In this document: positions 1 to 64,000 of the stretch, piece after piece | Layout: every line of letters starts with the position of its first letter | How positions within the stretch are numbered: position 1 is the first letter of the stretch | NCBI GenBank assembly: GCA_963850305.1 | Contig: CAWKKR010000007.1 | Span: forward strand, 608,001 to 672,000 | Direction: 5' to 3' | Source: an uncultured delta proteobacterium | Lineage (GTDB): Bacteria > Myxococcota_A > Polyangia > Polyangiales > Polyangiaceae | Length of the DNA: 64,000 nucleotides | Position numbers and translations under genes: made by a program | The notes under the pieces: generated by a model | What the model was told of the DNA's origin: nothing | The model's input: only the letters and a program-made list of their open reading frames with translations | Databases searched by the model: none

Positions 1-2819
1 GGGTCGGCGGCGTCGATGAGGCCGTTGCAATCATTGTCCTTGCCGTCGCAGATCTCCGGGCTCGGCGTCGCTCCGCCGGAGCAAACGAGCTTCCCAGCCG
101 TGCACTGCGTGGTGCCCTGGCAAGGCGTGCCGAGCTGCGTTCCTTGCGGAGCGCACACCGCGCCGACGCCAGTAAGACCCGGATCGGCGCCGTCCACTTT
201 GCCGTTGCAATCGTTGTCCAGTCCGTCGCAAATTTCCGCGGACGGCCCGACGCCTCCCTGGCAGACCCAGCCACCGGCGCCGGTGCAAACGAGCGCACCT
301 GGCTGGCAAGGCGAGGTCAGGGTGCCGTCGCCCGAGCAGGTGGCCCCCGCAGGCGGGCTCCATTTCAGCGTGGAGAAGGTGCAAGCGCTGCCGGTGTTCT
401 GCCAGCAGCCCGGTGCGCTCGGCCCGTCGCTGAGCGGCGCCTCGTCGACCTGGCCGTTGCAGTTGTCGTCCTTGCCGTTGCAGACTTCCGGCTGCGGTTG
501 CGTGCCGCCCTGGCACACGAGCACTCCACCGACGCAGGCGGTCGTGCCCTTCGTGCAGATGCCCTGGACGGAGCCGCACACTGCGCCCGTTCCTGCGGTG
601 CCGGCGGGGATGTTGTCCACGATGCCGTCGCAATCGTTATCGATGCCGTCACAGATTTCCGGAGAGGGTCCGATCGCGCCCACGCAGGTCGGCGAGTGGC
701 ATGCTTGCTGCCCCATGACGCACTGGCTCGTGAGGTTCGCGCCGGGCGGGACGTTCTTGTAAACGGTCGCTTTCGGAACGCTGTCGCAGGGTGTCGGCAG
801 GGCCCCTTCGTCGATGACGCCGTTGCAGTTGTCGTCGAGGCCGTCGCAGGTGGTGTCCGTCGCTGCTGGCTTGGCGCTGCAGGCGCTCAATTCGCTGGTA
901 ACGAACTTCGTCGCCCCTGCGATGCAGCCTCCGACCGGCACGGACTGCTGCGCGGCGCACGTTTCGAAGCCGGCGCAGTTTGCGGGGGGCGAAAAGCCGC
1001 ACGCGATCGGCGGCAGCGCCGCCGTGTTGTCGGCTATGCCGTCGCAATCGTCGTCGCAGCCGTCACAGACTTCGGTCGTCGGATAACACGGGGTACAACC
1101 GGTGAGGCTGTAGGGAACGCCGCTCCCCGGCGCGTTGTCGATGACCCCGTCGCAATCGTCGTCTTGCCCGTTGCAGGTCTCGGCGACGGGGCAGTGAAGG
1201 GGCGACCCGCACTTGGTGATCCCCTCGTCGACGGTGTTCGTCGAAAAATCGCTCTGAGTCTCGTCGATTTCGACGTCGCAGTTGTTGTCCTTGTTGTCGC
1301 AGGTCTCACCGGGATCCGAGCAGAGCCACTTGCTCGAAATGTTCGTCGTGTCGGTCGCCGCGTTCCAGCACGGCAAGAGCCATTGACTTCCCTTCGGAGT
1401 CGCCGCGCTGACGCTCGCGGCATAAGCAGCGACACACTTCGAACGATCGCCGCCAGCGGCGGTGCTGGTCCAGGAGCAGCACATGCTCAGGTTCGGATTG
1501 TTGGTGGCCGTCTGAAGGAACGCCAGCGTCTCGGCTGTTTTGTTCTGGTCGCAGTAGAGCTTCGAACCTTCGTCGATGCAGCCGTTGCAGTTGTTGTCCT
1601 GGTTGTCGCACACCTCGGGTTGGATCGAGGTCGAGATGATGGTCGACAGTGCCTGGCTGAGCGTGACCTCGTTGCTGGCGGTGTAGGAGGCGGTCGTGCC
1701 ACCCGCCTTGGCTATGGCATCGAGAGACGACGTCGTCGCGCCGGCAAAGCCGATCACGTACGTCTTGATCGGGACGCGCGTGCCCTGGATCACCACGCCT
1801 ACGGTGTCGAGTGCGGTCGCGGCGTTGGCGGGCGTTCCGTTGCAATCCTCGTCGCCGTCCGTCACGAGAATCACGTTCAAGCTCCGGCAAGGGCGGTCGT
1901 TCGCCGTATCGATCGGGCTCGGGTGATCGATGGTGGCGCCCCCGGTGGCGCAGTAGTTGTTGTTCGCCCAGGCCGAGGACCACCCGCCCGCGTAATACTG
2001 ATGCGCCGTTCGGAGAATGCCCTCGAGCGGCGTGTATCCGGATGCGTAGATCTCCTGGCTGTTGTCGGTCCGACCGTCGAAGTAGGCGAGTAGCTGCGCC
2101 GTGTTGCTCGGCGGTGTGGACGTCGGCGACCACGTCGGATCCTTCAACATGTCGACGAGGATGTTCCCGCCGTTCGGCCAGTTGGCGCCGGGCAGCTTGA
2201 CCCCGGCGACGGTCGCGCCGGTGTAGATCTGAGCGAGATTCGTCGTGCTGGCGCCGCAGTCCGGCGTGTTTCCGCACGTGTTGCTCGGGTTGTTGTCGGG
2301 ATTCGTGAACGTGCTGACCGTGCAGCCGTTTGCCGCGTAGTGCTCGCCGTCTTCAATCGGCTGGTTCGCGCCGCCGGGGCAGCTCCCGTTCGCATTGGTG
2401 CAGCTATCCGGGACGGCGCCCGCGCTGCAGCCCTGCAACTTCGTCGCGTACGTCATGAGCCCGAAGTTCACCTCGCCCGAAAAGGCCTCGATGGTCTTCG
2501 TCATCGCGCACTTCGCGTCGTTCAACCGGGTGGGCTCGAGCCCGCAAGAATTTTTGACGTAGCCGCTCTTGCAAGAGGCAGCCCCGCTCGTCGGATTGGT
2601 GCAGGAGACCATGCTGCCCGACGTATCGACGGCCAGCATGAAGTACGGCTTCGACGACGCTGGCCACTGCGATGGGTCCATGCTGCGGCACGCGGCTGAC
2701 TGCGCCGCCGTTGGCGCCGAGAACAAGAGCGGCGCGATCAGTCCCAGGGTCGCGGATGCGACGGCGAGGGCTTTCTTTCGAGGGGCGCGGGCGTGGACCG
2801 TAAGAGAGGCAAGGGGCAT
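1..2819 (-). CDS. Secreted VWA-domain protein with repeated Cys/Asp-rich (MopE-like 'CDGxDNDCxG') motifs; runs off the left edge
   Basis: Read manually from the ATG at 2819: MPLASLTVHARAPRKKALAVASATLGLIAPLLFSAPTAAQ (signal-like), then the MIDAS motif MLAVDTSGSM and many CD..DN.C.G repeats. The + ORFs 144..2093 and 2340..2699 are its in-phase antisense shadow. Confidence 0.8.
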   Translation of the reverse strand, partial: MPLASLTVHARAPRKKALAVASATLGLIAPLLFSAPTAAQSAACRSMDPSQWPASSKPYFMLAVDTSGSMVSCTNPTSGAASCKSGYVKNSCGLEPTRLNDAKCAMTKTIEAFSGEVNFGLMTYATKLQGCSAGAVPDSCTNANGSCPGGANQPIEDGEHYAANGCTVSTFTNPDNNPSNTCGNTPDCGASTTNLAQIYTGATVAGVKLPGANWPNGGNILVDMLKDPTWSPTSTPPSNTAQLLAYFDGRTDNSQEIYASGYTPLEGILRTAHQYYAGGWSSAWANNNYCATGGATIDHPSPIDTANDRPCRSLNVILVTDGDEDCNGTPANAATALDTVGVVIQGTRVPIKTYVIGFAGATTSSLDAIAKAGGTTASYTASNEVTLSQALSTIISTSIQPEVCDNQDNNCNGCIDEGSKLYCDQNKTAETLAFLQTATNNPNLSMCCSWTSTAAGGDRSKCVAAYAASVSAATPKGSQWLLPCWNAATDTTNISSKWLCSDPGETCDNKDNNCDVEIDETQSDFSTNTVDEGITKCGSPLHCPVAETCNGQDDDCDGVIDNAPGSGVPYSLTGCTPCYPTTEVCDGCDDDCDGIADNTAALPPIACGFSPPANCAGFETCAAQQSVPVGGCIAGATKFVTSELSACSAKPAATDTTCDGLDDNCNGVIDEGALPTPCDSVPKATVYKNVPPGANLTSQCVMGQQACHSPTCVGAIGPSPEICDGIDNDCDGIVDNIPAGTAGTGAVCGSVQGICTKGTTACVGGVLVCQGGTQPQPEVCNGKDDNCNGQVDEAPLSDGPSAPGCWQNTGSACTFSTLKWSPPAGATCSGDGTLTSPCQPGALVCTGAGGWVCQGGVGPSAEICDGLDNDCNGKVDGADPGLTGVGAVCAPQGTQLGTPCQGTTQCTAGKLVCSGGATPSPEICDGKDNDCNGLIDAAD

Positions 2820-3082
2820 GGTGACTCCTGCACGACGGCGGCGCGCACGAGGGTGCACTCCGCCACTATTACAGAGCGTCTCACGAATCCGCCCCCGGTT
2901 GAAGTCTCGCTTTCTCGCGTCTCACCGCAGTTCGCGGAAACGGCTGGCGCTCCATGGACTTCCAAAGCGTCGCCGCCGTCGCGCCGTTGCCCGACGCTCC
3001 CTCCGCGCCTGGCCGTGCGGAGGATGTCAACCATGAAATGTGCACGAGCCGGGTGGTAACCGGTCTTGCCAAAGTTCACGAA

Positions 3083-3757
3083 CTAGGGGCGTTCCGGGAA
3101 TCGGCGCCGGGTCGATCGTGCAAACTCCGTGATCTCGGCGCGCGACTTGACCCCGAGCTTTTTTCTTATCCGATGACGATACGCCTCGACGGTGCCTACG
3201 CGCACGCCGAGCGCCGTAGCGATTTCCGGCCCCGTGTACCCGCGGGCGATGAGGTCCAGGACGGCGTTCTCTCGCGCGCTCAGATGAAAGGCTCCGGGCG
3301 CGTCGCGCTCGTCGTGAAGGAGATCCTCCGCGACCCGTGAAGCGAGGGGCTCGTCGACGAAGCGTCTCCCGAGGCGGGCGCCCCGAATGGCGTCGAGGAG
3401 TCGAGCCTCGGGTGCCTGCTTGAGGACGTATCCGGATGCGCCGGCGCGCAGGGCCAGCGCCGCCTCCACCGAGTCGTCGAACGCGGAGAACACGACAATG
3501 CCGATGGTCTGCGTCTCGCGTCGCGCCGCGGCGATCGTCTCCAGGACTCCGCCGCCCGGCATTCGTAGGTCCGTCACGATGACGTCCGGCTGCACCGCGC
3601 GTACGCACGCGAGCAGCTCTTTCGAGTCGCTCGCTTCGCCGACCACCATCATGTCGCGCTGGCTCTGGAGCAGCGATCTCAATCCCGCCCGCACGACCGC
3701 ATGATCGTCGGCGACGACGACGCGGATGCGCTCTGCTGGATTAGCGACTGACGCCAT
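3083..3757 (-). CDS. NarL/LuxR-family response regulator
   Basis: Receiver motifs VVADDH, TDLRMP and YVLK; C-terminal LSARENAVLDLIARGYTGPEIA...TVEAYRHRIRKKLG HTH. Confidence 0.93.
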   Translation of the reverse strand: MASVANPAERIRVVVADDHAVVRAGLRSLLQSQRDMMVVGEASDSKELLACVRAVQPDVIVTDLRMPGGGVLETIAAARRETQTIGIVVFSAFDDSVEAALALRAGASGYVLKQAPEARLLDAIRGARLGRRFVDEPLASRVAEDLLHDERDAPGAFHLSARENAVLDLIARGYTGPEIATALGVRVGTVEAYRHRIRKKLGVKSRAEITEFARSTRRRFPERP

Positions 3758-3956
3758 CGGGGCGATTTCCCAGAACGCACTATCACGGAGAAGTCACGGA
3801 AAGCGGTCCGGTAAAGTAATCCTTTATCGGGTGACAGGTTCTCCAACCGAAATACAGGCCCTTGTTTCCTCCGGTGTAATGGAAACCAGTTGTCTTGATT
3901 CGTGTTCATTTGCGGCAAATTAGGCCCGAAACCGTTGCCGGTCGTAAGAAGGGCGC
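3758..3956. promoter_or_regulatory. Divergent intergenic/promoter region between the response regulator and the GNAT cassette
   Basis: Visibly more AT-rich than the flanking genes; direct repeat TCACGGA at 3783-3789 and 3794-3800. Confidence 0.4.
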
Positions 3957-4670
3957 GTGCGAAGTCAACGGATCACGGAGGACGTCCAGCGGGCTCCCGA
4001 AGTGGACTCGCCGCCAGCTTCCGAGCGACTTCCGCGGGCGTCGCTCTCCGAGCTGCTCTGGCAGATCGACTGGACCGAGCACCTTCCCTTCGAGGTCACG
4101 AGCGGCATCGTCGTCCACGCGAGCACGTTCGAACGGTCCACGCCGTTCATTCGCGAACACTATCAAACGATCTTCGAAGAGAACGAGGAGAGTCCCTTCG
4201 CGGCGCGTCTAGCGGGTCGGAAGGAACGATACTACCGCGTCGCTGCCGACTTCTTCGAGTTCAAGGACGGCGAGGCGACGGTCGGTCTCCTGATCGGCAC
4301 ACCCGTCGATTGGTCGACCTATTACATCCGCAGCGCCGCAGCTCTCCCGAAGTACCAGGGAAAGAAGATCATCCAGCGCTTCTTCCCGAAGATGTTCGAC
4401 GTGCTTCGCGAAGCAGGTCTGGAGCGCGTCGAAGCGGACACGTCCCCGTCGAACATGGCGACGCTGCACTTGCTTACGCGGCTGCGTTTCAACCCGACGG
4501 GATCGCTCCTCTCGGACCGTTGGGGTGCGATGGTGCACTTCACTCGGTTTCTCGGCGAGCAGAGCGAAGACGTCTTCCTGCGCCAGTTCTGCACTGGCGT
4601 CGGTTATCAGCTGCGCGAGAGGGCTCGCCGCGCAGCTGCGCCCAGCGAGCCAGACGGGAGATCCACGTGA
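3957..4670 (+). CDS. GNAT-family N-acyltransferase
   Basis: YIRSAAALPKYQGKKI (motif A-like) and VEADTSPSNMATLHLLTRLRF (motif B-like). Confidence 0.75.
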   Translation: MRSQRITEDVQRAPEVDSPPASERLPRASLSELLWQIDWTEHLPFEVTSGIVVHASTFERSTPFIREHYQTIFEENEESPFAARLAGRKERYYRVAADFFEFKDGEATVGLLIGTPVDWSTYYIRSAAALPKYQGKKIIQRFFPKMFDVLREAGLERVEADTSPSNMATLHLLTRLRFNPTGSLLSDRWGAMVHFTRFLGEQSEDVFLRQFCTGVGYQLRERARRAAAPSEPDGRST

Positions 4671-4699
4671 AGAAGAAATTCGCGCACACCTGCATCTGA
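4667..4699 (+). CDS. Putative 10-aa peptide MKKKFAHTCI (candidate RiPP precursor)
   Basis: GTG AAG AAG AAA TTC GCG CAC ACC TGC ATC TGA. The start overlaps the GNAT stop (GTGA) and GGGAG lies 6 nt upstream (4656-4660). It sits between modification-type enzymes. Confidence 0.55.
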   Translation: MKKKFAHTCI

Positions 4700-4769
4700 G
4701 TTCAGTGATCGACACAAGGGGGGCGCTATTTCTCGTGGAAGCAGTTGCGATGATTTTGGAGCACTTGCG

Positions 4770-5443
4770 ATGATCAGCCAGACATTGAGAAGCCGAGATC
4801 GATCGATATGCGGCGGACTTGAGCCAGAGGCCGGCTGCTTGCGAAGGCCCGGGCCGGGCGGGTGCGGCCCTCGACCGTCGGGCGCTACCTCGCGAGCGTC
4901 CACTACATGCTCCGGCAGACGCCAGCTCCATCTGCGTCTCGCTCGACAGCGGTCCGAAACAGCTAGGCCACTCGGAGCTCGCCAGCTATTTCGAGCAGCA
5001 AGCTCGACGAGGAGGTCGGTCACGACCAGTGGGCGAAGAGCGATATGGCGAAGGTCTCGGAGCTCTCGCGGCCAGGCAAAGTGCGAGCGGCCGTCGCCTG
5101 CCATCGTCGCGATGATGGCCGCGGTCGGGCGCGGGATCGAGCGCGACCCCACCTCTATCTCGCTTACATTCTGTTCGCCGAATACCTCACGGTGAAGCTT
5201 GGTCCGGAGTGGGTCGCCGCTCTCGATGGGCGCTGCGGGGTGCCCGCGTCGGCGTTGACTGTGGCAACGAAGCACATCGAGCTCGATCAGCACCACGTGC
5301 AGGAGGGTTGTGACGAAATCGACGCGCTCGCGGTCGATCCAGCGCTGCCCGGGCCGCTCCTCGAGATGCTTCACGAAAGCATGAGGCACTTTTCGGCCTT
5401 CTGCGACGATCTCTACGACGACGCCTGCGACTCCGCTGCCTGA
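4770..5443 (+). CDS. Heme-oxygenase-like iron-containing redox enzyme (HDO/PqqC-like fold); apparent frameshifts
   Basis: Stitched across frames: RYLASVHYMLRQTP...LASYFEQ/KLDEEVGHDQWAKSDM...YLAYILFAEYLTV...KHIELDQHH. The ExxH and HxxxDxxH metal-ligand pattern is present. Confidence 0.7.
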
Positions 5444-5449
5444 CGGATC

Positions 5450-6466
5450 ATGATCGCGCTGGAGGAGGCCCGAGCGCAGCACCGGAGCGCCGTCTGAGCG
5501 CGTTCGAGTGGCCCGAGCCGCCGGAGGTGTTTCGCGAGACGGCCAGGGTCGTCGGGGTGCCGATTCACCTCTGTGGCGTCACGCTCGAACGGGACGGCGA
5601 GTGCATTTCCGGTAGTGCGGCGTCGCTCGACGCGGATCCGATGCCACGAGCGCTGTTCGAGCTGTTCGAGCGCGTGGCCCTGGTGGACGCAATGCGACGA
5701 GGCGCCCGAGCGCTCTGGTGGTGTTCGACGTGGCGCGGCGCCCTATCGCCGTCCTGTCCCGGCCGCGCGCGTTTTTCCTGTGAACCAGGAGCCGGAGCCG
5801 CATCCGCTGGGCGCGTTCGAACGGGGTCGCGGCGGGCATCGGGTGGGCAGACGCAGCTCGACGCGCGCGGCTCGAGCTGGTCGAACGGGATCGGGTGTTA
5901 CGGTCCTGGCTCGGGCAACTGCGTCCAGTGCCTGCGAGCGTCCCGCTGGCCTGCCGGCGGCCATCCGCGAAGCGTACGACTTTCATTGTTATTCGTTCGG
6001 CGAGCCTCCTGACATGGCGGCCGGGAGTGTTCGCTTTTCCGCCAGACGGGCAGCCCCTGAGCTACGGTTTCGCCGCGCGCGATACGAGGGAAGCGTCGCT
6101 GGCGGCAGCCGCGGCAGAGTGTTTGCAGCGGCTCGGATTTCTCTACGGGGAGGCAATACCCGACGTCGTCCCGGAGGCTTCCCCGACTCCGGACTTTCAC
6201 CAGGAGTACTTTCTTTTTCCTCCGCATCGCGAGCGCATCGAGCGGTGGCTGAATGGCGAGCACGCTCGATTCGCCGCGGCGTCGGGCGGGCTGCGGACCG
6301 TGAAAGAACCCGGTTTACGTGGATCTGACGCCGCGGCTGGCCCGCTCCGATATCGTCGTCCTGAAGGCGCTGCCGCGAGGGCATGTTCCGCTCGCTTTCG
6401 GTTTCGGTGGGTGTCCGGTCGGCGAAGGCGCTGCCGTCGGAGCTCGCTGTCCATCCGATCGCTTAG
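5450..6466 (+). CDS. YcaO-like protein; apparent frameshifts
   Basis: Stitched: GSAASLDADPMPRALFELFERVAL; RWARSNGVAAGIGWADAARRARLELVERDRVLRSW (YcaO SNG...ExxERD ATP-binding motifs, SNG at 5817); AAAAAECLQ; YVDLTP; C-terminus ELAVHPIA with the stop at 6464-6466. Start is approximate. Confidence 0.75.
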
Positions 6467-6544
6467 CGGGAGCGTTGACGAGCGACCTGCGGTCACGCGC
6501 GTCCTTGTTCCCGGCGCCTGAGCGTGTAATCTCGGGCGTTCGCG

Positions 6545-9500
6545 ATGGTTCAGGCGGCGATTCCTCACGTCGAGCTGGGCGTCGAACTCGGGCGCGGCGC
6601 GCACAGCGTCGTCCTGCAGGGCGTCCGGGGCGGCCGTTCGTACGCCGTGAAGCTTCCGCTCGAGGCCGAATCCGCCGGCGGAGCGCGAGATGGCGTTCCG
6701 CCGCTTCCTGCGGGAAGCGGCGGCGCTCGCGCGGCTTCACCACCCGTCGCTTCCCGCGGTGATGGAAGTCGGGCGTGCCAATGGCGTGCCGTACCTCATC
6801 ATGGAACTGGCGGCGGGGCAGACTCTCGCAGACAGACTCGAACTGAGCTCGATGGGTGAAGGGGCGGTCGCTCAGCTTGCGCTCCAGCTCGCGGGCGCGC
6901 TCGAGGCCATCCACGCAGCGGGGCTCCTTCACCGCGACGTGAAGCCGCGCAACATCGTGCTTCGACGTCGAAACCGGCGTGGCCCGGCTGGTCGACTTCG
7001 GCTCGGCGGTTCTGGCGTCGGGGCCCGCAATGTCGGGCGTCACTCGCGCGTACGCGGCGCCCGAGGTACTCGCCGGCGGTCCAGTACGTCAGCGACGCGC
7101 GAGCGGACCTCTATTCGCTGGGTCAGGTCTTGCTCGAGGCGCTCTGGTCCGCATGCTCGGGCGGCACAAGGTCTCCGTGGCCCTCCGCGAGGCCACCGCG
7201 CGAGCCCGCGAACCAACAGGGACCGCTGTCCCTGGCCAATATTCTGGCGACGGCTCGTCGAGGCGAGCCCGCCGACCGATACCCGAGCGCCACCCGCCTC
7301 CGCGAGGACCTCGAGGCCATCGTCGGCGCGCAATCCGTTTCGGGTCCCATCGCAATCCGGCAAAGGCTGCTCGGCCGCGCGACGGAGATGGATCGACTCC
7401 GTCGAGCGTGGGCAGAGGCCCAACGAGGGGGGCGTGCCGTGGTGCTTCGGGGCGCTCCCGGAGCCGGCAAAACTCGGCTGGCTCGAGCGTTCCTGCGGAC
7501 TCGACCGAGCCAGGGCGTGCGGGTGCTTGCGGCCGGCTGTCACCCCCGCGATCCCCGTGCGTTCTCGGCCATACGGCAGCTCGTCGAAGCGCACCTGAGG
7601 AGTTGCGAGGCGCTGCCGGCCGCGGAACGCGCGCGCGCTTTCTCCAGCGTTCGACGAATCGCAGGGCGACCTCGGCTCGTTACTCCGGCTCCTGTCCCCG
7701 TACGTCGCGCGCGTGTTCCGCGACGCTCCCATGGTGCCCGCATCCGAGAATGCGGAGCAAGCGTTCGCAGAGGGTCTGGCCGAGTTTCTCATGAAGCTCG
7801 TGCGCACTGACCGGCCCGACGGTGGTGTTCGTCGATGACGTCCAGTGGCTCGACGCGGGAAGTCGTCGAGTGCTCGTTCGCGCGGCCAATCAAATTGCCA
7901 ATCGAGGCGTGCTGTTCCTGTTCGGGGCCCGAGACGGGGAGGCCGCCGCGTGACGTCAATCGCTTGCTCGATGTGCTGTCCGCGCCCGTCTCCGACATCG
8001 AACTCTTGCCCTTGGAGGATGACGACGTCGTCAGCCTCGTTCACGAATATCTGGGCACGGCCGCCATCGACGACGAGCTGAAGCGCGCCGTGCTGCGCCT
8101 GTCGGACGGACTTCCGTTCCGGACGCTGGAGGTGCTTCGGACCCTGACGGACGAAGGAGTGCTCCTGCCGTACTGGGGGCGGTGGCGGCTCGATCCCACC
8201 GCGCTCACGCGGATGCACCTGCCGAGCGAGACGGCGACTATCCTCCGGCGCCGCATTGCTGCACTCGACGGGGTAACTCACTCGGTCATGGCCGCCGCTG
8301 CGGTCATCGGCGTGTCGTTCGAGGAATGGTTGCTCGTCGTCAGTGGCCTCGTCTTCCAGGGGCGTGGCGGATGTGTCCGCGGCGCTAGCCGAAGCGAGGC
8401 GATCGCAGCTCATCGAGGACGCCGGCGAAGGTGTCCAGCGGTTCATCCATCATACCGTTCGCGAAGCATTGCTTGCAGGCTGTGACGCGGCGGCGCTCGA
8501 AGACTTGCATCAGCGCGTCGGGGAAGACGCTCGACGCCCGCGGTTGGGCGGCAAACGCGCCGATCGCGTTCGAGATCGAAGAGCGCGCTGACGCGGCGAC
8601 TCCAGCCTCGGCTGAGCCGCTTCCCGACCGGGACTCCCTGGATGCGGACAGGTTGTATCGGGTTGCCCACCATTATGCCGCGGGCGACGAGCGCCGGGCA
8701 GTCTCGCGTCGGGCGGAGACGTGCGTCGCTGCCGCACGAGCCGCCTTCGCACGATTCGACAACGAACGCGCTGCCGACTTTTTCACTGTCGCCGACCGCG
8801 CGCTCGCGTCGCTCGGAAAGTCGCTGACGCCCGAGACTCGCTTGCTCCTCGCGGACGCGCGCCTGCGTGCCGGCGCTCTCGAGGAAGCATCGTCGGAATT
8901 CCAGCGGATCCTCTCGGAGAGTTCGGATCGCTATGTGCAGGCGACAGCGTTGTTGCGCTTGGCGTCGCTTCACGACATGCGGTTCGATTCGATTCAGAGC
9001 ATGGAACTACATCGAGCAAGCATTCTGCAGGCTCGGGGAAACGCCTCCTTCCGAGGCTGCGGCCTACACGGTCCAGAGCCTCGGCGCGTGGGGGAGAAGG
9101 GGTCTCGCGCGGTCCGCGAAGAGTGCCGTTCGGCCCTTCCGAGCAGCTGCACCACGAGACGCTCTGCGCCCTCTATTACCAGGCGACGCGGATCGCCGTT
9201 ACCAACGGCAAGCCGCTGCGGGGCGTGCTTGTGACGCTGCAGTCTGTCCGGGCCGCTGAGCGCCTTGGGCCGTCGGCGGCGCTCGCTCGCTGTTACCTGG
9301 CGTATAGCTTCGTCCTCACTGTGCTGGGGTTTCCGTCCCGCGGCACGAGTTACCTTGCCCGAGCCGAGGGGATCGCCCGCGAGCTTCGCGATCCGTTCGT
9401 CTATTCGCACGCGCTGCAGATGCACATGGTGATCGCCGCGTGGGGCGGGCGAATCCAGGATGCCATCGACGCCGGAGCTCGGTGCGTCACCGAATACGGG

Positions 9501-12081
9501 CACTGGCGCGAGCTCAGCGAGTTTTGCATCAACTGCTACACCGTCTACCAGATGGAATCCGTGCGGGGCCGGGAGCTCGAGGCGTGGCGCTGGGCGGATC
9601 TCGCCATCCAGCGCGTGAACAATCATGATGGAGCGCCCGTCGTCCATGAGTTCCTGCTGCTCGGCGCCAAGGCAGCCCTGTGTGCGCTCGGAAGGGAAGA
9701 CGAGATCGATTCGCGGCTTCAGCGGCTGGCGCAAGTGACGGTCGCCGTCCCCCCGGACAGCGGCTCCTTCGCGTCGACCTTCAGCGGTCGAATCCGGATG
9801 CACACGGAGAAGGCCGATCTCGGCGAAGCTTTCGAGTCGCTAGTATCGGATTTTCAGGCACTCGGCCAAGACCCGCGCCGGGTCCACATGAACGTCACGG
9901 AGTATTACGTCCACGTCGCTCACGCCCGGGTTCACGCTTGCCTGCGCGCGCGTCCGGAAGCGCGGTCGAAGCCGCTCGCGGAGCTGGGGGCGGCGCTAGG
10001 AGATCTTCGTGCGGCCGCGAAGATTCCGCTGATCTCGGCCCACGCGCGCGTCGTGGAGGGTTACCACGAATGGCTTTCCGGTCACTCGAACGCGGCTCAG
10101 CGCGCGTTCGAAGAGGCCGAGCGCCTCGCGGTTTCCGAGACGGCGCCATGGGTGCTCTACGCTGTCTACCGCGGACGCGCGCACCTCCTCCAGGCCGAGG
10201 GGAAAGTCGACGCCGCACGGGATCAAGCCGTCCTGGCGGAGTCCGTCGCCTCCGAGCACGGCGCGGCGCACCGCGCGCGATGGATTCGCGAGGAGTTTGG
10301 CGGTCGTGCCCGGAGAGGCTCGGACGGCAGCGACATCACGGGCTCTCTGTCGTTGCCCTCTCCGGACCTGACCGACATGGTCGCGCCGGCCGGCGCCTCG
10401 AGAGCGCGACGACAGCTCCGGGCGCTCCTTCGCATCAGCCAGGCGCGCGCGCAAGATCTCACGCCGGATCACCAGGCGCGGCTCGTCGTGGACGAGCTCA
10501 TCCTGGCCCTGCGCGCGCAGCGCGGGTTTCTCCTCCTTCGCGCGGGGATGGCGGGCGCCGCTGGAGTCGACGGGAGCGAGGATAGGACCCGAAGCGATCC
10601 ACCGCTTCGCCTGGTCGCGGGAAGGGATTCGGCGGGACGGAATCTCGACGGTCCGGAAGACTACGACCGGAACGCTGTCCGTGGCGCTCTCTTCGCGAGC
10701 GTTGCAGACAGCGAGGACCCCGCGTCCCTACGGTTTCGAGTCGCGACGAGCGCGCGTTTGACTGCCATCGCCGCGCCGCTCATCGTCGACGATCTCACTG
10801 CGGGCGTGATCTGTCTCGACCGGCCCTTGACCGAGGGTGTCTTTTCCGAGGCGGACGGCGCACTACTCACGGCTCTGGCGGCGCAGGTTGCCGTCGCGCT
10901 CGAACTGACCCGAGCTCTTCGCGCCCGTGAACGCGCCCAGGAGAGCTTGCGCAACGCGGAAAAGATGGACGCGGTCGCGCGACTCGGCAGGGCGATCGCG
11001 CACGATCTGAACAACATGCTCTCCGCGATCCGTCTCGCCACGATGGCCATCGTGGCCCTGCCCGGAGCAAGCTCGATGATCGGTGATGACGTTCATACCA
11101 TCCAGAGCGCGTTGCAGCGCGCGAACGAGCTCACGAAGCAGCTCGGGACCTTCTCCCGCGGAGAGTTTGCCAAGCCGGGGCTGGTGAAGGTCGGGCCGCG
11201 CATCGATCGCCTGCTGCCGGTCATCGCAGGCCTCGTCGGGGAATCCATCCGTATTCGTGCGGAGGTTGCGCCGCGTACCTCGCCGATCATGATCGACCCC
11301 GACCAGCTCGATCACGTCTTGATGAACCTCGTCGTGAATTCGCGGGATGCCATGCCGGATGGCGGCGAAATTCTGATCGCGGTAGCCGAGGTGAGGCTCG
11401 ACGAGGCCTACGTCACCGAGCATCCCCGCGTGGTCGCCGGGCGCTACATCCGGATCTCCCTGACGGACACCGGCCACGGCATGGACGAGGAGGTCCGTGG
11501 AAAGATCTTCGAGCCCTACTTCACGACCAAACGAGAGCGTGGCGGAACCGGGCTCGGCCTTGCGAGTGTTTACTGGGCGGTCTCGGCAAGCGGCGGACAC
11601 GTCGACGTTCGAAGTGGTGTCGGGACCGGAACGACGTTTACGTTGCACTTCCCCGTCGCGGGTAAAGGCGTTCCGGGCGCCCGCTCCGAACCGAGGGCCG
11701 TGGATTGTCCGACCCTTCTAGTCGTCGAGGCAGGGCGACCCGAGACGCAGCACGTTGAGCGGACTCTGGCGGAGCTCGGGTACCGCGTTCGGGTCGCGTC
11801 ATCTGCGGCGGACGCCATCGAGATGGTGCGGCAAAGCAACGACATTGCGCTCGTCATCACGGATGTCGTGATGGTGGGCATGAACGGGCTCGAACTCGCA
11901 CGGAGGATTCGTGGCGCCAGAGAGGACGTGGAGGTTCTGTTGACCTCTGGGGACCGCTCCGGAGTTTTGGCGGAGCGCGGGATTCTGGGGGAAGAGGTCG
12001 AGATTCCTCCAGCGGCCGGTGGCCCCCGAAATCCTTGCCCGCCGCGTTCGCGAGATCCTGGCGCGCCAGCAGACCGAGTAA
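6545..12081 (+). CDS. Hybrid sensor: Ser/Thr kinase + AAA ATPase + helical repeats + GAF + histidine kinase + receiver; apparent frameshifts
   Basis: Fragments in successive frames: LGRGAHSVV/AVKL, FLREAAALARLHHP, HRDVKPRN, VDFG, YAAPE, GAPGAGKT, VFVDDVQW, GAF-like AAPLIVDDLTAGVICLDR, AHDLNN, NLVVNSRDAM, DTGHGM, FEPYFTTK, GTGLGL, LVITDVVM. The likely true end FLQRPVAPEILARRVREILARQQTE* is at 12081. Confidence 0.8.
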
Positions 12082-12352
12082 AGGACGCGCCCTTCTGGCG
12101 ACGCGTCCTTGCGCGAGCTGCGGCGAGCGACTTATACTTATCAGTGCGCGGGCTGTCCCCACCCCCCCCGGCCCGGCCCAAAGTCGTGGGCCGGCGCTCC
12201 AGAGGCCGACCCCCCTCCTCACTGCGTGTGCCCTGGAGTACCGCGCGACGCGTTATGTCCCCCGCCGTATCGGCTCCACCCGATACGGCGGCTTCTTTTC
12301 CATCCACAGTGCCGGCCGCTCGCTGAATCGGCTCACCCCAGGCGAGGAAATC

Positions 12353-13099
12353 TCACTCGATGCAGCCGGCGCCGTCGCAGGTTTGCCCGGGGGCGCAGTC
12401 GGCGTCGCTCGAGCAATTCCCGCACCGATCGTCGACGGTGCGGCAGTGGAGGACGCCGCAATCCGAGTCGAGCAGGCATCCGACGCACGTCCCGACCCCC
12501 AGGTTGCACAGCGGGGTTTCGCCCGAACAATTTGCATCGCCGGTGCACTCCACGCAGACGCCCGCGGCTACCGCGCAGAGGGGTCGGTTGCCACCCGCGC
12601 AATCCGCGCTGCTGAAGCATCTCGCGACACAAGCGTGCTGGTCCGCCGGGCACGCCTGCCCCGGCGGGCATTCGGCCGAGGAGGTGCATCCGACACATCG
12701 GTGTTCATCAGCGTAACAGTGCGGCGTCGGGGGGTGGCATTCGGAATCGTCCGAGCAGAGAGCGCACGTGTGGCTCTGCAGGTTGCACAGGTTCGTCGCG
12801 CAATCCTGGTCAGCGGTGCACTCGACGCAGGTCTTCGACCGTGTGTCGCAGACCGGCGTCGCGAGCTCACATTCTGCATCCGTCCTGCACCCACCACCGT
12901 CGATCCGCGGCTCGAGCACGTCGGCGGGATCGGTCTGCCTCATGGTTGAGGCGTCTCTCGTCGCCTGATTGGGCACCACGCTGCTGGCATCGGCAGTGCC
13001 GCTGAACAGAGAAATGGTTTCCGTGTGCTGGCCGCACCCGAGGGTGGACGACATCGCGCATGCCACGACGGTCGCGAGCCGGAGTACCGAATCATTCAC
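12353..13099 (-). CDS. Cys-rich repeat lipoprotein (myxobacterial type)
   Basis: Signal plus lipobox-like TLGC; repeated CxxDxxC...PxC...CVxC units. Confidence 0.8.
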   Translation of the reverse strand: MNDSVLRLATVVACAMSSTLGCGQHTETISLFSGTADASSVVPNQATRDASTMRQTDPADVLEPRIDGGGCRTDAECELATPVCDTRSKTCVECTADQDCATNLCNLQSHTCALCSDDSECHPPTPHCYADEHRCVGCTSSAECPPGQACPADQHACVARCFSSADCAGGNRPLCAVAAGVCVECTGDANCSGETPLCNLGVGTCVGCLLDSDCGVLHCRTVDDRCGNCSSDADCAPGQTCDGAGCIE

Positions 13100-13114
13100 G
13101 ACGAGTCTCGCCGT

Positions 13115-13834
13115 TCAGCGTTGAGGCGCGCCCTGCGCCGCGGGCACGGCGAGACGGCGCGCTTCGTTCACGTCCATGCCGCTCGGCTGCTCCGCGAGAT
13201 AGCGTCGCGCCTCGCTGGACGCCTGGCGCAGCTCTCCCAGTCGTTCGAGAGCGCGGAAGCGCTCCACCTCTGCATTCTGGCGAAGCGGTGAGGCGGGATA
13301 TCGGGCGATCAGAGCGTCGAGCAGCGCGACGGCTCGAGCATCACGGCCGCCGCGCGCCTCGATGAGAGCGTTCTGCATCAAGGCATTCTCGGCGGCGAGC
13401 GTGCTCTTCTTCGTCGCAGATCGAGCGCGTACCCCGAGTCCGTTGCGTCGCACGTCTCCATGCAGGGCGGGTGCGACGACGGGGCCCGCGTCCTTTACGC
13501 CGCGCACGTTCACCGCACCAACGGGCTGCCCCGGCCCAGCCTCATCGAAGAGGGGTGCCACCGGGGGGGCCCCCGCTTTTCCAAAGTAGGGGTCCCAGAT
13601 GCGCGCCGTGGCTGCCAGGGCGCCCGCCGACGACAGTAGTACGAGCGCCGCCACGAGTACGCGTTTGCGTATCGACAGTTCGACCTCCCGCCGGGTGCTG
13701 CTGCGGATTTGAAGCTCCCTCAAGCGAGCCACGGTGGAATCTCGACGCGTCTCGATCCGGTCCGCGCTTTCGACGGGAATGACCGTCGTACGCATCTCGC
13801 GCAGCAGGTCTTCCGGGCGGGGCGCGTGGGTCAC
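13115..13834 (-). CDS. Probable membrane anti-sigma-like protein with a C-terminal TPR-like module
   Basis: One TM segment (VLVAALVLLSSAGALAA); C-terminal LAAENALMQNAL...LIARYPASPLRQNAEVERFRAL; overlaps the ECF sigma stop. Confidence 0.65.
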   Translation of the reverse strand: MTHAPRPEDLLREMRTTVIPVESADRIETRRDSTVARLRELQIRSSTRREVELSIRKRVLVAALVLLSSAGALAATARIWDPYFGKAGAPPVAPLFDEAGPGQPVGAVNVRGVKDAGPVVAPALHGDVRRNGLGVRARSATKKSTLAAENALMQNALIEARGGRDARAVALLDALIARYPASPLRQNAEVERFRALERLGELRQASSEARRYLAEQPSGMDVNEARRLAVPAAQGAPQR

Positions 13835-14508
13835 GTTCTTCTCCGTTCCGGGTCCATCGACCCATCTGCCATGAGGCGGCGCTGCAGCTCCTTCCGCGCC
13901 CGGACCAGCCGCGATTGCGCCGCGGCGACCGAGACGCCGGTGAGAACGGCGATCTCCGCGAGTTCATGACCCATCACGTCGTGAAGGAAGACGGTCGTTG
14001 CACGAGACCGATTCATGTCGGCAAGATGGAAGCGCACTCGTGCAAGTGCTTGCCTCACTCCGGCTTCGCGCTCGACATCCAGGTGTGTCCCGCGGCTCCG
14101 AGCTTCATGCTCGCCGTCACGTCCCCGATCGACCACTCGGCGCTCGCGGGTCCGGGCCCGGATCGCGTTGAAGGCAATATGCGTCGTCACGCTGGCGGCC
14201 CAAGAAGGGAGGCTACAGGCGCGTGCGAAGCGCTTTCTCGAGAGGGTGAGAACGATTTGTTCGAAGGCGGCCTGGACGAGATCATCGTGGGCTTCATCCC
14301 GGCGCCCGAGGACCCGATAGAGAGTTCCTTCGACGACGCCGATCAGGCGGTCGTACAGATGCTCACAAGCGTGCCCCTCGCCGCGCTCGAACGCATCGAT
14401 CAGATCCCCGTCATCCAGGTGACGCGCGCTCGAATCCGCCCCGCCTTCGACCACGCGAAGATGCTCAGCCCCAGCGCGAGATCTCGATTCGGCGGCCACT
14501 TCAAGCAA
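13831..14508 (-). CDS. ECF-type RNA polymerase sigma factor
   Basis: Region 2 (HDDLVQAAF...SLPSWAASVTTHIA) and region 4 (VFLHDVMGHELAEIAVLTGVSVAAAQSRLVRARKEL). Confidence 0.88.
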   Translation of the reverse strand: MLEVAAESRSRAGAEHLRVVEGGADSSARHLDDGDLIDAFERGEGHACEHLYDRLIGVVEGTLYRVLGRRDEAHDDLVQAAFEQIVLTLSRKRFARACSLPSWAASVTTHIAFNAIRARTRERRVVDRGRDGEHEARSRGTHLDVEREAGVRQALARVRFHLADMNRSRATTVFLHDVMGHELAEIAVLTGVSVAAAQSRLVRARKELQRRLMADGSMDPERRRT

Positions 14509-14538
14509 GTTGTAACCGAACCACGCGCCGTCAGGCAG

Positions 14539-15609
14539 TCACGGAACGTAATATCGGAGCCCGAGCAGTCCGCTGAACCCCGCCGCGTCGTCGGTCGCGA
14601 CTCGATGATTCTCCACGATAATTTCGATCGATGACGTGGCCCGCCACGCCGTGGCACCGGCTAGAAACCCGAGATCGCCCGCGCGAATGACGAAGTCGGT
14701 GCCGGCTGACAGATTGACGGTGCCCCTTCCGCCCGCGTCGCTGCCGCGTTCCGTCGGATTCGTCGCGACCACGCGGACAAATTGCCATCCGAAGCCTATC
14801 TGTGGCTCGACGAAGAAGGGGGGACTCCCCAGAATCGCACCGGCAGCGAGGGACGCGGTCTCCCACTCTGCGTAGAGTCCCTGGCCGTCCGTCGGGCGGG
14901 CCGCGAATCCCAATTCAATCCCGGCGAACCACGGCGCGGATGTGGGACGAAACGCGGCGCTTCCCTGGGCCCCAAAGCGTAGGCCGCCGGGATGTAGCCC
15001 CGGTCCTCCACGCGCTGCGACGCCAAACCAGAGCTCTCGAGCCGACGCGTTCGCGCGCGTCGTCTTCGCCATCGTTCTTTCGGCGGAAGCCGCGGACGTT
15101 GCAGCCGGCGCCGGTTTCTCGTCGAGATCGGATGCACCCTTGCGAACCGTCTGCGGGACGCCCGCCCGTTGTGTTTCCGCGATGGTGACCCCTGGATTTT
15201 CCGGCGGAAACATTCCGTCGGCGAGCGTCGCGATCGTGAGCCCGACAGTCTTCCACCGCTCTTCGGGAGCATCGGAGCGATGGAATTCGAGCGACCGGGT
15301 TTGCCAATCGGGATTGTCCGACTGCGGCCTACCGACCTGGACGATGACGTGTAGGTCGTCGGGCTCGTCCCAGTGCACGATGGCGACGTCTTCCGGCGCC
15401 GAGGTTCGATCGGGGAAACTCGCGCATCTTCCAGCTCGTACCCCCGACGAACACGCGTCGACGAGGGCCCTGACCAGAGCTGGCGCTGAGTCGGTCGGCG
15501 AGATCTGAACGAGGACGAATGGCATCTGAGTCGGAGCCGAGGTTACTAGCACCGTCGTGGTGCGCGGCGCCGGGTGCGCGGTTCCCTTGGACGTGCGTTG
15601 CTGTCGCAC
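14539..15609 (-). CDS. Hypothetical exported protein with a beta-strand-rich C-terminus (possible outer-membrane protein); start uncertain
   Basis: Amphipathic strands ending FSGLLGLRYYVP; first gene of the ECF cassette. Confidence 0.55.
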   Translation of the reverse strand: MRQQRTSKGTAHPAPRTTTVLVTSAPTQMPFVLVQISPTDSAPALVRALVDACSSGVRAGRCASFPDRTSAPEDVAIVHWDEPDDLHVIVQVGRPQSDNPDWQTRSLEFHRSDAPEERWKTVGLTIATLADGMFPPENPGVTIAETQRAGVPQTVRKGASDLDEKPAPAATSAASAERTMAKTTRANASARELWFGVAARGGPGLHPGGLRFGAQGSAAFRPTSAPWFAGIELGFAARPTDGQGLYAEWETASLAAGAILGSPPFFVEPQIGFGWQFVRVVATNPTERGSDAGGRGTVNLSAGTDFVIRAGDLGFLAGATAWRATSSIEIIVENHRVATDDAAGFSGLLGLRYYVP

Positions 15610-15673
15610 CTTGGCTCACCGAGCGGTCGCTTCGCGGTTTCGCGCGGCGAAAATAGGCTCTAGTCTTCCTGCA

Positions 15674-17905
15674 ATGAAGCCCGGTTCCATTCGTTGGGTG
15701 AGCGCTTCGGTCGCGCTAGGCTGCCTTGCGAGCGCTTGTTCCTCCAGTCCCCATCACGGTGCGACTGACGGCGGAACCAAGCAGCTGCTCTTCAACCCTC
15801 CGACAACGCCGGACGGAGGCATTTTCATCACTCCTTCGAACCCGGTTTTCACGGTAAATCCGAACGGGCCGCCCCCAGCCCCAGTTCAATTTCACGTGCA
15901 CAACCAGGGGTCAGCGGTTGTATCCTGGAGCATTTCGAATCCGTACCTCGGAGCCATCGACACGAACGGCCTCTTCACCCTTTACGGCCAGGCCGGCGGC
16001 GCGGGTGACATCCAGGTCACGGTGAACGGCGTGGTGGTCGCGTCCGTCCACATCAGTGTCGATGTGAATCAGACTCAAAACGGCTCGTCGAGCAGCGACG
16101 GTGGCGCGACGGTCGTCGGCGACGCCGGCGCTGGTGGCCTCGGTGGGGTCGGAGGCGAGGGACTCGGTGGCCCGATCTCGTCGGCGCTCGTCAATGTGTT
16201 GAACGGAACCCCCGCGGCGGACAGCGCTATCACCTTTCTGTATCCCTATGACCAGACCGTGTTCCCGCTCGGCATTCTTCCCCCGCTCTTCCAGTGGACG
16301 AGCGGCAGCCACGGTAACATCGATGCCATTTACGTCCACATCTCGGCGCCGCCCTACTTCGACTACAAGGGCTATTTTGGCCGACCGGCTGCGCTGGCGG
16401 CTGGCTCGGATTACGTCCGGAGCCCCGTTCCGAAGGACGTCTGGACCGCCGCGACGAACAGTGCCGCGGGCAGCGTTCTGACGACTGAGTTCGTCTTTGC
16501 CGCCGGAGGCACGGCCTACGGTCCGCTCACCCAGCATTACAAGATCGCGCTCGCGCCGTTCAATGGACGAATCTACTACCAGGCGTACGACACGGCGTTC
16601 GTCAAGAACTCCACGTCCGGGGAGACAGTCATTTGGGACCACAAGTCGCGGTTCGGTGCGGCGACGCTGTCGATCGATGTGGGAGCGGAGTCGCCGAAGC
16701 TCGTTGCGGGGACGACCACGAATGACAACTCTGGATGTCGAGTGTGCCACTCAGTGTCGGCGTACGGAGATCGAATGGTCGTACAACACGGGGACGACTA
16801 TGCAGCGACATCCGCGTACGACCTCAAGAACAACAACGCGGAGACGACACCCTATGCGGATGGGACCGTCGGATGGGCGGGCATGTCCTCCGACGGAACG
16901 ATCGGGCTCGCGAACTCGATCAGCGTAACGGGCTCCACGTCGAACACCGGCGACACCAAACTATACAACATGAGCACGGGCGCAGTGATCCCGTCACCGG
17001 GCTTGAATGAATTTGCCACGAGGATCGGTTTGCCCGCATTCTCGCCGGACACGAAGCACGTCGCCTTCACCTTCTTCGACGGGCCTGGCGCCGCCCTCGT
17101 CGGCGGAACGAACGGACACCAGCTGGTGACCATGGACTTCGACGCCACGACCGATACGTTCTCGAATCCGAAGAAGCTGTGGGACGCCCCGGGCTCCGAT
17201 CAGCGACCCTCTTTCATGACCTTCATGCCCACGAGCGACGCGGTCGTCTTCGCCCGGCGCTGGGACGGCACGAACGGCGACATCTTCTCGAGCTGGTACG
17301 GTTCTCGAAGTGAGCTCTGGTGGGTAGACCTCGGGACTGGCAAAGCAGTCCCTCTGGCCACGGTCAACGGGATGGGGGCCGATGGGAAGAGCTACCTTCC
17401 CGTGGGGCCCAACAATCACGCCGCCGACGAGACGCTCAACTATGAACCGAGCATCAGCCCCGTCGCTTCCGGCGGGTACGCGTGGCTCGTCTTCATGAGC
17501 CGCCGTATGTACGGAAGCGTGGCGACGCGCGACCCGTGGGAGGCCGACCCGCGCGTTTACGACATCCATGGAGACAACCCGACGACGAAGAAGATCTGGA
17601 TGGCCGCGATCGATCTCAACGCTGCGCCGGGCACGGATCCGAGCCACCCGGCGTTCTACATCCCCGGGCAGGAGCTCAAGGGCGTCAACTCACGACCCTT
17701 TTTCGCCCTTCAGCCGTGTATCACCGACAACGGAGTTTGTCAGACCGGGATCGATTGCTGCACCGGATTCTGCCGAGAAGGGTTGTGTCAGCCACAGCCG
17801 CTCGACTCATGCTCGCAGCTCGACGAAAAGTGCGACACCTCCGCCAACTGCTGCGATACGAGCCTTCAATGCATCGGTGGCTTCTGCGCACAGGCGATTC
17901 ATTAG
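15674..17905 (+). CDS. Lipoprotein with TolB-like beta-propeller repeats and a Cys-rich tail
   Basis: Lipobox LASAC; YPYDQTVFP; GCRVCH; PAFSPDTKHV; SHPAFYIPGQE; C-terminal CQTGIDCCTGFC. Confidence 0.8.
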   Translation: MKPGSIRWVSASVALGCLASACSSSPHHGATDGGTKQLLFNPPTTPDGGIFITPSNPVFTVNPNGPPPAPVQFHVHNQGSAVVSWSISNPYLGAIDTNGLFTLYGQAGGAGDIQVTVNGVVVASVHISVDVNQTQNGSSSSDGGATVVGDAGAGGLGGVGGEGLGGPISSALVNVLNGTPAADSAITFLYPYDQTVFPLGILPPLFQWTSGSHGNIDAIYVHISAPPYFDYKGYFGRPAALAAGSDYVRSPVPKDVWTAATNSAAGSVLTTEFVFAAGGTAYGPLTQHYKIALAPFNGRIYYQAYDTAFVKNSTSGETVIWDHKSRFGAATLSIDVGAESPKLVAGTTTNDNSGCRVCHSVSAYGDRMVVQHGDDYAATSAYDLKNNNAETTPYADGTVGWAGMSSDGTIGLANSISVTGSTSNTGDTKLYNMSTGAVIPSPGLNEFATRIGLPAFSPDTKHVAFTFFDGPGAALVGGTNGHQLVTMDFDATTDTFSNPKKLWDAPGSDQRPSFMTFMPTSDAVVFARRWDGTNGDIFSSWYGSRSELWWVDLGTGKAVPLATVNGMGADGKSYLPVGPNNHAADETLNYEPSISPVASGGYAWLVFMSRRMYGSVATRDPWEADPRVYDIHGDNPTTKKIWMAAIDLNAAPGTDPSHPAFYIPGQELKGVNSRPFFALQPCITDNGVCQTGIDCCTGFCREGLCQPQPLDSCSQLDEKCDTSANCCDTSLQCIGGFCAQAIH

Positions 17906-17962
17906 GAGTCGGAGCTCGCAGGTTTCGCCGAGCACCACTCTGTTGGCCCGCTGATGCTGTCT

Positions 17963-19186
17963 TCAGAATCCGCCGAGGCCGACCACGGAATTCATCGCCT
18001 GGCCCTGATGGGACATGTCGGTCGTGTAGAAGATGCCGGAGAAGATGCACATCTCGTTCGTTGCGGCTGATTCCCCGAAAGTAAGCGTATTCCCCGTATT
18101 ATTGTCGTACATACACGACCACGTGATGGTGGTGTTCGCCGGGACGGGGATCGGCGGCGAGTAAGCCTCCGGCTTCGGCTCGTTCCAGCAATCCCCGGTC
18201 GAGCAGGCGTAGAGGGTTGTGCCGGTGTTCGTGCTCGCGTTGAAGCCTACCGCGCGCGCGTGCATGTGACTCACTCCGCTGATCATCTCCGACGCAAACG
18301 GCGTCGTGTAGGTCGCGCTCTGAGTGCTGCTGCCAATCGGGACCGTGAGGAGCGCTTGATTCAAGAACATCTCCTCCGCGAGGTATTGAACCTGGTTTCG
18401 AGGCACGTAATGGAACTTCACCGTGACCTGGCCGGTGATCGTGTCCTCCGTCAGGTTGATGTAGTGCACCATGATCTGCAAGCCCTCGGTCGCGCTCAGG
18501 AAGCGGCCAACTCCTGGCGGATATGTAATGGTCTGCGTCGGGGTCTGTGCGGAGTGCAGGAAGTCGGAGAACTCCGTGCCCGAGCAGTCGACGACGGCGT
18601 TGGTGTCGGTCGTGTACGAGGTGCTGTGGAAAACGAACATGTGATGCGAGCCCGGCGACATCGCCGAATCGCTCTCGAGGATCGCGATGTCCTCGCCGAA
18701 GGGGTTCGCGAAGTTCTGACACTTGTAGACATCCTGGCCGCCGACTGCGACGGGGAACTGGACCGTCGAGATATCTTTCTCCATGGTGGTCGGACCACCT
18801 CCGCCTGTGCCAGTCGCGTCACCCCCGGCGCCCGCCGCGTCGCCTCCCGCACCGGTCGTCTCGCCACCGGCTCCTGTCACGTCAGTGCCGCCCGCCCCGA
18901 TCGTGCTCCCACTTCCGCCCGCCCCGTAGCTTGCGCCACCCGATCCCGTCACTGCGAAAGCGGAACCCCCGGCGCCCGCGCTCGGGAAACATATGTCCGC
19001 GCACTTCTGCGTGTCCTGGAGCATGCAAAAGCATTGTTCGGAGCAATCTTGATATTTCGCGCATTCGGCCGTGAGGGCATTGTCGTTCTCGCCGGAATTC
19101 GAGCCGCTGTTCGCCGCGCTGGTGCCGCAGCCGGCCAGAAGAACGAGAAGTGAACTCAGCCCGAAATTTTTCATGACCATTGTCAT
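17963..19186 (-). CDS. Lipoprotein with a copper type II (PHM/DBH-like) monooxygenase domain
   Basis: RBS AAGGAG; lipobox LLAGC; Gly/Thr linker; Cu ligand motifs SHHMF, SHMH and GESAATNEMC. Confidence 0.78.
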   Translation of the reverse strand: MTMVMKNFGLSSLLVLLAGCGTSAANSGSNSGENDNALTAECAKYQDCSEQCFCMLQDTQKCADICFPSAGAGGSAFAVTGSGGASYGAGGSGSTIGAGGTDVTGAGGETTGAGGDAAGAGGDATGTGGGGPTTMEKDISTVQFPVAVGGQDVYKCQNFANPFGEDIAILESDSAMSPGSHHMFVFHSTSYTTDTNAVVDCSGTEFSDFLHSAQTPTQTITYPPGVGRFLSATEGLQIMVHYINLTEDTITGQVTVKFHYVPRNQVQYLAEEMFLNQALLTVPIGSSTQSATYTTPFASEMISGVSHMHARAVGFNASTNTGTTLYACSTGDCWNEPKPEAYSPPIPVPANTTITWSCMYDNNTGNTLTFGESAATNEMCIFSGIFYTTDMSHQGQAMNSVVGLGGF

Positions 19187-19378
19187 GGGTTGCTCCTTGG
19201 AAGACTTCGTCCCACTCAACCTCCAATAATGCCCGTATGTGCGCCCGCTTCATCAAGCCTTGCACGTCAATCTCTTTGCTATTGAGGTCAGGCCGACGTG
19301 CCTGGCCGAAAGTTGAAAGACAACGAGAAATTAGCCGTTGGCGAGCCGTCACGGCACAGAGTTGAATCAGAGGAACTG

Positions 19379-20335
19379 ATGGCCGATCTCGAGTATCGCA
19401 CCGTTCGAACCGCGCGCCTCCGTCAACGCTTGGCCGAGGAGGGGACCGGTGCGCCCGTCCTCTTGCTTCACGGATTTCCGGAAGGTGCTTACTCATGGCG
19501 CCACCAGCTCCCGGCTCTCGCCCGGGAGGGCTTTCGCGCGATCGCTCCCGATCAACGAGGCTACGCCGGGACGGAGGCCCCGGAATCCATCGACACGTAC
19601 GACCACGTCGAGCTCGCCGCGGACGTCATCGCATTGCTAGATGCTCTCGGCATCGAACGCGCGCCGCTCGTCGCTCACGATTGGGGCGCGGCACTCGCAT
19701 GGAATATCGCTTTGCTTCACCCCGACCGCGTGTCGGCCGTCGTGGCCCTGAGCGTCGCGTATGGAGGGAGATCCCTCGCGCCGCCGCTGCGCACCCTCAC
19801 CGAGCGAGCAGGCGACGGTTTCTTTTATATGCTCTACTTTCAGACGCCCGGCGTGGCGGAACAGGAGCTCGAGGCCGATGTGCGCGAATCGCTCCGCGTC
19901 TTTTATTACTCGAGCTCGGGAGACGTACCGCCGGGGAGTTTCTTCGTCCCCCAGCCGAACACGGCGAAGCTCTTCGATACGCTGAAGGCGCCTGCGGGGT
20001 TGCCATCGTGGCTCACTGAACGAGACCTCGACGTGTACGAAGCTGCGTTTCGAGCGTCCGGATTCCGCGGTCCGCTCAACTGGTATCGAACGCTCGATCG
20101 CACGTGGGAACGGACTCTGCACCTCGCCGGGGCGAAGGTGACCCAGCCCGCGCTCTTCATCGCAGGTGATCGCGATCCGGTGGTCATGTTCACTGGACCG
20201 GCGATTGCGCGAATGCCCTCGCTCGTCCCGCGTCTCGCCGGCGTCCGTATGCTGCCCGGCGTCGGTCACTGGACCCAACAGGAGCGGCCCGATGAGGTGA
20301 CCACCCAGATCGTGCAGTTTCTACGGGGACTATGA
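19379..20335 (+). CDS. Epoxide hydrolase-like alpha/beta hydrolase
   Basis: LLHGFPE, APDQRGY, AHDWGA (Asp nucleophile), GPLNWYR, GHWTQQERP. Confidence 0.92.
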   Translation: MADLEYRTVRTARLRQRLAEEGTGAPVLLLHGFPEGAYSWRHQLPALAREGFRAIAPDQRGYAGTEAPESIDTYDHVELAADVIALLDALGIERAPLVAHDWGAALAWNIALLHPDRVSAVVALSVAYGGRSLAPPLRTLTERAGDGFFYMLYFQTPGVAEQELEADVRESLRVFYYSSSGDVPPGSFFVPQPNTAKLFDTLKAPAGLPSWLTERDLDVYEAAFRASGFRGPLNWYRTLDRTWERTLHLAGAKVTQPALFIAGDRDPVVMFTGPAIARMPSLVPRLAGVRMLPGVGHWTQQERPDEVTTQIVQFLRGL

Positions 20336-20424
20336 CGTCCCGTGCGCTCGCCCGAGGCGCGTGCGCGAGGCTGTGGTAAGTCCGTCGACGCGACCGTTTC
20401 GGTCACGGGGAGAAGTCCGTCGCC

Positions 20425-22068
20425 ATGGCACAGAGCGCAATTCAGGATGGAATCGAGCCCACGGGGGCCGCGTCGCCGTCGCAGTGGGTCAGCCCGGCTG
20501 GTGAGACGGTGTCCTACGACCCCGCGACGCTGGTCGAGATCGGTCGTGTACCGAACACGGACCTCGCGATGATGCCAGAGATATTCGCGCGCGCTCGCGA
20601 CGCCCAGAAGGCATGGGCGAAGGTGCCATTTTCGGAGCGGAAAAGTCACATTCACAAGATGCGCGACTACATCGTCGATCACGCCGAAGAGCTCGCAGAG
20701 ATCGTCTGTCGGGACAACGGCAAGCTGCGTCTGGACGCGCTCACGACGGAGGTGATCCCCTCCGCGCTCGCAGCCGACTGGTACGGGAAGAATGCGGAGA
20801 GGGCGCTCGCGCCGAAGAGGTTGCGCATGGGGTCACTCCTCTTCTTCAACAAGCGCAATGAGATTCGACGCGTCCCGCTCGGCGTCGTTGGGATCATCAG
20901 CCCCTGGAACTACCCTCTCTCGATCCCGTTCGGCGAGGTCGTGATGGGGCTCATGGCCGGGAATGCGATCCTGCTCAAAGTCGCGGCAGCGACGATCACG
21001 ACAGGGCAAGCGATCGAACGGATCGTGGCGGCAGGCAAGCTTCCTGATGGTCTCTTCCAGCATATCGTCGGTTCGGGCGGGAGAGTGTCGCAAGCGTTCT
21101 TCGACAATGGCATCAACAAGCTGTTCTTCACGGGGTCCGTGCCGACGGGTAAGCAGCTCATGGCCGCCGCGGCGAAGACCCTGACGCCGCTCTCGCTCGA
21201 GCTCGGGGGCAAGGATCCGATGATCGTGCTCGCCGATGCGGATCTCGAGCGCGCGGCGAATGGGGCGGCGTGGGCAGGGTATCAAAATGCCGGCCAGAGC
21301 TGCGGCGGCGTCGAGCGTGTCTACGTGCACGAGTCCGTGTACGAGCCATTCGTCGACCTTCTTGCGAGGAAGACGCGCGCGATGCGTCACGGACCCGATC
21401 GCGGGCCGGACGTGGACATGGGCGCGATGACGACGGCGGAGCAGCTCAAGACGGTGAAACGTCAGGTCGAGCTCGCCGTCGCGGCCGGCGCGAAGGTCGT
21501 CGCACAATCCAGACCCACCAATGCTGATGCGAAGGGGTATTTTTTTCCGGCCACGTTGATGACGGGGGTCGACCACTCGATGGAGTTGATGCGCGAGGAG
21601 ACGTTCGGTCCGGTCGTCCCGGTGATGAGATTCAGCACGACAGAAGAAGCCGTCCGACTCGCGAACGACTCCACGATGGCGCTCACATCGTCAATCTGGA
21701 CGAAAGACATCGCGCTCGGGAAGAGGCTCGCGTCCGAGATCGAATCCGGCGTGACCACGATCAACGATCACCTCTACACGCACGGTCAGAGCGAGACCCC
21801 ATGGGGTGGCTGGAAAGACTCCGGTCTCGGGCGCACGCACTCCGCCCTGGGGCTCGATGAAATGACGCAGCCGAAGGTGGTCAACTGGGATATCGTGCCG
21901 TCGAAGCGAAACATCTGGTGGTACCCGTTCGATCAGTCAACGTACGACGGCATGCTCGCGGCGCTTCGTATGAACTATCCGAGGTCTTTCTTCGCATGGA
22001 TCCGCGACGTGTCCGTGCTTTCGAGGTTGTTATTGCGGAAGATGTTTTCTCCCTGGCGTCCCGAGTAG
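20425..22068 (+). CDS. Aldehyde dehydrogenase
   Basis: ISPWNYP, FTGS, LELGGKD, NAGQSC, EETFGP. Confidence 0.95.
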   Translation: MAQSAIQDGIEPTGAASPSQWVSPAGETVSYDPATLVEIGRVPNTDLAMMPEIFARARDAQKAWAKVPFSERKSHIHKMRDYIVDHAEELAEIVCRDNGKLRLDALTTEVIPSALAADWYGKNAERALAPKRLRMGSLLFFNKRNEIRRVPLGVVGIISPWNYPLSIPFGEVVMGLMAGNAILLKVAAATITTGQAIERIVAAGKLPDGLFQHIVGSGGRVSQAFFDNGINKLFFTGSVPTGKQLMAAAAKTLTPLSLELGGKDPMIVLADADLERAANGAAWAGYQNAGQSCGGVERVYVHESVYEPFVDLLARKTRAMRHGPDRGPDVDMGAMTTAEQLKTVKRQVELAVAAGAKVVAQSRPTNADAKGYFFPATLMTGVDHSMELMREETFGPVVPVMRFSTTEEAVRLANDSTMALTSSIWTKDIALGKRLASEIESGVTTINDHLYTHGQSETPWGGWKDSGLGRTHSALGLDEMTQPKVVNWDIVPSKRNIWWYPFDQSTYDGMLAALRMNYPRSFFAWIRDVSVLSRLLLRKMFSPWRPE

Positions 22069-22122
22069 CGCGATCGGGCCCACGCGCTCGGAGCCAGCGA
22101 CCTTTGGTGTAGATTCGCGCGC

Positions 22123-24558
22123 GTGTTCCCCTGGAAGCGGGCGCCGCCCGAACGAGCGCCTTGGCCCACGATCGTCGCGCTTCTGGCGATCGTCGTCCTC
22201 TATCAGATCTACGAGTGGCAGACCGCCCGCCTCGAGCATTACGGAACGCACGGTCGCGTCGAGACACTTTCCGCTTCGCCGAGCGTTCTGAACGCCCTCG
22301 GACGGGCGGGGGACCTCGTTTTGCAAGACGAGGCGGGGCCGTCGATCACCATCGTTGCGGCGCCGAACATCGAAGGGCATCCGCCGCTCCTCGGCGCGAT
22401 CGTGGATGCCGTTGCGAATCCGCGGATCACTGTGTCCCCGCTGCTCTGGATTCGCGCCGCGACAGAGGCTCCCACCGGGAAGGTCACATATCTCGCCGAA
22501 CGAACGCCGCAACCATTCACATGCGAAGACGGGAGCATCGGTGTGCGGGGTTACGGCGCGTACGCCGTCGCGTTGACGGCGACCACGTGCGCGGCGGGGA
22601 ACGGGAGGTTCATTCTCCGCAGCAAGCTCGACTCCCTGCCCGAGGGGTCCACGATCATCGACGAGCTCAACCTCGGTTCCCGTGCCGTCGTCGTCTCGGG
22701 CGACGGTGCTGCTTGGGGTACGGAGCACGATACGACGTTCGTGGCCGCCGCGTACGGCGGGACCGCGGTGATACTGGAGGCGCCTCACATGCACGTCAGC
22801 CGGATCCTTTCACATCCCGGGGAGGCGACATTTCCCCCGACCGTGATTGTCCGATACGGCGACGTCGCGGACGTCACGCGGACCCTGCACATCCTTCGAG
22901 GCGACGTCCTCGACGCCATTGCGACCTTGCCCGAAGCGAAGCGAAGCATCGACGTCACGTTCGGTGAGAACCGTGGTGGCGAGATATCCGTGCGCGATGC
23001 TGCGGATCGCGAACTCGCGTCTGGTATCGTCGCACGGGGAAAAACACGGACGCTCGATCTCCCCGGGGATTTTGGTGATCATCTCGTGCTGAGGGACGAT
23101 CGCGGCGTCCTGACCGACGCTCACGCGCCGCTCTCGGGATCGTCGATCCACGCCGCGACCGCGGCGGTTGGCGACGTTTCACTCGAATACGAGGATGACC
23201 GAGGCGCGCCTCTTCCAGTGCATGTTCTCGTAAAGGGCATCGACGGCACTCCGGACCCCGAGCCCGCGGGGGCAGCGGGCAGAACCGTCGTTGCGGGGCG
23301 GTCGCTCTATCTTCTCGACGGTAGAACGCGGGTGACGCTCGCCGTCGGCAGCTATCGGTTCACGGCGTCGCACGGTACGACCTACTCGCTGTCCGTGCGC
23401 GAGGTCAGCGCCGTCGCAGGCAGGACCAACGCCATCCATGATTCGCTCGGCCGCGTGCTGGATACATCGGGATGGGTCAGTGCAGATTTCAATCTACACT
23501 CAGCAGCCAGTCCCGATTCGGACGTCTCGCGCCTCGATCTGGTGAACAGCTTGGCCTGCGAGGGTCTCGATCTCGCCGTCGCAACGGACCACGATCGCGT
23601 CACGGACTTTGCTCCCGATGTACGAGCCCTCGGCCTGTCGGCACGACTCGCGACGGCTCCGGGTGTCGAAATCACGTCCGCGGGGCAGCGCTGGGGGCAC
23701 TTCAACGCATACCCGCTACCGCCGCCGAGCGGTGCGCCGGAGCGGGGTGTCCCGATGTACTTCGACAGGCGCCCCGCGGAGATATTTGCGTCGGCGCGGT
23801 ATCTCGGCGCGCGCGTCATTCAGATCGACCACGCGCGCATGGATCCCATGAGCGGCTACTTCGATCTGGCTCATTTCGATCCAAGGACCGGGCGCTCCTC
23901 TCCGGAGTTCTCTCTCGACTTCGACACGTTGGAGGCGTTCGACGGGACGTGGCTCGAGCGACCCAAAAAAATTCGACAGGGTCCAGTGGACGCTGTCGGC
24001 CTTGCCCGCCGCGGTAAGCGAGTCGCCATTGTCGGCAGCAGTGACTTGCACGACGTCCTTTACGGGGAGCCGGGTTACCCCCGCACGTTCATACACGTTG
24101 CGTGCGATCCCGTCGTTGGTCGCGTCGGCCGCGTCGTTCGGGCGTTGCTAGGCGTTCGCGATACGACCGTAACGTCCGGCCCTTTCGTGGAAATGTCCGT
24201 GGAAGGGCACCCGGTCGGCAGCGTGGTCACACCCGGATCGAACGGCTCCGTCGAAGTCCACGTCAGGGTTTCGGCGCCGTCGTGGGTGCCGGTCGATCAC
24301 GTCGAGATCTGGCGCGACGATGCGGTTTTCCTGAGACTCCCTGTTCCCGGGCCGCCGAAGGACGGCATTCGTTTCGAAGGGACGTTCTACGTACCCATCG
24401 AGGGGCAAGACGCCACCATCCTCGCGTGGGCCGATGCAGACTCACCACTGCCTGACGTGGTGCCGGGCGGCCACGCACTCTCGGTCGGCTTCACGGGGCT
24501 CGTGTATGTCGACGCGGATCGAGACGGAAAGATCGCGGTGCCGTCCGCGTCGCCGTGA
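22123..24558 (+). CDS. CehA/McbA-like PHP-fold metallohydrolase, membrane anchored
   Basis: N-terminal TM; ADFNLHS, VATDHD, GVEIT, WGHFNAYP, QIDHAR, SSDLH, TSGPF. Confidence 0.75.
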   Translation: MFPWKRAPPERAPWPTIVALLAIVVLYQIYEWQTARLEHYGTHGRVETLSASPSVLNALGRAGDLVLQDEAGPSITIVAAPNIEGHPPLLGAIVDAVANPRITVSPLLWIRAATEAPTGKVTYLAERTPQPFTCEDGSIGVRGYGAYAVALTATTCAAGNGRFILRSKLDSLPEGSTIIDELNLGSRAVVVSGDGAAWGTEHDTTFVAAAYGGTAVILEAPHMHVSRILSHPGEATFPPTVIVRYGDVADVTRTLHILRGDVLDAIATLPEAKRSIDVTFGENRGGEISVRDAADRELASGIVARGKTRTLDLPGDFGDHLVLRDDRGVLTDAHAPLSGSSIHAATAAVGDVSLEYEDDRGAPLPVHVLVKGIDGTPDPEPAGAAGRTVVAGRSLYLLDGRTRVTLAVGSYRFTASHGTTYSLSVREVSAVAGRTNAIHDSLGRVLDTSGWVSADFNLHSAASPDSDVSRLDLVNSLACEGLDLAVATDHDRVTDFAPDVRALGLSARLATAPGVEITSAGQRWGHFNAYPLPPPSGAPERGVPMYFDRRPAEIFASARYLGARVIQIDHARMDPMSGYFDLAHFDPRTGRSSPEFSLDFDTLEAFDGTWLERPKKIRQGPVDAVGLARRGKRVAIVGSSDLHDVLYGEPGYPRTFIHVACDPVVGRVGRVVRALLGVRDTTVTSGPFVEMSVEGHPVGSVVTPGSNGSVEVHVRVSAPSWVPVDHVEIWRDDAVFLRLPVPGPPKDGIRFEGTFYVPIEGQDATILAWADADSPLPDVVPGGHALSVGFTGLVYVDADRDGKIAVPSASP

Positions 24559-24595
24559 TCCAACCCCAGAGATCGCCGGGGTGAGCTCACACGCG

Positions 24596-24784
24596 TTACT
24601 CGTCTTCCTCGAAGCCTTCTGGAAGCGGCTGAGGTCCGGGAACAATCCCAGCGATATCCGGATCGACACCAGGTTCCGTGACGGGTCGATTACCGCGGTC
24701 ATCTCGCCGCTGCTGCCGCTTCTGCTCCTTCTCGCGCTGCTTCTCCTGACGAGACTTCTCTTTCTGACGCTTGTTGATGGTCAT
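24596..24784 (-). CDS. Small basic conserved hypothetical protein, downstream of the RRM gene
   Basis: KRQKEKSRQEKQREK...DPDIAGIVPGPQP; 8 nt downstream of the RRM stop. Confidence 0.65.
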   Translation of the reverse strand: MTINKRQKEKSRQEKQREKEQKRQQRRDDRGNRPVTEPGVDPDIAGIVPGPQPLPEGFEEDE

Positions 24785-24792
24785 CTAGGAGT

Positions 24793-25197
24793 TCACCAGC
24801 GCTTCCCGCCGCCACCACGGCCGCCGTCGCGGCCGCGGCCACCGCCTCCATCTCCCTCGTATCCACCGCCCGATCCGCCTCTCCCGCGGCCTCCGCCGTC
24901 GCGGCCCCGACCACCGCCCCCTCCGTGATCCCGGCGACCGCCGCCGCCTTTTCGCTCCTCGGCTTCGTTGACCCGAATCGGTCGGCCGCCGAGCATGGTG
25001 CCATTCATCCGCGAGATCGCTTCGGCCGCGCTCTCGGCGGTCCCCATCGTGACGAAGCCAAAGCCGCGAGGACGGCCACTATCTCGATCCATCGCGATGT
25101 GCACGTCCGTCACTTCACCAAGTTCCGAGAACGCTGTCCGGACGGATTCGACCGTCGTGTCGAAGGAGAGGTTGCCGACGAAAAGCCGATTGCCCAT
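24793..25197 (-). CDS. RRM RNA-binding protein with a Gly/Arg-rich tail
   Basis: RNP2 LFVGNL, RNP1 [11 protein letters not shown] tail. Confidence 0.95.
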
Positions 25198-25759
25198 GGG
25201 TCCCGCTGTCTTGCCGCAGCTTCGAAACAACGCGCCCTGAGGCGCCGGCCCCGCCTTCCGACGAGCTGCTGAGATCGGAGGGAGGGTTGCGTGGAATCCG
25301 CGGTTACGAGGGCAGCACGGTAGCGCACTCCTCGGAGCGCGCAATACTCCGATTTGGCGCGTGACGACGGTTTGCGGTCGATTCTCCGGTGACCGCCTCC
25401 CGCGATGGCACTACAGCGGACACGCCGAACCGCGCACCTTGGGATGCTGCCGGTCGTGCGCCCGGCGGACGCGGCTTCGGTTTCAGCTGAGCGCGGCCCT
25501 TGGAGCTCCAGGGAAATGGAGCGTTCACACGCGCCCCGGTGATGTGGGTCGCGTCGCCGCATGCGGCCGCGACGGGCGCATCCGTGGGGCAAATGTCGAC
25601 GATGGCGTCTTGGCCGGATGCTGGCGTCTTTCTGTGGTGCGCCTCCACGGAAAGACGAGCTCTGCCCCGTTCCTCAGCGCGTCGTCGCGCGTGTGCCAGT
25701 GGCACGACGACTGCAACAGGTGTGGCTGCGACGTTCCCAAAGCGAGGCGAGACTATTCG

Positions 25760-26248
25760 ATGTCGGACACATATCGCTCCACTCCTCCTGCGGCTCCTCG
25801 GCAGGTCGACGAAATCCGCGTTCATGAGAGAAAGCCGTCGGCGGCTCCGCTCGTCGGCCTCGCGGTGCTCGGCCTCGTCGTTTTCGCACTCTGGGGCTAT
25901 TCAGGGAGCCGCGGGACCGCGGCGGTTTGCAATGGAGCCACCGTTCACTTCGCGGAAGAGAGCGTAGCGGTCGATACCGACGCCGACGCGTCTCTCCGCG
26001 AGCTCGCGAGCTGCCTGCGCGCGAACCCTCGCCAGGCGGTGCGCATCGAGGGGCACGCCGATCCGTCAGAGGTGGCCATCGACCCGTCACTGGCGCGAAG
26101 CCGCGCGATTGCGCTAGCGCGCTGGCTGGCGATCCTCGGCGTGCCGGCCACGCAGTTCGCTGTCGACGATGCCTCGGCTGCTTGCACCGACGACACTGCA
26201 GTTTGCCGTAGCGCCTCCGTAGTCTTGTTCCAACGAGCGACCCCGTAA
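25760..26248 (+). CDS. OmpA-like C-terminal domain membrane protein
   Basis: One TM; VHFAEES, VRIEGHAD, LARSRA. Confidence 0.7.
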   Translation: MSDTYRSTPPAAPRQVDEIRVHERKPSAAPLVGLAVLGLVVFALWGYSGSRGTAAVCNGATVHFAEESVAVDTDADASLRELASCLRANPRQAVRIEGHADPSEVAIDPSLARSRAIALARWLAILGVPATQFAVDDASAACTDDTAVCRSASVVLFQRATP

Positions 26249-26274
26249 TCCACTCACGACCGAAAGGACATTCC

Positions 26275-27027
26275 ATGCAAGGCGCACTCTCTCGACTCCA
26301 CTCCTGGGAACTCGACCGAAAGGAGGACGACGTACGTGGTTGGGCCCTACGCGACATGGAGGGCCGAACGCTCGGGAACGTCGGGGATCTGATCGTCGAT
26401 ACCGACACCCGGACCGTGATCCGAGTCGTGCTGGGCGACGGGCGGCAATACGCGGCTTCGCAGGTCTTCCTGGGAGACCGCTTTCTGACTCTCAGCCGAC
26501 CGCAGAAGCGGGACCCCGCCATTCGTGAGACTCGAACCGAGTCGTCCACCCAGACGGAGGCTGCAGCGCGTGCTTCCGAAAGCGCGGACCCGACGAAGAT
26601 CGAGTCCAGGCCTCTCGTCGCCAATCGGGACTTCGATCTGGTCGTACCGATCATCGAAGAGGAACTCGAGGTGTCGAAACGGAGGTATGAGACGGGCGGA
26701 ATACGCGTCGATGCTCACGTCGTGACGAAGCCCGTAGAACAGGATGTGCGGCTCACCGAGGAGCGCGTACACGTCGAACGGAAGCCAGTTGATCTCCCGC
26801 TGACCCCCACCGCGGCCGCGGCACGCCTTCACGATGCGACCGTCGAGATGGCGGCGATGTCCGAGCTTCCAGTTGTGGACAAGGTCGCGCAGGTCGTCGA
26901 GGAGGTTGTCGTCAAGAAGGAAGTCACGGAGCGCGTTCAGGTGATCCGCGACACCGTTCGGCATACCGACGCTCAGGTAACGAAACTTCCGGGTACGGAA
27001 CTGTCCGTCAAAGGAGCTGTGCGATGA
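26275..27027 (+). CDS. PRC-barrel + YsnF/AvaK (DUF2382) protein
   Basis: DDVRGWALRDMEGRTLGNVGDLIVD; VPIIEEELEVSKR; EEVVVKKE. Confidence 0.88.
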   Translation: MQGALSRLHSWELDRKEDDVRGWALRDMEGRTLGNVGDLIVDTDTRTVIRVVLGDGRQYAASQVFLGDRFLTLSRPQKRDPAIRETRTESSTQTEAAARASESADPTKIESRPLVANRDFDLVVPIIEEELEVSKRRYETGGIRVDAHVVTKPVEQDVRLTEERVHVERKPVDLPLTPTAAAARLHDATVEMAAMSELPVVDKVAQVVEEVVVKKEVTERVQVIRDTVRHTDAQVTKLPGTELSVKGAVR

Positions 27028-27581
27028 GAACAGGGCAAGATCTGGTCATCCCCGTTATCGAAGAAGAGTTGCGCGTCGGGAAGCGCGAGGTGGACGCAGG
27101 TGGCGTGCGCGTCACGACGCAAATCCGCTCCCTTCCGATCGAAAAATCCGTCACGGTTCGCGAGGAAAGCGTCAAAGTCGAACGCCGGGTCACCAACCGC
27201 CCGATCGACGGCGCAGATGAGTGGTTTCGTGATCGCGCCCTCGAGATGAAGGCAACGTCGGAAGAGCCCGTCATCTCGAAGCATGCCCATGTGATCGAGG
27301 AGATTCGCGTCCACAAGGACCGAACCGAGCGCGTAGAGACGATCCACGACTCCCTTCGTCATACGGACGTGAAGGTCACGGAGGCCTCGCCTGCGAAACC
27401 CTCCATAAAGCGGCAGCTGTCACCTGCTTTCGAGTATGGACAGCTCCTTCACCGACGCATGCCTGGCAGAGACTTCGCGGCCCTCGAAGCAGATGCAATG
27501 GCCAAATGGGAAGCGGCGAATCCCGGCACCTGGGGCGATTGCAAGGACGCCATCCGCGCCGGCTGGGAATCGATGAGCTGA
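27024..27581 (+). CDS. YsnF/AvaK (DUF2382) domain protein
   Basis: IPVIEEELRVGKREV...EEIRVHKD...DSLRHTDV; ATGA overlap with the upstream gene. Confidence 0.88.
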   Translation: MRTGQDLVIPVIEEELRVGKREVDAGGVRVTTQIRSLPIEKSVTVREESVKVERRVTNRPIDGADEWFRDRALEMKATSEEPVISKHAHVIEEIRVHKDRTERVETIHDSLRHTDVKVTEASPAKPSIKRQLSPAFEYGQLLHRRMPGRDFAALEADAMAKWEAANPGTWGDCKDAIRAGWESMS

Positions 27582-27678
27582 TCGGTCCCGTTCGCGCGAG
27601 CTGGAGCAGAGCCCGGAGGAGCCGGTTGTTTGATGCACGGCGGAGCGACATCGCGCTCCGCCGTGAAGTCAGTGCTGA

Positions 27679-28047
27679 CTACCAGCGCTTGCCGCCGCCG
27701 CCACCCCCGTAGCCGCCGTCACGGCCGCCACCGCGGCCACCGCCGCCGCCGCCGCCACGGCCGCCGAACCCTCCGCCACCACCACCACCGCCGCCACCCT
27801 TACGCTCCTCCGCTTCGTTCACGCGAAGCGGGCGGCCGTCGAGGGTAGCGCCGTTCATGCGCGAGATGGCTTCCGCCGCAAGCTGCGACGTCCCCATCGT
27901 CACGAAGCCGAAGCCCCGCGAACGACCGCTGTCGCGATCCATCGCGATGTGGACGTCCGTGACTTCACCTACCTCGGAGAATGCCTGGCGGAGCGAGTCC
28001 GTCGTGGCGTCGTACGAGAGATTCCCAACATATAGCCGATTACCCAT
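27679..28047 (-). CDS. RRM RNA-binding protein with a Gly-rich tail (paralog of 24793..25197)
   Basis: [14 protein letters not shown], ends GGGGKRW. Confidence 0.95.
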   Translation of the reverse strand: MGNRLYVGNLSYDATTDSLRQAFSEVGEVTDVHIAMDRDSGRSRGFGFVTMGTSQLAAEAISRMNGATLDGRPLRVNEAEERKGGGGGGGGGGFGGRGGGGGGGRGGGRDGGYGGGGGGKRW

Positions 28048-28301
28048 GAGATTAACGTGTCTTTCGTTACGGCTCTACGTCGCGCCAGAGGCACTTCGAA
28101 CAATTCATCAATTCATCTTCCTGAGAACCGCTGAGAGCGGAGGATGAGACACGGAAGAACGTCTCCCGCGCCCACGCAGCGTCGCCAGAGTTTTGCGACG
28201 CGTCGCGATCCCATGGCTGGGAGGGCGGTGGGTCGATCGCCGGAAACGTTTCGTGACCGAGCTTCTTTAGCGCAAAGCTTCGTGGGGTACCAGGGGGGCT
28301 T

Positions 28302-29627
<1,326 letters not shown>

Positions 29628-29818
29628 GCTCCTCCAGGGCTCGCGGAGACCGCGAGCGCTCCACCCAAAACGGTATCACAGTGCGCGGCTCGGGGAAGCG
29701 CCGACCCGGCCCGCGATGCCTCGCGTTTCGGTCGTTGTCCCGGGGCTAGCACTCGGTGAGCCGGGCGTGGGTGAGGAAGCTGGACGACCACAGGACGAAA
29801 GCTGGATGATTTCGAGCG

Positions 29819-31552
29819 TTGTCCTTTCCGGCCACCCGCGGCGAAAGGGTCGCTCTCGGTTTGCTCCTGGCGCTCGCCGGCATCGCCTTCGTGCGTGTCG
29901 TCCAGCGCGCGTGGACGTGTGACGACGCGTTCATCTCGTACCGGTACGCCAGGCACCTGGTCGAGGGACACGGTCTCGTCTTCAACGTCGGCGAGCGCAT
30001 CGAAGGTTACACGAATCCGCTCTTCACCCTCGGGATCGCAGGGGCGATGGCGCTCGGCGCGAAGCCTCGCGTGGCGTCGATGGTCGCCGGTGCGGTCGCG
30101 TACTTTGCCGTCGCGCTCATGCTGGCGGAGGGTTCTCTGGAGCGGACTCCTTCGGGCAAGCAGTGGCTCCCGCTGGGCGCCGCCCTGTGGCTCGCCCAGG
30201 ACGATCTCTGGACATGGGCCACGGGAGGGCTCGAGACGACGGTGTTCGCCGCCCTGGCGTTCGCGGGGGTCCGCCGGCTCTCGTGCGGCGATCCGTCGTC
30301 ACGCAGCTACGCGATCGGAGGGGGCTGGCTCGCGCTCGCGTGTTTGACCCGGCCGGACGGCGTGATCTTCGCTGCGGTCGGCGTGCTCGGCATTTTCGCG
30401 ACATCGCAGCCACCAGCGCGAGGGCGGCGAGAGCTCGCCATGCACGTTGCGGCTGCGCTCGTCCCGCTGGCGGTTTTGGGTGGAGCGTTCGCAGCAGCCA
30501 AGCTCTGGTACTACGGGCGCCTGCTCCCAACGACGTTCTACGCGAAGTCAGCGGCGGACGCGGACTACGGACAGGGTCTCTTTTACCTCGCGCTCTACGC
30601 GGTGAAGCACTGGTCGATGTCGGTCGCCTGCGTGGTGCTTCCGATTGCGGCGTTGACGATGGGCGGCACTCGAACGCTATCCGGGCGCCGCGACGCCCTG
30701 GTCGCTCTGGTCGCATTCGCGACTTTCTCGATCTACGTCGCACGTTCCGGCGGTGACTTCATGTTCGCACGGCGGCTCGTTCCGGTGCTGCCGTTCTTGT
30801 TCGTCTTCCTCGACGCCGCGGTGTCTGCGCTCCCTGCGCGCGGCGGCGCTCCCGGTGCGTTCGCGTTCACGGTGGCAAGCTTCTTTCCATATCCCGTGTT
30901 CTCGGGGGATCGCCCTCCCGATATCCGCGGCATTTCCGACGAGAGATCCTATTATCCGGAAAGAGTGATCGACGCGCGTCGACAGCAAGGGGTGCTGGCG
31001 CGAAGGGTCTTCCGCGGAATCGATCTGAAGGCGTCTTTCGGCGGAGGCATGTGCATGTTCGCGTACTATAGCGATTTGCCTTACATGATCGAGCCGAACG
31101 GGCTCACGCAGTACTGGCTTGCCGAGCGTCCTCTCGCACGTCGCTCCGGCAAGATCGGGCACGAGAAACCGGTGACCCGCGACGAACTCCGGGAGCACGG
31201 TGCCACCCTCATCTTCCAGCGCGACCTGCCTCCGCTTCTGCAGGCGGAGCCGCGTTATGACGAGATCTTCTTGAACCGCACACTCCTCGTCGAGATGCTG
31301 GTGTATGACGACGCGTTGATGCAGCGGCTCGCGCGCGTACCGGGCGTCGTATTCCACTCCATCGACGATACTCTGCGAGACGCCGCATTCGACCTCCGCG
31401 GGATGACCTGCGGCGACGCGCGGGCATCGCTCCAATCGCTGTCGCGTTTCTATCTCGGGCGTCATCCCGACCGACTACCGCCGATCCGCGACGCCGTTGC
31501 CGCGGCGTGCTCGCGCTCGCACGCGCCAGCCGAGGACGTCGGTTCCCCATGA
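29819..31552 (+). CDS. GT-C fold membrane glycosyltransferase (AftB-like)
   Basis: DDAFISYRYARHLVEGHGLVFN.GERIEGYT, GGLET, LTRPDG, LPTTFYAK, GGDFM; many TM segments. Confidence 0.78.
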   Translation: MSFPATRGERVALGLLLALAGIAFVRVVQRAWTCDDAFISYRYARHLVEGHGLVFNVGERIEGYTNPLFTLGIAGAMALGAKPRVASMVAGAVAYFAVALMLAEGSLERTPSGKQWLPLGAALWLAQDDLWTWATGGLETTVFAALAFAGVRRLSCGDPSSRSYAIGGGWLALACLTRPDGVIFAAVGVLGIFATSQPPARGRRELAMHVAAALVPLAVLGGAFAAAKLWYYGRLLPTTFYAKSAADADYGQGLFYLALYAVKHWSMSVACVVLPIAALTMGGTRTLSGRRDALVALVAFATFSIYVARSGGDFMFARRLVPVLPFLFVFLDAAVSALPARGGAPGAFAFTVASFFPYPVFSGDRPPDIRGISDERSYYPERVIDARRQQGVLARRVFRGIDLKASFGGGMCMFAYYSDLPYMIEPNGLTQYWLAERPLARRSGKIGHEKPVTRDELREHGATLIFQRDLPPLLQAEPRYDEIFLNRTLLVEMLVYDDALMQRLARVPGVVFHSIDDTLRDAAFDLRGMTCGDARASLQSLSRFYLGRHPDRLPPIRDAVAAACSRSHAPAEDVGSP

Positions 31553-33696
31553 AGAGTGGCCTCTCGACGTTGCCATTCGTCGCGGCCGTATTCGCATTTG
31601 GCTTCCTGTGCTCGGCGACCGCTCGCGCGAACGCGGTTCGGGGTCCGAGTTGCGCCGATGGCAATCTGTTCGTGGGTGCGCGCGCGAGCGGACCCGGAGT
31701 GACGGACAGGCTTGGGCAACTCGCCGACGGCCGCATCGCACCCGAGGGTGCCACCTGGCCCGACCCGGGGGTACTCGTGAAAGTCGATGGCGAGCTGACG
31801 CTGGACCTCGGGAGCCCGGTGCCGGCGCGGCGCTTCTTCGTCCAGATCGACGCGGACCAGCGCGCTCTCGTCGGATTCTCCGCCGACGGTTCGGCGTGGG
31901 AAGCGGTGAGCATATCGCCGGATCCATCGGCGTCGGGGATGATCTCGCGCGTCGTCGATCTTCCGCCACGGCTCGTGCGCTACGTCCGCCTCCTTGCCGT
32001 CGACCCACCCCGGGTGCTCGCTCTGACGGAACTGGCCCTCTACTGCGACGCTAACTACGACGTGAACAGCGGCCTGCGCATCGTTGCCGAGCACCTGCAC
32101 CCCGGCGAGGGCGCAGACCTCGCGCGCCGAAGCGGTTCACCGATGAACGTCGTGAAGTTGATCGTCGTGCTCCTGGCGCTCGGCGCCGCTTTCGTGGCAA
32201 GGCGAGGTCGTCGCGTTCCCGTTGCGGTGGTGGCGGGTCTCGCGATGGCGGCGGTGGGGGCGTACGCGGATTTCGGTGCGTACCACGACGGGCGCTTCGT
32301 CCACGACCACGACGTGTTCCATTACTTCATCGGGGCGAAGTACTTCCCGTCTCTCGGCTACGATCTTCTATACGACTGCGCGAGCATCGCCGAGGCCGAA
32401 GCGGGATTTCCGCAGAGAGTCGGACTTCGACCGATGCGGGATCTGCGCACGGACTACATGGTGGCCGGCACGGAGGCGCTCCGGCACACCAAGGAGTGTC
32501 ATCGGGCATTCTCCGAAGTCGAGTGGCATGATTTCGTGCGCGACGTTCGGGTTTTTGCCAATGCGTCCGTGGTGAGCGAGTGGATCGCCGTCCTGAAGGA
32601 TCACGGCTTCAACGCGAGCCCTGCCTGGATCGCACCGGCGCGTGCGCTGTCCCGCCGGTTGCGCGCGTCTTCGCCGTGGGTCATTGGCTGGGGCGCCTCG
32701 GCGTTCAGCGGCGTCGTTCCTGCCCTCGATCCGCTGTTGCTCGCGCTTGCCTTCGGCGCGGCGGTCTGGGGCTTCGGAATCGTGCCGGCCTCCTTCGCGG
32801 CGATCGTGTTCGCTTGCAACCCGCTCGCCGAATTTTCTTGGATCGGCGGCGGATTTTTGAGGCAGCTCTGGTTCGCGAGTCTCGTGATTGCACTCGCCCT
32901 CTTGCGCCGCAGGCAATGGGCTCTGGGCGGCGCAGGACTCGGTATCGCGACCGCGCTGCAGCTGTTTCCGGTCGTCTGCCTCGCAGGTGTCGCGGCCCTC
33001 GGGGCGGTCGATCTCGTTCAGCGCCGGCGCGTGGATGCTCGGGTGAGCCGCGTGCTCGCTGCAGGTGTCACGACCCTCGTCCTCCTGGCGCCGCTATCCG
33101 CGTGGGGATCGGGGCGGAGCCGAGCGTGGTCCGAATTCGTGATCAACACGCGAAAGCATGCGGCCACGCCGTCCGGCAATCTGGTCGGCTTGCCCGCAGC
33201 GCTCTCTTTTCGCATGTCGACGCGCGCGAGCGTGCTCTACGACGTCGCTGCGGTCGACGCGCACGCACACGTCCGGCAGGCGCGCATCGACAACTATCGG
33301 CACGTCCGTCCCCTGCACTGGTTCGGCATCGTCCTTGGGCTCTGGCTTTTCATGCGCCTGGCTCGTCGTCGAGCAGTCGAGCCGTGGGAGCTCGCGGTCT
33401 TCGCTCTCGCGCTCGTCCCGTTTTGCCTCGAGGTCTCCAGTTACTACACGGAGTGGCTGTCCATCATTGCGCTCGCGGGTAGGCGTGCTCCACCCACTTG
33501 GCTGGTAATTCTCGGCACCGTGACGGCGTTGCTGGCCCTTCGAATGTTCCTTTCGAGCGCCGAATCCGACGTGCTCTTCGCGAGGTCGAGCTGGATCCTC
33601 GTCGGCGGAGTGACTGTCGCGCTGGCCTGCGAAGCGTGGCGACGTCCGAACGCGGAGTCAGGGTCCGTAGCTGTACCGGGTGACCCCTCGGGCTGA
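31549..33696 (+). CDS. Polytopic membrane protein with an N-terminal beta-sandwich domain (possible GT-C glycosyltransferase)
   Basis: Signal peptide; discoidin-like segment (LTLDLG...RYVRL); HDVFHYFIGAKYF.LGY; DHGFNASPAW; many TM segments; ATGA overlap. Confidence 0.65.
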   Translation: MKSGLSTLPFVAAVFAFGFLCSATARANAVRGPSCADGNLFVGARASGPGVTDRLGQLADGRIAPEGATWPDPGVLVKVDGELTLDLGSPVPARRFFVQIDADQRALVGFSADGSAWEAVSISPDPSASGMISRVVDLPPRLVRYVRLLAVDPPRVLALTELALYCDANYDVNSGLRIVAEHLHPGEGADLARRSGSPMNVVKLIVVLLALGAAFVARRGRRVPVAVVAGLAMAAVGAYADFGAYHDGRFVHDHDVFHYFIGAKYFPSLGYDLLYDCASIAEAEAGFPQRVGLRPMRDLRTDYMVAGTEALRHTKECHRAFSEVEWHDFVRDVRVFANASVVSEWIAVLKDHGFNASPAWIAPARALSRRLRASSPWVIGWGASAFSGVVPALDPLLLALAFGAAVWGFGIVPASFAAIVFACNPLAEFSWIGGGFLRQLWFASLVIALALLRRRQWALGGAGLGIATALQLFPVVCLAGVAALGAVDLVQRRRVDARVSRVLAAGVTTLVLLAPLSAWGSGRSRAWSEFVINTRKHAATPSGNLVGLPAALSFRMSTRASVLYDVAAVDAHAHVRQARIDNYRHVRPLHWFGIVLGLWLFMRLARRRAVEPWELAVFALALVPFCLEVSSYYTEWLSIIALAGRRAPPTWLVILGTVTALLALRMFLSSAESDVLFARSSWILVGGVTVALACEAWRRPNAESGSVAVPGDPSG

Positions 33697-33743
33697 ATCG
33701 TCGACGCTCGAGCGCGGGCACGAGTTTTTCATATGTGCTTCAC

Positions 33744-34226
33744 ATGGTGTTCGAAGCGCTTCCGGCCAGGTCGTCGAGCCACGAGGAATCAGTCAGGGCG
33801 CTCCGCCGCTTTCTCTCCGGGTGGGGCATGAAGGACACACCGAGCGCGTTCGTCGCTGCTGGACGGCTCGCTGCGGCGGCGCGTGGCGGCTGTCGAACGA
33901 CGAGCCCGCGTGAACTCTGCGAGCGGGGTGCGCGAATCGGGCGCGCGTGGATCGAGGATTTCGCTCGCGCGGCCGGCGGAACCGAAGTGGATTGGCTCTT
34001 TCGCGCCAGACGGCTTCTCGAGCGCTATCCGCGCACGTTTTTGGAGACTCCGATTCCGATCGGCCCCCGGCCGATGCGGCTCCTGCTGTTGCCGGAACCC
34101 CAGCCTTCCGAGATGATGCAGCAGTCCATCACCGATTCCGTCGAGCGACTCCAGCGGCTCATCGAGGCCGTGGCGGAGCGCCTGCGGATGCGGCGCGCGA
34201 CCGTCGATGCCCGGCCCTGCATCTGA
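33744..34226 (+). CDS. Hypothetical protein upstream of mdoH
   Basis: ORF fills the gap co-directionally; no family recognised. Confidence 0.5.
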   Translation: MVFEALPARSSSHEESVRALRRFLSGWGMKDTPSAFVAAGRLAAAARGGCRTTSPRELCERGARIGRAWIEDFARAAGGTEVDWLFRARRLLERYPRTFLETPIPIGPRPMRLLLLPEPQPSEMMQQSITDSVERLQRLIEAVAERLRMRRATVDARPCI

Positions 34227-34335
34227 CACGGACTCCTGCGCCGCACTGTTTCGCGCGCCTCTGCTCGCGGAGGATGCAGTGGCGCCCGTCCGTCGGGCCC
34301 GGACGTAGGCACGACTTTTTCATGGCCGCTGCGAC

Positions 34336-36378
34336 ATGGAACCACAAGCGACGAGCATTCCCTTTCTCCGAGAGCAACCACACCCCGACGCGGCCCAGAG
34401 ACGTGCGTGGCTCGTCGTGGGTCCCGTCGCGGCGACCAGTCTGCTTGCCACCGCGCTGTTCGGCCTCGCGCTCTTCGATGCGCGCGTGGGTGAGCTCGGA
34501 CTGCTGCTCGTTGCGCTTTTTTTTCCGCTTTTTGCGTGGGTGGCGTTCTGGTTCTGGGTGACGCTCATCGGCGTGGCAAAGATTCGCGGAGCGCGGCGCG
34601 AGCTGGCCGGGTTCGGGGACGACGGATGTCCATCCTCGCTGGAGGAGCCGCTGCCCCTCACCGCCGTCGTGGTGCCCATCCACAACGAGTCCGTTGACGG
34701 CGTGTTTGCGCGCCTCCGCGCCATGCTCGAGTCCGTCGCGGCCATGCCCGGCGCCGATCGCTTCGAGTTCTTTCTGCTGAGCGACTCGTCAGAGCCGGAC
34801 GTCTGGCTCCGCGAGGAGATCGCGTGGGCGGAGCTCCGGCAACAGCGGACGCAAGCACCCATCCTTTATTACAGGCGAAGGGGGCGCAAGTTCCGGAAGA
34901 AGAGCGGTAACATCGGCGAGTTCTGTGAGCGCTGGGGGCGACGATACCGCTACATGATCGTTCTCGACGCCGACAGCGTCATGGACGGCAAGATCATGCG
35001 CGAACTCGTGCGACGGATGGAACATGCGCCGCGCGTCGGTATCCTCCAGGCACCGTCGCTGCCCGCCATGCGGCACTCATTTTACGCGCGATTGCAGCAA
35101 TTCGCTGCGTCCATCTACGGGCCGCCGATCTTCGCGGGTCTGGCCTATTGCTTCCAGAGCCGGGGGAACTTCTGGGGACACAACGCAATTCTCCGTATGG
35201 ACACGTTCATCGAGCACTGCGGTCTTCCAGGGTTGCCGGGACGACCTCCGCTGGGCGGGCCGATCCTGAGTCACGACTTCGTCGAGGCCGCCTTGATGTG
35301 CCGCGGCGGCTACGATGTCAGGCTCGCGTGGGATCTGACGGCAGGGAGCTACGAGCAGTGCCCGGTGTCGCTCGAGAGCGCGGCGGCGCGCGACCGGAGA
35401 TGGTGCCAGGGTAATCTGCAGCACGCGAGGCTCATTCTGTCGCCGTCATTCTTGCCGGCGAGTCGCGTTCACTTCGCGGTCGGTGTTTGCTTTTACCTGG
35501 TGTCCGTTCTCTGGGCGGTGTTCACGCTGGTCTATACGGTCGTGTATGTGCGCTCCCCCGGAACGGCGATCCCCGGCGGTCTGCGAGAGGTGTCCGTCGG
35601 GCTGTTCGTGACGACGTTCTCGCTCCTGTTCGTCGCGAAGCTCGCGAGCCTCGCGCTCGCGGTCACGGACTCCGCTCGCGCTCGATCGCATGGCGGCAAG
35701 TTTGCGCTCGTGACCAGCGCGGTCCTCGAGACTACGGTCTCGGTCCTCGTCGCACCGATTCTCATGGTGGCTCACGTCGCCTGCGTCACCTCGGTCCTGT
35801 TCGGCATGACCGTCGACTGGGGGAGCGTCGAGCGCGGCGAAACCCCTTCGCCCTGGATGGATGCGGTGCGGGCCTACGGTGCCGAGAGCCTCGGCGGTAT
35901 CCTCCTGATGGCCCTCGTCTTCGTCGGTGCTCGTGGGGTTTTCTGGTGGTTGTCGCCGATCTGGGTCGGCCTGACGTTCGCGGTGCCACTGGCCGCCGTC
36001 CTCGGCAGTCGCTCCGTGGGAGACGAGTGCAAGCGCGAGGGCCTGCTCTTGACGCCGGCCGATACGGAACGATCGCCGATTCTCGAACGGGTCGCGGAAC
36101 TGACCCGCGAACCGCCCGTCGAAGCATCCGATTTCCTCGGTCGGTTTCGCACTTTCGTGAGCGACCCCTGGTTCAATTCGCTGCACGTTGGACTGTTGCG
36201 CGCGGCCGGGCTCCGCACGCGCCCGCGCCAGGTTGTGGCGGAGCTCGTGGACCGGGTGCGCCGCGCGGGCGCCAGTGCGCTCAGTCCCGATGACGCACTG
36301 ACGATTCTGTCGGACCCATGGGCGATGCAGACGCTTCATGACGAGAGCAACGCCGTCCCATCCGAAGAAGCCACCTGA
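34336..36378 (+). CDS. mdoH: Glucans biosynthesis glucosyltransferase MdoH/OpgH
   Basis: PIHNE, FFLLSDS, KSGNIGEFCERWG, LDADSVM, NFWGHNAI, LSHDFVEAALM, RDRRWCQGNLQH. Confidence 0.95.
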   Translation: MEPQATSIPFLREQPHPDAAQRRAWLVVGPVAATSLLATALFGLALFDARVGELGLLLVALFFPLFAWVAFWFWVTLIGVAKIRGARRELAGFGDDGCPSSLEEPLPLTAVVVPIHNESVDGVFARLRAMLESVAAMPGADRFEFFLLSDSSEPDVWLREEIAWAELRQQRTQAPILYYRRRGRKFRKKSGNIGEFCERWGRRYRYMIVLDADSVMDGKIMRELVRRMEHAPRVGILQAPSLPAMRHSFYARLQQFAASIYGPPIFAGLAYCFQSRGNFWGHNAILRMDTFIEHCGLPGLPGRPPLGGPILSHDFVEAALMCRGGYDVRLAWDLTAGSYEQCPVSLESAAARDRRWCQGNLQHARLILSPSFLPASRVHFAVGVCFYLVSVLWAVFTLVYTVVYVRSPGTAIPGGLREVSVGLFVTTFSLLFVAKLASLALAVTDSARARSHGGKFALVTSAVLETTVSVLVAPILMVAHVACVTSVLFGMTVDWGSVERGETPSPWMDAVRAYGAESLGGILLMALVFVGARGVFWWLSPIWVGLTFAVPLAAVLGSRSVGDECKREGLLLTPADTERSPILERVAELTREPPVEASDFLGRFRTFVSDPWFNSLHVGLLRAAGLRTRPRQVVAELVDRVRRAGASALSPDDALTILSDPWAMQTLHDESNAVPSEEAT

Positions 36379-36449
36379 CCCCAGAGGTTGCCTGGGATGG
36401 CCTTCGGGTCCGGGAGATCGCCCGGGTCGAAACGCGTTCCAGCGCCGTC

Positions 36450-37430
36450 TCAGAGGCCCCATTCCGACAGGTGCGCCGCGAGTACCGCATAGAAACTCTG
36501 CGCGTCGAAGCTGCCTGACCAGCCGATCTGCTCCCAGTGATCGGCGTCCACCTCGCCGAGGACGCTACCCCACCGTTGCGACTCCGCGGGCACGATGCCG
36601 TCGTTGGACCCGACGGTCCGCAGCAAGTACGCATGCCCGGGTGCGAGGAGAGCGTTCAGGCACGTCGTGTCGGCCCCGACGGCCCCGACGACGCTCGAAT
36701 AAGCGACGCCGGATACGTCGGGGATGTCATCGTTGAAGCGTGCCATGCGCTCGGTCGTGAGGTCGTAGAGCCCATCCACGTTGGCGCCCACGGAGTTGAG
36801 CATGCGCCGCAGTTGACGCCATTCGCCGATCCAGTTCGCGCCGGTGTCGGCCAGCGGCGTCCCGCGGTGGGGCGTGCCGATCGTGGTGAGCGATGCGACG
36901 CGCTCGTGGAGTCCGAGGCGGGCGATCGCGTAGCGCGCGTCGAGGCCGCCCATGCTGTGCGCGACGATGTTTACGCGCTCCGCGTCGAGCCGCTCGATCT
37001 GGCGTGCAAGCTGTGCAGCGCGGAGCTCGACTCCTGCAGCGGGCGCGACGCGCACCGAATGAACGCGGTGACCTGCCGCTTCGAGACGCTCGCGAACGCC
37101 GCGGAAATATTCTTTTCTTGCGCGCGGCAGAACGATCGCGTCGAACCCCATGTAACCGTGCGCGAGGACGATCGGGTGACGCGTGGGGGCACAGCGTGCG
37201 ACGTCCGCAGGGCGCGGCTTGGGGCGAAGCTCCGGGAGAACGAGCCGCCGTTCGGGCGCCGGCCCCGCGGTACGTTCGTCCGAGACGAGCAGGAACCGGC
37301 GTAATCGTCTCGGCCAGCGCGCGCGTCGCGCTCCTGCCGTCTGCTGCGCTCGATGTTCGCGGACGAGCGCCAGAACGAGAAATATCGCGACCGAAAGGGC
37401 GCCGATGACGAGAAGCGCGCGCGCGAACAC
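36450..37430 (-). CDS. Triacylglycerol lipase/esterase (alpha/beta fold)
   Basis: PIVLAHG, AHSMGG, TIGTPHRG, NDGIV, DHWEQIG. Confidence 0.9.
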   Translation of the reverse strand: MFARALLVIGALSVAIFLVLALVREHRAQQTAGARRARWPRRLRRFLLVSDERTAGPAPERRLVLPELRPKPRPADVARCAPTRHPIVLAHGYMGFDAIVLPRARKEYFRGVRERLEAAGHRVHSVRVAPAAGVELRAAQLARQIERLDAERVNIVAHSMGGLDARYAIARLGLHERVASLTTIGTPHRGTPLADTGANWIGEWRQLRRMLNSVGANVDGLYDLTTERMARFNDDIPDVSGVAYSSVVGAVGADTTCLNALLAPGHAYLLRTVGSNDGIVPAESQRWGSVLGEVDADHWEQIGWSGSFDAQSFYAVLAAHLSEWGL

Positions 37431-37543
37431 GGTTGGCCCTTTTCCTCAGACGGCTACCGTGCGGGTTTCATTCCGTCAAGCGTTCCAGTGGAAGCGTTCA
37501 CCCTCAAATTCGCACCAACAAAAATCTGCGGGCTCCGGCGCGA

Positions 37544-39034
37544 TCAGTAGGGATCCTTCATCATGGGCGGCGGATCGATCAGGCCCAGGTCCGACGTTGC
37601 TGGTGGCGGGCGCTCGATACGGACCTTCTTCGACGTTCGTCGCGCGGGCGCCTTCCTGATGACGCCTTCTCGCCTCGGTTGTGGGCGCGCCGCGCGCGCG
37701 ATCACTTCACGCTCTACCGTGCGGGGCGCGTCCATCGACACCGGCGTTTCCTCGGGAAGCTTCGCGGTTCGAGGCTGCGGAGGCTCGGTACGCACCGACG
37801 AAGAGATCGTCGGCGCGAGTGACACTTTCGCGTGGTGAACATTCCGCACGAGCGCGAAGGTCGACGAGAAGAATGTCACTCCGGCAAGAGCGGCGACGAC
37901 GACATGAAGATGTCCGCGCCCCGCGGGCGGTCGTCGAGGGCGACGAGCACGCAGGTCCGTTCGCGGCCGCTTCTCCAGCGGGATCGTCGGTGCGCGCGGC
38001 GGCGCGGGCTGCTGGCCCGGAGGCGTTTTCACGTTGAGAAGAGGGAGAGGCGTGCTTGGTGGCGGCGACGAGATCTCGCCGACGGCGGGCACGTGCAGCG
38101 GATCGTCGTCGTCCTCGTCGTCGGTGCAAGCGAGCCACGTTTTCTGCAGGGATTCGCCGCAAACATCCTCCGTGACGCCTCGCTCGACGAGCCACCGCGA
38201 GAGGTCCCTCCCGAGCGCGCTCATGGACGGATAGCGTTCGTCTCGATCGCGAAGGAGACCTCGCTGGAGGATGGTCCACAGCGCCTTATCGTTCACGCCC
38301 AGGGTGCATATCGGGATGACGTCGTCTTCGATCACGCTTCGGAGGACCGCGTTGTAGTTGGTGCCGTGAAAGGCGGCGCAGCCCGTCACCGCCTCGTAAA
38401 GTACGACGCAGATCGTCCAGACGTCGGCTCGAAGATCGACGTCCTCCAGCCCGCGCGCTTGTTCGGGCGCCATGTACCATGGGCTGCCGAGGATGGTGCC
38501 GTCGCGCGTGAGTTTCGGCGGTTCGCCGACGCAGCCGACCTTCGCGATGCCGAAGTCCACGACCTTCGGCTGGAGTCGGCGGCCTTCTCGCGCGAGAAAT
38601 ATGTTGGAAGGCTTCAGATCCCGATGCACGACGCCGCATTGGTGCGCGTGCGACAGGCCCTCGATGACGGGCAGGAGGATCTGACCCGCGACCGAGGTCG
38701 CGATGCGCGTCTGCTCGGCGAGAGTGTCGCAGAGACTCCGTCCGGAGAGCAGCTCCATCACGATGAACGGGTCCGCGTGTTCGGTTTCTCCGAAGTCGAA
38801 CACGCGAACGATCGCGGGGTGTTCGATCTTCGCCGCCGCACGGGCCTCGTTGAGGAGGCGCGTCGAAGCCTCGCGCGAGTGGAGCTCCGGCCGGATGAGC
38901 TTGAGCGCGACCGGCGCCTCGAGGGTCTCGTTACGGGCGAGCCAGACCGTTCCCATGCCGCCCTCGCCGAGCACCCGTTCGAGTCGATACTTTCCGACGA
39001 GATCTCCGGTCGCGTAGTTCCTGAGCACTTGCAT
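37544..39034 (-). CDS. Membrane Ser/Thr protein kinase
   Basis: LGEGGMGTV, VALK, HRDLKPSN, DFG, GSPWYMAPE; one TM near the C-terminus. Confidence 0.92.
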   Translation of the reverse strand: MQVLRNYATGDLVGKYRLERVLGEGGMGTVWLARNETLEAPVALKLIRPELHSREASTRLLNEARAAAKIEHPAIVRVFDFGETEHADPFIVMELLSGRSLCDTLAEQTRIATSVAGQILLPVIEGLSHAHQCGVVHRDLKPSNIFLAREGRRLQPKVVDFGIAKVGCVGEPPKLTRDGTILGSPWYMAPEQARGLEDVDLRADVWTICVVLYEAVTGCAAFHGTNYNAVLRSVIEDDVIPICTLGVNDKALWTILQRGLLRDRDERYPSMSALGRDLSRWLVERGVTEDVCGESLQKTWLACTDDEDDDDPLHVPAVGEISSPPPSTPLPLLNVKTPPGQQPAPPRAPTIPLEKRPRTDLRARRPRRPPAGRGHLHVVVAALAGVTFFSSTFALVRNVHHAKVSLAPTISSSVRTEPPQPRTAKLPEETPVSMDAPRTVEREVIARAARPQPRREGVIRKAPARRTSKKVRIERPPPATSDLGLIDPPPMMKDPY

Positions 39035-39200
39035 GAAGAATCTGCATGAACCAGACCCGAGGACGGGTCGTTCGTTCGTGCGCGATTTCCCGGGTCGTGC
39101 GCCCGCGCGTGACGGCGCGCGGGCTCGCGTGCGGAGTATTCCTGCCACGCGCGACAAAACCGCGCATGCCCGGGCCGGCTTCGCGGGCTAGAATGACGGG

Positions 39201-40380
39201 ATGAACGAGGGCGATCTCGACCGTGCGCTGCGCCTCGAGACGCTGGCCATTCACGCAGGGCAGGCTCCGGATCCGGTGCACGGCGCGGTGATGACGCCGA
39301 TCGTGCTCTCCAGCACTTTTGCGCAACCCGAACCAGGAAAACCCTTGCGCTACGATTACTCGCGGAGCGGCAATCCGACCCGCGAGGCGCTCGAGGCGTG
39401 CGTCGCCGCACTCGAAGGGGGTGGTCGCGGGTTTGCGTTCGGAAGCGGTTGCGCCGCGGCGACGACGCTGCTCCACACGCTTCGCCCCGGCGATCACGTG
39501 GTGTGCGGGGACGACGTGTACGGCGGCACGCATCGTATCTTGCGCACGGTGCTCGCACCAATGGGTATCGACGTGACGTTCGTCGACCTTCGGACGACGG
39601 ACGCGCTCGCCGGGGCCCTGATGCCCCGAACCCGGATGGTGTGGCTCGAGACGCCCACGAACCCGCTCCTCCGGCTAGCGGATATCCGCGCCGTGGCGCG
39701 TGTAGCGGCGGAACATGGCGCCCAGCTCGTCGTCGACAACACGTTCGCGTCACCGATCTCTGCAGCAGCCGCTCGAGCTTGGTGCGACCGTCGTCGTGCA
39801 CTCGACGACGAAGTACATCAATGGCCACTCGGACGCGGTCGGCGGTATGGTGGTGACGCGAGACGCGGGCCTCGCCGACGAGCTCCGATTCCTGCAGAAC
39901 GCCATGGGCAGCGTTCCGAGTCCCTTCGACTGTTATCTCGTCCTGCGCGGCATCAAGACGCTGCCCGTGCGCATGGAACGCCACGTGGCGACCGCGCTCG
40001 AGCTCGCGACGCGCCTCGAACGCGCGCGGGGCGTGTGCCGCGTCCACTACCCGGGGCTCGTAAGCCATCCGCAACACGTGCTCGCCAGGACGCAGATGGC
40101 GGGCCCGGGCGGCATGGTGAGCCTGGAGCTCGAGGGTGGAGTGGAAGAGTCGCGACGGTTTCTCTCCGCGCTTCGCATCTTCACGCTCGCCGAGAGCCTC
40201 GGCGGTGTCGAATCGCTAGCGGAGCATCCGGCACTGATGACCCACGCTTCGATTCCCGAGGCCCACCGGCGCGCGATCGGCATCGGTGACACGCTCGTGC
40301 GACTGTCCGTGGGACTCGAACACGTGGAAGATCTCTGGAGCGATCTGGAGCGCGGGCTCCGTGCGGCGAGGGACGGATGA
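39201..40380 (+). CDS. Cystathionine gamma-lyase/synthase (PLP-dependent); one apparent frameshift near 39757
   Basis: YSRSGNPT, DDVYGGT, ETPTNP, VDNTFASP / QQPLELGA, HSTTKYINGHSD, AESLGGVESL. Confidence 0.92.
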
Positions 40381-41753
40381 GCGCTTCGACCGACGTCCGC
40401 GGCGGCGTGCTCGCGCTCATCGGCGAGACGCCGCTCGTCCAGCTCGCATCGTTCGACACGGGCCCCTGCGAGCTCTGGGTCAAGCTCGAAAACCAGAATC
40501 CGGGTGGCTCGATCAAGGATCGCATCGGGCTTGCCATGATCGAAGCGGCGGAGCGTGCGGGATCGATCGGTCCTGGCTCCACGCTCGTCGAAGCGACCGC
40601 CGGCAACACGGGGCTAGGGCTGGCGCTGGTGGCGGCGCGGAAAGGGTATCGGCTCATCCTCGTCATCCCAGACAAGATGAGTCAGGAGAAGGTCTTCCAC
40701 CTGCGCGCGCTCGGCGCCGAGGTGCGGATGACGCGCTCCGACGTCGCGAAGGGACACCGGGACTATTATCAGGACGTTGCCGCCCGGATCGCTCTCGAAG
40801 TCGGCGGGCACTTCGTCAATCAGTTCGGCAATCCAGCGAACCCGCTTGCCCACGAGATGACCACCGGACCCGAGATCTGGCGTCAGAGCGAAGGCCGTCT
40901 CGACGCGATGGTTTGCGGTGTCGGCTCGGGCGGCACCTTGACCGGGCTCAGTCATTACTTCGCACGCATCGCGCCTGGAGTGGAGATGGTGCTCGCGGAT
41001 CCGGCTGGGTCCGTGCTCGCGGGCTACGTCCGGACGGGGAAGGTCGGTACGGCGGGTTCCTGGGTCGTGGAGGGGATCGGCGAAGACTTCATTCCGCCCA
41101 TCTGCGATCTGTCGCGAGTGAAGCAAGCCTTCACGATTCCCGACGAAGAGAGCCTCGCGACGGCGCGAGCGCTGCTCCGCGCCGAGGGGATCCTGGCCGG
41201 GTCCTCGTCGGGCACGCTCGTCGCCGCGGCGCTGCGCTATTGCCGCGCACAGACCAAACCGAAGCGGGTCGTCACGCTCATTTGCGACAGCGGCAACAAG
41301 TACCTGTCGAAGATGTTCAACGATTTCTGGATGCGCGATCAGGGCTTCTTGCGAGGGGAACCGAAGGGCGACCTGCGCGACCTGATTTCACGCAGCACCG
41401 ACAAGGGATCGGTCGTCGCCGTGGCGCCGTCGGATACGCTGCTCGTCGCGCACAGCCGGATGAAGCTTTACGACGTCTCCCAGCTCCCTGTGCTCGACGA
41501 GGGGCGCATCGTCGGCATCCTCGATGAATCCGACGTGTTGCTCGCCGTATCGAAGGACGAAGACGCCTTCCGTCACGCCGTGCGGGATTTCATGACGGGG
41601 CACCTCGAGACCGTTCAGGTCCACGCGCCGTTCGAGTCTCTGCTCCCCCTCTTCAAGAAGGGGCTCGTCGCGATCGTCTGCGACGGCGACACTTTTCTCG
41701 GGCTCATCACGCGGATGGACGTGATCAATTATCTGAGGAGAAGGCTCAGGTAG
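40377..41753 (+). CDS. cbs: Cystathionine beta-synthase with C-terminal CBS domains
   Basis: NPGGSIKDR, ATAGNTG, GSGGT, EGIGEDF, DSGNKYLSK; CBS pair at the C-terminus. Confidence 0.92.
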   Translation: MSASTDVRGGVLALIGETPLVQLASFDTGPCELWVKLENQNPGGSIKDRIGLAMIEAAERAGSIGPGSTLVEATAGNTGLGLALVAARKGYRLILVIPDKMSQEKVFHLRALGAEVRMTRSDVAKGHRDYYQDVAARIALEVGGHFVNQFGNPANPLAHEMTTGPEIWRQSEGRLDAMVCGVGSGGTLTGLSHYFARIAPGVEMVLADPAGSVLAGYVRTGKVGTAGSWVVEGIGEDFIPPICDLSRVKQAFTIPDEESLATARALLRAEGILAGSSSGTLVAAALRYCRAQTKPKRVVTLICDSGNKYLSKMFNDFWMRDQGFLRGEPKGDLRDLISRSTDKGSVVAVAPSDTLLVAHSRMKLYDVSQLPVLDEGRIVGILDESDVLLAVSKDEDAFRHAVRDFMTGHLETVQVHAPFESLLPLFKKGLVAIVCDGDTFLGLITRMDVINYLRRRLR

Positions 41754-41930
41754 CGAGTGCGGGACGGTGACTTGGGTCGTGCGGAACGAGAGCGAGCCCT
41801 GCACCGGCCCCCTTCGCCGCAATGCCAAACCGGCTCCTGCGTTGCCACGAATCAGAGCCTGTTCCGGAAGCCGCACTCCCTGACGTCCGGGCCGAGTGGC
41901 GAAGGATCCGATGCGCGTTAGTTTTGTGGA

Positions 41931-43217
41931 GTGGAGTATCTCATTGTCGTGGACGCCCCGGCTTTTCGCGTCTCCGGCTCCTCCTTTGCGACCGAGAGCG
42001 CGTTCGCTCGACATCTGAGGTTGCTTGCTTCGCGGCTCGCTCCAGCGTTCGACAGGCTGCGTCTCGCGGCGCCCGCGATGCCGCGGGCGCGCTACGAAGC
42101 GGAGAAAGTGCACCTCGCCGAAGTCCACGAAGAGGAAGGCATCTCCTTCATCCCCATGCAGGAGCTCGGAGCGCCGTTCTTCGAGTACCTCGGGCGTGCG
42201 CCGCGCGCGTGGCGTACGCTGTGGGAGAGCGTGCGGCGCTCCGACGTCGTGCATTCGGGACTGAGCTCGGATCTCGCGCGACCGCTCGGCTTCGTCGCAA
42301 CGCTCGCGGCGGTGATCCAGAACAAGCCGGCGACCTTCGTCGTGGACATCGACTTCAGAGAGTCGGCGCGGATGAACTATCGGACGAAGCGCTGGTCATT
42401 GAAGAGCTATTTGCTCTGCCGGCACGTGTACGATCCGCTGCGCGTCGCGCAGATCCGCTTCGCGATCCGGCATTGCTCCCTCGTGCTCCTGAAGAGTCGG
42501 CGGATGGTCGAGGCGTTCGGGGGTGGCGAGTCGCACGTGAAGGATTTCCTCGATGCCGCGCATTCGGAGGAGCACGTGATCGGTGCCGACGATATTCGTC
42601 GCCGCGAGGCGCGGCTCGATCGTCGGGACGAACCGCTGCGACTCGTCTATTTCGGCAGGCTCGTCGGTTACAAGGGTGTCGATCGCGCGATCGTCGCTCT
42701 CTCGATGGCGCGCCGTCGGTCGGGGCGAGACTTCACCCTCGACGTGATCGGCGCCGGAGAAGAGGAACCGAATCTCCGGCGGCTCGCGGGGAGTCTCGGC
42801 CTTGCCACGCGGGTGGCGTTTCGCGGAGCCATCCCGTACGGCCCCGTGTTGTTCGATGCACTGTGCCGCGCCGATCTCGCGGTCGCGACGCCGCTAGCCG
42901 AGGACACGCCGCGCAGCGCGATCGATGCCTTCGCCGCGGGGATCCCCATCGTTGCGTTCGACCTCTCTTATTATCGCGATCTGGCACGCGGGGGCGCGGT
43001 TCTCGTCGCGCCCTGGCTCGACGTCAGGGCAGTCGCGGAAGGCATCCTCGAGCTCGATGAAGAGCGTGACCGCCTGAAAACGATGATCCGAAGCGCCGTC
43101 GAGTTCGCTCGAAGGAACACCCAGGAGATCTGGCTCGAACGCCGCGTCGCGTGGACGGTTGCGTGCACCAGAGCGCGCTCCCCAGAGTCCTCGTCACCTC
43201 CGAGGCTCGACGGTTAA
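41931..43217 (+). CDS. GT4-type glycosyltransferase
   Basis: YFGRLVGYKGV; EDTPRSAIDAFAAGIPIV. Confidence 0.85.
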   Translation: MEYLIVVDAPAFRVSGSSFATESAFARHLRLLASRLAPAFDRLRLAAPAMPRARYEAEKVHLAEVHEEEGISFIPMQELGAPFFEYLGRAPRAWRTLWESVRRSDVVHSGLSSDLARPLGFVATLAAVIQNKPATFVVDIDFRESARMNYRTKRWSLKSYLLCRHVYDPLRVAQIRFAIRHCSLVLLKSRRMVEAFGGGESHVKDFLDAAHSEEHVIGADDIRRREARLDRRDEPLRLVYFGRLVGYKGVDRAIVALSMARRRSGRDFTLDVIGAGEEEPNLRRLAGSLGLATRVAFRGAIPYGPVLFDALCRADLAVATPLAEDTPRSAIDAFAAGIPIVAFDLSYYRDLARGGAVLVAPWLDVRAVAEGILELDEERDRLKTMIRSAVEFARRNTQEIWLERRVAWTVACTRARSPESSSPPRLDG

Positions 43218-44917
43218 GGCTCGGTCGCGCCGGACGTGCAGCCGTTAGACGGTCTCGGCTCGCCGCGCTGATCCGTCGCAGGACACCCGGACCCTTTTCC
43301 GATCGCGGGGCTGCCCGTTGCGGGAAGAATCGTCAGCGTCGGTCCCCCGTTGTCGGCGAGAGTGCCAAGATCGATGTCGGCGAACGTGGTCGTCGGGGTG
43401 CATTTCTGATCCGCACCGGTGCAAACGACGTGCGTCGCAGGCCACTGCAGGTTTCCGTCGCCCGTGCTGTTTCCATCCTGACACGCCATCGGCGCGCCGC
43501 AGTCCTTCGATGTGTCGTTCGCGAAGAGTGTGTTCGTGATCGTGAGTGTGGGGTCTCCGGCAATGGCGGCGCCGAACAGACCGGAGCCGCCCTCAGCCTC
43601 GTTGTTCGCGAAGGTGCAGTTCAGGAGCGAGCCGCCGTTGCCGAACAGAGCGATCGCGCCGCCGAGGCCGTCCGTCGCCGAATTTCCGGAGAACGTCACA
43701 TTCGTGAAATCGAGATCCGAGCCGTCGGCCTGGATCGCGCCCGAGCCCTTCGCGGAGTTGTTCGATAGCGTCGACGCAGTGATCGCCAGCTTGGAATTGT
43801 GGAAGTACATCGCACCGCCGCTGCTCGCCTGGTTCCCGTCGAAGGTGGAGCGATCGAACGTCGTCGTGCGCTCCTGTCCGTCCGGCGTGCGTCCGATGGC
43901 GCCGCCGAGTTCGTTGGCCACGTTGTTGCGGAAGGTGAGTCCGCAGAAGAGGTCGTCGCCATCGTCACCGCCGTCGATGGCGATGGCGCCGGCGTTGCCG
44001 CCGTTCCCGGATTCCCCGCCGCGCACGGCGCACTTCGAGTCGATGTAGTTCTCTCCGGTGCCGAGGGCCTCGTTGCCGGTGAACGTACTGTTCACGACTT
44101 GGAGGTCGGAGTTAAGCATGTACAGGGCGCCGCCGTTGGCGCCGCTATTGTCTTCGAATACGCTCCCCTGCACGATGACGCCGAGCGAGCCGAGTGCGTA
44201 CACCGCGCCGCCGACGTCCGGGCCCGTATCCGGCGCGCGGTTATGTTCGAACACCGAATCGATCACGTGGAGGATGCCGTCTCTGAGATAGAGGACCGAG
44301 CCGCCCCCGTCCGTGTCGGTTCCCTGAGAGCAAGGCGCGGGCGCGGCCGGGATCTGGGTCCCCGAGGACTTCCCGTTCACGAACGTCAGCCGTTCCAGGG
44401 TCACGGTCGTGTTGTTCTTTCGGTAGTCCCCGTGGTCGAAACCGAGGATTCGCGTCGCCCCGCCTCCGTCGAGGGTCACGTCACCGCCCCCGTCGATCGT
44501 CGTGTCCAGGCTGGTGGAAAGGTCGATCTGTTGCGTGATCGAAATGGTCACCTTGCCGCCGCAGTCGAACGCCACGACGCCGCCGCTGGCGACCGCGGTT
44601 CGCAGCGCCGCTTCGGTGCAGCTCGTGGCGCTGCCCGTTCCGACCACGTGATCCGCATGAGAAGCGTCCACGAGGGTCAGCGGCACGGCGCAGATACTCG
44701 ACGAGGCTCCTCCATCGACCACGTTCGTCGAGCCGCCGCTGCCCGTGGCGCCACCGCCCGTGGTTGCGCCGGCCGCGCTCGCGCTGCCACCCGCGCTCGC
44801 ACCGCCACCCGCGCTCGCACCGCCCGTGCCTGCGTCCCCGTGGTCCGTGCCGCTGCTTCCGCATGCGACGATGAGCCCGGTCGCGAGCGCCACCAGGTAT
44901 TTTCCTCCGCACTGCAT
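43214..44917 (-). CDS. Lipoprotein with a pectin-lyase-like/Pmp-type beta-helix
   Basis: Lipobox LIVAC; repeated GGA(I/L/M) and FxxN motifs; C-terminal LADNGGPT...DQRG. Confidence 0.85.
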   Translation of the reverse strand: MQCGGKYLVALATGLIVACGSSGTDHGDAGTGGASAGGGASAGGSASAAGATTGGGATGSGGSTNVVDGGASSSICAVPLTLVDASHADHVVGTGSATSCTEAALRTAVASGGVVAFDCGGKVTISITQQIDLSTSLDTTIDGGGDVTLDGGGATRILGFDHGDYRKNNTTVTLERLTFVNGKSSGTQIPAAPAPCSQGTDTDGGGSVLYLRDGILHVIDSVFEHNRAPDTGPDVGGAVYALGSLGVIVQGSVFEDNSGANGGALYMLNSDLQVVNSTFTGNEALGTGENYIDSKCAVRGGESGNGGNAGAIAIDGGDDGDDLFCGLTFRNNVANELGGAIGRTPDGQERTTTFDRSTFDGNQASSGGAMYFHNSKLAITASTLSNNSAKGSGAIQADGSDLDFTNVTFSGNSATDGLGGAIALFGNGGSLLNCTFANNEAEGGSGLFGAAIAGDPTLTITNTLFANDTSKDCGAPMACQDGNSTGDGNLQWPATHVVCTGADQKCTPTTTFADIDLGTLADNGGPTLTILPATGSPAIGKGSGCPATDQRGEPRPSNGCTSGATEP

Positions 44918-45026
44918 GACCGCAGAGCTTCTCACCGTTCCCGTGTATCCGGCAACCAGACATGCCGCGTACATGTGGGAGCGTCCGGCGCGTCCAAAAA
45001 ATGCCGGCGCGACTGGATGACGTCGG

Positions 45027-46115
45027 TCACTCGCGCGTACGGCGAAGTGCCTCGGACAGGGACGTCGCGAGTTGTTCCGGGCGCGGGGCGTCCCCGTGGG
45101 ACGCCTCGAGCAACTTCGCGAGTACGGTGATGTACGACTGCCCGAGTGTCGTCGTGACCGTCGCGGCCGTCGCGCCCGAGATTGCGCCGCCGATGGCGCT
45201 GCCGACCCCGGGAACCAGCTTGAACAAGCCGGCCACGATGGCCCGGCCCGCCACCGTGGCGCCCACCGTGCCCGTGACGGAGCTTATCAGCGTCCCGTAA
45301 AATGCGTCGTCGAGATCGAGCCCGAAGGTGGAGCTGATCCCGACGAGCATTCCGATCTGAAGCGGCACGAGCAGGGCCGCGTCGGCGAACGGAATCGGCG
45401 TGGCGCCCACGGTCGCGGCGGCCGCGGCGGCGCCGGCGACCACGGCACGCGCGCGCTGGCGCTTCAATGCCAGGCTGACCCGTTGCGCCGCGACGAATGC
45501 GGTCCGCTGCCCCTCCGGAATGACGGTCATGGTGACGTCGACGAGTTCCGACAGGCCGCGCGCCGGCAGCTCGATCCCGTCGTCCAGGGTCTCCGGTAGC
45601 GCGCGCACCGAGACGACGTTTGCTGACCGCGGCAAGAGCCGCTGGACTTCCACGCGAAACCCCTTATCGGAACGCGCCTTCGTCACGACCGCAATGACGG
45701 GGATCTCATTTTTTGCGAGAAGCTCGACGAGCGCGCACTCCCCGTCGTCGACGCGGCGCGAGTCTTCCGTGATGCACAACCAGGCGCAGTGGACGTGGCG
45801 ACTCGGGTCAGCGTCACGGCGGCGTGTAGTGACCAGACGCTCGAGCTCGGATAGCGTCTCGCGGAACTTGTCGAGTTCGAGCCCGCGCGAATCGATGAGC
45901 GAGATGGGCACGCCGGGCTTGGTGTATTCGCGGATCTCGCGTGTCACCGGACGCCCTTGCCCCGTCTGGGCGAGCTGGCCCTGGAAGACTGCGTTGATGA
46001 GAGTGCTCTTTCCGACCCCGCTCCGGCCGGCGACGAGGATCGTGGCGTGACCGCGCTCCGCGAGAGCCTCCCTAACGCGCTCGCGGATCATCGCGCCGAG
46101 GGCCGCGTCTATCAT
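45027..46115 (-). CDS. GTPase + DUF697 (YcjF-like) protein
   Basis: GRSGVGKSTLIN, DSRG, TKA; TPIPFADAALLVPLQIGM. Confidence 0.88.
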   Translation of the reverse strand: MIDAALGAMIRERVREALAERGHATILVAGRSGVGKSTLINAVFQGQLAQTGQGRPVTREIREYTKPGVPISLIDSRGLELDKFRETLSELERLVTTRRRDADPSRHVHCAWLCITEDSRRVDDGECALVELLAKNEIPVIAVVTKARSDKGFRVEVQRLLPRSANVVSVRALPETLDDGIELPARGLSELVDVTMTVIPEGQRTAFVAAQRVSLALKRQRARAVVAGAAAAAATVGATPIPFADAALLVPLQIGMLVGISSTFGLDLDDAFYGTLISSVTGTVGATVAGRAIVAGLFKLVPGVGSAIGGAISGATAATVTTTLGQSYITVLAKLLEASHGDAPRPEQLATSLSEALRRTRE

Positions 46116-46200
46116 GGGTCGAGGAATCGTACGGTCGGCGTCGGGACGTGTCGAGGCGGAACGCGACCCGTCGAGCGAACCGGCGACGCTGCCGCGGGGC

Positions 46201-46842
46201 ATGAGTGGTATCTTACGTGCCGGCGCCGCGGCGCCCGGAAAGATCGCTTTGGCGGAGCTCGGAAAGATCAAAGGCGTCGCGTTCGGAGAGTTTCTTCTCT
46301 GGTACGAACGCGCCCACGGTCGCGCGGCGGTGGAGTCGGCCGTCGAAGCTGCCGAAGCCCGTCACGCGGAGGGCCTGGAGCCGCGCCGTGCCGGGTTCGG
46401 CGTTCTCGCGTCACGCTGGTATCCGGCCGCGCTCGTCCACGAGTTGGTCGACGCTCTGACGCACGGAAGGACCCCGGCCGAGCTCGAGGCCATGGCCAGC
46501 GACGCCGCGGATCACATCATGGGCCGGACGCTGCGCGGCGTGTACCGCGCCGTGTTCTCGATGTTCGGCACGCCGGAACGCTACCGGCGCTACATCGGCA
46601 AGCTCTGGAGCATGCATTACGACACGGGCACCGTGACGGTGCTCGCGCCGGAGCCGGGCCTTCATCGCGTCCTCTACGCCGGTTGGGCCGGCCATCATCC
46701 GTTCATCTGCCGGATGAACATGGCATCGTCGAGGACGATTTACGGTGCCATGGGTTGCAAGAGCGTCGTCTACGAGCGTACGCGCTGTCTCTCGGAGCAT
46801 TCAAGGGAATGCGAGAACACCGTCCGCTGGTCGAGCTCGTGA
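46201..46842 (+). CDS. Myxobacterial hypothetical protein (DUF2378/V4R-like)
   Basis: KIKGVAF, LASRWYP, WSMHYDTG, C-terminal CLSEHSREC..VRW. Confidence 0.65.
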   Translation: MSGILRAGAAAPGKIALAELGKIKGVAFGEFLLWYERAHGRAAVESAVEAAEARHAEGLEPRRAGFGVLASRWYPAALVHELVDALTHGRTPAELEAMASDAADHIMGRTLRGVYRAVFSMFGTPERYRRYIGKLWSMHYDTGTVTVLAPEPGLHRVLYAGWAGHHPFICRMNMASSRTIYGAMGCKSVVYERTRCLSEHSRECENTVRWSSS

Positions 46843-46861
46843 CGGCGGGGTGCTCTATCCA

Positions 46862-47665
46862 TCATCGCATGAGGAAGAGCACGGCCGCCCCGAGCAGAAT
46901 GCGGTAATAGCCGAATGGCTCGAGCCCTCTGCTCTTCAAGTATCGCAGAAAGCCGGCGATGACGGCCCAGGCGACGAAGAACGACACCACGAGCCCGATG
47001 ACGAGCTCCGTTCCGATGCCGGGTACGAGCAGATCCTTCCGGCCCTTCCAGAATTCATAAAGTGTCGCGGCGCCGAGCGTGGGCAGCGCGAGCAGGAACG
47101 AGAACTCCGCGGCGGTCGCGGTGGAGAGCCCCGTCAATTGTCCCGCGACGATCGTGCACATGGACCGCGACGCTCCCGGAAAGAGCGACACGCACTGTCC
47201 GAGCCCCACGATGAAGCCACGCTTGGGCGTCACGTGAGCCAGACCCTCGAGACGCGGCGCGGAGCTCCGCGCCCGGACGCGCTCCAGCGCAATCATGACG
47301 ACCCCTCCGACGACCAGCGCGGCGGCGACGGGCAACGGGCCGAAGAGCCATCGCTTGATCGTCGAGCGAAGCAGCAGGCCGAGTATCGCCGTCGGGACGA
47401 ACGCCGCGAGGAGCGCGGTCGCGAGCGCAATGGCTTCCGGCTCCCGTCGAGTGAGCCCGACGAGGCGCGCCCCGAGCAGCTCACGATAATGGACGGCCAC
47501 CGCGAGGATCGCACCCAGCTGGATGACGATGTCGAATGACTTGGCTGCGTCCCCATCGGTCCCGAGCAGGTGACCGACGAGGATGAGATGACCCGTGGAC
47601 GAGACCGGCAGATACTCGGTGAGCCCTTCAACGATCCCGAGAACCGTCGCAACGAGCGGAGTCAT
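46862..47665 (-). CDS. uppP: Undecaprenyl-diphosphate phosphatase
   Basis: GIVEGLTEYLPVSSTGH, IQLGAILA, PGASRS, AEFSFLLA. Confidence 0.96.
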   Translation of the reverse strand: MTPLVATVLGIVEGLTEYLPVSSTGHLILVGHLLGTDGDAAKSFDIVIQLGAILAVAVHYRELLGARLVGLTRREPEAIALATALLAAFVPTAILGLLLRSTIKRWLFGPLPVAAALVVGGVVMIALERVRARSSAPRLEGLAHVTPKRGFIVGLGQCVSLFPGASRSMCTIVAGQLTGLSTATAAEFSFLLALPTLGAATLYEFWKGRKDLLVPGIGTELVIGLVVSFFVAWAVIAGFLRYLKSRGLEPFGYYRILLGAAVLFLMR

Positions 47666-47741
47666 GGGCGCGTCTTAGCATTTCCTCCCCCGAAGCAATC
47701 CACCCGATGAATCGCTCCGACCTCGTTCTATACTGGGCCGC

Positions 47742-49583
47742 GTGAGCGCCCGGATGGCAGGCATGCGGGCAGAGAGGTCCGCCGAGCCACCGCGCGCGAT
47801 GCACTTCCTGGGTGTGTTCCGCTACACGCGGCGCGCACTCGAGCTCGTGTGGACGACGAGTCGCTCCGTGACGATCGGGTTGGGGGCCCTGAGCGTCGCG
47901 TCCGGCCTATTGCCAGCGGCGATTGCCGTCGTGGGCAAGCACATCGTGGACGGCGTCGTCGCGGCGAGCGCCGGTCGTTCGCCGCTCGCCCGGCCGCTCG
48001 AATACGTCGTTGCCGAGCTGCTGCTCGTGGCGATGCTGGCCCTCGCCCAGCGGGTGTCCGGTGTCTGCGAATCGCTGCTACGAGCGCTCCTCGGGCAGCG
48101 AGTGAACGAGCTCATCCTGGAAAAGGCGCTCACCCTCGAGCTGACCGACTTCGAAGACTCCGAATTTTACGACCGGATGACGCGCGCCAGGCGCGAGGCG
48201 TCCTCGCGTCCGCTTAGCCTCGTGAAGCGCGCCTTCGGCCTCGCGCAGAACGGCATCTCGATGTTCGTGTACGGCGGGCTCCTGTTCCGGCTCTCGCCGT
48301 GGGCGGTGGCCGTGCTCGGCCTCGCCGCGATACCCGTCTTCGTCGCCGAGACACGGTTTTCGGAGGATGCCTTCCGCTTGTTTCGCTGGCGCGTGCCCGA
48401 GACCCGGCAGCAGGCCTACTTGGAGACGCTACTCGCGCGCGAAGATCATGCGAAGGAGGTCACTCTCTTTCGACTGGGCCCGCTCTTTCTCGCGCGCTAC
48501 CGCGCCCTCTTCGAGAAGCTCTACGGAGAGGATCGCGCCCTCACGTTGCGTCGCGGGTACTGGGGATTCGGCCTCGGGCTCCTCAGTACGCTGGCGTTCT
48601 ACGGCGCCTACGCGTGGATCATCGTCCGCACCGTCGCGCGCGCCATCACCCTTGGCGACATGACGATGTACCTGCTCGTGTTCAAGCAGGGTCAATCCGC
48701 GCTCTCGGCCATCCTTTCCGCCATCGGTGGGATGTACGAAGACAACCTCTATCTGTCGAATCTCTACGAATACCTCGAACACCAGTCGACGTCGCCTGGA
48801 GGCACCGCCGTTTCGGGTCCGGTGCCGAACGACGGGATTCGATTCGAGGCGGTCACGTTCGCATATCCGGGCGCGCCGTCGCCCTCGTTGCGCGACGTGA
48901 CGTTCCACATCCCACGCGGCGGCAAGCTCGCCCTCGTCGGCGAGAATGGTGCTGGCAAGACGACGCTGATCAAGCTCCTTACGCGCCTCTACAGCCCGAC
49001 CTCCGGACGTATCCTGCTCGATGGGCTGGACTTGCAAGAATGGAGCCCGGACGCTCTTCGCGATCGCATCGGAGTCATCTTTCAGGACTTCATCCGGTAC
49101 CAGTTGCTCGTGGGTGAAAACATCGGCGCGGGCGACGTCGATGCTTTCGCAGAGGAGGCGCGCTGGCGTCGTGCCGCGGAGATGGGCATGGCCGATCGCT
49201 TCGTGGAGAAGCTCCCGCGCGGCTACGCGACCCAGCTCGGCAAATGGTTCCTCGACGGTCAGGAGCTGTCGGTCGGACAGTGGCAAAAGATCGCGTTGTC
49301 CCGCGCGTTCATGCGAGAAAAAGCCGACATCCTGGTCCTCGACGAACCGACGTCTTCGATGGACGCGGAGGCGGAAGCGGAGGTATTCGAGCGGTTCCGC
49401 GGGCTCGCCGAGAGCCGGATGGGGATCGTCATTTCGCACCGGTTCTCCACGGTGCGGATGGCGGATCAAGTCGTCGTGCTCGACTCGGGAGCGGTCGTCG
49501 AACAGGGGACTCACGAGGAGTTGATGCAGAAGGCGGGGCGCTACGCGCGGCTCTTCAACCTGCAGGCGGACGGATACCGCTGA
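47742..49583 (+). CDS. ABC transporter, fused permease/ATP-binding protein
   Basis: TM domain; GENGAGKT, LSVGQWQ, LDEPT, ISHR. Confidence 0.94.
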   Translation: MSARMAGMRAERSAEPPRAMHFLGVFRYTRRALELVWTTSRSVTIGLGALSVASGLLPAAIAVVGKHIVDGVVAASAGRSPLARPLEYVVAELLLVAMLALAQRVSGVCESLLRALLGQRVNELILEKALTLELTDFEDSEFYDRMTRARREASSRPLSLVKRAFGLAQNGISMFVYGGLLFRLSPWAVAVLGLAAIPVFVAETRFSEDAFRLFRWRVPETRQQAYLETLLAREDHAKEVTLFRLGPLFLARYRALFEKLYGEDRALTLRRGYWGFGLGLLSTLAFYGAYAWIIVRTVARAITLGDMTMYLLVFKQGQSALSAILSAIGGMYEDNLYLSNLYEYLEHQSTSPGGTAVSGPVPNDGIRFEAVTFAYPGAPSPSLRDVTFHIPRGGKLALVGENGAGKTTLIKLLTRLYSPTSGRILLDGLDLQEWSPDALRDRIGVIFQDFIRYQLLVGENIGAGDVDAFAEEARWRRAAEMGMADRFVEKLPRGYATQLGKWFLDGQELSVGQWQKIALSRAFMREKADILVLDEPTSSMDAEAEAEVFERFRGLAESRMGIVISHRFSTVRMADQVVVLDSGAVVEQGTHEELMQKAGRYARLFNLQADGYR

Positions 49584-49604
49584 CGCCGCTGCGGCCGGCC
49601 TCCT

Positions 49605-50423
49605 TCACTTGGACGCTACGGTATCGGCGGTCACGGGCTTTCCGATGCTCCACGCCGGATTCGCGCGGAGCGGCTTCTGCTCGTCGCCGAGGCGAAAGGC
49701 ACGCGCGACGTCGTTCGTCATCGGGTGAATCGACGGCAGGCCGTAGCAATGCAGACTGGGGGCTTCCTCGTTCGAGAAGCGGCCGCCGCCGTGGGCGCCG
49801 AGCTGGTGGCTCCAGACGTCCGTCAGAAGAACCACCTGCCCCCTCGCGTCCACGAGGTCCGACCGTGTCAACCGAACCGGATCGTGCGTGCCGTCGTCGG
49901 CGATGCCGCCGACGACGTCCAGGGTTCCGTCGGGGCGAATATCGTACTCCACCTTGGCGCCCTCGACGTCCGCGGGGCCGTAGAGAAAGTCCTTTGCACC
50001 GGGTAGAACGAACATGAAATGGCTGTAAACGGCGTCGGTCGCGAGCGCCGGTACGAGCGTGTAAGAGAGGATGTTGTTGCCCCAGGGCCGCTCGGTCGAC
50101 CAGTACACGAAGTAGCCCACCTCGAGCCTGTTCCCGATCCGGTTTGCCCGATAGAGGACGGTATCGCCCAGAGTTCCGGCGCTCCAGTGTCGCGAGCCCA
50201 CGCAGATCGACTGATGCTCGACGCGTGCGCCATCACCGGACGCGGCTCGCGTCGTCGTGGCTTCCGGCGCGCGCAGGGAGAGCGCGCTCTGAAATGAGGA
50301 TTCCACGCGCGGGTGTGCTTCCGGCCATTTCGGCTCCGCGGTGATGGCGGTGTAGGCTGCGATAGCTAGCACTGCCGCAGGCCAGGAAAGGGTGCTGTCG
50401 ATCATCGGGTGCAGCAAGGACAC
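49605..50423 (-). CDS. Hypothetical exported protein
   Basis: Hydrophobic N-terminus; YFVYWSTERPWG; fills the gap; no family recognised. Confidence 0.6.
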   Translation of the reverse strand: MSLLHPMIDSTLSWPAAVLAIAAYTAITAEPKWPEAHPRVESSFQSALSLRAPEATTTRAASGDGARVEHQSICVGSRHWSAGTLGDTVLYRANRIGNRLEVGYFVYWSTERPWGNNILSYTLVPALATDAVYSHFMFVLPGAKDFLYGPADVEGAKVEYDIRPDGTLDVVGGIADDGTHDPVRLTRSDLVDARGQVVLLTDVWSHQLGAHGGGRFSNEEAPSLHCYGLPSIHPMTNDVARAFRLGDEQKPLRANPAWSIGKPVTADTVASK

Positions 50424-50716
50424 ATATCAGAAAAGTTCCTTTGCTTGTCGGTGACGGAATCGTTCGATCGTTCCCCCCCGCGTCTCTCGCACGAGGCACG
50501 ACGCGGTGCGGGACGCCAACCCTTCGGCGTGACGTCGGCGTCAGCGTCGCCGTTGACGTCGGCGGAACAACGTCAGCGCTTTCGGAGAAAGTCCGCGAAG
50601 CTCCAAATTAAATCGCGGCCCATCAGCCGCCTGCCTCCGCTTGCGGCATATCGGCCGCCGTGTGAGCGTCCGCGTCAAATGACGATCGCCGTGAGCCGAA
50701 AAGGGAGTCGCGTTTG

Positions 50717-51688
50717 ATGCGCGCTGTCATAGTTGACCGCTTCATCGAGCCAGCGGCGCTTGGGGTCACGCAAGCGCCCGAACCCACACTGACGGATGAC
50801 ACGGTCCTCATCGACGTCCGCGCCGCCGGGTGCAACTTCTTCGACGCGCTCATCGTTCAGGGCAAATACCAGGAGAAGCCGCCCTTTCCGTTTTCGCCCG
50901 GCGGGGAAGTCGCTGGCGTCGTGTCGGCGGTCGGCCGTCACGTTCCACACCTGCGCGAAGGCGACCGTGTGATGGGTTATCTCGGGCACGGAGGATTTGC
51001 GGAGCGCGTCTCCGCTCACCCCGAGTCGCTCCACCTGATCCCGGACGGCATGTCGTTCGAGCTCGCGGCGGGGTTTCCGATCGTTTACGGCACCGCGTAC
51101 GCATCGGTGGCGCAGCGAGGCGCGGTCCGTCCCGGAGAGACCGTGGTCGTCACGGCCGCTGCCGGCGGCGTCGGGCTCGCCGCGGTGCAGATCGCGAAAG
51201 CCGTCGGGGCGAGGGTCGTCGCGCTGGCGAGCGGCGAGAAGCTTCAGGTCGCCCGCCACGCTGGGGCGGACGTCGTGATCGACTATCGCCTGGACGGCTG
51301 GGTCGATGAGCTCGGTCGCGCGACGGACGGCCGCGGCGCAGACGTCGTCGTCGAAAACGTCGGAGGCGACGTGTTCGAGGGAGTCATGAAGCACGTCGCC
51401 TGGGGCGCCCGCGTCGTCGTCGTGGGGTTTGCTTCCGGGCGCATCCCGGAGGTTCGCTTGAACCGTGTACTCCTCAAGCACATCGCGCTCGTCGGCGTGC
51501 ACTTCGGCCCGACTGCGCGTCACGAGCTTCACACCGTGCGCGAAAGCTTCCGCGCGCTTTCGTCGCTGTACCGCCAGGGCAAGATCGCTCCGCTCGTGTC
51601 GAAGACGTGGCCTCTCGAGCGCGTCGCGGAGGCCCTCGCGGCGCTCGGCGGTCGTCAGACCGTCGGGAAGATCGTGCTCACGCTCTGA
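50717..51688 (+). CDS. NADPH:quinone oxidoreductase (MDR family)
   Basis: GKYQEKPPFPFSPGGE; AAAGGVG; GKIVL. Confidence 0.93.
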   Translation: MRAVIVDRFIEPAALGVTQAPEPTLTDDTVLIDVRAAGCNFFDALIVQGKYQEKPPFPFSPGGEVAGVVSAVGRHVPHLREGDRVMGYLGHGGFAERVSAHPESLHLIPDGMSFELAAGFPIVYGTAYASVAQRGAVRPGETVVVTAAAGGVGLAAVQIAKAVGARVVALASGEKLQVARHAGADVVIDYRLDGWVDELGRATDGRGADVVVENVGGDVFEGVMKHVAWGARVVVVGFASGRIPEVRLNRVLLKHIALVGVHFGPTARHELHTVRESFRALSSLYRQGKIAPLVSKTWPLERVAEALAALGGRQTVGKIVLTL

Positions 51689-51697
51689 GCGCGAGCG

Positions 51698-53206
51698 TCA
51701 AGGGGCGCTCCGTTCGCATGCGAGGAGCGTCGCGTAGTATCGGGCGGCGCTCCCCCCTCTCTCGAGCAGGGCGGACGCCTCGTGGAGCGTCTCATAGGCG
51801 CGCTTCAATCGCAGGACGCGGGCTTCCTGGACTTCCAGAGCCGACAGTTCTCGGTCGACGCGGTCGACTTCTTCCTGACACTCGGCACGCGAGGCGGCTT
51901 CCTGGGAATGCTCCAGGATCGCTCGAATGGGCTCGCGGTTCCGGGTGAACTCGCTTTCGAAGTCGGGATGAAATGGATCGTCCAGGGCCGGCCACTTTTC
52001 GAGCAGTCGGGAGCTGAGCTGCGCTTCGGCTTCGGAGAGCGCATCTTCCGCGTCGTCCATGGCATCATTCAGCTCGTCGAGCTGGTGCTCGACGTCCGTC
52101 CAGCGCTTCTCGACGGCGGCCTCGTCGCGGAGGCCGAGCGCCGCGCCGAGCTGATCGACGACCGCGTCCTCCTCCGGCAGTATCTTTCGATCGATGGGCG
52201 CGCTTCCGTGTTCCACGCTCCGGAGCCAGCGCTCCGAGGTGGTCGTCGGGACGTCGAACGAGTTCGCGGCGATGGTCGCGCGCGCGTGCGCTTCGAGCAA
52301 GCTCACGATGCCGTCGTGATTGAAGTCGACGAGATCCGGCGCGAGGGGACGCCCGGAGCGGTCGGTCATGCCGAGCGCGTGGATGAAGTGTAGCCCGTAG
52401 CTCTCCTGCGCGCGCCGGTCGGGGTTCGCATCGCAGCCGCTCGTTTCACGGTCCCACGTGCCGGCGAACAGGCCGCACCGTGGCGCGCGGCTGGGTCCCT
52501 GGCGCTCGTCGGCGTGCGCGAACGCGAGCTCGGCGAACCCGCCCGAAAAGCAGGAGGTCGCGATCAGCCGGAGCGGGCGCGTCGAGGTCTCGTCCAGCTC
52601 GGCGAGCCGGGCGACGGTGAGGGGTCGCCCGCCCCAGAGCGCGATCGAATTCTCGCGCGCCGTCTCGCCCTGGTCGCCGTGGGCGGCGACGTACAGTAGG
52701 AGAGGCGGGCCCGGCTCTTCGAGCACTCCAGAGAGTTGTCGTTCGACATTGTCCACGTCCGCCCGCTCGGCCCAGAACCTCGGCCTTCGATAATGGCTGT
52801 CGCGACCAGCGCGCGGGGAAAGTAGCTCGCCCAGCTCCGTTCTCAGCGCGTCGCCGCGCGCCGCGGCATCCAGCTCCCGCACGCTTTCCGAGTCGCTGCC
52901 CCCGGCGAACAGCACCAGACCCGGCGGCGGGAGCGTCGAACGCACGAGCTCGATATCCTGCTCCAGGGACACCTCCGTGCTCTCGGGCGTCGCGCCCCCG
53001 CCCACCAGGAGATACCGTAACGGCCCGGCAATCCTGGGCATTCGAACCGGCTCGGGCGGCCGCGCCGACGATACAGGGCCCGTCGCTACGGGCGCGTGCC
53101 GTGAACCCTCGACGCGGAGTTGGGAGGTCCTCTTCTGGCCGCAAGCGTCGAGACAGAGGAGAGAAAGGACCGCCGTGGCCGTGAGTCGGAACGAGCCTCC
53201 TGTCAT
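51698..53206 (-). CDS. Lipoprotein with a clan CD (caspase/legumain-like) peptidase domain
   Basis: Lipobox-like LDAC; LLLYVAAHG and IATSCFSGGF His/Cys dyad; coiled-coil C-terminus. Confidence 0.72.
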   Translation of the reverse strand: MTGGSFRLTATAVLSLLCLDACGQKRTSQLRVEGSRHAPVATGPVSSARPPEPVRMPRIAGPLRYLLVGGGATPESTEVSLEQDIELVRSTLPPPGLVLFAGGSDSESVRELDAAARGDALRTELGELLSPRAGRDSHYRRPRFWAERADVDNVERQLSGVLEEPGPPLLLYVAAHGDQGETARENSIALWGGRPLTVARLAELDETSTRPLRLIATSCFSGGFAELAFAHADERQGPSRAPRCGLFAGTWDRETSGCDANPDRRAQESYGLHFIHALGMTDRSGRPLAPDLVDFNHDGIVSLLEAHARATIAANSFDVPTTTSERWLRSVEHGSAPIDRKILPEEDAVVDQLGAALGLRDEAAVEKRWTDVEHQLDELNDAMDDAEDALSEAEAQLSSRLLEKWPALDDPFHPDFESEFTRNREPIRAILEHSQEAASRAECQEEVDRVDRELSALEVQEARVLRLKRAYETLHEASALLERGGSAARYYATLLACERSAP

Positions 53207-53400
53207 GTTCGCGCCAGACAGTAACTGTCGGGCACCGTCCCGGATCGAAAAAAACTGGGAGCGTCGAGTGGCGCGCGGGTGCGGTGCTGAGCACGATATC
53301 GAGCAGCCTGCCAGATCAGCGAGCGAGCCAGCCGGTCGAGGACCGAGGCCTCGCCCGACCGCCGCGTCCATGCGAGATCCTGGCAATCTTCGAGACCGAG

Positions 53401-55329
53401 ATGACCGACACTCGCTCCCCAGCATCCACCGAAGCCAATCAGGGCCGAGAGTGGACGCTATCGACGACGTTCACCGTCGGCTTCGTCGTCGCGTTCGCGC
53501 TCTTCGTCATGGCGAGCGTTGCCGGCTTTCGCGAGCAGCGTCACGTCGCCGAGTCGGGCAACTGGGCCAAACATACGTTCGATGTGGTGGACCAGTCGCA
53601 GATCATCTTGCGGACCCTCGCCGACGCGGAAGATGGGCATCGCAGCTATTTGCTCACGGGTTCCGAACGATATCTCGAACCATACGATGACGCGATCCGG
53701 TCACTTCCTGGAGAGATCACCGCTCTGGAACGCACCGGCGTGGACGATCCCGCACAGCAGCGGCGACTCTTCGCGATCCGTCCGCTCGTCAATGCGGATC
53801 TCGCCGAACTCGAATCCACCATCGAGCTCCGCCGGTCCGGAAACGCGCAGGAGGCGACCCGGCGCCTCTGGCTCCGCTCGAGAGCCGACCACGGCACGCT
53901 TCAGCGACTCCGGATTCTGGTTCGAGACTTCCAGGATACCGAGCGCAATATCGTCCAGCAGCGTATTCAGGCGGGAGTCGTGCGCGCCCACCTGACACGT
54001 GAGTGCATCTTGCTCGCCACGCTCCTCGGCGCGGCGCTGGCGATCGCATCGCTCGTTGGAATGAACCGACAGAGTCAGCGCAGGATCGTCGCCGAACGGG
54101 AGTTTTCGCGCATCCGGATCGCTCAGCAGGAAGCACGGCTCAAGCTCGAGGAACGTAACCGGGCGGTGTCCGCGCTCCGGGCGGCTCAGCTGAGTGCGGA
54201 GGAGGCGAATCGCTCCAAGGACGAGTTCCTGGCGCTCCTGTCGCATGAGCTCCGTTCTCCTCTCAACGCGATCCTGGGTTGGGTCACCTTGCTACGCCGC
54301 GGAGCGCTCACATCCGAAAAGACGGGACACGCTCTCGAGACGATCGAGCGTAACGTCCATCTTCAGGCGCAGCTCGTGGACGATTTGCTCGACGTCTCTC
54401 GGATCGCGTCCGGGAAGCTCGTGCTCGACGAAGGCGCGGTCGATCTCGATGCCGTGGTCCGTGTCGCAATCGAAAACGTACGACCCTCGGCGGACGCGAA
54501 GGGCGTCGGCCTGCACGCGTCGCTGTCCTTGACGTCGGGGGCCGTCGTCCTTGGCGACGAGAAGCGACTTCAGCAGGTCGTGAGCAACCTCCTCACCAAC
54601 GCGGTCAAATTCACGCCGCGCCGCGGGAGCATCGCCGTCAAGCTCGAGGCTGAAAGCGGAGAAGCCGTGCTCGCAGTGACGGACACGGGCATCGGCATCG
54701 AGCCAGAATTTTTGCCACACGTGTTCGACCGCTTCCGTCAAGCGGACGGCACCATGACCCGCAAGCACGGCGGGCTCGGACTCGGGCTCTCCATCGTGCG
54801 GACGCTCACCTCGCTCCACAACGGACGGGTGGAAGCGACGAGCGAAGGACTCGGGCGCGGCTCGACGTTCCGCGTCCGCCTCCCGCTTCGAGACATCGAG
54901 CCGGATGTGTCGCGCGCGGGTGGCGAGCTGGAGAGCGCGGGACTCCGAGGAGTGAAGGTGGTCGTCGTCGAGGACGACGAGGACGCTCGAGACGCCCTCT
55001 GTCTGGCACTGGAGCAGAGCGGCGCCGTCGTGAACCCGTGCGCCTCCACGAGCGAAGCGCTGACCCTCCTCGATCACCTCACGCCGGACCTGATCGTCAG
55101 CGACATCGGCATGCCGGGTGAAGACGGCTACCGCTTCATGCGCCGCGTCCGCGCGCGCGAGGAGGCTCACGTCGCAGCCATCGCGGTCACCGGGTTCGCG
55201 AGCAAGGAAGACCAGGAAGAAGCCGCGCGATCCGGCTTCGACATCCACATCGCCAAACCCGTGCTCCCCGACGTCATCGTCGCGAAAGCGCGCGACCTTT
55301 TGGAACGAAGGCGCGCCGCGACGGCGTGA
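53401..55329 (+). CDS. CHASE3 hybrid sensor histidine kinase/receiver
   Basis: TM-CHASE3 (DAEDGHRSYLLTG)-TM; SHELRSPL, NLLTNAVKF, GGLGLGL; receiver SDIGMP. Confidence 0.93.
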   Translation: MTDTRSPASTEANQGREWTLSTTFTVGFVVAFALFVMASVAGFREQRHVAESGNWAKHTFDVVDQSQIILRTLADAEDGHRSYLLTGSERYLEPYDDAIRSLPGEITALERTGVDDPAQQRRLFAIRPLVNADLAELESTIELRRSGNAQEATRRLWLRSRADHGTLQRLRILVRDFQDTERNIVQQRIQAGVVRAHLTRECILLATLLGAALAIASLVGMNRQSQRRIVAEREFSRIRIAQQEARLKLEERNRAVSALRAAQLSAEEANRSKDEFLALLSHELRSPLNAILGWVTLLRRGALTSEKTGHALETIERNVHLQAQLVDDLLDVSRIASGKLVLDEGAVDLDAVVRVAIENVRPSADAKGVGLHASLSLTSGAVVLGDEKRLQQVVSNLLTNAVKFTPRRGSIAVKLEAESGEAVLAVTDTGIGIEPEFLPHVFDRFRQADGTMTRKHGGLGLGLSIVRTLTSLHNGRVEATSEGLGRGSTFRVRLPLRDIEPDVSRAGGELESAGLRGVKVVVVEDDEDARDALCLALEQSGAVVNPCASTSEALTLLDHLTPDLIVSDIGMPGEDGYRFMRRVRAREEAHVAAIAVTGFASKEDQEEAARSGFDIHIAKPVLPDVIVAKARDLLERRRAATA

Positions 55330-55442
55330 ACGGTTCCTGTCGCGCAAGGACGTTCGGTCAGTCGCTTACCGTCGATTGAAGGCATCCAAGTCGGCATTGA
55401 AGGCATCCAATCGGCCAGCGAAGCAGGCCGCGACGGCGTGAA
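55315..55442. repeat. 16-bp direct repeat enclosing a ~20-bp tandem repeat
   Basis: GCCGCGACGGCGTGAA at 55315-55330 and 55427-55442; ATTGAAGGCATCCAA(G)TCGGC at 55375-55395 and 55396-55415. Confidence 0.7.
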
Positions 55443-55447
55443 GGGCC

Positions 55448-57844
55448 TTACTCCGCGGCGACGGAGCGCGTGCTGGCCGGCAGAGTCACACCCTCCGGGG
55501 CTTTCGCGTATTCGCGGATCTGGACCTCCCCGGATTCGAGCTGACGGAAGCTCGGATAGAGCTCCGGGTATCCTCGATCGAACCGGGGGCCTTTGAAGCC
55601 CCTCCGGATCGCGGGCATCACGCAGAAGAAACCGGAGAAGGATTCCGCGAGGCGTGCGAGTTTTCGTTCGGTGGGCGTGAGATTGACGCCCTCCTCGAGA
55701 CGACGCTTCTCCTCTTCTTCGTGCGGCGAAGCGTAAGCGGTGATGAGACGCAGCTTCTGCGCCTCGAAGGTCATGGACTCGAACCGGAAGATGGACAAGA
55801 GATAGAGGCCCGACTCGGGCGTCATCTCCGGCAGCCGCGCGATGACCGAGAGCGGCTCGGCCATCGTCGCGAGATAGTCATCCCTGCCTTCGGCGATGAC
55901 GTGGTGCGTGACCATCCAGAGCTCGAAGTAATTCCTCGCCGGGATCGTCGCCTTCCAGCGCCCGAGATAGTGGGGCTCGAGCCGCGCCACGAGGAGCATG
56001 CTGAACCGCCCCAGAAGACGGCTTAGCGCTCGGAGATCACGGCGTCCAAACCGCTCGCGCACCCGCGCGACGACATCGGGAAGCGACTCGAACGTGACCC
56101 GCTCTTCCCTGGCGAGCATGGGCAAGAACTCGTCCCAGAACCGACGGACGTCTTCACCCGTCAGATCCCCGCCTTCGATCAGGGCAAGATCCATGGGATC
56201 TTCGCGACGCGCAACCGAGCGCTGCATCAGCACGCTGAGCTTCGAGCGGCGTCGCCAGAAGATCGCGTCGAAGTGCCATTGCTCGGGCTCGGGGAGAAAG
56301 TCTTCCCAGAAGTGCGGATCGAACCCGCGCGGCGGTGCGTGCGGACCGACGTAGGTGCGCTTCCACCAGTCCCCGGTGTCGAAGTGCTCCTTCACGCTGA
56401 CGGATTCGAGCATGATCGTGCTCACGCGCGCGACCTTCGGCGGCTCGGGGTGGCTCTCGAGCGCTTCGCTCTTCAAGAAATCGAGCCCGTGCCCCTCGAG
56501 GATGCGCTGCAAAAGTACGTCGGCGCCCGGTCGCGAGCCATAGCTGTACGGATCCCACGGACCGACGATGCTGCTGATGAGGCTCGTCGGGTTCATGCCG
56601 AACGTCTCGTAGATGACGGCTTGATCCCCTCGCGGATGGTGCGGCGCGACGAACTTGGGCGGCGATTTCGGATGAGTCGGCGAGAAGTGGAAGACGAGCT
56701 CGTGCCACTCCTTCTCGTCCCAGCTCACCTCGGCGAGCAGCGACATCTTCACGTCCGGCGAGGTGTGCGGCGGAAACACCCCGTACGGGTGGAGCCAGCG
56801 GAACGGGTGGAGCAGCCGGAAGAACCTCAGCGGAAGCTGGAGGATCTCCGGGAGCCGGTACCACGCGGACCAGAGGTGCCAGCTCTGCCCGATCCAGCTG
56901 TTGAACAGGAACGCGAAGCAGCACGACACGGTGTGGACGACGACGAACGCGTTCACGACGACCGGCGCGCCCGCGGCGAACATTCCGGCGATGTGAAGGT
57001 GCGTCGGCGTGACGTTGTCGAGCAGGGGAATGCACGCGGCGATGGTGAGCACGCTGAAGTACCCGAAGCTCCCCATCAAGTGGATGCCGATCATGAGGAG
57101 CGTCGTTACCGCGGCGCACACGACGCTGAGTGGGCCCGGCACGAACACGAAGAAGGGCGCGGGGATCTCCGCGAAGAACATGAACAGGACGGCTGGCTTC
57201 AGAAGCTTCGTCGGGAGCTTTTGCGCGTACCACCCGAGCGGAGAGGGCAGCGGCTGGGACAGCAAGAAACCTTTCAGGTACGAGAGATCCTTCGACGTGC
57301 TGCCGAGGAATTTCTGTTTGCCGAATCCGAACATGACGCGGAAGACGAGCAGCCGGTACGCCCACGCGAGCGCGGGAGCCGGAGCGGCGACGGCGCTCAG
57401 ATTCGGCAGGGAGTGTGTCGGAGGGATGAACAGCGCCAGGATGACGCACTCGAACATCAGGCAGTCCCACGGGAAGATCAGGCCGATCGCCAGATCGAGG
57501 GACAGGTAGCAGACGTAACAGACGAGAATCGCCCAGAACGAGAACGCGCCCCCGTAAACCAGCGCGGCGGCGGCCAGGAGCCCGGTGCACGCGAGCGCGC
57601 GCAGCATGGCGTCGCTGTCGTTCACCCAGAGCAGCGTCGGAAAATAAACGAAACGCCGCCAGGTGGGGAAATCTCGACGGATCTTCCGGAGTCGAAGCGC
57701 GACGGGTAAGCCGCCGCCGCGGCCGGAGCCCAGCACGATCTGGCCCGCGAGCGACGCGAAGGAGATGAGCAGCACGAGCCCGAGCGCCCGCGTGAACAGT
57801 CCCCACACGAGCTCGGGGCGCAGCGACGCCAGCCAGTCGAACAT
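55448..57844 (-). CDS. Lipase maturation factor (LMF) family membrane protein with a long C-terminal extension
   Basis: FPTLLW, FPWDCLMFE, LVFRVMFGFGK, QPLPSP, GYFSVLT, YGVF, APHHPR.D. Confidence 0.85.
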   Translation of the reverse strand: MFDWLASLRPELVWGLFTRALGLVLLISFASLAGQIVLGSGRGGGLPVALRLRKIRRDFPTWRRFVYFPTLLWVNDSDAMLRALACTGLLAAAALVYGGAFSFWAILVCYVCYLSLDLAIGLIFPWDCLMFECVILALFIPPTHSLPNLSAVAAPAPALAWAYRLLVFRVMFGFGKQKFLGSTSKDLSYLKGFLLSQPLPSPLGWYAQKLPTKLLKPAVLFMFFAEIPAPFFVFVPGPLSVVCAAVTTLLMIGIHLMGSFGYFSVLTIAACIPLLDNVTPTHLHIAGMFAAGAPVVVNAFVVVHTVSCCFAFLFNSWIGQSWHLWSAWYRLPEILQLPLRFFRLLHPFRWLHPYGVFPPHTSPDVKMSLLAEVSWDEKEWHELVFHFSPTHPKSPPKFVAPHHPRGDQAVIYETFGMNPTSLISSIVGPWDPYSYGSRPGADVLLQRILEGHGLDFLKSEALESHPEPPKVARVSTIMLESVSVKEHFDTGDWWKRTYVGPHAPPRGFDPHFWEDFLPEPEQWHFDAIFWRRRSKLSVLMQRSVARREDPMDLALIEGGDLTGEDVRRFWDEFLPMLAREERVTFESLPDVVARVRERFGRRDLRALSRLLGRFSMLLVARLEPHYLGRWKATIPARNYFELWMVTHHVIAEGRDDYLATMAEPLSVIARLPEMTPESGLYLLSIFRFESMTFEAQKLRLITAYASPHEEEEKRRLEEGVNLTPTERKLARLAESFSGFFCVMPAIRRGFKGPRFDRGYPELYPSFRQLESGEVQIREYAKAPEGVTLPASTRSVAAE

Positions 57845-57948
57845 GGCGTGATTCTACAGTGGTCGCCCGGCGGGCGGGACGATTACAGTGGGCTTTCCGC
57901 GCCGCGCATCCTCGGGTTCGACGCCCTGCGGCGTGAATGGCGCGCTCG

Positions 57949-58488
57949 CTACCTATGGACGGAGACGTGGACGTGCGACGCGTCCTCGTAGAAGACCCAG
58001 TCGAACCCCGCCTCGACCGCGAGCCGCGCGAGTCGACCGAGGCGCTTCGAGTCCACGTCGGAGGTCGTGATGTCGGCGGCGCGGCCCTCGTAGTGGATGC
58101 TGTTCGTGCCGTGCTCGTGGAGTTCGTCCCAGGCTTCCGTCACTCGCAGTCGCAGGTCCGGCCACTCTCGCTCGACGAGCGGCGCGAGTCTTCGGAGCTT
58201 GGCGCGAAGTCGGGGCGTCATCATGCGGTCCGCGCCCGTGCCTTCCTCGTCCTTGAAGACGATGTCCGGCGAATCGCACCGCACCAGCCGCGAATATTCG
58301 ACGCTCCCGCGTTCCACCCGTTCCGAGATGGCGCCGACCGCGCCGATCTCTCCCGTGTCGGGAACGCGCTCGCCGAGTCGAAGAGGACGCTCCGACGCTT
58401 CCCATCGGGATAGCCCGACGGTACCCGGGAAGTTGTCGGAACAGGCGATCGCCAGAAGGGCGATCACGACGAGGGTCTTCTGCGACAT
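57949..58488 (-). CDS. Hedgehog N-terminal signalling-domain (Hh/DD-peptidase fold) lipoprotein
   Basis: Lipobox LAIAC; PDIVFKDEEGTGADRMMT, LRVTEAWDE, SIHYEGRAADITTSD, LARLAVEAGFDWVFYE, HVHVSV. Confidence 0.92.
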   Translation of the reverse strand: MSQKTLVVIALLAIACSDNFPGTVGLSRWEASERPLRLGERVPDTGEIGAVGAISERVERGSVEYSRLVRCDSPDIVFKDEEGTGADRMMTPRLRAKLRRLAPLVEREWPDLRLRVTEAWDELHEHGTNSIHYEGRAADITTSDVDSKRLGRLARLAVEAGFDWVFYEDASHVHVSVHR

Positions 58489-58649
58489 CGCGGCGTCGGG
58501 GCGAAGTGCACCCGCAGCCATGGATCGTCGCAGGGTACGCGGAGCCCCGGCAAGAAAACGACGGCGGCGACGGCGCCGGACCTCCGCAATGACGAACCCA
58601 GCCCGTCATCGCGGGAGCAAGGGCGCTTTCGACCCCGCGATCTCCGAGG

Positions 58650-58901
58650 TCAGTGCGTCTTTTTGGGCATGTCCGCGTTCGCGATTCGGTCTTTGGCCTT
58701 CGGAGGCATGGCGTTCACGAACGAGTCGATCTCGCGTTCGGCTTGTTCCTTATGAAAGCCGTAGCGGTGCTGAAGGCGCCCGAGGAGCATGTCCTTCTTG
58801 CCAGCGATCGTCTCGAGATCGTCGTCCGTGAGCTTGCCCCAGTGGCTCCGGATCTTTCCCTTCAACTCTTTCCAATTACCTTGCAACGCGTCCCAGTTCA
58901 T
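58650..58901 (-). CDS. csbD: CsbD-family stress protein
   Basis: MNWDALQGNWKELKGKIRSHWGKLTDDDL...GRLQHRYG. Confidence 0.92.
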   Translation of the reverse strand: MNWDALQGNWKELKGKIRSHWGKLTDDDLETIAGKKDMLLGRLQHRYGFHKEQAEREIDSFVNAMPPKAKDRIANADMPKKTH

Positions 58902-59169
58902 GACGGCAAACGCTCCTTCCGACGATGGGCCGCCGGGCACGGCCGGCCGACGTCTTCTCCGACGAGGTGCAGCCGGCGTGCCAGTGTTTCGGAGCAAACT
59001 CCCGCGGAAATCGCCCTGCCGTGCGTGGCAAAATGTCGCCGGGCGTGTCCCTTCGCTCGGGCACGCCTTTCGGACCCGGCGTTCAGCCATTGCCAAATCG
59101 AGACGTCGGGCTCGAAGTTCGGGATATGCTCGCGCCCCCTTTGCCGAGCGCCCCGGGGAATGAGCTTCA

Positions 59170-60237
59170 ATGAACTTCCGCAAGGGCTTGGGATTGGTCG
59201 CCGTGATCGCCACGGCGATCGCGGGCGGAGATCTCGAGTGCAGTCACGTCCAGCAGACGGCCGAGCAGCAGCATGGCGGCGAGCTCTACGAGCGGATGTG
59301 CTCGGTGTGTCACGGTCGTGCGGGTGAAGGGTACAAGGCCGATCAGGCTCCCGCCCTCCGCAACGCCGCGTTCCTCGGAACCGTGACGGACGAGTATCTG
59401 AGGGCCGCAATCACGAACGGCCGCCACGGCACGACGATGTCCGCCTGGGCGCGCTGGCACGGTGGGCCACTGACTCAGCCGGACATAGAGTCCGTCGTCT
59501 CTTTCATTCACACGTGGGATCCGTCCGCGCGCCCGGCCCTCGATCAGGCGCCTTCACGCGGAGATGCGCTAAGGGGGGCAACGACATTCGCGAGCCAGTG
59601 TGCGAAGTGTCACGGCGCTCGCGGGACGGGCGGACCCAACGTGAACATCGGCAATCCGCAGCTCCTCTCGATGGCGAGCAACGGCTTCCTGCGCTACGCG
59701 ATTCGTTACGGCCGGCAAGGGACGGCCATGCCCGCGTTCGAGCCGACGCTCGGCGACGCGAAGATCGAAGACCTGCTCGCGTTCCTTCGCAACCTTCAGG
59801 CGACGGCCGCTCCCCCTCCGCCGGCTCTCCCGTCGCGTCCACCGCCGATCCCGCTCGGTCCCGTGCCGCTCAATCCCAAGGGTCCGGAGCCCGTCGGCTT
59901 TCACCCGAGTCCGGCGACCACGCCTGCGGAGGTCATTCACGCACAGCTAGAGAGGGGCGCGAAGATGGCGCTTCTCGATGCGCGTGCGCCGTCGGACTAC
60001 ACGGTGCAGCATATCGCTGGGGCGGTCAGCGTTCCCTTCTACGACCCCGGTCCGTACCTCGCGTTGCTGCCCAAGGATGCCTGGCTCGTCTGTTACTGCG
60101 CGTGCCCTCACGCGGAGTCCGGGCAACTCGCACAGAGGCTCGTCGCAAGCGGATTTTCGAAAGTCACCGTTCTGAACGAGGGCCTCGGCTTCTGGCGCTC
60201 CAAAGGCTTCCCCACCCACGCGGGCACGGCGCCCTGA
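59170..60237 (+). CDS. Dihaem cytochrome c fused to a rhodanese-like domain
   Basis: Signal; CSVCH...GTTMSAW; CAKCH...GTAMPAF; Pro linker; LLDAR...HIAGAVSVP...CYCACPHAES. Confidence 0.87.
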   Translation: MNFRKGLGLVAVIATAIAGGDLECSHVQQTAEQQHGGELYERMCSVCHGRAGEGYKADQAPALRNAAFLGTVTDEYLRAAITNGRHGTTMSAWARWHGGPLTQPDIESVVSFIHTWDPSARPALDQAPSRGDALRGATTFASQCAKCHGARGTGGPNVNIGNPQLLSMASNGFLRYAIRYGRQGTAMPAFEPTLGDAKIEDLLAFLRNLQATAAPPPPALPSRPPPIPLGPVPLNPKGPEPVGFHPSPATTPAEVIHAQLERGAKMALLDARAPSDYTVQHIAGAVSVPFYDPGPYLALLPKDAWLVCYCACPHAESGQLAQRLVASGFSKVTVLNEGLGFWRSKGFPTHAGTAP

Positions 60238-60244
60238 CGACCTC

Positions 60245-61255
60245 TCAGGGGGTGGCGGCGCTGCTGCGGTACTTCGTCGGCGACACGCCGGTCCATCGCT
60301 TGAACGCCCGGTCGAAGGACGCGACGTCCGAGAAGCCGAGCAAGAACGCGATCTCGCTCACCGCCGGACGCGGCTTGGAGAGGTACTGTTCGGCGAGTCG
60401 CCGTCGCATGTCCTCGACGATGTCGCTGAAGGTCGTTCCTTCGTCTTCGAGCCGCCGTCGTAGCGTCGCGACGCTCATCGCAAGCCGTCGCGCCGTGCCG
60501 CGCATCGTCACTTCGCCCATGCCGAGCTGCGCCGAGACCGAATCGCGAACGCGCCCGACCATTCCGTCGCGCGCCTCCAGCCGGCTCATCAATTCGCGTG
60601 CGTGTTGTTCGAACGCCACGAGGATGTCCGGATTGGCCCGGGACATCGGCGTTCGGAGTCGTGACTTTCGCATCACGATCGTGTTGTACGGCGCACCGAA
60701 CTTCACCGTCGTCCCGAGCCGTTCGTACGCCGCGGCGTGAGCCGGTCGCTCGTGCATGAACCGGATCTCGAGCGGTCGTTCCACGGTTGCGTTGCGACGT
60801 GAAAAGGAGAGGGCCGCCGCGACGGCAAAGTCGTTCGCCGCGGGCGGCTGCGGCACCGCGTCCGTGACACGGAACCGCCACTCGGCGATCTCCCCGTCCG
60901 GCACCAGCGTCACCTCGGCCGCGTCGTGCAACACGCGAAAATATCGGGCCATGCAGAGGATCGCGTCGCCGAGGGTGGGGGCCGCGCGGGCCGCGTACTC
61001 GAGTACCTCGAAATCGCCGGCCTCCAGCGACTCGCCCGCCAGAAGCCCGAGTGCGGGCCCGCTCGCGGCCGCCGAGTCACGGAGGAGTCTCATGGCAATC
61101 CGATGTGGCACTCGTGTGTCCGGATTCGCAAAATCCGCGGGCTTGATTCCCGCGCTCGTCAGTCGGTCGAGCGTGTTCGCATCGGCGGCACCAACCCGAA
61201 CGAAAGGCCACATCAGCCTGACCGAGAGCGATGCCTCCTTGCGCGATACGTGCAC
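60245..61255 (-). CDS. AraC-family transcriptional regulator (start approximate)
   Basis: LAMSVATLRRRL; EIAFLLGFSDVASFDRAFKRWTGVSP..YR. Confidence 0.92.
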   Translation of the reverse strand: MHVSRKEASLSVRLMWPFVRVGAADANTLDRLTSAGIKPADFANPDTRVPHRIAMRLLRDSAAASGPALGLLAGESLEAGDFEVLEYAARAAPTLGDAILCMARYFRVLHDAAEVTLVPDGEIAEWRFRVTDAVPQPPAANDFAVAAALSFSRRNATVERPLEIRFMHERPAHAAAYERLGTTVKFGAPYNTIVMRKSRLRTPMSRANPDILVAFEQHARELMSRLEARDGMVGRVRDSVSAQLGMGEVTMRGTARRLAMSVATLRRRLEDEGTTFSDIVEDMRRRLAEQYLSKPRPAVSEIAFLLGFSDVASFDRAFKRWTGVSPTKYRSSAATP

Positions 61256-61755
61256 GGCCGCGGGATGGTAACGCGAGCCCTCACCGATATCAGCCGCGAT
61301 TCGCGCAGGAAGTCTCCCGCGAGAACACCACAGCACGCATGGAAAAGTGAAATCGGAACGCAGTTTTCCCCACACCTGGACGTGTGGATGGACCTCGCGT
61401 ACTTGCGCAACTGTACGAAGCCTGCGCGGCCCACGATGTACGCAAGCTCTGGCGACGCATCGCGCCTTCTCCGAGAAATTCGCGCGAATATCCAGCCAAT
61501 TCAGGCAAACCAGGGCTCGATCGAGCCGTGGCACGAGCGTTGCTCTACTGCTCCGCGTGCTCCGCACCTCCAATTCCGTCGCATCCCAAAACCGGATCGT
61601 CGGAAGCTGAACAGTCCAAGCCTCGGTGATCCCGACTCGGACACTTCAGCAGGAGGAGCAGGAACGACGATGGCAGCGCTGGAAGACGTCCTCCACATCA
61701 CGGGACGGCTTCCCAGGGAACGGCGAACGCGGCGACCCCGGTTCACGGTAACCCT

Positions 61756-63195
61756 TCAGGTGACGCCATCTGGCCGAGAAGGAGCGGTGCTGAGCGGGAG
61801 GGCGACGTCCTCGAGCGCGCGACCCTCCGCGGCCACCCCGAGCACGAGCGCAACGGCAGCTGCGCCGGTCATCAGCGCGGCGCCGATGGCGTACCCGATG
61901 AAGAGCTCGTTCCGGCTTCCGGTCTGGATGAGCGCGCCGAACAATGCCGGCGCGACTAGCCCCCCGACGCCGGTTCCGACGGCGTAGAAGAGAGCGATCG
62001 CGAGCGCGCGGATCTCGAGCGGGAAGATCTCGCTCACGGTGAGATAAGCCGAGCTCGCCGCCGCCGATGCGAAGAAGAACGCCACCGACCAGGCGAGCGT
62101 CTGGGTGAAAGCGTTCAGCGCTCCGACTCGAAAGAGCACTCCAGTCATCAAGAGTGCCGCGCCGCTCACGGCATAGGTGACGGCGATCATCGTCTTTCTT
62201 CCCACCGAGTCGAAGAGATGTCCGAGGACCAGTGGTCCGGTCAAGTTGCCGAGCGCAAAGGGCAGCAGATACTGCCAGACCTGCTCCGGCGAGACGCCGT
62301 AGAAGTGGGTGAGCGTCAGCGAGTACGTGAAGAAGATCGAGTTGTAGAAGAACGCCTGCGCGGTCATGAGCGACACTCCGAGGAGCGCGCGGCTTCGGTA
62401 GGTCGAGAACATGACGCTCGCGATTCGCCGAAAGCCAATCCGGGTCCCCACGACGAGGCGGATGCGAGTGAGCTGGCCCGGCGAGTCCGCCCTCGCGCAC
62501 CGAGCCTCGATGCCCTGCACGATCGCGTCGGCTTCGGCCTGCCGCCCGTGCACCATGAGCCACCGGGGAGATTCCGGCACGAATCGTCGCAACAGGACCA
62601 CCCCAAGCGCGAGGATACCCCCGAGCGCGAACGTGGCACGCCAGCCGAGGTCGTGGCTCAAGACATGCGATTCGAGCAGAACCCCCGAAGCCGCGGCGCC
62701 GAAGGCGGTGCCGATCCAGTACCCGCCGTTGATGCCGAGGTCGACGGTTCCGCGCACCCTTGCCGGGATCAGCTCGTCGATCGCGGAGTTGATTGCAGCG
62801 TACTCGCCGCCGATGCCCATGCCCGTGAAGAATCGGCACACGATGAACGATGGGAAGCCGGTCGAAAGCGCCGTGGCGAACGTGGCCGCAACGTAGAGCC
62901 CGAGCGTCGTCAGAAACAGCTTCTTCCGCCCGTGACGATCCGCGAGGTGGCCGAACACGATCGCCCCGACGATCGCCCCCGCGATGTACGCGGTGCCCGC
63001 CCCGCCCACTTCGCCTGCGCTCAGGGCGAGTGTGTCCCGTTCTTCGAGCACGCTGCCGAGTGAGCCGACGATCGTCACTTCTAGGCCGTCGAGCATCCAC
63101 GTCACGCCGAGTGCGGCGATGACGAGTACGTGAAAGCGCCCCAGCGCCAGCCGGTCGAGGCGCGCAGGGACGTCGGTCTCCACGACGGAATTCAC
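61756..63195 (-). CDS. MFS transporter (sugar/aromatic acid type)
   Basis: ARLDRL, WMLDGLE, LADRHGRK, GGEYAAINSAIDELIPARVRG, VPESPRWL, SEIFPLEIR; GTG start after GGGAGAG. Confidence 0.92.
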   Translation of the reverse strand: MNSVVETDVPARLDRLALGRFHVLVIAALGVTWMLDGLEVTIVGSLGSVLEERDTLALSAGEVGGAGTAYIAGAIVGAIVFGHLADRHGRKKLFLTTLGLYVAATFATALSTGFPSFIVCRFFTGMGIGGEYAAINSAIDELIPARVRGTVDLGINGGYWIGTAFGAAASGVLLESHVLSHDLGWRATFALGGILALGVVLLRRFVPESPRWLMVHGRQAEADAIVQGIEARCARADSPGQLTRIRLVVGTRIGFRRIASVMFSTYRSRALLGVSLMTAQAFFYNSIFFTYSLTLTHFYGVSPEQVWQYLLPFALGNLTGPLVLGHLFDSVGRKTMIAVTYAVSGAALLMTGVLFRVGALNAFTQTLAWSVAFFFASAAASSAYLTVSEIFPLEIRALAIALFYAVGTGVGGLVAPALFGALIQTGSRNELFIGYAIGAALMTGAAAVALVLGVAAEGRALEDVALPLSTAPSRPDGVT

Positions 63196-63336
63196 TGCTC
63201 TCCCCCCTAACAAACGACGTTTGCCAACGATAGCGCCCATGCTCCCGTCCTCTCCGAATGTGCAGCCGGGCGCCAGAGTGTAGAATCCGGGGACTGCCGG
63301 GTGCGGGTCGGGGTGCCGCGCCGGGAGAGCTCGAAG

Positions 63337-64000
63337 ATGGCCAAGATCAAAATCACGATCTCGAAGCGGTGGGTCGCGCCAGGAGTCGCGGCGCTCTTCG
63401 CGGGCGCCTGTCTGCCCGCTCCAGCTCAACAGGACGTGTCGCCTGGGTCGGGTGGAACGGACGCCGGCCTTGGTGCGCGCGCGGGTGGTTCTCCCGGAAG
63501 CGGCGGCACGGCGAGCGGCGGCAGCAGCGCCGACGGTGGCACGAACGCCGGTGGTGCCACGAACGACGGCGGCACGAACGTCGGCGGTGGCACGAACGGC
63601 GGTGGTGCCACGAACGTCGGCGGTGGCACGGACGCCGGTGGTGCCACGAACGTCGGCGGTGGCACGAACGCCGGCGGTGGCACGAACGCCGGTGGTGCCA
63701 CGAACGACGGCGCCACGAACGACGGCGCCACGAATGCCGGCGGCACGAATGCCGGCGAAGGCGGGGCTGATGCTTCCGTGTCGTCCAGCAGTGGTGGCGG
63801 CTCGTCGAGCGGCGGCGCTGCGTCGTTGCCCGACGCATCCGTGAACGTGCCGGACGGCTCCTCCGACGCGGGCGTCGGCCCCTGCGGTATCTGCGCTTCG
63901 GGGCTGTGCCTCGACGGCGGCGTCTGTGCCGCATGCGCCGGTGATTCCCAGTGCGCGGGTGGCCGCTGCAATCCCGCCACCCACTCCTGCGTTTCCTGCT
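63337..64000 (+). CDS. Lipoprotein with a Gly/Thr/Asn repeat linker and a Cys-rich domain; runs off the right edge
   Basis: Read manually: MAKIKITISKRWVAPGVAALFAGAC, then (GG[A/G]TN[A/V/D])n, then CGICASGLC..CAACAGDSQC..CNPATHSC. Confidence 0.75.
   Translation, partial: MAKIKITISKRWVAPGVAALFAGACLPAPAQQDVSPGSGGTDAGLGARAGGSPGSGGTASGGSSADGGTNAGGATNDGGTNVGGGTNGGGATNVGGGTDAGGATNVGGGTNAGGGTNAGGATNDGATNDGATNAGGTNAGEGGADASVSSSSGGGSSSGGAASLPDASVNVPDGSSDAGVGPCGICASGLCLDGGVCAACAGDSQCAGGRCNPATHSCVSC
63535..63756 (+). repeat. Coding tandem repeat (15-18 nt units, GGTGGCACGAACGCC-like)
   Basis: About a dozen imperfect GGxTN units within the lipoprotein linker. Confidence 0.8.

Follow-up and report, generated by a model that had tools for sequence, protein, structure and literature searches.

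Very short conserved peptides with a predicted YcaO modification site, encoded in a kinase-containing cassette of uncultured myxobacteria

The window analyzed here is a stretch of 64,000 nucleotides from G000, the genome of an uncultured delta proteobacterium of the Polyangiaceae. It carries a cassette in the order GNAT–sORF–diiron HDO–stand-alone YcaO–hybrid Ser/Thr/His kinase, with a short open reading frame (sORF) directly behind the first gene. The features are listed below; residues of the peptide are numbered backward from its last residue, which is position -1.

3083..3757, minus strand: LuxR-type response regulator, divergent, not part of the core (3/70 loci)
3957..4670, plus strand: GNAT-fold protein, 237 aa, intact (PF00583, E 5e-8)
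4656..4660, plus strand: GGGAG, Shine–Dalgarno-like element of the sORF (sequence)
4667..4699, plus strand: sORF, predicted precursor MKKKFAHTCI with Cys9 at the conserved -2 site (sequence and homologous loci)
4770..5443, plus strand: heme-oxygenase-like diiron oxidase (HDO) gene, about 7 frameshifts (homolog comparison)
5450..6466, plus strand: stand-alone YcaO gene ending in HPIA, about 6 frameshifts, start read from the sequence (PF02624)
6545..12326, plus strand: hybrid kinase, Ser/Thr kinase-AAA_16-TPR-like-GAF-HisKA-HATPase-REC, frameshifted in the first 1.9 kb (domain matches)

The divergent LuxR regulator was considered as a core part and rejected because of its rarity at homologous loci. 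The cassette is flanked by Cys-rich, probably secreted proteins of a myxobacterial type (3–2858 and 12353–13099, both on the minus strand, and 15557–19219), and a sigma/anti-sigma-like pair is present at 13115–14508; all of these were named by eye.

The sORF reads GTG AAG AAG AAA TTC GCG CAC ACC TGC ATC TGA, with its stop codon at 4697–4699. The original prediction, a hidden ten-codon ORF behind a GGGAG ribosome-binding site and with a GTG start coupled to the GNAT stop, is borne out: six bases separate the GGGAG from the GTG at 4667, which overlaps the TGA of the GNAT gene (4668–4670). Searches for promoters, terminators and Rfam families around the sORF gave no match. The HDO and YcaO genes of this copy are interrupted mostly by single extra bases, and the start of the kinase gene has several breaks. 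The frameshifts in HDO, YcaO and the kinase are probably assembly errors in a locally poor region, and a 151-nt contig from another run (depth 2), in which three bases are missing at 5757 and 5798, is a weak hint. The rpoB and rpoC genes of G000, in contrast to these three, are intact, so the window copy could also be inactive or decaying.

Homologs of the GNAT gene were collected from 301 genomes of the family (48 with a match), from metagenomes (80 loci) and from GTDB contigs (21 loci, all titled metagenome-assembled genomes and mostly Polyangiaceae), after which the set was extended. Scanning the GTDB contigs with a single protein gave no match; it was the alignment-based scan that yielded these loci. 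The 169 loci comprise 124 non-redundant ones, of which 10 were set aside because a contig ended within 100 nt or the match was cut, and 114 are informative. One of the latter (L010/L162), from one of the 48 genomes, belongs to the unpublished genome G289; its peptide is also found in a metagenome locus (L050). Candidate sORFs were sought by a pattern consisting of a K/R-F/Y-A/S/V head, four residues of any kind and a stop codon, which leaves C/S/T at position -2 unconstrained. Within 460 nt of the GNAT end, this pattern is present at 109 of the 114 informative loci. Across the whole of G000, the loose leader pattern occurs in 44 of 66,318 short ORFs (8–22 aa), and the window sORF is the sole one among those 44 that starts with MKK. 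Because of this rarity and the recurrence at homologous loci, the window sORF is more than a chance ORF, and the hidden ORF is real.

MKKKFAHTCI is thus one of a set of conserved, very short peptides from uncultured myxobacteria. The family counts 114 sORFs and 96 distinct peptides, 88 of which are 9 or 10 aa long, with the consensus MKK[K/R]FA-x-x-[C/S/T]-hydrophobic. Among the distinct peptides, position -6 is F in 93 and Y in 3, and position -5 is Ala in 92, for which all four Ala codons are in use. Positions -4 and -3 accept 9 and 12 residue types, respectively, and position -1 is F, L, I, V or M in 88. The sORFs start with ATG or GTG and all three stop codons occur; GGAG, GAGG or AGGA lies upstream of 109/114, and the start overlaps the GNAT stop in 49/114. 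Tandem sORFs are found in three loci besides L080. Translation of the DNA behind homologous GNAT stops therefore gives what had been anticipated, a conserved head (MKK[K/R]FA) followed by a variable four-residue tail, although the division into an MKKKF head and an AHTCI tail has to be shifted, as the invariant head includes the Ala. The tail does differ between peptides, but it is not freely variable, since position -2 is always C, S or T. Likewise, the head is conserved as expected of a mini-leader or recognition tag, but nothing supports its removal as a leader: no conserved protease is seen among the neighbors at these loci, and the head may for that reason stay on the product.

The five informative loci in which the pattern is absent (L080, L104, L065, L122, and L124) differ in kind. 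The operon of L080 is rearranged and three sORFs precede its HDO (MKKHATLCA, MKKYATVCL, and MKKYATITA). L104 carries MKKLFATKLRHAA, which has Ala at -2 and breaks the C/S/T rule. In L065, L122 and L124 no sORF is seen near the GNAT homolog; L122 does have YcaO, HDO and kinase, in another arrangement. G299, which was missed by the GNAT query, encodes MKKFALFTA. Longer precursors of 12–22 aa occur in L078, L079, L085, L091, L093, L094, L109 and L155; they have extra Lys/Asn-rich N-termini and an unchanged FA-x-x-[C/S/T]-x end. In the 90 nt after the sORF, a run of at least five G is present in 32/103 loci, compared to 12.4 expected, and a fold z below -2 in 56/103, so that this structured RNA is possibly an mRNA-stabilizing hairpin.

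The strongest constraint on the peptide lies at position -2, which is Cys in 39, Thr in 35 and Ser in 22 of the distinct peptides, that is, C/S/T in 96/96. By comparison, 24% of the 66,318 short ORFs of G000 have one of these residues at -2, and within the family C/S/T is found at -3 in 25/96 and at -4 in 16/96 peptides. Both types of Ser codon, AGY and TCN, occur at -2. In a tree of the GNATs from the 99 loci that have a single peptide and a usable GNAT, position -2 changed at least 39 times (shuffled mean 45) and never left C/S/T, although of the missense point changes open to the -2 codons only 26% would remain within this set. Kinship is therefore no explanation for the constraint. Cys, Ser and Thr are described as the nucleophiles of YcaO cyclodehydration (PMC11575548), and a position that keeps to these three residues through so many changes fits a YcaO cyclodehydration site. 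Of the adjacent Thr and Cys that had been put forward as cyclizable, the Cys (Cys9) occupies the conserved position; the Thr (Thr8) lies at the variable position -3, where C/S/T is infrequent, and the pair is thus incidental. A Cys at -2 argues against phosphorylation or dehydration of Ser/Thr. Phosphorylation of this residue by the kinase was accordingly rejected, as Cys is the commonest residue there.

The enzyme expected to act on this site is the stand-alone YcaO. Five of five intact homologs score above the PF02624 cut-off, and so does the window copy (35.1 bits vs. 25.7). It is the single YcaO gene of G000. Residues E73, E76 and R77, S123, E142, E145 and R146, and E230 are invariant in 27 aligned rows and correspond to the Glu/Arg/Ser motifs of ATP/Mg binding. 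The YcaO is in or adjoining the cassette in 56/70 loci, and in five of five tested genomes without such a cis copy it is found elsewhere in the genome. In three genomes of one genus (loci L134, L135, and L136), the trans YcaO lies directly downstream of a shared gene of about 360 aa.

The second enzyme, HDO, follows the sORF in 87/96 loci. Residues E80, H83, E138, H169, D173 and H176 are invariant in 46 rows and agree with the HDO pattern of three His and three carboxylate iron ligands. The protein matches PDB 3DDE (E 1.7e-15), with CADD and UndA weaker; against PF14518, three of five homologs match below the cut-off and two do not match. HDOs are described as being able to hold a peptide via its C-terminal carboxylate, and UndA as a decarboxylase (PMC13185094). 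The curacozole enzyme CzlI was considered as an HDO and ruled out, as it is described as an Fe/2OG enzyme (PMC11575548).

HDO is not always present. A B12 radical SAM gene lies upstream of GNAT in 6/9 HDO-less loci (L111, L113, L114, L168, L038, and L059), compared to 0/69 HDO loci, and the peptides of these six are all 9 aa long and end in Phe. The six loci are adjacent on the GNAT tree, which makes a single replacement event probable. Two other HDO-less cassettes have a ThiF gene beside them (L117:6568–7521 and L131:9069–10025), the encoded proteins being 66% identical and both peptides having Cys at -2. As a candidate E1-like protein, ThiF is limited to these two loci and is absent from G000. 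The swapping of HDO for B12 radical SAM or ThiF suggests that the cassette has a slot for tailoring near the C-terminus of the peptide.

The hybrid kinase follows the cassette in 55/60 loci. Among the five others, it is convergent in L062, and a pair of response regulator and histidine kinase takes its place in L067 and L068. An OmpR-type regulator is present in the low-GC loci (40–54%; L067:8359–10023, L068:3232–5566, and L075:3483–4157), alone in L075 and beside a histidine kinase with a hydrophobic N-terminus in L067 and L068. The middle region of the hybrid kinase is TPR-like, with TPR_12 in 13/44 members, and has one match in G000.

Across the 301 genomes of the family, GNAT is matched in 48, YcaO in 48 and the sensor region of the kinase in 46, and the genomes concerned are almost the same ones. 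The 48 GNAT genomes include 47 with a cassette-type YcaO and 44 with the kinase sensor region; in the 253 genomes without a GNAT match, YcaO is found in one and the kinase in two. As the profiles were built partly from these same genomes, only four to seven candidates per genome were scored and the lists were compared by reading, what is informative is that they are almost missing from the remaining 253 genomes. The kinase match is missing in four GNAT genomes, three of which have the locus near a contig end; G140, in which the cassette is present and no kinase is matched, seems to lack it. G245, on the other hand, has the kinase alone, with no cassette gene in 18 kb. In a sample of the phylum, a homolog search matched only 4/401 genomes.

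The first gene of the cassette encodes a protein whose model (pLDDT 87.9) has the GNAT fold, with Z up to 15.9; the fold matches are tied (Z 14–16) and point to no substrate. The acyl-CoA loop motif of GNATs is (Q/R)xxGxG/A. The window protein reads QGKK at this loop, without the second Gly, which is present in 10/84 near homologs and in 73/150 wider ones. Because the loop is variable, acylation by this protein is uncertain. The GNATs form a large family, with 232 clusters when grouped at 50% identity (E up to 1e-30), and two proteins of about 415 aa (P0205 and P0258) are HDO–GNAT fusions.

From these elements, the sORF peptide is quite likely the precursor of a ribosomally synthesized product (RiPP). 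YcaO is predicted to cyclize it, Cys9 becoming a thiazoline, and the kinase of the operon would have this product as its ligand. The part of this explanation in which the peptide serves as YcaO substrate is well supported, with a high probability. In the proposed mechanism, the peptide would be made from a coupled and often structured message. YcaO would likely use ATP to close a single ring, a (methyl)oxazoline or thiazoline, between residue -2 and the -3 carbonyl; in the window peptide the ring site would be Cys9, with Thr8 at a variable position. HDO may then oxidize the C-terminal end, with a little better than an even chance either that the last hydrophobic residue is decarboxylated or that the ring is converted to an azole, and in cassettes with B12 radical SAM or ThiF in its place other end groups would result. 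Whether the GNAT-fold protein would bind the basic MKK[K/R]FA head, and might N-acylate it, is evenly balanced. The chances are similarly even that the product is sensed by the kinase through its TPR-like region, with lineage specificity coming from the variable tail.

The alternative that survives best departs from this mechanism in the kinase-sensing step alone: the modified peptide would be a metabolite of the antimicrobial or Trojan-horse type, comparable to microcin C, and the kinase would do no more than regulate the operon. Microcin C is described as having a seven-residue precursor whose C-terminus is modified by a ThiF-like enzyme (PMC11256085), which recalls the ThiF genes beside two of the cassettes, and the peptide head is cationic. 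We nevertheless consider this unlikely, as no conserved exporter or immunity gene is seen at the loci, the middle region of the kinase is cassette-specific and co-occurs tightly with the other genes, and a different signaling pair replaces the kinase in low-GC loci.

A second alternative, considered improbable, concerns the chemistry. The peptide would be a YcaO substrate that does not acquire a stable azoline, the amide between -3 and -2 being thioamidated, turned into an amidine or cleaved with ATP, releasing a C/S/T-X dipeptide. Several properties of the YcaO count against the azoline. Its C-terminus is non-canonical, with an HP[I/V/F]x tail in 26/27 rows instead of the PxPxP motif described for azoline formers (PMC12670281). 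Among the recurrent neighbors of the cassette no E1-like or RRE partner is seen, although one may be encoded elsewhere in the genome; the partner-less CzlD is described as inactive alone (PMC11575548). Archaeal thioamide-forming YcaOs rank first in Foldseek for the model of the protein (pLDDT 93, a bare YcaO domain), with a Z of 20.6 that is near the one of McbD (Z 22.3, rmsd 3.7, 295 aligned), and one of the matches is MusD, by its title an ATP-dependent peptidase. No protease is seen in the cassette. However, the formation of a thioamide or amidine needs no side-chain nucleophile, which leaves the invariably nucleophilic -2 residue unaccounted for. Moreover, the model aligns to its C-terminus with McbD (through the last residue), LynD, MusD and TruD, whereas the alignment with the archaeal enzymes stops at model residue 331–334. 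At the sequence level, TruD and LynD are the best PDB matches of a profile search; phmmer with one YcaO against the PDB gave no match.

It is more improbable still that the sORF is a regulatory leader peptide, a translational spacer or an unmodified small protein, with the enzymes acting elsewhere. The frequent overlap of its start with the GNAT stop and the structured RNA that often follows would suit such a role, but they explain neither the restriction of -2 to C/S/T nor the tandem copies with different tails, and the sORF is retained whether HDO, YcaO or the kinase is the next gene. That the sORF is the chance tail of a 265-codon off-frame ORF (3902–4699) with the same stop is a negligible prospect and already contradicted, as homologous sORFs begin at points between 164 nt upstream and 324 nt downstream of the GNAT stop and have their own ribosome-binding sites, and the off-frame ORF overlaps GNAT and has no Pfam match.

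Returning to the cyclized, kinase-sensed peptide, the cassette can be compared to several known systems. With TOMMs and other linear azol(in)e peptides (LAPs) it shares a precursor with heterocyclizable residues next to a YcaO, Cys, Ser and Thr being the predicted ring sites. By VIA Z the fold of the YcaO is closest to McbD of microcin B17, and a GNAT beside a YcaO is also known from goadsporin (GodH and GodD), where GodH is described to N-acetylate the product (PMC5303826). Unlike in these systems, the precursor is 9–10 aa long with one conserved site. The E1-like or RRE partner, flavin dehydrogenase, protease, exporter and PxPxP tail of LAPs and TOMMs are not seen in the cassette, which has a diiron HDO together with its dedicated hybrid kinase in their stead; neither a flavin dehydrogenase nor a leader protease or exporter recurs as a neighbor up- or downstream of the loci, and no TfuA stood out there. 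The cassette is not filed as a TOMM member, since two defining features, the partner protein and PxPxP, fail, but by analogy it would work like a minimal TOMM.

Other likenesses concern the C-terminal chemistry and the size of the precursor. In the srp proteusin, as described, YcaO SrpC forms thiazolines in the SrpE core LCCCW beside a terminal hydrophobic residue that is tailored by a second enzyme, the brominase SrpI (PMC10858898). A very short C-terminal core with a predicted ring next to a terminal hydrophobic residue is common to both; SrpE, however, has a long leader and three rings where the sORF peptide has a head of five to six residues and one site, and tailoring in the cassette would be done by HDO, B12 radical SAM or ThiF instead of a brominase. 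Daptides with a YcaO (DapY) are reported to couple C-terminal YcaO chemistry to oxidative decarboxylation, which resembles the chemistry predicted here; they differ in that their precursors are longer, the decarboxylation acts on a terminal Thr and depends on NAD, and the YcaO carries PxPxP (PMC12670281). Biarylitides and myxarylin, with at least one myxobacterial member, likewise have ultra-short precursors that evade gene calling (PMC13417212, PMC12951456); these are described as five residues long and cross-linked by a P450, whereas the present family spans 9–22 aa, and its cassette holds no P450 and its peptides no conserved cross-linkable aromatic pair. Microcin C (MccA and MccB) is similar in its short precursor and C-terminal chemistry (PMC11256085), but is not known to involve a YcaO; the peptides of the present family end in a hydrophobic residue, and a ThiF accompanies them only exceptionally. 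As for the kinase, its weak match to TIGR03903 (E 1.7e-61, 208 bits, below the cut-off of 706) and the name of that family, TOMM kinase/cyclase fusion, suggest a precedent for kinase–ATPase proteins beside TOMM clusters, although the cassette protein ends in GAF-HisKA-HATPase-REC. Of the two parts of peptide quorum-sensing systems, an exporter and a cognate receptor kinase, a candidate for the kinase is present and no exporter is seen at the loci. In the full-text literature searched, neither the cassette nor the motif is described, though YcaO network tables in supplements, or subscription journals, could list them.

Altogether, the cassette may represent a new, minimal YcaO RiPP class with a signaling logic of its own. 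A peptide of 9–10 residues, held in its entirety by the GNAT as a chaperone replacing the RRE, would receive one azoline and an HDO-made end group, and a dedicated Ser/Thr-STAND-TPR-histidine kinase would read it as a lineage-specific signal; taken as a whole, this proposal is tentative, at somewhat less than even chances. The peptides are easy to overlook, as gene callers miss the precursor. If the proposal is true, they would be YcaO substrates far shorter than those in the literature compared, recognized without RRE or E1, and peptide tailoring would be added to the roles of diiron HDOs. As there are 96 natural substrate variants and three interchangeable tailoring enzymes, inexpensive synthetic 10-mers could serve to probe the substrate rules. 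The proposal would, moreover, suggest a ligand for a large multi-domain kinase of myxobacteria, and the mostly uncultured family would gain a candidate for a kin-specific signal. If the signaling reading holds, about one in six Polyangiaceae genomes would encode a peptide autoinducer or second messenger of this kind.
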